A stretch of DNA of 29,924 nt from a virus (taxonomy: Duplodnaviria > Caudoviricetes), in the IMG/VR virus record IMGVR_UViG_3300037863_000154, positions 1-29,924 of that record, one strand, 5' to 3'. Each line of letters starts with the position of its first letter. Within the stretch, counting starts at the first letter, position 1. Below, in pieces: positions 1-29,924 of this stretch. Both the position numbers and the translations under genes were made by a program. The notes below the pieces were generated by a model. The model saw only the letters and a list, made by a program, of their open reading frames with translations, did no database searches and was not told the origin of the DNA.

Positions 1-824
1 ACCCGAAGACATTCCTCATCGATATGGATGTGGTGCGGGATAAAGCGCTTGAGCACAAACCCAAGGTCATCATTGCCGGCTGGTCGGCGTACCCCCGGCA
101 CACCGATTTCGAGGCGTTTCGTGAGATTGCCGATGAGGTTGGTGCGTACCTATGGGTAGACATGGCACACTTTGCCGGGTTGGTTGCCGCAGGTCTTCAC
201 CCCTCGCCAATCCCCCACGCTGACGTTGTGTCTACCACGGTTCACAAGACATTGGGTGGCCCACGTTCGGGATTGATTCTCAGCCGTGATGAAGGCCTTG
301 CCAAGAAGCTCAACTCTGCGGTGTTCCCGGGGCAACAGGGTGGCCCACTCATGCACGTCATTGCTGCCAAAGCGGTCGCGTTCAAGCTCGCCATGGAACC
401 AGAGTTCACCGATCGCCAAGAACGCACCATTCGGGGCGCCAAGGCTATTGCCGCTCGTCTGATGGAGCAGGATTCACAGTCCGCCGGTGTTGACGTCCTC
501 ACCGGTGGAACCGATGTTCATTTGACGCTTGTGGATTTGCGAAACTCTCCCCTCGATGGCCAGCAAGCAGAAGATCTACTCCACACCGTGGGCATCACGG
601 TCAACCGCAACGCTGTTCCTTTTGACCCCCGGCCCCCCATGGTCACCTCGGGTGTTAGAATTGGTACCCCAGCGCTTGCTACCAGGGGGTTTGGTGACAC
701 CGAGTTCGCTGAGGTTGCAGACATCATTGCCCACACCATGATGCCTAACCCCGATGTGCCAGCGCTGCAAGCACGCGTCGCATCGCTGACCAACGCCTGG
801 CCGCTGTATCCCGAACTGGGCTAG
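1..824 (+). CDS. glyA: Serine hydroxymethyltransferase, 5'-truncated by the window edge
   Basis: PLP-lysine motif [16 protein letters not shown], plus [48 protein letters not shown] and SGVRIGTPA. The frame is open from base 3 (PKTFLIDMD...). GC-rich, actinobacterial-looking sequence. Confidence 0.98.
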
Positions 825-882
825 GCCGGGGTAGAGATAGCTAGAATCGTAAAACAAAAGTGTTACAATTAACAAAGACAAA

Positions 883-911
883 TTGACATATTGAATACTG
901 CATGGTAGGAT
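883..911 (+). promoter_or_regulatory. SigA-type promoter for the tRNA/thyX unit
   Basis: TTGACA (883-888), 17-bp spacer ending in TGG, TAGGAT (906-911). Confidence 0.75.
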
Positions 912-934
912 CATGTTATGTTCAAGAACAGCAT

Positions 935-1012
935 GCCCACGTAATGGCGAAGGTTTCTACCCTTTATGTGCATAACGGAATGAAAATGCAGGTTCGATTC
1001 CTGTCGTGGGTA
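935..1012 (+). ncRNA. tRNA-like element or degenerate tRNA
   Basis: Acceptor stem GCCCACG/CGTGGGT with A discriminator and canonical T-arm GCAGG-TTCGATT-CCTGT. No canonical D-arm or anticodon arm. Confidence 0.55.
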
Positions 1013-1013
1013 C

Positions 1014-1087
1014 GGCCATTTAGCTCAGCTGGTTAGAGCTCCTCGCTCATAACGAGGTCGTCGTTGGTTCGAGTCCAACAATGGCCA
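1014..1087 (+). tRNA. tRNA with CAT anticodon (elongator Met or Ile2)
   Basis: GGCCATT/AATGGCC acceptor, GCTC/GAGC D-stem, CCTCG-CTCATAA-CGAGG anticodon arm, GTTGG-TTCGAGT-CCAAC T-arm. The G1-C72 pair argues against an initiator tRNA. CCA is not encoded. Confidence 0.95.
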
Positions 1088-1105
1088 CAAAACAAAAAGG
1101 AAAAT

Positions 1106-1801
1106 ATGCAAATCAATGTATTAGATAAAGGCTATGTACGCCTAGTAGATAGTATGGGTAGTGATCTATCTGTTGTCAATGCCGCCAGGGTATCGTATGA
1201 TAAAGAAGTAACAGAACTTACAGAGAAAGATGCTAAACTAATTAACTTTTTAGTTAGAGAAAAGCATACCTCTCCTTTTAGACATGCTGCTATGACTTTT
1301 GAAGTTTATGCACCTATGATGATAGCTAGACAATGGTGGAAGTATGCTGTGGCTTCATCCCATATTGAAAATCAGCTTGGTTGGAATGAGAGTTCGAGGA
1401 GATATATCACCGAGGACGAAGAGTTTTATGTACCTTCCCCTAACCAGTGGCGGAGCAAGCCGGAGAATAGCAAGCAGGGGAGTGGGCCTCCTCTTGATTC
1501 TGATGATGGACATTATCAAACAGAAGCTCTTATTAAAACAATTAAAGAAGGTGTGGATAGATATCAAAGTGCCATGGCTAACGGAGTAGCTCCAGAGCTT
1601 GCCAGGCTTCACCTGCCAGCCTATGCTATGTATGTTCGATGGCGTTGGACAACATCTCTCCAGGGCTTAATGACATTCTTAGAGCAGCGTTTACCTCACG
1701 ATGCCCAGTCAGAGATCAGAGAGTACGCTGACGCAGTCTTGAAACTTTCGGAGGGTATCTTTCCAGAGACATTTAAGACATACTTAAACATTAACAACTA
1801 A
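1106..1801 (+). CDS. thyX: FAD-dependent thymidylate synthase
   Basis: VLDKGYVRLVD, VVNAARVSY, HTSPFRH, WNESSRRY, ELARLHLP and AQSEIREYA motifs. ATG at 1106 follows AAAGG. The usual RHR is replaced by WKY. Confidence 0.95.
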   Translation: MQINVLDKGYVRLVDSMGSDLSVVNAARVSYDKEVTELTEKDAKLINFLVREKHTSPFRHAAMTFEVYAPMMIARQWWKYAVASSHIENQLGWNESSRRYITEDEEFYVPSPNQWRSKPENSKQGSGPPLDSDDGHYQTEALIKTIKEGVDRYQSAMANGVAPELARLHLPAYAMYVRWRWTTSLQGLMTFLEQRLPHDAQSEIREYADAVLKLSEGIFPETFKTYLNINN

Positions 1802-1837
1802 GTGTATACTAAATACACAAACTACAAAGGAGAACTA

Positions 1838-2059
1838 ATGGTAACTGTTTATACTAAGAATAACTGCGTCCAGTGTGACGCCACCAAAAGGATGATGGAT
1901 AAGCTGGGGGTAGAGTATTCAACAATCAATATCTCAGATAACCCAGACGAATTAGATAAACTAATTGAATTAGGATACCGTGCTGCTCCAGTAGTTGTTA
2001 CAGAAAATGACTCGTGGGCAGGCTTTCAGCCAGAAAAAATTACAGAGCTAGTGGCTTAG
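1838..2059 (+). CDS. nrdH: Glutaredoxin-like NrdH-redoxin
   Basis: VTVYTKNNCVQC..TKR, APVV and WAGFQPEKI motifs. RBS AAAGGAG. Confidence 0.92.
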   Translation: MVTVYTKNNCVQCDATKRMMDKLGVEYSTINISDNPDELDKLIELGYRAAPVVVTENDSWAGFQPEKITELVA

Positions 2060-2104
2060 TCATTTAAAAAAATATTTTTAAAAATAGTGTATAATTAAAA
2101 TATC

Positions 2105-2383
2105 ATGACCACGTCACACGGATTAACAACGCTTAGCAACTCTACCGCTTCTAGACTTACTCCAAACGGAACACACTCTGGAATGGACATCACTATTCAA
2201 AACATTAGTGAGGAAGCAATTGTTTATGTCGGTGGTGAGAGCGTCACCGCAGCTAGCTACGGGTTTAAGCTTTCTCCCGGAGCGGCAATTTCTTTTGAGC
2301 TTCCTCCCAAAGATGCGCTTTACGCTATCTCGGACACCGATGCTTCCTCTGTAGCTATTATGAAAATAGGTTTGGAGGACTAA
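2105..2383 (+). CDS. Small beta-rich protein, putative virion component
   Basis: 92-aa ORF with IQN..VYVGG..YGFKL pattern. TATAAT at 2090-2095. Confidence 0.6.
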   Translation: MTTSHGLTTLSNSTASRLTPNGTHSGMDITIQNISEEAIVYVGGESVTAASYGFKLSPGAAISFELPPKDALYAISDTDASSVAIMKIGLED

Positions 2384-2466
2384 TGGCAACGTTTAGTATT
2401 CCGGCTAGCGCACCAGCATCGTCAGAAGAGGACACACTCGACCCCTTCTTGCTAGTCGGTGCATAA
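2383..2466 (+). CDS. 27-aa peptide MATFSIPASAPASSEEDTLDPFLLVGA
   Basis: TAATG coupling to the previous gene, preceded by GGAGG. Below the ORF-track cutoff. Confidence 0.55.
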   Translation: MATFSIPASAPASSEEDTLDPFLLVGA

Positions 2467-2501
2467 TTTTCATGGTATAATAATTTTAACAAGGAGAAAA
2501 A

Positions 2502-2831
2502 ATGGCAACAAGTTATAAGGTTTTGGGGCAGTCAGCTCCTTCCGCAACTACTAACACGGACGTGTACACGGTTCCGTCTGCCCGTGAGTCCGTGATTTCT
2601 ACTATTGTTATCGCTAACCGGGAGGCTACCGCTGGAACATTTCGCCTTGCGGTGCGCCCTAACGGGGCAGCGATTGCTGACCAGCATTATCTTGCGTATG
2701 ATGTGCCGGTTGCGGCCAACGATTCTACTACGTTGACTTTGGGGCTTACTTTGGATGCTACGGATGTTATTACTTTTTATGCATCTAGCGCAACTATGAG
2801 TATTAATGTTTTTGGTTCGGAAATTAGGTAG
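2502..2831 (+). CDS. Putative phage tail/virion structural protein
   Basis: RBS AAGGAG. MATSYKVLGQSAPSATTNTDVYTVP N-terminus of a type recurrent in aquatic phages. TGGTATAAT at 2473-2481. Confidence 0.65.
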   Translation: MATSYKVLGQSAPSATTNTDVYTVPSARESVISTIVIANREATAGTFRLAVRPNGAAIADQHYLAYDVPVAANDSTTLTLGLTLDATDVITFYASSATMSINVFGSEIR

Positions 2832-2840
2832 GGGCTTGTT

Positions 2841-3653
2841 GTGGCTGTAACAAGTTTTGCCAGTAGCTCTTTTCAAAACTACAAGCGTTATAATTCTATG
2901 GCGGAATCCTCTGTTTTTAGAGCCCTTGGTGGGCAATATTTAGAAGCAGATGGCTACGGAATCCATATTTTTACCGCATCAGATACTTTTGTTGTTATTT
3001 CTGGCTTCAAAAGAGTCGAAGTTTTTTGCGTTTCCGGTGGTGGCGGTGGCGGGGATGGCACCGGAGCGGGTGGTGGTGGTGGTGGCGGTGTGGTTCAGCA
3101 ACTTACCGCGGGGAACGTGCGCATGGGGGAGTACAGCGTTATTGTAGGCGCTGGCGGGTCAACCAACTCTTTAGGCTCAGACTCCAGTTTTATTGATGTT
3201 TCGTCCCTGGGGGGCGGAAATGGCGCTTCGCCAGGCGCATCCAGTGTGGGTGGCTCTGGTGGTGGTGGTGGCACAAGTGGTGGTGGAAGTTCCCTTGGTA
3301 CTTCTGGCCAGGGAAACGCTGGTGGCGGCGCCTCTGGGCCAGCTGGTAATACTAGCGCAAGGGCTGGGGGTGGCGGCGGTGGTAAAAACGGTAATGGTAA
3401 CAATGGTAGCACGCCTTATCGCGGAAACTCGGCAAACAATGCTGACGGTGGCGTCGGTGGCTCAGCTCTTTCTAGCACCTTTTCTGGAGCTTCGCTTTCC
3501 TACGCTGGTGGCGGTGGCGGTGGCGCGAACAACGGGCGAGATTACAGTAGAGAGGGAAGTAGCGGTGGCGGAAACGCCCCAACTCTTGGCGGTGGCGGAC
3601 AGGGACAAAATGTAGGATTTTCCGGCAGGGTAATTATAAGGTATGAAATATAA
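2841..3653 (+). CDS. Glycine-rich domain protein, putative tail fibre/adsorption protein
   Basis: IHIFTAS, VSGGGGGG, GGGGGGV, YSVIVGAGG, YAGGGGGG and terminal GSGxVIIRY-like GFSGRVIIRY. Confidence 0.8.
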   Translation: MAVTSFASSSFQNYKRYNSMAESSVFRALGGQYLEADGYGIHIFTASDTFVVISGFKRVEVFCVSGGGGGGDGTGAGGGGGGGVVQQLTAGNVRMGEYSVIVGAGGSTNSLGSDSSFIDVSSLGGGNGASPGASSVGGSGGGGGTSGGGSSLGTSGQGNAGGGASGPAGNTSARAGGGGGGKNGNGNNGSTPYRGNSANNADGGVGGSALSSTFSGASLSYAGGGGGGANNGRDYSREGSSGGGNAPTLGGGGQGQNVGFSGRVIIRYEI

Positions 3654-4060
3654 TGGCACACTGGGCGAAAATTGACGAAAACAATATTGTAGAAAATGTT
3701 GTTGTTACGAAAAACTCAGACGACGACGAGGGTGCTTATTTTGTAAATAACGTGCTTGGCGGTACTTGGGTGAAAACATCAATAAACACAATTGGTGGTG
3801 TCCACTATTCTGATGTTTTAGATGACGACGGAAACAGAACCACAAGCCTTGACCAAAGCAAATCTCTTCGATTCAATTATGCCGGAATAGGCTTCACTTA
3901 TGACTCCGCCCGTGATGCTTTCATTCCTCCAACGCCTTACCCTTCATGGGTTCTTGATGAGGGCACCTGTCAATGGGTGGCACCAATCGCCATGCCCGAG
4001 GGTGCGCACACTTGGGATGAAGAAGCTGGTGACTGGGTAGAGGTAGTCGACCCTTATTAA
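3653..4060 (+). CDS. Conserved phage protein accompanying glycine-rich tail genes
   Basis: MAHWAKIDENNIV, WVKTS, RFNYAGIGFTYD..RDAFIPP.PYPSW motifs. TAATG coupling. Confidence 0.75.
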   Translation: MAHWAKIDENNIVENVVVTKNSDDDEGAYFVNNVLGGTWVKTSINTIGGVHYSDVLDDDGNRTTSLDQSKSLRFNYAGIGFTYDSARDAFIPPTPYPSWVLDEGTCQWVAPIAMPEGAHTWDEEAGDWVEVVDPY

Positions 4061-4130
4061 TGCTATAATTATTTAATGAACTATTTAAAATGGTTTGTCA
4101 AAGAGTTAATTAGACGATGGAGGAATAACA

Positions 4131-4853
4131 TTGAAGCTTTATAACCCCTGGCCAAAAGGCAGAACGATCAGAAGTCACTTTGGATGGAGGGTGCATCCAA
4201 TTACTAAAGAAAGAACATTTCACAGAGGCGTTGATGTCGGAGGTAGCTTTCCTGTTACCGCTGCACAAGATGGCAAAGTTGTTCACGTATCTGCTGATTG
4301 GCACAAACTTTCCAAGAATCAACAGAAACTTCAGTCTGGCGGTAATGGCGTAACCATTCAGCACGAAAACAACTTGTTTACTACCTATTATCATGGAGCC
4401 CACCAATCAGCACTTAAGGTTGGACAAAGGCTAAAGGTTGGAGATTTTGTTTACACTTCCGGAACTACAGGACTTTCAACTGGAGATCACCTCCACTTTG
4501 AAGTTAGAACAAGCAAGTCTGGTGGACAAGTTGATCCAGTTCCATATTTGCAGGGTAGTCCTTCTGTAGTCCCATCACCTTCTAATGTTAGCGGTCGCCT
4601 AGATTCTGCTACCTGGAAAGCTTGGCAGACAGCATTAAAGGCTAAGGGATTCTACAAGGGTATCCCAGATGGAAGGCCAGCCATTATGACATATCGTGCT
4701 ATCCAGGAATGGGCTGGCGTAAGTGCGGACGGAAAGATCGGTCCGATTACCCGTAGAGCCGTACAGCGGAAGCTGGGGGTAAAAGAGGATGGTGTATGGG
4801 GAAAAATGACTATTAGCGAACTACAAAGACAGCTTAATGCAGGCAAGATTTAA
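4131..4853 (+). CDS. Endolysin: M23 peptidase plus peptidoglycan-binding repeats
   Basis: HRGVD (HxxxD), YYHG and STGDHLHFEVR (HxH) motifs. C-terminal DG.xGxxT repeats. RBS GGAGG before TTG. Confidence 0.92.
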   Translation: MKLYNPWPKGRTIRSHFGWRVHPITKERTFHRGVDVGGSFPVTAAQDGKVVHVSADWHKLSKNQQKLQSGGNGVTIQHENNLFTTYYHGAHQSALKVGQRLKVGDFVYTSGTTGLSTGDHLHFEVRTSKSGGQVDPVPYLQGSPSVVPSPSNVSGRLDSATWKAWQTALKAKGFYKGIPDGRPAIMTYRAIQEWAGVSADGKIGPITRRAVQRKLGVKEDGVWGKMTISELQRQLNAGKI

Positions 4854-5155
4854 TGTCAAATCGTAATGGCGATGGCCCAAGTTGGAAACATCGCAGAAGA
4901 CTAATTTATGCGTCATACGTTCTCGGTGCTGTAATGATTATCTTTGGCGCAGTTACGTACCTAACTGATACCCAAGTCGGATCTCAAATGGTAATTGGTG
5001 GTGTTGGTTTAATTAGTATTATCGTTACAGCATATACCGGTTTCGCTGCGTATGAAGACACTAGGCTTTGGAATAACAAAGATAACTATTATGTTAAATT
5101 TGGAGATAATCAACCTGAAGATGAACTTGACAGCAAGACATCTGATGGACTATAA
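4853..5155 (+). CDS. Two-TM membrane protein, holin-like
   Basis: Two hydrophobic segments. Lies between the endolysin and the holin. Confidence 0.6.
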   Translation: MSNRNGDGPSWKHRRRLIYASYVLGAVMIIFGAVTYLTDTQVGSQMVIGGVGLISIIVTAYTGFAAYEDTRLWNNKDNYYVKFGDNQPEDELDSKTSDGL

Positions 5156-5193
5156 TTAGTAATGTTGTAAACTAAACGAAAGGAACAACATAT

Positions 5194-5505
5194 ATGCTAA
5201 AAAGTACAGCCTTTTGGGCTTCAGCGGCGGAACGTGCAATTAAGACATTTGCACAGGCCGCCCTAGCACTACTGAGTACCAGCCAGCTGGTGTCAGTGAT
5301 CAATGTAAATTGGGTAGAGGTTGCTGGCGTTGCGCTATTGGCCGCAATTCTATCTTTGCTTACTTCTGTTGCGATTCCAGCAACAGAAACCAAGTCAGCA
5401 ATTCGTGCAGAGCGGGAAGCGGTACGGGTTGCAGCAGCAGCCACCGTAAAGAAGACTGCCACCAAGACAGTAACTGCTAAAAAGACGGCAACAAATAAGG
5501 CATAG
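5194..5505 (+). CDS. Holin, r1t-like
   Basis: FWASAAERAIKTFAQAALA and LLAAILSLLTSVA motifs. K/T/A-rich basic tail. Confidence 0.88.
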   Translation: MLKSTAFWASAAERAIKTFAQAALALLSTSQLVSVINVNWVEVAGVALLAAILSLLTSVAIPATETKSAIRAEREAVRVAAAATVKKTATKTVTAKKTATNKA

Positions 5506-5512
5506 ATAGATA

Positions 5513-5689
5513 GTGCCATCATATGAATATGCCTGCAGGGTCTGTGGTGCCAGCGTTACTAAGTATCGCAACATCACAGACCCTGACGGGTCTCATCAAT
5601 GTGAAACTTGCAATATTGAATTAAAAAGGGTATACTCTAATATAGGTGTTTCCTTTAATGGTAACGGTTTTTATTCCAACGACAAATAG
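5513..5689 (+). CDS. FmdB-family zinc-ribbon protein
   Basis: Manual translation (M)PSYEYACRVCG...CETCNIELKRVYS..GVSFNGNGFYSNDK. Absent from the ORF track. Confidence 0.88.
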   Translation: MPSYEYACRVCGASVTKYRNITDPDGSHQCETCNIELKRVYSNIGVSFNGNGFYSNDK

Positions 5690-5698
5690 GAGGACAGC

Positions 5699-5965
5699 AT
5701 GGCTGCTTCGACAAAAAATAAAGTAAGCATGAAAAGCGCAAAGAGAGAGTTTCTGCTAGAGTTCACAGATCGATGTGATAGCTGCGGTGCTCAGGCTTTT
5801 GTTTGTGTTCAGGGCATGACTGGTGAGCTGATGTTTTGTAGTCACCACTATACAAAAATTATGAAAAATGCAGACTCTTATGTTGCACTTAGCAGTTTTG
5901 CAATTGAAACCATTGATGAAAGGGAAAGGCTAGATCTTTACGAAAAGCAAAGAACTGCCGTATAG
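5699..5965 (+). CDS. Small zinc-finger protein of actinobacterial type
   Basis: DRCDSCGAQA...LMFCSHH motif. RBS AGGAGG. Confidence 0.7.
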   Translation: MAASTKNKVSMKSAKREFLLEFTDRCDSCGAQAFVCVQGMTGELMFCSHHYTKIMKNADSYVALSSFAIETIDERERLDLYEKQRTAV

Positions 5966-5974
5966 GTTTAATAT

Positions 5975-6394
5975 ATGGAGTATTTCATTGGAGCGATGAT
6001 TGCTTTAATCTCTATTGTTACCACCAACATTCTTGTTAATCGCAAGATAGAAAAAACTCCAAATATAGAAATTAAGTATAGTCAAAGCCATATTTATAGT
6101 TTGATTAGTCCGTTTTATAGTGACATGGCAATGATCAGGCCAAGACCAAGCCAGTCTTCTAACTACCATAATTCTTTATTTGTAAAAGTTATGGTTTTGG
6201 GTGGTAGTGCATACTGGATTAAAGAAAATAAATTATATATTGCAGACATGTCTAGGAATGGAGTTGACCAAGGCACAACAAGAGAGGTTGACACCTTCTC
6301 TATGTCAAAAAAAGAACTAGAGCAGGTCATGTTTATTGTAGAAAAACTTAGAGAGGAGATGCCAGATGAAAATTGGGGTCCAGGGAAGCCGTAG
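5975..6394 (+). CDS. Hypothetical protein with N-terminal TM anchor
   Basis: 139-aa ORF with a hydrophobic N-terminus. Confidence 0.65.
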   Translation: MEYFIGAMIALISIVTTNILVNRKIEKTPNIEIKYSQSHIYSLISPFYSDMAMIRPRPSQSSNYHNSLFVKVMVLGGSAYWIKENKLYIADMSRNGVDQGTTREVDTFSMSKKELEQVMFIVEKLREEMPDENWGPGKP

Positions 6395-6716
6395 CTTCGA
6401 AGATTACGCAATTTTTTTGCGAGCAATGGGGACAGCGTTATCGGAAATGAATTTACAAGAAAGTGAATTTCATCTGTACACTGCTGGCCCGTCAAAAATT
6501 AATTCTATGGTCATGGAGTTTTCTAATATCTCTGAGCGTAGCCTAAAACTGAGAGGCATTAAGATTAGATTCTTTAAGATTTCTCCAAAATGGCTTAAAG
6601 AAAACATTCATGAAATGAATTCTTTTCTTTATTTTAGCAAGCCAAAAGAAACCCCATCTGACATAGTAGAGATCGCTGAGCGCAAGGGTCTTGACGTGGG
6701 GCTTTATAGGTACTGA
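6366..6716 (+). CDS. Hypothetical protein, possibly SLOG/YspA-like
   Basis: N-terminal MKIGVQGSRSFEDY resembles the GxRxFxDY start of SLOG-family proteins. Confidence 0.5.
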   Translation: MKIGVQGSRSFEDYAIFLRAMGTALSEMNLQESEFHLYTAGPSKINSMVMEFSNISERSLKLRGIKIRFFKISPKWLKENIHEMNSFLYFSKPKETPSDIVEIAERKGLDVGLYRY

Positions 6717-7075
6717 TGATTAGCAAAAGGGAAAGAGCGTTTTTGTCAGTTGCCAGATACATGGCAGCCAAGTCTAACTCCAGAAGAATGCATGGAGCTG
6801 TTCTGGTAAAAGGCGGAAGGGTTGTTGGAACTGGATATAACAAAGATAGGAATAGTCCACTTTATGTTTCTCCGGAACACATAAAGACACATTGTTCTAG
6901 GCACGCAGAGCTTGAAGCAATTCGAGACGCGAACTGGAATGTTAAAGGAGCAGTACTGTATGTTGCTAGAGTCAGCAAACAGGGGGAAGATCGTAATAGC
7001 AAGCCTTGCGGATTATGCGAGATCGTTATACGAGAAGCCGAAATTAAAAAAGTAATACATACTAGAGAAAGCTAA
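6716..7075 (+). CDS. Cytidine/dCMP deaminase-like zinc protein
   Basis: HGAVLV..G.VVGTGYN, HAE and SKPCGLC motifs. Confidence 0.88.
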   Translation: MISKRERAFLSVARYMAAKSNSRRMHGAVLVKGGRVVGTGYNKDRNSPLYVSPEHIKTHCSRHAELEAIRDANWNVKGAVLYVARVSKQGEDRNSKPCGLCEIVIREAEIKKVIHTRES

Positions 7076-7079
7076 GACT

Positions 7080-7304
7080 GTGTTTATCAAATCTTTAGAA
7101 GAAATGGAATCAATTGTTAGTCTAGACAAGTCTCTTAGGTGGGACGGCTGGACAGTTATTCATACTAAATTTAATCCAATGGCGTGGAAAAACACTAATG
7201 GGATTATATCTAATGGCAAGTGGTATACGGCAACCCGCTACGAGCCCACCAGCAACGGCTGGGACCTACCTAAGAAAATGGTCAATAACAGTGGACAAGC
7301 ATGA
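7080..7304 (+). CDS. Hypothetical protein
   Basis: 74-aa ORF within a tightly packed operon. Confidence 0.6.
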   Translation: MFIKSLEEMESIVSLDKSLRWDGWTVIHTKFNPMAWKNTNGIISNGKWYTATRYEPTSNGWDLPKKMVNNSGQA

Positions 7305-7587
7305 GTGGAAAGATAGGGCAGCCTGTCTGGGGTTTGACACAAACATTTTCTTTGATAAGTACGAAGAAGAGGAAGCCTTTCGTCCGGGCATAGACTCAAT
7401 ATGCCACTCCTGTCCAGTAATAAAGCAATGCTTTGCTGTAGGGATTTCTCAAAAAGAATGGGGAGTCTGGGGAGGAATATACCTTGAAAACGGTAAAATT
7501 TCTCGTGAATTTAGCAAGCACAGAAGTAAGGAAGATTGGGCAGAATCATGGAAGGCCCTCACAATGGATAAGAAAGAAACAAGATAA
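7291..7587 (+). CDS. whiB: WhiB-family Fe-S transcription factor
   Basis: W...AAC, IFF, CxxCPV...C and GVWGG motifs (four Cys). Probable GTG start at 7291. Confidence 0.93.
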   Translation: MDKHEWKDRAACLGFDTNIFFDKYEEEEAFRPGIDSICHSCPVIKQCFAVGISQKEWGVWGGIYLENGKISREFSKHRSKEDWAESWKALTMDKKETR

Positions 7588-7835
7588 TGTATACCGACCA
7601 AATGGCTAGAGCATTTCACTCCCTGGCACACTATGCGCCAAAGGGGTTTGGTCTGCAAATAATCGATCATGACAACTTCTTAACAGTTAAGGCTAGTGAA
7701 GAGTCTTTTAATAGGCTTGCTGATTTTGAAAAGCGTCGAGCGATAGAGTATATGGTAAAAACAAAGAAGGCACTTGAAGAAAATGGAGCAATTGTTTTGT
7801 TAGTAAGAGAAGGCGGTAAAGAAAATGGAAATTGA
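7587..7835 (+). CDS. Hypothetical protein
   Basis: 82-aa ORF, TAATG-coupled to whiB. Confidence 0.7.
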   Translation: MYTDQMARAFHSLAHYAPKGFGLQIIDHDNFLTVKASEESFNRLADFEKRRAIEYMVKTKKALEENGAIVLLVREGGKENGN

Positions 7836-8241
7836 TCTACCTAATTTAATTATAACTATTGTTGTCTCAGTAGTTATTTGTGGTTTGTCATACACTAACA
7901 TAGCTTTGAGGGCACACAACAAAAAAGTATTTAAGACACTTATTCAGTCTGAGATCGATAGGGAGGCGTTGATAACAATGCTAACCAAAGTTGAGCTTGA
8001 AAATGAAAACAAAAACGGAGATGGATTTTTAAAGTTTGTCTCGGACTCTAGAGACTGGGCGTTTCAATATATTGAGCGTGTTCAGATATCTATTAAGACT
8101 TTTCAGAATATCTTTCATCCTATTTCTGTAAGATATTACAAAGACAAGACAACGCCAATTGATCAAGAAGAGTTCGGAAAACTTTTTGAGGCTTACAAAA
8201 AGCTGATAGAAGAATTACCAGAAGAAGGCAAGAGCTCCTAG
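7825..8241 (+). CDS. Hypothetical membrane-anchored protein
   Basis: N-terminal TM helix and FLKFVSDSRDWAFQYIE segment. Confidence 0.7.
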   Translation: MEIDLPNLIITIVVSVVICGLSYTNIALRAHNKKVFKTLIQSEIDREALITMLTKVELENENKNGDGFLKFVSDSRDWAFQYIERVQISIKTFQNIFHPISVRYYKDKTTPIDQEEFGKLFEAYKKLIEELPEEGKSS

Positions 8242-8265
8242 ATTTCTTCATGGTATAATTAAATT

Positions 8266-8348
8266 GTCCCGTACAGGATGCCTTAGTGATGGTTTAGTTA
8301 CCCATTTATAAGATCGGGCCTTCGTGCTTGAATTTCCCTGTACGGGAC
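8266..8348 (+). ncRNA. Candidate structured small RNA (83 nt, three-way junction)
   Basis: 12-bp perfect closing stem GTCCCGTACAGG/CCTGTACGGGAC with two internal hairpins. Starts 7 nt after TGGTATAAT (8251-8259). Confidence 0.65.
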
Positions 8349-8371
8349 TTCCAGTGTTATAATTGTATAAT

Positions 8372-8848
8372 ATGAAAAAAATATGTATTGTTGCTAATAA
8401 TCCTCATGTCTGTCACATACCAGATGGCTATCATTACTATGTTCATTTTAATTGGGCAAATAACTTTGCATTAACTCCGGGGGACAAGAGCATAATGGCA
8501 ATGAGATACAACAGCCTAATGGAAACGCTACAGAAAGTCAAGTGGCACGACTATTGCAAATATGCTAGTCACACTATAGCTATCGGAATTCCTTCGCTTA
8601 TTCGTAAATTTGACACAAAAGTAGAGATTATAGATACCAGTCAAACGCCAAGCCCTCCCGGACAAAAGGCCTATCCGACCTCTGGCTTTGCAGCAATACA
8701 TTATTATTTAAATAAGGGCTATGACGTTACAATATGTGGTTTTGATATTGAGAAGGCTATATATTATGCAAAATCCAGACACCCCCTTGACTGGGAGAAG
8801 GAGCAGATCGCACAAATGATCACAGACAAAAAGATTAAATCTATATAG
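8372..8848 (+). CDS. GT29/sialyltransferase-like glycosyltransferase
   Basis: KKICIVAN start, YVHFN, PTSGFAAIHYY, VTICGFD and H..DWEKE pattern resembling sialyl motifs. Confidence 0.55.
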   Translation: MKKICIVANNPHVCHIPDGYHYYVHFNWANNFALTPGDKSIMAMRYNSLMETLQKVKWHDYCKYASHTIAIGIPSLIRKFDTKVEIIDTSQTPSPPGQKAYPTSGFAAIHYYLNKGYDVTICGFDIEKAIYYAKSRHPLDWEKEQIAQMITDKKIKSI

Positions 8849-8866
8849 TTGTGGTAGAATATTATT

Positions 8867-9136
8867 ATGCCATATAGTGTTGGGCCAAGGGAGTCTTACG
8901 GTTGCTCCGGATACCCCGTCTTAAAAGACGGTACAACTGAAGTAATGGGCTGCCATGATACCGCAGAAGCCGCTCAGTCACAAATTTCTGCAATCAATAT
9001 GAGCGAAGCCGAGAAGGGTAAAAAGAAAATGACATCAGCAATGGGGCAGCCATATCCTGCAGATAACAGGGAATCATTTTTTAACTGGAGCACTCCGGTT
9101 CGCAAACCAGAAAGATCTAATTTTAGGTTAGGATAA
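8867..9136 (+). CDS. Small phage protein, possibly head-associated
   Basis: MPY...GCSGYPVLK..MGCHDT motif. Leaderless, after TGGTAGAAT (8852-8860). Confidence 0.65.
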   Translation: MPYSVGPRESYGCSGYPVLKDGTTEVMGCHDTAEAAQSQISAINMSEAEKGKKKMTSAMGQPYPADNRESFFNWSTPVRKPERSNFRLG

Positions 9137-9138
9137 TA

Positions 9139-10278
9139 ATGTCAAACAAAATAGAAAAAAAATACACGGTAAGGTCAAACTACCAAGGCTGTGAAGGATT
9201 TGCTCTCGTTGAAATAGATGATGATGGGGAAGAGGATCTTGAGGGTTGCTACGAAACAAGAGAGCAGGCAGAAGCTGCTGCTCGTATGGAAAATTCATCT
9301 GAAGAAGAGTCAGGACTTGAGTCAAGTCCGGAACCAGATAACGTAATAAGCTCAACTATGGGAAAACAGGATGCGCCAATAAAAGAAGGTGACTTCGTAA
9401 TGGGGCAGACCACAGAAGGTATTGTTCACGGTGTAGTGGAGCACATCATGTGGGAGGGCGGAACACTTGGAACACCTGGCTCCGACTATGCCATTGAGTC
9501 TATGACACCAGAAAATCCAGCAATGTCTGTAAGGGTTTATGAGGAAGACGAAGGCGATAGCTGGGCTCCTACGGCCTATAGTATAGGCATGATGTATGTT
9601 GATGCCGTTGTTGTAGACATGGAAGATCACGACATGGACGAAGACGACATGGAGTATATGTCTAAAGCTGAAACATATTCTCCCAGTGATGGAATGAAGT
9701 CTGCAGCAAGACGAGCATTGAAGTGGAAGGCAGATGGAAAAGCCACTGGTGCCGGAACTCCTGTTGGCTGGGGTAGGGCAAGTGACATCGTAGCGAGTCG
9801 TTCAATGTCTCTTAGCGTAGTTAAAAGAATGTATTCTTTCTTCTCTCGTCACGAGGTGGACAAGAAGGGCAAAGGATTCTACGATGGCCCAGACTTTCCT
9901 TCTAAGGGTAGAGTCATGTGGGATGCATGGGGTGGAGACGCAGGATTCTCCTGGTCTCGCAAAATAGCAGAAAGAGAAAGGGGCAAAGCCTTGTTTTCAG
10001 ATTTTGGAAAAGATTTTACAAGAGTAAATAGATTAACAGAGATTTTTAAAGCTGAGTCTGTTCGTGTAGGACAGATGGTATCCTGGAATTCTTCTGGCGG
10101 TACTGCCAGGGGTAAGGTAAAAAGAATTATCACTAACGGATCATACAATGTACCAGGTACAGATGTAACAGTTAGCGGAACACCTGAAGATCCTGCTGCA
10201 GTCATTACTCTTTATCGTAATGGAGAGGCTACAGATACTATCGTAGCACACAAGGTTAAGACCTTGAGAGCATCCTAG
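9139..10278 (+). CDS. Multidomain protein with two SH3/Tudor-like (DUF2945/HVA1-like) repeats
   Basis: C-terminal VGQMVSWNSSGGTARGKVKRII, an internal paralogous repeat, a central RMYSFFSRH...WDAWGGDAG domain and acidic linkers. Confidence 0.7.
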   Translation: MSNKIEKKYTVRSNYQGCEGFALVEIDDDGEEDLEGCYETREQAEAAARMENSSEEESGLESSPEPDNVISSTMGKQDAPIKEGDFVMGQTTEGIVHGVVEHIMWEGGTLGTPGSDYAIESMTPENPAMSVRVYEEDEGDSWAPTAYSIGMMYVDAVVVDMEDHDMDEDDMEYMSKAETYSPSDGMKSAARRALKWKADGKATGAGTPVGWGRASDIVASRSMSLSVVKRMYSFFSRHEVDKKGKGFYDGPDFPSKGRVMWDAWGGDAGFSWSRKIAERERGKALFSDFGKDFTRVNRLTEIFKAESVRVGQMVSWNSSGGTARGKVKRIITNGSYNVPGTDVTVSGTPEDPAAVITLYRNGEATDTIVAHKVKTLRAS

Positions 10279-10295
10279 AAGCCACTAAACACTTC

Positions 10296-10319
10296 TAGGG
10301 GTACTGTAACATACCCCTA
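10296..10319 (+). terminator. Stem-loop, probable terminator
   Basis: TAGGGGTA-N8-TACCCCTA, followed by AT-rich sequence. Confidence 0.5.
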
Positions 10320-10382
10320 ATTTGAATAAAGAGATTGTTTATTTTATTTTACATATAAGAACAGGATGATATACTTTTTATT

Positions 10383-11105
10383 ATGAATGGCCACACTGTA
10401 ATTATTCTTCTTGTTTGGCAAAGGATTCAAAAGCTTGAACAAACACTTACTTCTTTAGCAAATCAAACAGATAGAAACTTTGACATTCATATTACTAATG
10501 GCAACATTGACTACAGAGACAAGGTTGATCGTATAGCGGACAGCTTCAAGTCTAAAGGGCTCCACATCAACGTGTCTCATGATGGCAACGACTACTCAAC
10601 ATTTAGAAGATTCTTTGTTGCAAAAAAATATGCAGAGATGGGTTATGATAGGGTGTTCTTTCTAGATGACGACATTCTTATTCCAAAAAATTATATTAAA
10701 AATATGCTTGCCCAATACAAGCCGCAGACATATTTTTCTGGTTATGCTTGGAGATTTTTTAAATCACCAAAAAATTATTGGAAGGATAGGACAAGGGTTC
10801 ATGACGCGACAGAAGAAGTTCATTATGGCGGTGCTGGCATTAGTATGATGGATATATCTTTATTTAAAGATGAAAGACTTTTTGATGTTATGGATCCGTT
10901 AGCATACCAGATAGATGATCTTTGGCTTTCTTATTTTTGTAAATGCATAAATAAATGGCCAATCGTTGCAGCTAGTGTTTCGGGGGTAGTTATTGGTGGA
11001 GGAGATTCTGTAGCACTTTATAGAAAACTTAAGAATGGCGAAAAAGATCAAAAAACATTATTTTTGCATAAACTAATTAAAGAGGTCGGTTGGGATCTTT
11101 TGTAA
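10383..11105 (+). CDS. GT-A fold (GT2-like) glycosyltransferase
   Basis: SLANQT, FFLDDD (DxD) and DDLWLS motifs. Leaderless, after TGATATACT. Confidence 0.82.
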   Translation: MNGHTVIILLVWQRIQKLEQTLTSLANQTDRNFDIHITNGNIDYRDKVDRIADSFKSKGLHINVSHDGNDYSTFRRFFVAKKYAEMGYDRVFFLDDDILIPKNYIKNMLAQYKPQTYFSGYAWRFFKSPKNYWKDRTRVHDATEEVHYGGAGISMMDISLFKDERLFDVMDPLAYQIDDLWLSYFCKCINKWPIVAASVSGVVIGGGDSVALYRKLKNGEKDQKTLFLHKLIKEVGWDLL

Positions 11106-11316
11106 TCTTGTTTACATATGAATGAATATCCATTGCTCTCATTGGGTTTCCATGCAAAATATCCTTAAATATTGACAACACCCTGTTTCTTTCCATTCTT
11201 ACACCAGCGGAGTAGGCCTCTATTTCAAGATTAGTTATCTGAACTGGATCTCTCCAGCCTTCTTTTTGTGCTTTACGCAAAAATTCTTCGTAATTAGGAT
11301 GGTCTTTTAATGACAT
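11077..11316 (-). CDS. Hypothetical protein
   Basis: 79-aa ORF with AYSAGVRMERNRV pattern. Its 3' end overlaps the convergent glycosyltransferase gene. Confidence 0.55.
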   Translation of the reverse strand: MSLKDHPNYEEFLRKAQKEGWRDPVQITNLEIEAYSAGVRMERNRVLSIFKDILHGNPMRAMDIHSYVNKITKDPNRPL

Positions 11317-12025
11317 ACCCTCGCCTCACATCTGGTAGGTGCCCACTTGCAGAATACTTCTCCATATCTGTATGCAGGCTTCCTTTCCACTCCCCCTCTG
11401 GAGCCTCTTCGTCATTCCAAACGGGAATGATCTTGGTTCCGACGGGGTATTCATCAAATGGATCATTGCCCCATCGCAAATGTATCTCAATAATTAAATC
11501 ACCAATCATTTCAACATTAAACTTTACAACCCTTCTATCATTAAAGAATGGAAGTCCTAAGTAAAACATGTTTAATTGTTCTGCGGTTGGTGCATGAAGC
11601 GGATCGTCCTTTACCCAGTTACTAAACTTAGTTAGGTTTTCTTTGCTTTCATGCTCTCCCACCAAAACTGAGCGGGTATGCCAATCTTCATCCCTATACT
11701 CATAATCAATAGATACATGGTCACCATCCAGCCACTCACACCAGAATGATCCTGGAGGAACTACGCCATTGTTAATAATTTGAGAGTACATTGACTCGTT
11801 ATATTCAAACTTGGTAGCACCAATGCCCATACCGTAAAGATTGTATGCTGGTCGATAAATGTATGTGCCAGCTCGAGGTGGAGCAGACCCCGCCGGGCCA
11901 GCATTCAAATCTTGCCTAAGAGCTACTTCCAGCTTATTAAACACCCAAAGATAGTCATTGTCATACTTAAATGTTTCCCAGGCTTGAAAGTCTTCTTCTA
12001 TCATTGGCTTTTTAAATTGTTCCAT
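11294..12025 (-). CDS. Phage protein, possibly ATP-grasp-like
   Basis: WVFNKL, YIYRPAYNLYGMG, FWCEWLDGDHVSIDY and NVEMIG..IIEIHLR motifs. Confidence 0.55.
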   Translation of the reverse strand: MEQFKKPMIEEDFQAWETFKYDNDYLWVFNKLEVALRQDLNAGPAGSAPPRAGTYIYRPAYNLYGMGIGATKFEYNESMYSQIINNGVVPPGSFWCEWLDGDHVSIDYEYRDEDWHTRSVLVGEHESKENLTKFSNWVKDDPLHAPTAEQLNMFYLGLPFFNDRRVVKFNVEMIGDLIIEIHLRWGNDPFDEYPVGTKIIPVWNDEEAPEGEWKGSLHTDMEKYSASGHLPDVRRGYVIKRPS

Positions 12026-12033
12026 GCTGAGCG

Positions 12034-12591
12034 TTATGACCTTATTGCTTTAGCAAAGACAACTCTTGAAGCCGTCTTTGATGCGCTAATGATAGCTATT
12101 GGTGCTGAGACGCTGAGCACCACACCAGCCCACATCTGAGGCTCTGTCCAGTTCCAAGACCAGTAATCAAAAGTATGAAAGCCATTTGCTAAGACAGCTA
12201 TCCCACCAAAGGCAACCATGCCAGCAACCGCTCCGTATGTTGACTCGGTCTTTCCTCTTTGGTCAACCCTTGATACCAAGACAAGATAGGCAACAAGAAA
12301 TAAAAGATACATTAATTCGATAAAGAAGAAAAATAATCCTGCCATCCAGCTAGCACTAAGCCCAACGAACGCTGCTACAGCCGTAATACCATTAAAAGAA
12401 ACTATAGCAGAAGCAATAAAAGCTATTCCAATTCCTATGATCCATGCCCATAGAACTACTTTTTGATCTATCTGAACTCTTGGGGCACGCTTAGATTCTT
12501 GAATTTCATATATTGTTTTCTTTGGTGTCTCTTCAACCAAAGCAACGGGTTCCTTGACGATCAAAAGATTCTCCTTGTCATTAATAAGCAT
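12034..12591 (-). CDS. Four-TM membrane protein
   Basis: Four hydrophobic segments. The likely leaderless ATG at 12591 follows TATAAT. Confidence 0.7.
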   Translation of the reverse strand: MLINDKENLLIVKEPVALVEETPKKTIYEIQESKRAPRVQIDQKVVLWAWIIGIGIAFIASAIVSFNGITAVAAFVGLSASWMAGLFFFFIELMYLLFLVAYLVLVSRVDQRGKTESTYGAVAGMVAFGGIAVLANGFHTFDYWSWNWTEPQMWAGVVLSVSAPIAIISASKTASRVVFAKAIRS

Positions 12592-12611
12592 AATATTATT
12601 ATACACTAGAT

Positions 12612-12890
12612 TCAGTTCATTCTGTTCCAAGTTCTTAGTCTGTGACAATTTGAACACACCAGCTCACACTTGGCTATCTCTTCTTTAATTGTCTTAATGC
12701 TCGCCGAGCTATTTGTTAGTTTAGCTATGTTGTTCTTCTTACTGGCAAGATGATCAAAATCCATTTGACTGTAGTGGTATTTTATTTTACAATCTGTGCA
12801 TGGCCGATCTTCTTTGATGCGCCTGACAAAGTCTTTGTTGCGCTCTAAAATTTTCTTACGTGCTAGCTTTTGCTTTTCGTATTCTGTCAC
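12612..12890 (-). CDS. HNH endonuclease
   Basis: PCTDC..MDFDH...KCELVCSNCHRLRT. Confidence 0.85.
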   Translation of the reverse strand: MTEYEKQKLARKKILERNKDFVRRIKEDRPCTDCKIKYHYSQMDFDHLASKKNNIAKLTNSSASIKTIKEEIAKCELVCSNCHRLRTWNRMN

Positions 12891-12908
12891 CTTATATATA
12901 TTATACAG

Positions 12909-13538
12909 TTAATTCTGTAAAAATATATTGTGTCTGGTGCTAGTTTGCCTAGAGGGCATACTAAACGTTGTTTCAGCCATATATCTTCCGCTTTGTGCAA
13001 AGGTAGGATGTTGATTACAATAGACATTCCAATACTTTAAAGTCTCTGCACGACCCTTGTCCTGGTTATCTGCAATACTAATAAAGAAATCAGCGGACTT
13101 AATTAAAAACCTAATATAATCTCTGTTTAAGTAAAGTATTGCATGAGCAGAAAGCATGTTTAGTATTCTATAGTTCTTGCCATCTGCCTTTTCTGCAACT
13201 ATTTGTTTGATGCCCTTTCCAGAAGAAAGGCCCCACTTGGATATTCCCAAATAATAGGCATCTGAATCTGAGGGTATATCTATGGTATTTTTAAAGTTAG
13301 TCGGATAGACATCATCTTCAAGAATGATTACAGGTTCACTATATGTCAGAGCTAGCTCTAGAGCTTTTTTGTGTGAGATTGCCACACCAAGCTTTTTGAG
13401 TGTGTTTTTTACACCGGACACCCTGGCAATCTTATTAAAACCAAGATCTTCTAGATGTTGCAAGAGTGCCATTTTCTTGTCTTTGTCCGAGTCCAAGTTT
13501 ATGTATATAACCTGACAATCTTTTAAGCTTATTTCCAT
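12909..13538 (-). CDS. GT25-like glycosyltransferase
   Basis: YINLD, GVAISHKKAL, IILEDD, YLG and LSAHAILY motifs. Confidence 0.82.
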   Translation of the reverse strand: MEISLKDCQVIYINLDSDKDKKMALLQHLEDLGFNKIARVSGVKNTLKKLGVAISHKKALELALTYSEPVIILEDDVYPTNFKNTIDIPSDSDAYYLGISKWGLSSGKGIKQIVAEKADGKNYRILNMLSAHAILYLNRDYIRFLIKSADFFISIADNQDKGRAETLKYWNVYCNQHPTFAQSGRYMAETTFSMPSRQTSTRHNIFLQN

Positions 13539-13754
13539 TTATTCCTCTATTACCATCTCTATCGTATCACCCCATCTCATATAAGGCCTAAGAAAAAAGT
13601 CAGAGATTCTACCGCAAATGTTTGCAAAAGATCTTAAGGCCCAGTTGTCTGTTTGCCTAATTTCATTAAACACAAGCTCAACCTTTACCGCCTCTTCCTG
13701 ACCCAAGACTGAGTATATGGCATTGTCTAAGTCACGTTCTAGATCTTCTTCCAT
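13539..13754 (-). CDS. Hypothetical protein
   Basis: 71-aa ORF abutting both neighbours. Confidence 0.6.
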   Translation of the reverse strand: MEEDLERDLDNAIYSVLGQEEAVKVELVFNEIRQTDNWALRSFANICGRISDFFLRPYMRWGDTIEMVIEE

Positions 13755-14482
13755 TATGCACCCAGACCAAATAGGTTTCTTAAGAAACTGGTAACATTGG
13801 AAGCAAGTCTTAAAATAGACTCTACAAAACCAGCGTCTTCCTGCTGACCATCCAAAGCTACTTCTACATCCTGTTCTAGGTTATTTTCTAATTCATATAC
13901 TCCTTCATATTCAAAAATACTCTTTTCTTCTATAGAGGAAATTTCTACTCGTATATAGTTTTCAGAACTATCTACGAAGCCTTCAGACAAAGATACATCT
14001 GCAGACTGGTCGTTATCGGTAAACCTTAGATTTGCACTTTGCTCAACAGGGGCTTCGCTTCCTTGCGGATAAACTTCAGTCCTTGTGCCAACCACACCGC
14101 CATTACTATGCACATCAGTTGTGACAGAGTGTGTGTTGTTTTCGGAATGATATTGTACCTGTGTCCCCGGAGAGGAAAGGAGTCCTGCCTGCCCCGGTTG
14201 CTGGAATACCAACTGACAGCCAGGGCACGGGGAGTTGGTTGGAAGTCTTCCTCCCCAATTACCATCATTTCCACATTGTGATTCTGTGCAAATGATTGCG
14301 TTTACAACATTGCCGCCCTCATCTACCACAGACCAGACACCGGGCTCATCTGTAACTGGCTCGGGTGCCGATTCCTCAACAATTACGTCTTCTTGGATTT
14401 CTTCAGCAGATGCCGGGGTCGGGGTAAAAAGAATATACCACGCAACAGAAAAAGATAAAACGCTAATAAAAACTTTAATCAT
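13754..14482 (-). CDS. Secreted or surface acidic protein
   Basis: Signal peptide ending PASA-EE, and a Cys-containing domain (IICTESQCG, CPGC). Confidence 0.7.
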   Translation of the reverse strand: MIKVFISVLSFSVAWYILFTPTPASAEEIQEDVIVEESAPEPVTDEPGVWSVVDEGGNVVNAIICTESQCGNDGNWGGRLPTNSPCPGCQLVFQQPGQAGLLSSPGTQVQYHSENNTHSVTTDVHSNGGVVGTRTEVYPQGSEAPVEQSANLRFTDNDQSADVSLSEGFVDSSENYIRVEISSIEEKSIFEYEGVYELENNLEQDVEVALDGQQEDAGFVESILRLASNVTSFLRNLFGLGA

Positions 14483-14699
14483 TATCATTACTCCTTGTGT
14501 TTGTTTCTTTGTTTTCTTTAATAAAGTTTAGCCATGCGATCCATGCATAAACTGCCTTTTCAGCATACTCTTCATCCCAGTCTTCTGTTTCGAAAGACCA
14601 GTCACCAGCCTGATATAACGTGTTGGTTTCTCCGTTTGTCAACTTCCAATCCCTTAGGAGTTCTACATTTGGAATATTTGTTTTGTCAAATTTAAACAT
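14475..14699 (-). CDS. Hypothetical protein
   Basis: Likely start MFKFDK. Overlaps the next gene. Confidence 0.6.
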   Translation of the reverse strand: MFKFDKTNIPNVELLRDWKLTNGETNTLYQAGDWSFETEDWDEEYAEKAVYAWIAWLNFIKENKETNTRSNDND

Positions 14700-14778
14700 G
14701 TTTTCTCTCTTACCCTTCTTGTCCATATTATTTAAAAACATATGACCATTCTCTCACATAAAATACAAAGTGTCAACA

Positions 14779-14928
14779 TTAAACCTGTATTGGTCCGGTG
14801 TCCTGACCAACGGTGTCAACAAATGTTTTGATATAACCACAATAGAAGCACATCTCATACATGTGAAACAAGTCTTTAACCTTTATTGTTGAGTAGTTAA
14901 GTTTTGTATCGCAGTTTGGACAAAGCAA
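14779..14928 (-). CDS. Small zinc-ribbon protein
   Basis: Manual translation (M)LCPNCDTKL...MCFYCGY, 49 aa. Confidence 0.5.
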   Translation of the reverse strand: MLCPNCDTKLNYSTIKVKDLFHMYEMCFYCGYIKTFVDTVGQDTGPIQV

Positions 14929-14933
14929 ATTTT

Positions 14934-15197
14934 TTACCTAGCCAAAATATTTTCTACTATTTCTGTAATGGCGTCTTGTACAATTTCGTAATCCTGGTAT
15001 TCTTCGGATACTTCTTTAATTAAAGAAATAGACTCTTCTCTCATTTGTTCACGACCTTCCGAAAGAACTTCTTTAATAAGGTCAGAAATTTTTTCTATGA
15101 AGCTTTCGGGCACAGGAATTGGGCTTGAGCCATCCAAAACAAGGAATGGGGCACCGTTAATATCAATCACATCAAGAGTGTGCAAATTCTTTCTCAC
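14934..15197 (-). CDS. Hypothetical protein
   Basis: 87-aa acidic ORF. Confidence 0.6.
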   Translation of the reverse strand: MRKNLHTLDVIDINGAPFLVLDGSSPIPVPESFIEKISDLIKEVLSEGREQMREESISLIKEVSEEYQDYEIVQDAITEIVENILAR

Positions 15198-15343
15198 CTT
15201 TTCTTCCTGGGCAGTGGTTTTATATATCCGCCTGCTTTTTGATAATTAGCGGACGCATCAAGGAATGACTCTCCACATTTACAGTCAACCCTTCGGTCAA
15301 CCGATTCAATTATGTCACCGCAGATAAAGCATTCTGCCGTCAT
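15194..15343 (-). CDS. Small zinc-ribbon protein
   Basis: Manual translation MTAECFICGDIIES...CKCGESFLD. GTGA overlap with the next gene. Leaderless, after TGATAGAAT. Confidence 0.6.
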   Translation of the reverse strand: MTAECFICGDIIESVDRRVDCKCGESFLDASANYQKAGGYIKPLPRKKR

Positions 15344-15386
15344 GTAATTATTCTATCATCATTGTTAAAAAATTTTTTATTTTTTG

Positions 15387-15415
15387 TTGACAACAACAAA
15401 CTTTTCCGGTACTAT
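15387..15415 (+). promoter_or_regulatory. SigA-type promoter at a divergence point
   Basis: TTGACA-N17-TACTAT, with ATG 7 nt downstream (leaderless). Confidence 0.7.
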
Positions 15416-15421
15416 TTATAT

Positions 15422-15655
15422 ATGAGTATAGGAGATAAGATTGAGGAAGAGCTTGAAAAAATGCAAGCTCGTCGTAATGCTATTTGGAATGATCTAAAGG
15501 ATCACGCGGTCACTCTGAGTGCCGTCACACAAGTGACTCTAATAGCAGAGGTTGCCAGCATTGACAACCACATTAGAGATATGAAGCAACAGCTAGAAGA
15601 CATGGGCTGGCAGGAATTTATGATGAGTATTTGGAATGAAGAGGAGCCATTTTAA
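15422..15655 (+). CDS. Hypothetical coiled-coil protein
   Basis: Start MSIGDKIEEE. Coupled to the next gene. Confidence 0.65.
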   Translation: MSIGDKIEEELEKMQARRNAIWNDLKDHAVTLSAVTQVTLIAEVASIDNHIRDMKQQLEDMGWQEFMMSIWNEEEPF

Positions 15656-15930
15656 TGGAAAAAGATATTAGTTTTGATGACTGGGTTAAAGAGGGATATA
15701 GTCGTGGATGGATTGGTCCACCCATCTGTCAGACACATGATGGAATACCAATGACAGAGCAGGAGGACAAAGATTTCGACGAAGGTGGAGATCCCTGTGT
15801 TCATGTCATAAGGCTCTATGAAGATGAGTCCATCAAGTTGGGTGTAGAACAAAACCATAGCCCCTCAATTTGGAGGGCGTCAAACCAGGGCTTGGGCAAA
15901 AGCGACCGTGCCGTAACTTGGGGTGAATGA
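15655..15930 (+). CDS. Hypothetical phage protein
   Basis: GWIGPPICQTHDGIP...GGDPCVHVIRLY motif. Confidence 0.7.
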   Translation: MEKDISFDDWVKEGYSRGWIGPPICQTHDGIPMTEQEDKDFDEGGDPCVHVIRLYEDESIKLGVEQNHSPSIWRASNQGLGKSDRAVTWGE

Positions 15931-16226
15931 TGGAAGACGAGACTTACCTTAGACTGACTATGGAGTCAGGTTCTGTGTATACTTATGAGCATGGGATTGT
16001 TGTTATTGATCCCGTCAAAGGTTCTAAGTATGCCATCAAGGCCTGGTATTTCTTTGCCTTCGACCCAGAAGAGCTGGATAATTGGGACGGATTGGCCAAG
16101 TTCATTGATATCGCTGAAAGAAAAGAGCCAGAGGTTGGTCGCAGGGTATTGGTGTATGGTAAAGACGAATGGCGTATTTCTACTAAAATTATTAGATTGG
16201 AGACAGCAAATGCCGATTCACGTTGA
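15927..16226 (+). CDS. Hypothetical protein
   Basis: ATGA overlap with the previous gene. ESGSVY and STKI motifs. Confidence 0.65.
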   Translation: MMEDETYLRLTMESGSVYTYEHGIVVIDPVKGSKYAIKAWYFFAFDPEELDNWDGLAKFIDIAERKEPEVGRRVLVYGKDEWRISTKIIRLETANADSR

Positions 16227-16509
16227 TATTAGAATAAATGAAAAACTAATCAATAGCCTACACATTGGTCGTATGAAGGGCGGAACAAACCCGGATGACG
16301 TCAACGACTATTTAGTTGTTGAAGGAAAAGAACCAGAATTATTTGCAGACTGGGTAACATATGGCATACCCTTTCGGCACAGATACGGTGCTGGAGCCGA
16401 GGTATGTGTAATGAAAGCAATTCAAATTATTAAAGATTGTGACAACTATATGAAAGATGAAGAGTTTCTTGAATATCTTCATAAGATAGAAGGGGAAGAC
16501 AATGAGTAA
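16210..16509 (+). CDS. Hypothetical protein
   Basis: Start MPIHVDIRIN. FRHRYGAGAEVCV motif. Confidence 0.65.
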   Translation: MPIHVDIRINEKLINSLHIGRMKGGTNPDDVNDYLVVEGKEPELFADWVTYGIPFRHRYGAGAEVCVMKAIQIIKDCDNYMKDEEFLEYLHKIEGEDNE

Positions 16510-16705
16510 AAAAGACGAGGCTTGGGGTAAGAGAAAAGATAAGGTTTGGGGTATTGGATCTTTGTTTATTAAATACATTCACTACTACCCTGGCATGGGC
16601 AGCATTAGTACCTGGGGTTTTCAAACATCTAACTTTAAGGGTTTTAGTGTTGATTTCTTTTTTGGTAGGCACGTAATTGTATTTTACTTCGATTGGATGG
16701 ACTAA
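16502..16705 (+). CDS. Hypothetical protein
   Basis: 67-aa ORF within an operon. Confidence 0.55.
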   Translation: MSKKDEAWGKRKDKVWGIGSLFIKYIHYYPGMGSISTWGFQTSNFKGFSVDFFFGRHVIVFYFDWMD

Positions 16706-17209
16706 ATGTTTGTAATTAGACTACCAAGAAGGAAGCCGATTACTTCGGTGACCAACGATGAGTTGGATAAGATTCTTGAACCATACTATGGATCGGACAA
16801 GAACGGTGGATACTTTATTGGTGCTGGTTTCGGGGCGGGATGGAATGACATTGTTCTAGACCTACACAATAAACTGGTTAAAGAACACCCAGAGTATTAT
16901 ATTATTCAAATCAAAGAGAAGTTTGGCGGACTGCGTTACTATGTTGGACGTGTAGGTGATCTTGGACATGATTTGATTAATAAGGCTGAGGAGCTGTCCT
17001 ACAAAACGTGTGAGCGTTGTGGCCGAGCTGGCAAGGAACGTCCTACCGGTTGGGTTCTTACGCTGTGTTGGTGGGATTGGGTTTCTCAGGAGATAAACCA
17101 CAACATTAGGGCAATTGAGGTAAATGGCTTTATGGGATGGATTAGAGTTCGTTCTAATAAACGAAAGATGGTAAGGAAGTGGAAAAAGAATGAGCGAATG
17201 GGTAGATGA
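16706..17209 (+). CDS. Conserved phage hypothetical protein with Zn ligands
   Basis: GAGW, QIKEKFGGLRYY, TCERCG and GWVLTLC motifs. Confidence 0.75.
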   Translation: MFVIRLPRRKPITSVTNDELDKILEPYYGSDKNGGYFIGAGFGAGWNDIVLDLHNKLVKEHPEYYIIQIKEKFGGLRYYVGRVGDLGHDLINKAEELSYKTCERCGRAGKERPTGWVLTLCWWDWVSQEINHNIRAIEVNGFMGWIRVRSNKRKMVRKWKKNERMGR

Positions 17210-17543
17210 CTTTGGTACAAGGGTATTCGGCGTTCACTCTAAAGGGGCGTGTGCTGGGGAGCACTGCACAATCCACAATCCTTCCGACCATGTCATGAAA
17301 GACTTCAAGCAACTGTGGCGATACGATCGTGGCATTATGGAGCGTGTTTGTACTCATGGTGTGGGGCATCCAGACCCAGATGAGACTGCACTAAAAGGCC
17401 CAAACGGTTGGGCGGAAGCAGTCCACGGCTGTGACGGGTGTTGTGTAGACACCGTATATGATTTTCCAACTGGTGAAGATTTCCTTGCATGGCTAAACTC
17501 ACAAGATAAAGTTATAAAAGAAAGAAGGGAAAGGGGCCACTAA
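17190..17543 (+). CDS. Cys/His-rich hypothetical protein
   Basis: CTIHNPSDH, ERVCTHGVGHPDPD and HGCDGCC motifs. Confidence 0.75.
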   Translation: MSEWVDDFGTRVFGVHSKGACAGEHCTIHNPSDHVMKDFKQLWRYDRGIMERVCTHGVGHPDPDETALKGPNGWAEAVHGCDGCCVDTVYDFPTGEDFLAWLNSQDKVIKERRERGH

Positions 17544-18070
17544 TGCCTGAAGTATTTATTATTAGTGATACACACTTTGGTCACAACAACATTGTTAAGT
17601 TTAATAGGAGTGATGGATCTCCCCTGCGTCCATGGGACAACGTTGATGAAATGGATGATGCTCTTATTAAGAATTGGAATAGCGTTGTGGGCAAAGAGGA
17701 TAAGGTGTATCACCTTGGCGATGCCACAATGAATTCTAAGTCTCTTAATGTTTTCTATAACCTTAATGGTACTAAGATTCTTATTAAGGGTAATCATGAT
17801 ATTCAGGCTTTGAAATACTATACCCCGCACTTCAAAGACATTCGTGGTTCACACGAGCTGGATGGTTTTCTTATGACTCACATCCCGGTGCACGATTCCC
17901 AGAAGGGTAGGTATCGTGCCAACATCCACGGTCACATCCACGCAGGGAAAATGAAAGATCCATGGTATTACAATGTAAGCGTTGAAGCCATTAACTATAC
18001 CCCTATTAACTTTAATGAGATACAAAGACACTATAAGAATACCGATAAGCCTGTGAAAGGAAAGAGATAA
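17543..18070 (+). CDS. Calcineurin-like metallophosphoesterase
   Basis: SDTHFGH, HLGD, GNHD, TH and HGHIH motifs. Confidence 0.92.
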   Translation: MPEVFIISDTHFGHNNIVKFNRSDGSPLRPWDNVDEMDDALIKNWNSVVGKEDKVYHLGDATMNSKSLNVFYNLNGTKILIKGNHDIQALKYYTPHFKDIRGSHELDGFLMTHIPVHDSQKGRYRANIHGHIHAGKMKDPWYYNVSVEAINYTPINFNEIQRHYKNTDKPVKGKR

Positions 18071-18399
18071 TGATTAAGGGAAAAATAATGAGTGAGTTAT
18101 GGGTTCCAACGAAACAGCAGATTCTTCCGTGTGCGGACTTGTCGGGTGCGGACTTGCAGGGTGCGGACTTGTGGGGTGGAATGTCACTGAACACACCTTC
18201 CGGGGCCGGCTACCTTATTCCTACACCTGCCGGATGGAAAATAACTATTGGGTCTTGGGCAAACAAAACTTTAGAGGATTTGCGGGCTATTGTTGAGGGT
18301 GACGATTGGCCGGAGTCTGTTGGTGTCGAGAGGGAACGTCTTCGCCCGATTATGGCGGGTGTGCTTGCTTTACGGTTACTACTGGAGGGGAAGAAGTGA
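18070..18399 (+). CDS. Short pentapeptide-repeat protein
   Basis: ADLSG-ADLQG-ADLWG, encoded by three 15-bp repeats at 18131-18175. Confidence 0.65.
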   Translation: MIKGKIMSELWVPTKQQILPCADLSGADLQGADLWGGMSLNTPSGAGYLIPTPAGWKITIGSWANKTLEDLRAIVEGDDWPESVGVERERLRPIMAGVLALRLLLEGKK

Positions 18400-18575
18400 T
18401 GGAGGGTTCTGAGTATCTTAAAATGATTGGCTGGGGTGACGGCTATAGCTGGGGGCATAAGAAGGCGCTGCTTGATTTGATTGAGGAGTTTCAGTCTTAT
18501 GAGCAATACCCTGAGTGGTGGGAGCATGGTCAGGAGATGGAGTGTGTGTTGATTTGGTTGAGGGAGAAATTGTGA
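18399..18575 (+). CDS. Hypothetical protein
   Basis: Start MEGSEYLK, TGATG-coupled to the previous gene. Confidence 0.55.
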   Translation: MEGSEYLKMIGWGDGYSWGHKKALLDLIEEFQSYEQYPEWWEHGQEMECVLIWLREKL

Positions 18576-18938
18576 CTGAGATTGTGGTGGGTGGGGCGCG
18601 TGTGTTTTCTGGATGATATCCTCCATTATACGAGAGCCTCGGCAACAGTTCGGGATTTCCGAACAGTTCGGATGTGTGCAGGGTTCCTGTCCGGATGATT
18701 GCAGATAAACTTAGCTGTGTACGAAACGTGTCAATACCGTACCGGAAACGGTACACCCTTGGCAAACCTTTTAACTGCTGTCACAAACGTACCTAAATAG
18801 GTACACATACGACACACCTGTAAACGTCTAGAAACAAGGCATCCGAGGGCGGTGGCTATTGAAACACGAATTGGCTGGACACCAGATTCCCTCGGATATT
18901 TATGGTAGTCTATGGGAAGACGATAAGGAAAACTTTGG

Positions 18939-19121
18939 ATGAAAAGAAAACATAGAACCGAGAACAAAATGCTTAGAGCTTGGGGCAACTCCTGTGGATG
19001 GGTAGCCGATCTGTTTCTTAGCCATGCAGTTAAGTATGGTGATTATTACGAGTGGGAAGACATTAACAAGTGGTTGGACGAAAACAACGACGAAATTTTT
19101 CTTAAAGCTCCGCGAAAATAA
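18939..19121 (+). CDS. Hypothetical protein
   Basis: 60-aa ORF. Confidence 0.5.
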   Translation: MKRKHRTENKMLRAWGNSCGWVADLFLSHAVKYGDYYEWEDINKWLDENNDEIFLKAPRK

Positions 19122-19197
19122 GATTTTAAAGTTCGGCGATAATAGAGAAACCACACTCGACACGAGTGATAACCCAGATAGGCGAAATATTGTGGGC

Positions 19198-19356
19198 ATG
19201 AGAGCACATCCTAGAGAGCATGGAACTCTTAAAGGATATAAACAACACGAGAGGCTAAAAGAAAAATATTGTCGTCCGTGTTTAAATGCAATGTGCTTAA
19301 GGGTGCAAAAATCTTGGGGGATCAGGAAGCAGAGCACAATTCCCTATAGTACATAA
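19198..19356 (+). CDS. Small His/Cys zinc-binding protein
   Basis: HGTLKGYKQH...CRPC motif of a type seen in actinophages. Confidence 0.55.
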   Translation: MRAHPREHGTLKGYKQHERLKEKYCRPCLNAMCLRVQKSWGIRKQSTIPYST

Positions 19357-19444
19357 TACCCTATAAGAAAGAAACCCTATAGGGGGATATACCTGATATG
19401 GGGATAGCCTGTGTGGCGAAAACCTTATACCCCGCAAGAAAATA

Positions 19445-19481
19445 TACTCCATTTTACTCCATTTTACTCCATTTTACTCCA
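19445..19481 (+). repeat. Tandem repeat (TACTCCATTT) x3.7
   Basis: Read directly from the sequence. Confidence 0.95.
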
Positions 19482-19499
19482 AATACGTCTTACTCACAC

Positions 19500-19520
19500 T
19501 GTGGATAACGCTGTGGATAA
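19500..19520 (-). promoter_or_regulatory. Two DnaA boxes
   Basis: TGTGGATAA at 19500-19508 and 19512-19520. Confidence 0.7.
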
Positions 19521-20314
19521 GTATTGGAAAAAGATATATGGGTATTGGAACACCCTCCTATAGCCCTTCGTAATCATTTTAAAACTATAATATCCCCATA
19601 TATCTGTGGGATTTTTTTCAAAGGGTTCGTAATGTGTTATATCAGGGATATCTGGTGTTATATGTATAGGGATATAGAGAGAAATGTTTGTTTTTGATCA
19701 TACAAATTCCCCTCAAAAATATCTAAATATACATAATAAAATAAACAAACATATCCTTTTTATTTAAAAATCCAGGGAAAAGATTAATAAACTATAACCA
19801 ACATATAGAGCATTATGTTCTATGTACTATAGGGGATAATGGGTACTTATCTTATACCCAAAAAACTTTGTGGCATTTTTTTTGAAGGGTTCTTAATACT
19901 ATTTATCCCTGGGCTTTATAAGATGCCATGCAGCAAAGCATAGTATAAGTGTTACGATCAGTATTGATTCCATATAGGATAAGTATACCTTATAACTTGT
20001 GGCATTTTAAAAGCTTCTTCGTAATACCTTTTAATAAAACTAACATTCATCATACCCATGGCGCTGCGCGCAAAAAAATCAAGGCATTGAGCAGATCCTA
20101 TGATATAACAAAATGTAATAGAGTGATTGTATATGGGAAACATACTAATACCTTGATACATATAGTATACCCCAAAACTTGTAGGATATCAAGTGTAGGG
20201 TTCTTAATAAAAGCTGTGCGATTTTTTATAAAGGGTTCATAAAGGTTTTTATTTGAATTGAATTGAATGTAACGGAATGATAACGGAATGCGCGCATAGC
20301 GTGCGCGCACCGAT

Positions 20315-20334
20315 CCCACCCCTTTCGAGGTGGG
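20315..20334 (-). terminator. GC-rich stem-loop ending the leftward block
   Basis: CCCACC-N8-GGTGGG, just after the stop codon at 20342. Confidence 0.5.
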
Positions 20335-20341
20335 TGCGGTA

Positions 20342-20602
20342 CTAAATTAGTTTTTCGAAATCGTCAAAACTCTCAAAGGGTTCTCTGTCATCTTCTACCT
20401 CAAGGGCCTTCATTAGCAAATCCCAAGTTTCATTTATGAAGTGAGTGCCCTTCTCAGTTGGCTCTGACATATTCTGAAATATCAAATAAGCGAGTGGCAA
20501 TCCTAAATCATTGTACGAAATAAAATCAGCGAGCGATTCTTCTTGTTTGTATCCAAACCAAAGCTCACCAAGAATCTCGCACCTGATATCAAACGGTGTC
20601 AT
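20342..20602 (-). CDS. Hypothetical phage protein
   Basis: CEILGELW..YNDLGLPLAY..INETW motif. Confidence 0.75.
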   Translation of the reverse strand: MTPFDIRCEILGELWFGYKQEESLADFISYNDLGLPLAYLIFQNMSEPTEKGTHFINETWDLLMKALEVEDDREPFESFDDFEKLI

Positions 20603-20835
20603 TTCCAGGGTTCTCCCATTCTGTGTAGTCTTTCATAGTGTGCGTTTCTGTCTGTTTTTGCGTTGTGGCTATCAATCGCAGAATGGAATATGTGTTCGAA
20701 TCTAAGGAAATCAGCCTTCCTAGCGAACTGAACAAAATACAATCCAATCAGGTCTAGGTCTAGCCTAATGTCAGAAATCAAGTCCACAATTTTTAGAGCA
20801 ACCTTTTCTTCATCTGTTAGTTTTTGTTTAGCCAT
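20599..20835 (-). CDS. Hypothetical protein
   Basis: ATGA overlap with the next gene. TGCTATAAT upstream. Confidence 0.7.
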   Translation of the reverse strand: MAKQKLTDEEKVALKIVDLISDIRLDLDLIGLYFVQFARKADFLRFEHIFHSAIDSHNAKTDRNAHYERLHRMGEPWK

Positions 20836-20894
20836 TATTTCCCATTATAGCAGTCGAATAAGTTTTTGTAAAGCACCAGTTCAGGTTACACCGA

Positions 20895-21293
20895 TTAGTG
20901 AATATCAGTATGTTGTCCGATAAAGCTACCGGTACCGTATGGATATTGTTGACACACAATGTCATACTCCGGCAGGGCAAGAAGATGTTCTCTAATCCTG
21001 TCTGGTATCTCTTTATAGGTTGAAATGAAACTATCTCTACAAGTCCAGAAGTTTTTCTCTGTTGACAGTCCAAGTGTTAGCACTTCGTCTTCACCTTCTT
21101 CGAGGAACAAAGTTAGGTCATCATTTTTTTCACCTGTTCCGAATCCTGTAAAGCTCCAATGAGATTCATCATCTGACCACTCTGAGTTTATCTTATAGAA
21201 ATCAACCCTCCAGCCACCCAGTAACTCTCCGGATGTTTTTTGATAAAGTTCATCCCAAATGTTGAGGTCATAGTTGTTTATTGTAAGTTTCAT
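20895..21293 (-). CDS. Hypothetical protein, paralog of 21302-21682
   Basis: NYDLNIWD and TYKEIPDR motifs. Leaderless, after TATAAT. Confidence 0.7.
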   Translation of the reverse strand: MKLTINNYDLNIWDELYQKTSGELLGGWRVDFYKINSEWSDDESHWSFTGFGTGEKNDDLTLFLEEGEDEVLTLGLSTEKNFWTCRDSFISTYKEIPDRIREHLLALPEYDIVCQQYPYGTGSFIGQHTDIH

Positions 21294-21301
21294 ATTACCT
21301 A

Positions 21302-21682
21302 TTATACCGCGACTTCGCCATATGGCAAAACTGATTGCTCATATGCAGGCAAGGCCCAAAGTAGATTGGCTACCCGCTCAGGAATGTCCCTGTAGGTGTG
21401 AAAGAATGTATCTTTGTCTAACCAGAAATCTTTATCTGGTGCGTAGTCTCCACCTAGGTCAGTACCCCAGCCAAGTGTAATCCTCTTGGATTCTGTCGGG
21501 GTAAGAGTAATAGTTTCTTTATAGTCACCACTACCATATGGAGAGCCTACAGCAGGATAGCTATAGACTTCAATCGACCATCCTTCTTCTTGATACTCAG
21601 TTTCATACCCTCGCCTATCCCAAATGTTCAGGTCATAGTTCTCGGTCATCACTGCGTTGTTCAAACTAATTTTATTAGACAT
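21302..21682 (-). CDS. Hypothetical protein, paralog of 20895-21293
   Basis: NYDLNIWD and TYRDIPER motifs. Confidence 0.7.
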   Translation of the reverse strand: MSNKISLNNAVMTENYDLNIWDRRGYETEYQEEGWSIEVYSYPAVGSPYGSGDYKETITLTPTESKRITLGWGTDLGGDYAPDKDFWLDKDTFFHTYRDIPERVANLLWALPAYEQSVLPYGEVAV

Positions 21683-22073
21683 TTACTTTGACTCCCATTC
21701 CATATTCGGCAAGGTACATATCTCTAGGATACACGATATCAGTGTGTGTCACAAATCCCCCAGCCTTATCCCACTTCTCTTCCATGATGTCAATTTGTTT
21801 AGTTACATAGTTATAGATAGGGACGTCATACCCGTCGCCTGTTACTGATAGTTTGTTGATAGACATGCCTACCCCAGTTTCTTTATCCCAATCAGAATCA
21901 ATGACTCTTGAAACAAAGATACGTGTAAAGTATGATTCATCACCATCACGAGGCATAGCGTATGCTATAGCATTCGCAACGGTAGTGTGCCTATCTTCTC
22001 CACCCCAATGTAAGTAAAGATAAATAGTGTTACCATCGCTACCCTTGATTCCGACTGACGCACGGTCTCCCAT
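21675..22073 (-). CDS. Hypothetical phage protein
   Basis: MGDRA...IYLYLHWGG and DESYFTRI motifs. Confidence 0.75.
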   Translation of the reverse strand: MGDRASVGIKGSDGNTIYLYLHWGGEDRHTTVANAIAYAMPRDGDESYFTRIFVSRVIDSDWDKETGVGMSINKLSVTGDGYDVPIYNYVTKQIDIMEEKWDKAGGFVTHTDIVYPRDMYLAEYGMGVKVNV

Positions 22074-22189
22074 TATTTTGCCTCTCCAAATATGTCTGTT
22101 AGTTTTTGTAATTGTTCGGGGGCAAGGTTGTCAATGACATCCATACCATAGTCTAATACATCTTCCATTGCTTTTTCGAATTCATTCAT
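22073..22189 (-). CDS. 38-aa hypothetical protein
   Basis: MNEFEKAMEDV..., leaderless from the motif promoter at 22208. Confidence 0.6.
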   Translation of the reverse strand: MNEFEKAMEDVLDYGMDVIDNLAPEQLQKLTDIFGEAK

Positions 22190-22233
22190 AGCTATACCTT
22201 ATCACCTACCACTGACATTACCGTTTCCAAATA

Positions 22234-22344
22234 CTAATAGTCATGGCTCCAATAATAAGCATCGGAACAAGCAAGACACATACCTAGCTCTTCCTCGTGG
22301 ATATCCGAATCGATCGGGGTATCACAATGGATACAAGCCTTCAT
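22234..22344 (-). CDS. 36-aa zinc-finger peptide
   Basis: MKACIHCDT...MCLACSD. Confidence 0.55.
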   Translation of the reverse strand: MKACIHCDTPIDSDIHEEELGMCLACSDAYYWSHDY

Positions 22345-22512
22345 TCTTTTACCTTCCTGGGGTCAATACCACTTGATACCATTACCTCAAACAATACTGC
22401 CGCATACTCTTCATCCATAGTTATACCCCACCCCTCCACATCTTACTAATAATAAAACTAACTAACAAGATAGCAATCCCAATCGGGTAGCCGCTATTCA
22501 AGAAACTCTCCA

Positions 22513-22689
22513 CTACAGAATCTCCATCTCAATAGCGGGGCGGATATCACTAAAGCGTAAATCAATTACATCATCTAGCATTACATCTGTAAAATAGTTT
22601 ACTAACTCATTACCCTCAAGCCCTTCGGCGTATGGGTCATCTTTGATAACATACTCAAAAGCAATTACGCCTCTAGCGATTCTACTCAT
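22513..22689 (-). CDS. 58-aa hypothetical protein
   Basis: MSRIARGVIAFEY... RBS AAGGAG, downstream of the motif promoter at 22728. Confidence 0.65.
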   Translation of the reverse strand: MSRIARGVIAFEYVIKDDPYAEGLEGNELVNYFTDVMLDDVIDLRFSDIRPAIEMEIL

Positions 22690-22930
22690 TACTCTCTCCT
22701 TTTAGTATTTCTTCTAGTGTAGCAAGAACCACTGACACTGTAAATGAAGAGGGCATCCGGTCTAATTCAGGTTGTGCCCTAACATTCTTAAGTATCCTAA
22801 GACATTCATTGATTCCATCGTCATAACCGCTATCATATAATGCGGAGTCATCTCCATCCTTCCATTCTTGCCAATCTTCATAAAATCGATCTTCATATAC
22901 TTCATCCCCCACTCTAGTAACTTGGGTCAT
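22682..22930 (-). CDS. Hypothetical acidic protein
   Basis: 82-aa ORF. Confidence 0.55.
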   Translation of the reverse strand: MTQVTRVGDEVYEDRFYEDWQEWKDGDDSALYDSGYDDGINECLRILKNVRAQPELDRMPSSFTVSVVLATLEEILKGESNE

Positions 22931-23207
22931 TGCTCACCACCGTATCAATGTCTGTCCAGGGGTTCGAGGTAACATAGAAACCCAGCCTGTTGAAATACCT
23001 AATACCAGGCAAGACATCTGCGTAAACACTGTTAGGGTTATTATCTACAACAGTCCACACATACTTGATGGAGTCTTGCGAATTCCCAGCGGTATCCATA
23101 GCGTCTTCCAAAAAGGAATAGATATCTCCAATGGGGATATACTTCTCTTCCCACTCTTTATAACTAATTACAATCTCTTCACCGAATGGCACTTTCCTTC
23201 TCCTCAT
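22914..23207 (-). CDS. Hypothetical phage protein
   Basis: VWTVVD...PGIRYFNRLGFYVT..PW motif. Confidence 0.7.
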   Translation of the reverse strand: MRRRKVPFGEEIVISYKEWEEKYIPIGDIYSFLEDAMDTAGNSQDSIKYVWTVVDNNPNSVYADVLPGIRYFNRLGFYVTSNPWTDIDTVVSNDPSY

Positions 23208-23312
23208 CTAAGTCAATAATATAAACATCTACATCATCGGGGGCAGAGACAATATGGGCAACTCCACCCAATACCTCTATATAGACTTCTCGTCTTTCGG
23301 CAGCCTGAACAG

Positions 23313-23477
23313 TCATCGAAAGTCATCCTCAATCTTAGCAATCAAATGAGAATATACTTCATACATGGCCTCCAACTCTTGATAGTCTCTAGAATGATAG
23401 CCTACAGCCATCATCTCATTGGAGAGTTCGTTCTTCCTTACATCAAGGTATTCTAGAATTGCGTTTATTTTGTCCAT
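23313..23477 (-). CDS. 54-aa hypothetical protein
   Basis: MDKINAILEYLD..., leaderless from TTGACA-N17-TATAGT (23484-23512). Confidence 0.6.
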   Translation of the reverse strand: MDKINAILEYLDVRKNELSNEMMAVGYHSRDYQELEAMYEVYSHLIAKIEDDFR

Positions 23478-23619
23478 ATAAAAACTATACCAGCGACCAC
23501 TGACACTGTCAATAAAAACGTGGGAGTTTTTTGATGCTGTTCTTAAAGGTTGTTAGTAGAGTAATTATGTTATTATACAATATGACGGAATATCGGTGCG
23601 CGCACACCCCCGAGGGAGT

Positions 23620-23646
23620 GGGCAGTTTAGAGTCATGCCTAGGACT
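23620..23646 (-). ncRNA. H-type pseudoknot motif, copy 1
   Basis: AGTC-CTAGGCAT-GACT-CTAAAC-TGCCC. Confidence 0.65.
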
Positions 23647-23654
23647 ATGAGGGC

Positions 23655-24662
23655 TTACACCGATGTCAGCTGTTTGACAATTCCGTTCAGCCTGTTTTTC
23701 TCGGCGTTGATGACTGGGTCAAAGCCACTAGCACCAGCCAACACAGATTCGTTGTTGCCCTTACGACCTGAGCGGTACCAGTCAAGGCGTTCGGTCATGG
23801 CGTTCAAAGCACCCCAAGCCGTACCAGCAATGGTGTGATTGAATTGTCCGGTGTAGATATCTTCAATCAGTTCCACCTTAGTGTTCCACTTGGATACCGC
23901 ACCCTTTTTGTCTTCTTCAGGGCGAGGGTATGCCTTGAGCACAATCTCCATGAACTTATCCTGAGTAATCTGAGTTTCAATCATAGCCTTAGCCACGAGG
24001 TCAAACTCATCCATGTAAGCGTTAGCCAAGCCAAGAGCCTCACGAGCCGCCTGGATTTTACCGTTAGCCGTTTGGGTGTGACGAATCTTGTAGGACTGTT
24101 TTACGGTACGGTTACGACCAACACCGCTACCAAGAGCAAGGTTCAGAGTGTTAGCACACACTACCCGCACAGGGGTGACGCTAGCCTGAATAGCGATAGA
24201 GCCATCGTGAGAGGTGTTCACCAACAGGTAGGAGTTGATTTTATCTTCAACACCTGAAGGGTCGAGCACCGTTTCACGCTCAAGAGCGAGAGAGCCAAAG
24301 ACCTGCCGACCACCCTTGATAGAGCCAGCCGTTTCCCAACGACCACCACCGTCTAGCAGGGCATCTCCAAAGTCAAACAATTCTTCGTTTTGAAGAATGC
24401 GGTAACGCTCACCAACGACACCAAGAATGTCTGTCTGCTTTTTGTCAAATGGGTTAGTTCGAGCGACATAGTTGTACACCTTGTCAGAGGCAAAGCCATC
24501 AGGGGTAACAACTTCTTCAAGGCGAACATTCCAATCCTGAAGGTTAGCCAACTCCAACATTTCTGAGGTAGACACTTCTTCCTGAAATACAGTGCCAAGA
24601 CCATGCCAGGCAGGTTGACGGTATGAGGCGAATGATTTATCTGATTCTAGTTCGTGAGCCAT
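23655..24662 (-). CDS. DUF932-family (phage/plasmid-like) protein
   Basis: PAWHGLG, LGVVGERYRILQN, WETAGSIKGGRQVF, NTSHDGS, TPVRVVCANTL, IRHT and GTAWGALNA motifs. Confidence 0.9.
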   Translation of the reverse strand: MAHELESDKSFASYRQPAWHGLGTVFQEEVSTSEMLELANLQDWNVRLEEVVTPDGFASDKVYNYVARTNPFDKKQTDILGVVGERYRILQNEELFDFGDALLDGGGRWETAGSIKGGRQVFGSLALERETVLDPSGVEDKINSYLLVNTSHDGSIAIQASVTPVRVVCANTLNLALGSGVGRNRTVKQSYKIRHTQTANGKIQAAREALGLANAYMDEFDLVAKAMIETQITQDKFMEIVLKAYPRPEEDKKGAVSKWNTKVELIEDIYTGQFNHTIAGTAWGALNAMTERLDWYRSGRKGNNESVLAGASGFDPVINAEKNRLNGIVKQLTSV

Positions 24663-24810
24663 GAGGTTCACCTTTCGTTAGGGGATTTATTTGCTTACTA
24701 AACTAACTATACACCCGACCACTGACACTGTCAAGGTAATTCAGCATCTTCGTAAACTAAGTTATAGTTTTGTTATATCAAAAATCGTGCGCGCACATTT
24801 TATGTTGATG

Positions 24811-24841
24811 TGAGCAGTTTACGATCGACATGCTCAGGTCG
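24811..24841 (-). ncRNA. H-type pseudoknot motif, copy 2
   Basis: CGAC-CTGAGCAT-GTCG-ATCGTAAAC-TGCTCA. Confidence 0.7.
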
Positions 24842-24862
24842 TTTTCTCCCCCCAGAGAAAAT

Positions 24863-25036
24863 CTAGGAAATCAAAAGGACATCATCCGGGATATACCCCA
24901 TGTCCTTTATCTGCACGACAAAGTCTGTTTCTTCAATGTAGTCATAGTTACCAAACTTAGCTTTAGCCTCATCTGCATCCATGGCCCATACAGTGTATGT
25001 CTTGTATTCTGTTACGTGGAATTCTTTTAGTTTCAT
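24863..25036 (-). CDS. Hypothetical protein
   Basis: Start MKLKEF, TGATG-coupled to the previous gene. Confidence 0.6.
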   Translation of the reverse strand: MKLKEFHVTEYKTYTVWAMDADEAKAKFGNYDYIEETDFVVQIKDMGYIPDDVLLIS

Positions 25037-25230
25037 CAGACTACCTCTACCCATTCCATAGTTGTAACTAGCAATTGATTATAATCACCAGATTTTGCTT
25101 CCTTCAGATACAAGGCCTGCTCTTCTTTGTCGACGCCCGCTCTTCGCATAGCTCTGGTCACCGCTCCCATAATTGAGAATGCGTTACCATCAATGCTAGT
25201 TAGGTCCACCGCGATATCGTATTTTGCCAT
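25036..25230 (-). CDS. Conserved phage hypothetical protein
   Basis: DGNAFSIMGAV..AMRRAG...SGDYNQLL motif. Confidence 0.75.
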   Translation of the reverse strand: MAKYDIAVDLTSIDGNAFSIMGAVTRAMRRAGVDKEEQALYLKEAKSGDYNQLLVTTMEWVEVV

Positions 25231-25231
25231 T

Positions 25232-25750
25232 TTACTCTCCACTTCCTCTAACCATAATCCAGATTAGTGCTTGCGTTGTACGGGGGGTAAGCCCAAACTT
25301 GTTGGACACTGTTTTGATTGCTTCAGTTACCTCAGTATACTGTGTTTTGTTAGGGCTGTCAACTCCATAACCGGCTGCCCTCATAATCCATACATCAACA
25401 ACTACAGCATTTTCGTCACCAGCGATTGCTCTGGCAAAGGCATTTGTTTTTGGTCCTCGTAATGCTTCATATCCCAAGACCTTGCTTGCCTCTGCCATTT
25501 TCAGGTTATTCGATAATCCTGTTACTGGCTTGCCTAGTGAGAAATGGATAGCCTTTGTGACATTGCTTGTCCATCGTTCTCTAGGTGAGAATGCGGACAC
25601 AACACTAGCACCTACCTCAAGGCTAGACTCTAGGTTTTCTGCTACCTTGTGGGCAACCTTTTCTGCTTCAAAATACCACTTAGCCGATTGCTCAATTTGG
25701 CCAGGGGTAGCGTCTTCGACATAAGACTGAAATGTCTGTACCAGATTCAT
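25232..25750 (-). CDS. Helix-hairpin-helix DNA-glycosylase-like phage protein
   Basis: WY, SAFSPRERW..N, GPKTNAF, AVVVDVWIMRAA and QALIW pattern resembling the HhH-GPD fold. Confidence 0.55.
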   Translation of the reverse strand: MNLVQTFQSYVEDATPGQIEQSAKWYFEAEKVAHKVAENLESSLEVGASVVSAFSPRERWTSNVTKAIHFSLGKPVTGLSNNLKMAEASKVLGYEALRGPKTNAFARAIAGDENAVVVDVWIMRAAGYGVDSPNKTQYTEVTEAIKTVSNKFGLTPRTTQALIWIMVRGSGE

Positions 25751-25867
25751 ATTAGTTCTTTCTCTAGGGGGGGTTGATATATTTATATCATAGCAGGTAC
25801 CACTGACACTGTCTGCCCGACACGCCGTAGAGAGTAAAAAATGCGCGCACTTCGATCACCCTCTCGG

Positions 25868-25970
25868 GGGGCAGTTTATCCACTATACCTTCTACCCAGG
25901 TGAGGCTCCAATCGTCACTCAGGCTCGCCGCTTCCCGAGGAATAGGATAGTTTAGACACATACCCAGGTG
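25868..25970 (-). ncRNA. H-type pseudoknot motif, copies 3 and 4
   Basis: CAC-CTGGGTAT-GTG-TCTAAAC-TATCC (25945-25970) and CAC-CTGGGTA-insert-GTG-GATAAAC-TGCCC (25868-25902). Confidence 0.6.
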
Positions 25971-25980
25971 CTTCCTCCCC

Positions 25981-26430
25981 TTAGAGGATTTCTACAATTG
26001 CCCCATAGGTTGAGGCATTGACTTCTTCTTGTGTGGTCAGTTTCAGGATACGGAGATTTTTCTCCAGCAGTGATTTCTGAGTGACATACTCACGACCAAA
26101 CGACTCTTTTTGATTTGGGGCTACTGGTGCTTCTGGTCGCTTAGGAAAGTCAGTAATTGCTGAGGGGTCAAAGGTTACTTCTACCCTTCCACGATAACTG
26201 TCGTTGATACGAATAACGCTGTCGTAGTCGTACCCAATCTTTTTGATATTCTTTACAAGATAGTCAGACATAAAGTTAGCAACATTCTTTTTGTATGCTT
26301 CTGTGTCTTTATCAAACTGGGCACGCCTTGCGGGGTAGTCCTCAATATCTTTGTCAATCTGAGCCAACTTAGACTCAATCTGCTCAATGATAGCGATAGT
26401 GGGAACTTTGACAGAGATGTTTCTTGCCAT
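25981..26430 (-). CDS. Hypothetical protein
   Basis: 149-aa ORF with RBS AAGGAA and the motif promoter at 26484. Confidence 0.8.
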   Translation of the reverse strand: MARNISVKVPTIAIIEQIESKLAQIDKDIEDYPARRAQFDKDTEAYKKNVANFMSDYLVKNIKKIGYDYDSVIRINDSYRGRVEVTFDPSAITDFPKRPEAPVAPNQKESFGREYVTQKSLLEKNLRILKLTTQEEVNASTYGAIVEIL

Positions 26431-26501
26431 TTTATTATTCCTTCTTTTAGGGGGGATTTGCTTACTATGTAACTATAACACGAACCTCTGACATAGAGGT
26501 G

Positions 26502-26535
26502 TGTGGGGGTAGGTTATGGAATGCCTACCCCCACA
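26502..26535 (-). terminator. Stem-loop
   Basis: TGTGGGGGTAGG-N10-CCTACCCCCACA. Confidence 0.65.
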
Positions 26536-26544
26536 AGAGTTAGA

Positions 26545-26691
26545 CTACTTTACAGTAGTCCAACGGTCTTGACCATCAACGGTCAAGAGGACTCGGCTAG
26601 TGCCGTTAGAGTTCTGGACGATTTCCTGAACAATGCCAGTAACGCCAGACTTCTGAGTCGTGAACTGTGAGCCAACAGTGATGTTTTCCAT
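26545..26691 (-). CDS. 48-aa small beta-barrel-like protein
   Basis: MENITVGSQFTTQKSGVTGIVQEI...RWTTVK. RBS AAGGAAG and upstream TTGACA-N17-GATACT. Confidence 0.7.
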   Translation of the reverse strand: MENITVGSQFTTQKSGVTGIVQEIVQNSNGTSRVLLTVDGQDRWTTVK

Positions 26692-26853
26692 ATTTGCTTC
26701 CTTGCTTTATTTACCAGGCGATTTGCTTGATAAATCAAGTATCCCATAGATTATGCCTGGTGTCAAGTCCAAAACGGTAACGATTTGGACAAAGTTTTCT
26801 AAAGTTTATTGTAGGAATCCTACAGCCCGTGCGCGCACCCCGATCACCCCCCC

Positions 26854-27186
26854 CTAAGAGAGGACGTCCAGGGCTTGAGAGTTAGCACAATCCCAGATAG
26901 CAATTTGCCTAAACCCTCTACCAACTAGCAAGGCTTCATCTTTATCTCTAATGTGATAAGACCTGTCAATATAATACACTTCTTTATTTTGCCAGACACC
27001 CACTACCTCTCCATCTTCTATGTCCATTAGTTGTAGGGCAGAGATAGTTCCTTGTGCGTCTAGTTCTCCGTGTACGGATACCCCAGTTTCATCAGACACC
27101 CAATAGCCATCAGTCATATTGATTTGACTTGTGAGCATTGGGATACCCTCAGCGTCAAGGCGAACGGTATAAGTTCCGTCTTTCAT
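26854..27186 (-). CDS. Hypothetical phage protein
   Basis: VGVW...YID..ALLVGR..RQIAIWD motif. Confidence 0.7.
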   Translation of the reverse strand: MKDGTYTVRLDAEGIPMLTSQINMTDGYWVSDETGVSVHGELDAQGTISALQLMDIEDGEVVGVWQNKEVYYIDRSYHIRDKDEALLVGRGFRQIAIWDCANSQALDVLS

Positions 27187-27329
27187 TTGCTCATCAACAG
27201 TCTGGTTACATCAACAACTTTGATAGCGTCTGTATGAGTAACTAGGTATTCTGCCGTTTTTAGATTTTGGCAAGGCTTCAGGCTACCGTCGGGGTATTCG
27301 ACATACCAGGTGTCAATTAGATAAGTCAT
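27183..27329 (-). CDS. Hypothetical protein
   Basis: Start MTYLIDTW, coupled to neighbours on both sides. Confidence 0.6.
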   Translation of the reverse strand: MTYLIDTWYVEYPDGSLKPCQNLKTAEYLVTHTDAIKVVDVTRLLMSK

Positions 27330-27604
27330 TAGTCTAACTCGCTTTCGATAATCCAGGTTTCTAGGTGGTGTTGCTCTACTATAGCATGAACGGGTGACAC
27401 TGCTTGTCCCTTCCACAATATCCCTTCGGGTAGCGAAACAAGACTATCCCATTCTCCATCATTAGCCAGGTCAATAGCCTCGATACAGGTTGGCACCATA
27501 ATTGCGGGTACGGGTGGATAGTGATTACTAGTCAAGTGAACTAGAATCTGCTCTTCTAGGCTAATACCAATTTCGGTCAGCCCCTCTGCCCACGCTCTTC
27601 CCAT
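27329..27604 (-). CDS. Conserved phage hypothetical protein
   Basis: HLTSNHYPPVP..MVPTCIEAI..AIVEQHHLETW motif. Confidence 0.78.
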   Translation of the reverse strand: MGRAWAEGLTEIGISLEEQILVHLTSNHYPPVPAIMVPTCIEAIDLANDGEWDSLVSLPEGILWKGQAVSPVHAIVEQHHLETWIIESELD

Positions 27605-27729
27605 TAGCCAATCACCTCAATAGGGTCGCCATCCCAGCCATCAAGGACTTCATAGAATTCCCAAGCCGATATAATTCCGTCCTCATAATCCTGTTTTGCT
27701 TCCAATACTGCTTCATTGTCGTAGTACAT
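27604..27729 (-). CDS. 41-aa acidic peptide
   Basis: MYYDNEAVLEAK..., TAATG-coupled on both sides. Confidence 0.6.
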   Translation of the reverse strand: MYYDNEAVLEAKQDYEDGIISAWEFYEVLDGWDGDPIEVIG

Positions 27730-27887
27730 TATTTGCTCTCCTTGCTCTCGTTGATATCTTTATCTTTACTTGCTTGTCGAGTCCTAGACCGTTTGGTGCG
27801 ACTGTCCTCGTGGGGGGTAGTGGCGTTGCTACGCCTTATCTCTCTCATAGCCTCAATATAAGGCTTGTTCTCATTTCCCTTGTTCAT
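27729..27887 (-). CDS. 52-aa basic peptide
   Basis: MNKGNENKPYIEAMREIRRSNATTPH..., leaderless from the motif promoter at 27906. Confidence 0.6.
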   Translation of the reverse strand: MNKGNENKPYIEAMREIRRSNATTPHEDSRTKRSRTRQASKDKDINESKESK

Positions 27888-27984
27888 AACTACAACCTAT
27901 CACTAACCACTGACACTACCTAATTGAAACACGGCGTGTCGTAAAATTAATTATAACATTTTGGTAAACAGGTGCGCGCAGCGC

Positions 27985-28176
27985 CTATGCGCCAGCCAGC
28001 ATTTCCTTCATGTCTTCCTCCCAATGCTCTGCCATAGCGTAGTAGACAGCCTCTTCGTTCATGGCGTCTTCCTCCTGTACACAGGCACCGCACCAGGGCT
28101 CGCCACCGTTGCGACGCTCAAAGTCGGTGGTTGGGTAGTGGCAAATGAAGCAAACCTCAAAATTGTACTCAATCAT
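27985..28176 (-). CDS. Small zinc-finger protein
   Basis: CFIC...CGAC. RBS GAAAGGG and the promoter at 28217. Confidence 0.65.
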   Translation of the reverse strand: MIEYNFEVCFICHYPTTDFERRNGGEPWCGACVQEEDAMNEEAVYYAMAEHWEEDMKEMLAGA

Positions 28177-28357
28177 TAGATGCCCTTTCGTTGTTGATAA
28201 TATAAACATATCATGAACCACTGACACTCACGGCTCAACACGTCGTAAAGTGTAAAAGTTTGTGCGATTTTTTTTGCTATCTTCTTAAATGACTTCGTAA
28301 ATAGATCTGTTACAATTGTTGACCCAAAAAGTTTGCGCGCATATGTCTCGTGCGCGC

Positions 28358-28373
28358 ATGCCCCGAAGGGCAT
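28358..28373 (-). terminator. UUCG-capped stem-loop
   Basis: ATGCCC-TTCG-GGGCAT on the - strand, just after the stop codon at 28378. Confidence 0.55.
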
Positions 28374-28377
28374 ACGA

Positions 28378-28602
28378 CTAGGCTATAGCCACATGGGAGA
28401 GAGCAGATTTTGGTTGGTATTCTACTTTAGGAATATCTATCCCACAAGCCTCAAAGAAACGGGTATTGTCAAAGCGGTCATTATCCTTTTTCATCATCAG
28501 GGCAAAGTCACGAACTAGGTCGAGATATTCCTCAGGTGGCATTACCTCAGCATAGTCGCTAAGGATTTCGGATACGGCTACATAGTCTTTTCTTGTCATC
28601 AT
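28378..28602 (-). CDS. Conserved phage hypothetical protein
   Basis: MTRKDY...DNDRFDNTRFFEACG motif. Confidence 0.78.
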   Translation of the reverse strand: MMTRKDYVAVSEILSDYAEVMPPEEYLDLVRDFALMMKKDNDRFDNTRFFEACGIDIPKVEYQPKSALSHVAIA

Positions 28603-28787
28603 TAGATTAGTTCCTTTTCTTCTAGGTGTGCTCTTACCTCAGTGAGTGCTTGGGTATATAGTCTTTCGATAGTTTCGTCTGACAAGTTAGCGAACATGGT
28701 TCCTACCAGGATATTTACACCATACTCACCAAAAGCCACCTCATAGGCTTGGCGCAATTCTGTAACCGTTGGGTTATATTTATACAT
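28602..28787 (-). CDS. Hypothetical protein
   Basis: Start MYKYNP after RBS GAAAGGA. Confidence 0.65.
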   Translation of the reverse strand: MYKYNPTVTELRQAYEVAFGEYGVNILVGTMFANLSDETIERLYTQALTEVRAHLEEKELI

Positions 28788-29055
28788 TAGTTTTCCTTTC
28801 GTTGTTGTTTTTAGTTTAGCACCTACCACTGACACTAGTTCCATTCCCAGGCGAGCATGCAGATTTCACACTCTAACTGATAGAACTTAGCCAATGGGTT
28901 TTCCGCAAGTGAGGTGAGCATAGCGACATGGAGAGTTTCCTCACCACACTCATCACAGAACTGAGTGACATCTTCCATAGGGGAGAGGGGGAGTGTTACT
29001 GACATTAGTTTTCCTTTCGTTGATGTTTTTATTTTAGCAGGTACCACTGACACTA
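28785..29055 (-). repeat. 53-bp direct repeat of promoter, RBS and ATG
   Basis: 28785-28837 versus 29003-29055, 49/53 identical. Confidence 0.93.
28835..29005 (-). CDS. Small zinc-ribbon protein
   Basis: CDECGEETLH...ECEIC. Confidence 0.7.
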   Translation of the reverse strand: MSVTLPLSPMEDVTQFCDECGEETLHVAMLTSLAENPLAKFYQLECEICMLAWEWN

Positions 29056-29316
29056 AAGGCTAGCCTTAGCCCTTAGTTCAGCATTCTTAGCCCTTAGTTC
29101 AGCATTCCTAGCCCTGTTATAGTCTAGGTAGTCATCACACTTGCTAAACTTGCCTAAGACATTCATTCCGCAATTATCACAACGCAATACCTCACCATCC
29201 ATATCGGTGGAGAAATAGGTGTGAAAGCCCTTGCCCTCGAACTGAGCATTCCAGGCTTCCTCAGCCTCACGTTCCTCTTGGTCAATCAGGGCTAGCAGTT
29301 CATCTTGGTTATACAT
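29053..29316 (-). CDS. Hypothetical protein with CxxC and a duplicated NAELRAK
   Basis: RBS GAAAGGA, promoter at 29353, internal 21-nt repeat. Confidence 0.7.
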   Translation of the reverse strand: MYNQDELLALIDQEEREAEEAWNAQFEGKGFHTYFSTDMDGEVLRCDNCGMNVLGKFSKCDDYLDYNRARNAELRAKNAELRAKASL

Positions 29317-29397
29317 AGTTTTCCTTTCTTTATATAACTAACAATACCATGAACCACTGACATTACCTAACCGACACGCCGTAAACGGCGAAAATAG

Positions 29398-29592
29398 TTA
29401 TCCACAGATTTGAGCTAGTTTACCTTTTACACCCATTCTAGTTTACCTTTTACACCCATTCTAGTTTACCTTTTACACCCATTCTAGTTTACCTTTTACA
29501 CGATTTTTTTGGATCTTCTTAACCTGTTTCTTAAAGTGCTTCGTAAAAGGTTATTGGGGGCAGGGTCAAAAGTTATACACAGGTTATCCACA
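29398..29592 (+). promoter_or_regulatory. Three DnaA boxes
   Basis: TTATCCACA at 29398 and 29584, TTATACACA at 29573. Confidence 0.7.
29415..29501 (+). repeat. Tandem repeat (CTAGTTTACCTTTTACACCCATT) x3.8
   Basis: Perfect 23-bp units at 29415, 29438 and 29461, plus an 18-bp partial unit. Confidence 0.97.
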
Positions 29593-29638
29593 GGCGTGCG
29601 CGCCCGATTTCTCGGGGTATGTCAAACCGACACGCCGA

Positions 29639-29800
29639 CTAGTCTTCCATGTCCTCATATTCGCTAACCCCAATACGATAGGCGATAGGGTCGCACTCTT
29701 TGAGAATCTGCGAGGGGTAGAAAGTCAATTCCCCAATTTTTACAACGGGGTAGCATTCGTCTAACATCTCATCAAACATATCTTCTACTGTGCTAACCAT
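29639..29800 (-). CDS. Conserved phage hypothetical protein (53 aa)
   Basis: FDEMLDECYPVVKIG..YPSQILKECDPIAYR. Confidence 0.7.
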   Translation of the reverse strand: MVSTVEDMFDEMLDECYPVVKIGELTFYPSQILKECDPIAYRIGVSEYEDMED

Positions 29801-29924
29801 TAGGATACCACCTCAAAATCTAGGATTTCACCCTCAGAGATTAGTTGACCATATTTGGCCAACACTGAGGTGCGAGCAAACTCGCTGAATGACTTGATGA
29901 CTTGAGAGCCATCTAGGTTAGTTA
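29800..29924 (-). CDS. Hypothetical protein, 5'-truncated
   Basis: Open frame from the window end, TAATG-coupled to the next gene. Confidence 0.5.
   Translation of the reverse strand, partial: TNLDGSQVIKSFSEFARTSVLAKYGQLISEGEILDFEVVS

Follow-up and report, generated by a model that had tools for sequence, protein, structure and literature searches.

The window analysed here, a stretch of 29,924 nucleotides from an uncultured salt-lake phage, contains an array of about 30 small genes behind 11 PafBC-shaped promoter-like sites. The features of the array are listed in Table 1; its left edge (19450) is approximate and the region runs past the contig end. Both of the larger cargo proteins named in a preliminary description of this DNA were recovered, namely a DUF932 protein and a glycosylase-like protein, the latter being a DUF7178 protein with an HhH-GPD fold. 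This fold aligned with 3n0u over 164 positions (Z 12.3, rmsd 3.7), and the top 22 rows of structural matches came mostly from the HhH-GPD superfamily, with Foldseek E values of only 0.06 or worse. K101 and D119, candidates for the catalytic Lys and Asp of Ogg enzymes, are invariant across 25 sequences. The many zinc-finger peptides also described previously did not hold up, as CxxC occurs in only 4 of the 29 ORFs. The 149-aa protein matched no family and no cultured phage. The 86-aa acidic protein gave a good model and no structural match (best Z 4.4; best E 0.62 in a viral library), and an Ocr-like role for it as a mimic is unsupported. Four pseudoknots are found in the array, and the 267 unique copies from relatives show covariation in both stems (stem 1, 232 versus a null of 151; stem 2, 220 versus a null of 26). 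A search of Rfam gave 0 matches at E up to 1.

Table 1. Features of the array, with positions in the window.
Feature	Position	Strand	Remarks
Probable long terminal repeat / first-injected early region	19450..29924	-	DUF932 homology to cluster BE repeats, palindrome depletion, weak depth hint
Non-coding probable genome-end segment	19450..20300	.	TTAMGAA/A-tract boxes, 3 palindromes, 2 DnaA-box matches (19500, 19512)
TGCGCGCA slot word	20065..20072	.	
Two TGCGCGCA slot words	20289..20309	.	directly after last hairpin
Last two genes (78 and 86 aa)	20342..20835	-	fast-evolving; 86-aa protein 23% acidic; behind sigmaA-type promoter at 20872
Predicted PafBC-type promoter (TGTC-N12-TANNNT)	22196..22217	-	
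Predicted PafBC-type promoter	22716..22744	-	TTTACA -35
Predicted PafBC-type promoter	23484..23512	-	perfect TTGACA -35
TGCGCGCA slot word	23597..23604	.	downstream of DUF932; other words here in relatives
3' pseudoknot	23620..23645	-	after DUF932
DUF932 protein, 335 aa	23655..24662	-	E 6e-50
Predicted PafBC-type promoter	24706..24734	-	perfect TTGACA -35; would drive DUF932
TGCGCGCA slot word	24788..24795	.	upstream of DUF932 promoter; other words here in relatives
3' pseudoknot	24812..24840	-	
DUF7178 protein, 172 aa	25232..25750	-	HhH-GPD (Ogg-like) glycosylase fold; K101 and D119 invariant
WhiA-consensus box and predicted PafBC-type promoter	25787..25827	-	box at 25819-25827
TGCGCGCA slot word	25842..25849	.	
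Two 3' pseudoknots	25869..25970	-	after 149-aa gene
Conserved 149-aa protein	25981..26430	-	without family
Predicted PafBC-type promoter	26472..26493	-	one mismatch
TGCGCGCA slot word	26830..26837	.	
Predicted PafBC-type promoter and inverted WhiA-consensus box	27894..27940	-	box at 27932-27940
TGCGCGCA slot word	27973..27980	.	
Predicted PafBC-type promoter	28205..28226	-	
Two TGCGCGCA slot words	28334..28358	.	
Predicted PafBC-type promoter	28813..28834	-	right end of 218-bp indel
Promoter and 56-aa CxxC ORF (28835-29005)	28838..29055	-	218-bp unit absent in L125, L127, L129; ends within repeated promoter
DnaA-box match, WhiA-consensus box, predicted PafBC-type promoter	29341..29406	-	DnaA box at 29398; WhiA box at 29373-29381
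23-bp tandem repeat	29415..29501	.	
Variant slot word GGGCGCGCA (GCGCGC core)	29597..29604	.	followed by DnaA-box match at 29584

The motif TGTCAGTGGT is present in 10 exact copies and one copy with a single mismatch between 22208 and 29362, every one on the - strand, and over the whole window 14 matches are found at up to one mismatch against 2.03 expected. TANNNT lies 12 nt after TGTC in 745 of 4706 cases, compared with 83-291 at other distances and 205 of 5637 on the opposite strand. Both the sequence and the spacing of TGTC-N12-TANNNT agree with the PafBC consensus tGTCgg(N10)tA(N3)T (PMC8635444). The motif was previously read as a promoter; by this match it is a promoter element, predicted to be the PafBC -26 element, which is neither a -35 nor a -10 and lies in the spacer, with a TANNNT -10 following after 12 nt. 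PafBC-dependent (RecA-NDp) promoters with sigma adaptation (PMC8635444, PMC11804915, PMC8223512) likewise have TGTC at -28 to -25, followed after 12 nt by a SigA-type -10, and usually lack a -35. Unlike these, the predicted promoters of the array sit on a phage, in 11 copies, 3 of which also have a -35. A PafC-type HTH was found in each of 5 genomes of candidate host lineages, which have a glyA similar to that of the phage.

A second motif, CGGCGTGTC, matches the WhiA consensus, being the exact reverse complement of the box given as CGACACGCCG / GACACGCC in two reports (PMC13473873, PMC10243135) and, like that box, lying just upstream of the -35 position. Unlike the WhiA system described there, the array has only 4 exact copies, each a predicted site. 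Their number alone is not above chance at the one-mismatch setting (15 of 100 shuffles reach 4), but the spacing in relatives is fixed: of the 63 boxes with a promoter no more than 52 nt away, 52 lie 10-11 nt from the promoter box (n = 223 boxes, 160 of them with no promoter within that distance). WhiA was rejected as reader of TGTCAGTGGT because it binds upstream of the -35 and because the spacing of TGTCAGTGGT is that of the PafBC consensus; it is retained as a candidate reader of CGGCGTGTC only. The phage itself encodes WhiB (7198-7587). No phage use of PafBC or WhiA was described among the literature matches listed, a search that covered few subscription papers.

The relatives of this phage are actinophages of ~110 kb, the nearest cultured DUF932 is found in Stanwilliamsviridae, and cluster BE phages have DUF932 homologues in each of their two terminal repeats. 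We infer that the host is likely to be an actinobacterium, that the array genes are probably early genes, and that the array probably forms the terminal repeat, injected first, of an actinophage of ~110 kb akin to Streptomyces cluster BE. Contig depth, which is not a copy number, was about double in X3 and higher in X1 and X4, whereas in X2 the left edge showed no step. The previously noted TTAMGAA boxes are enriched (25 versus 11.6 expected), 13 of the 25 being on the - strand at 19567-29546. Boxes of the form TTTACGAA also occupy the intergenic or terminal part of Samisti12 and Karimac, with 0 in genes of both phages. The homology to cluster BE terminal repeats and the local loss of 4-bp palindromes, whose lowest bins lie at the array in 10 relatives, support the original suggestion of an early region, probably for host takeover, that consists of short units with promoters of their own, and its motifs proved real: 10 copies of TGCGCGCA, 10 exact and one variant copy of TGTCAGTGGT on one strand, and four covarying pseudoknots.

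All 10 copies of TGCGCGCA in the window fall within 20065-28358 (chance mean 0.14, maximum 1), in a slot just 3′ of a hairpin or pseudoknot. The preliminary description counted about eight units; the palindromes enclose 7 complete intervals and not one for each promoter, with 4 of the 11 promoter boxes (29052, 28834, 22737, 22217) falling within a palindrome interval. Inspection of relatives showed that close relatives carry a different word at the same positions, with the slots of a genome changing together. Different words occupy the slot in relatives whose genes are 89-99% identical, and the spacers, hypervariable around the slot, are 36-75% identical. Slots of one genome agree in their word in 59 of 84 comparisons (null 28.7 +/- 3.6, maximum 41), and the word switches repeatedly along the DUF932 tree, with 23 changes of label against a minimum of 9 and 27.7 after shuffling. 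These labels were picked by the analyst from the slot sequences, some after the blind word ranking had been seen, and the slot word of G010 overlaps the promoter motif of that genome. Mosaic loci with two words are found in L127, L129 and L130, and not every word is symmetric (GCCAGC, CCGAC). The slot of BE phages holds a longer site, the CCGG/CCSGG core of which is common in genes; BE1 and BE2 phages propagated on a single host differ in this longer site, which has 4 and 11 copies, all intergenic. A pattern search for TGCGCGCA with the promoter in viral contigs returned 6 loci, none of them homologous.

Alignment of relatives gave 25 listed junction events, of which 3 are flanked by promoters on both sides (4.7% of random ends lie near a promoter), 22 end at neither motif and 0 end at the palindrome slot. 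The 22 are mostly single ORFs ending at start/stop overlaps. Judged by these ends, whole units as well as single genes enter and leave the array via short homology at promoter copies or at start/stop overlaps and not via the slot. The expectation that whole units come and go with ends at the motifs stands for promoter and gene units (the 218-bp unit; 3 of the 25 events) and fails for the other 22. It had also been proposed that the array is integron-like, with TGCGCGCA as the recombination site through which cassettes are shuffled. The boundary word is indeed repeated, and a few units have moved (those of the DUF7178, 53-aa and 132-aa genes). However, gene order is mostly kept, indels ignore the palindrome, the slot word differs among relatives and each unit owns its promoter; no tyrosine integrase was found in the window, in line with the preliminary description, or in any of 5 complete relatives. 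An integron-like system is thus very improbable. The joint 29924 -> 29344, considered as a circle, is not one but a further promoter unit beyond the contig end with 9 letters different; no mini-circles were seen among the assembled contigs.

The array is instead PeSL-like. The promoter-early stem-loop cassettes of T4-type phages are among the nearest named systems and (PMC2839356, PMC4122927) share an intergenic stem-loop and a host-sigma promoter before small unknown genes, with indels bounded by repeated promoters. The array differs in belonging to an actinophage and not to the hyperplastic region of a T4-type myovirus, in forming one clustered block, in its PafBC-type promoters, pseudoknot ends and lineage-switching slot word, and in having so few promoter-bounded events.

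The slot word, of 4-6 bp, is avoided lineage by lineage in relatives. Outside the array the own slot word is rare in 18 labelled near-whole relatives (mean rank 4.6 of 19; null 10.0 +/- 1.1), with the exception of 3 genomes in which it is not low-ranking (G002, G006, G007). The early genes of near-whole relatives are likewise thinned of the word. In a blind ranking ACGT was the most depleted 4-mer in the 6 ACGT genomes and CCGAG the most depleted 5-mer in the 4 CCGAG genomes, neither group being a clade. The word is only partly depleted (O/E 0.1-0.7 outside the array, versus 0.00 for CCGG, CGCG and AGCT in many genomes), and a total purge is seen only in the array genes of G020, where CTAG occurs 0 times in 6.6 kb versus 3.5 per kb in others. 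Within the close clade, which has the words GCGCGC, GGCGCC, GGWCC, GCCGGC and CCSGG, GCGC alone is significant when taken core by core (p = 0.012), 7 other cores are not and 1 has a single locus. Depletion of ACGT is graded by its flanking bases: GACGTC, CACGTC and CACGTG are nearly gone and NACGTA is kept. For the window itself own-word depletion is not clear, since GCGC (23/28) and CGCG (8/18) outside the array resemble those of relative L213, which has another word; 2 GCGC are left in the array ORFs. Other palindromes are depleted in the window's array (TGCA 5/32, GATC 11/37, AGCT 12/38, GGCC 7/25, TTAA 13/43) and near parity outside it. BE repeats show little 4-mer depletion, except for GATC in Samisti12. 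No gain of the deamination product ATGT was found, and 5mC deamination was rejected as the cause of depletion for want of a product excess.

It may well be, and is the reading tentatively preferred here, that the array is the first-injected repeat of a ~110-kb actinophage whose PafBC-type-promoter units are split by a slot carrying a host restriction-type target. The units would be transcribed by the RNA polymerase of the host together with PafBC, possibly also WhiA, and a pseudoknot or hairpin would end each message. The genes in the units avoid most 4-bp palindromes and the slot between them keeps one changing word, which would be read by a host-encoded restriction-type enzyme; such reading is the likely cause of the thinning of the word elsewhere in the genome. 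The reader is taken to be host-encoded because no phage gene tracks the slot word. No protein column co-varied with it in 49 families, a test that fast-evolving or unaligned genes escape, and no whole-protein identity stood out in 93 families (best z about 2.9, for the last two array genes). These two genes were rejected as slot readers, as their alleles do not follow the word, and relatives with three different slot words have array proteins that are 95-100% identical. No C5 methylase was found in 15 phage genomes and no N6/N4 or D12 methylase in 5 genomes each; a C5 methylase is present in 1 of 5 genomes of candidate host lineages. The most speculative step is that cutting at the slot would spare each gene and give resected single-stranded DNA. 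As single-stranded DNA is a known PafBC activator (PMC11804915), a host restriction attack would then switch on the early programme of the phage. That host restriction serves in this way as an ignition switch, the word of the current host being kept only between units of a dispensable, duplicated, first-injected repeat and re-tuned everywhere at a change of host, is unlikely. Sites in the first-injected DNA expose T5-type phages to restriction (PMC10644984), which is the opposite of a benefit and counts against a restriction trigger.

Somewhat unlikely, too, is that the reader of the slot is a site-specific DNA-binding protein which the phage encodes and whose specificity drifts, the slot serving as a transcription roadblock after the hairpin, an insulator or an entry or packaging signal, with the word depleted because stray sites in genes are costly. 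The position of the slot, the flank-graded depletion, which resembles binding affinity, and the differing intergenic sites of BE1 and BE2 phages on one host all suit such a protein; the near-identity of array proteins across three words and the empty association tests, which fast-evolving or unaligned genes escape, do not. Alternatively, the word could be a methyltransferase target that marks the previous host epigenetically and is not cut, and most slot cores are classical methylase words. This is quite improbable given the methylase searches and the missing deamination product, and a mark alone leaves the purging from genes unexplained. A phage-encoded nuclease or nickase that cuts the slot word, in host-DNA degradation, rival-phage exclusion or terminal-repeat recombination, would fit the depletion in the phage's own genes, the hypervariable spacers and the mosaic loci, but has little probability when no co-varying gene emerged from the family-wide tests.

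The array resembles two known kinds of terminal repeat in part. As in the first-step-transfer repeat of T5/BF23 (PMC10644984) and the ~11-kb terminal repeat of Streptomyces BE1 phages (PMC5764925), ~10 kb of small genes lie beside a non-coding end and restriction words are depleted; a DUF932 gene is common to the array and the BE repeats (PMC5764925). However, T5, whose DNA enters in two steps, tolerates no restriction sites in first-injected DNA (PMC10644984), whereas the array clade keeps one word at unit boundaries. The literature searched, which takes in few subscription papers, gave no account of restriction sites being retained or overrepresented in the early DNA of a phage. Restriction-type words would be expected to disappear from the DNA that a phage injects first, yet a large clade of aquatic actinophages purges its early genes and keeps one word at the boundaries, swapped together at all of them. 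This word changes faster than the neighbouring proteins, pointing to a reader of rapidly switching specificity. The layout recurs in cultured cluster BE phages, which brings part of the question within reach of work in Streptomyces. If the reader is a host restriction enzyme coupled to PafBC-type promoters, the phage would be turning a defence system into its trigger, and for uncultured phages the restriction specificity of the host could be predicted from the slot word.

The motifs that the preliminary description reported for the array proved real when counted, and its picture of units with a repeated grammar held in so far as relatives throughout the clade show one recurring order: a stop codon is followed by a pseudoknot or hairpin, then by the slot word, an AT-rich spacer, TTAMGAA, in some cases a WhiA box, and the promoter. 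Promoters and slots, the sites between gene units that hold a short word, do not pair off, with 11 promoter boxes against 7 complete intervals. A tRNA-like gene, absent from the window, lies between the pseudoknot and the slot downstream of DUF932 in five relatives (L131, L136, L143, L146, L005). In a blind spacing count, TANNNT stood 12 nt after TGTC in 745/4706 cases, a spacing identical to that of the PafBC consensus, tGTCgg(N10)tA(N3)T (PMC8635444). WhiA was suspected first as reader of this box, but the spacing instead fits PafBC, the host DNA-damage activator. A PafC-type HTH was present in 5/5 genomes selected for similar glyA, and judging from sequence it is likely that host PafBC drives transcription of the array. 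Reverse-complemented, the box CGGCGTGTCG reads as the M. tuberculosis WhiA consensus (PMC13473873); of its 63 copies with a promoter nearby, 52 have the PafBC box 10-11 nt further on. This predicted site would thus sit upstream of the -35, as described for WhiA binding (PMC10243135). The window also carries one RTAACA-N5-RTAAC direct repeat (24761-24777) fitting the C. glutamicum MtrA consensus (PMC3353115), with 110 matches in 162 loci. Together with the DnaA, WhiA and PafBC boxes, the array spacers gather putative sites for host cell-cycle regulators.

The array had been called integron-like, with cassettes shuffled through a shared boundary word. This was not upheld: gene order is mostly kept among 51 close loci, with few genes moved, and no tyrosine integrase was found in the window or five complete relatives. 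Whole units are occasionally gained or lost at promoter copies. Relative to L125, L127 and L129, three DUF932-bearing loci, the window has one additional 218-bp promoter-plus-gene unit, both ends of which fall inside the repeated promoter. A census of 143/162 loci gave 25 clustered indels (two pairs possibly the same event), of which three had a promoter at both ends; the other 22 mostly comprised one ORF each, with their limits in overlaps at ribosome sites or start/stop codons. No printed junction lay at a slot. On sequence grounds the array follows the pattern of the promoter-early stem-loop (PeSL) cassettes of T4-type phages (PMC2839356), not that of an integron.

The slot word itself is replaced between relatives. 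As a boundary, TGCGCGCA occurred in 0/160 DUF932 relatives, with one chance copy in L146. Homologous slots hold GGGCGCC in L125 and GGGGWCCCC in L129, whose scored genes are 89-99% identical to the window, while their spacers are only 36-75% identical. A common core was found in the slots before and after DUF932 in 59/84 unique loci (null 28.7, maximum 41 of 10,000, uncorrected for relatedness among loci). A DUF932 tree of 41 loci labelled by hand shows 23 changes of word (minimum 9, shuffled 27.7); three different words occur among L132, L133 and L134, in which DUF932 is nearly the same. Slot flanks are kept while cores change; therefore, each slot was altered separately towards the same word, and we infer selection by a reader rather than cassette copying. 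Asymmetric words occur in both orientations, so the site acts as DNA, not RNA.

With words scored outside the array in 19 near-whole relatives, a genome's own word had a mean rank of 4.6 of 19 across the 18 genomes to which we assigned labels (null 10.0 +/- 1.1; 0/100,000 permutations as low), with 3/18 misfitting. When words were ranked blind, ACGT came out first of the 4-mers in the six genomes that have it as slot word, and CCGAG first of the 5-mers in its four genomes; neither set forms a clade. The own word is also low in array genes, with ACGT at 0.39 per kb against 1.09 and CTAG absent from 6.6 kb against 3.5 per kb; CCGG is the exception. ATGT, the methyl-cytosine decay product of ACGT, is not raised in these genes, which argues for selection rather than decay. 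Own-word depletion is partial, while other words stand at zero. Within the close clade, GCGC alone reached significance (8 copies in 46 kb against 62 in 84 kb, p 0.012), and the window's own 18.5 kb outside the array gave no clear result. Total, lineage-specific purges outside the array were seen for GCGC (G002, G010), TCGA (G003, G017), GGCC (G006, G010) and, in most other genomes, AGCT; these are likely a record of host restriction systems.

Among host factors, it is restriction systems that read words of 4-6 bp differing from strain to strain. A phage C5 methylase was found in 0/15 genomes, two families of adenine/N4 methylases in 0/5 each, and no phage protein co-varied with the slot word, whether compared by identity (93 families) or by column (49 families), which leans towards a host reader; we put a restriction-type reader at slightly under an even chance. 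A DNA-binding protein is favoured at least in the Streptomyces cluster BE phages, which have this layout too, with longer, genus-specific sites found in spacers only, and in which the CCGG core of these sites is frequent in genes. Were a host restriction-type reader to cleave at the slots, this would feed PafBC, which ssDNA activates (PMC11804915), a step we regard as unlikely.

The virus record (29,924 bases, about 28% complete) encodes ThyX, glutaredoxin, an M23 lysin, an r1t-type holin, WhiB and a glyA fragment. The best listed glyA matches are Microbacteriaceae (79-81%, 2/64 parts of the collection scanned), which makes an aquatic actinobacterium the probable host; each of the 24 runs listed for the array comes from a salt-lake metagenome. 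At 24-1088 the host-like glyA fragment, with a GC content of 55% against about 40% elsewhere, precedes tRNA-Arg, tRNA-Met and ThyX; this reflects either recent acquisition from a Microbacteriaceae host or chimerism at the contig end. DUF932 matched viral loci (best 80 of 165) and metagenome loci (best 80 of 386) and, in cultured phages, Streptomyces cluster BE, with two copies per record near the end; these phages have direct terminal repeats of ~11 kb (PMC5764925). The terminal repeat of Samisti12 (L081 1-10000) has 0 GATC vs 27 expected, unlike Karimac and StarPlatinum.

Probably, the array is a terminal repeat that enters the host first. Four-bp palindromes are avoided far more in it than in the remaining window, and the lowest 5-kb bins fall on the promoter block in 10 relatives (weakly in G003, G004 and G007), as expected for T5-type first-step DNA (PMC10644984). 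From ~19,470 onwards contig depth about doubles in X3; over the array it is raised in X1 and X4, but X2 has no step at that edge. Contig depth is a hint only since it is not a copy number. Two tandem repeats with DnaA-box matches are reminiscent of the T5 injection-stop region.

Features at the ends of the window and of the array
Feature	Position	Remark
tRNA-Arg	920-1013	
tRNA-Met	1014-1088	
Second, weak WhiB-like ORF	19024-19356	adjoins probable genome end; PHROG E 9e-7
Short tandem repeat	19440-19480	two DnaA-box matches at outer end
23-bp tandem repeat	29415-29501	DnaA-box matches at inner end

Many array ORFs are acidic. A glycosylase-like cargo protein agrees with the predicted HhH-GPD fold of DUF7178 (pLDDT 92.8; Z 12.3 to an Ogg), and the "many zinc-finger peptides" reduce to CxxC in 4/29 ORFs. 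The last two array genes (20342-20835) fall to 35-47% identity in L126, their neighbour being 93% identical; the 86-aa protein encoded there is acidic, with no structural match. The cassette layout is of an already known kind. Among papers listed in literature searches, none dealt with phage promoters of PafBC type, with the pseudoknot, with early blocks free of sites or with lineage-varying words. New here are the test for depletion across whole genomes, the census of indels and a search for a phage-encoded reader, which found none.
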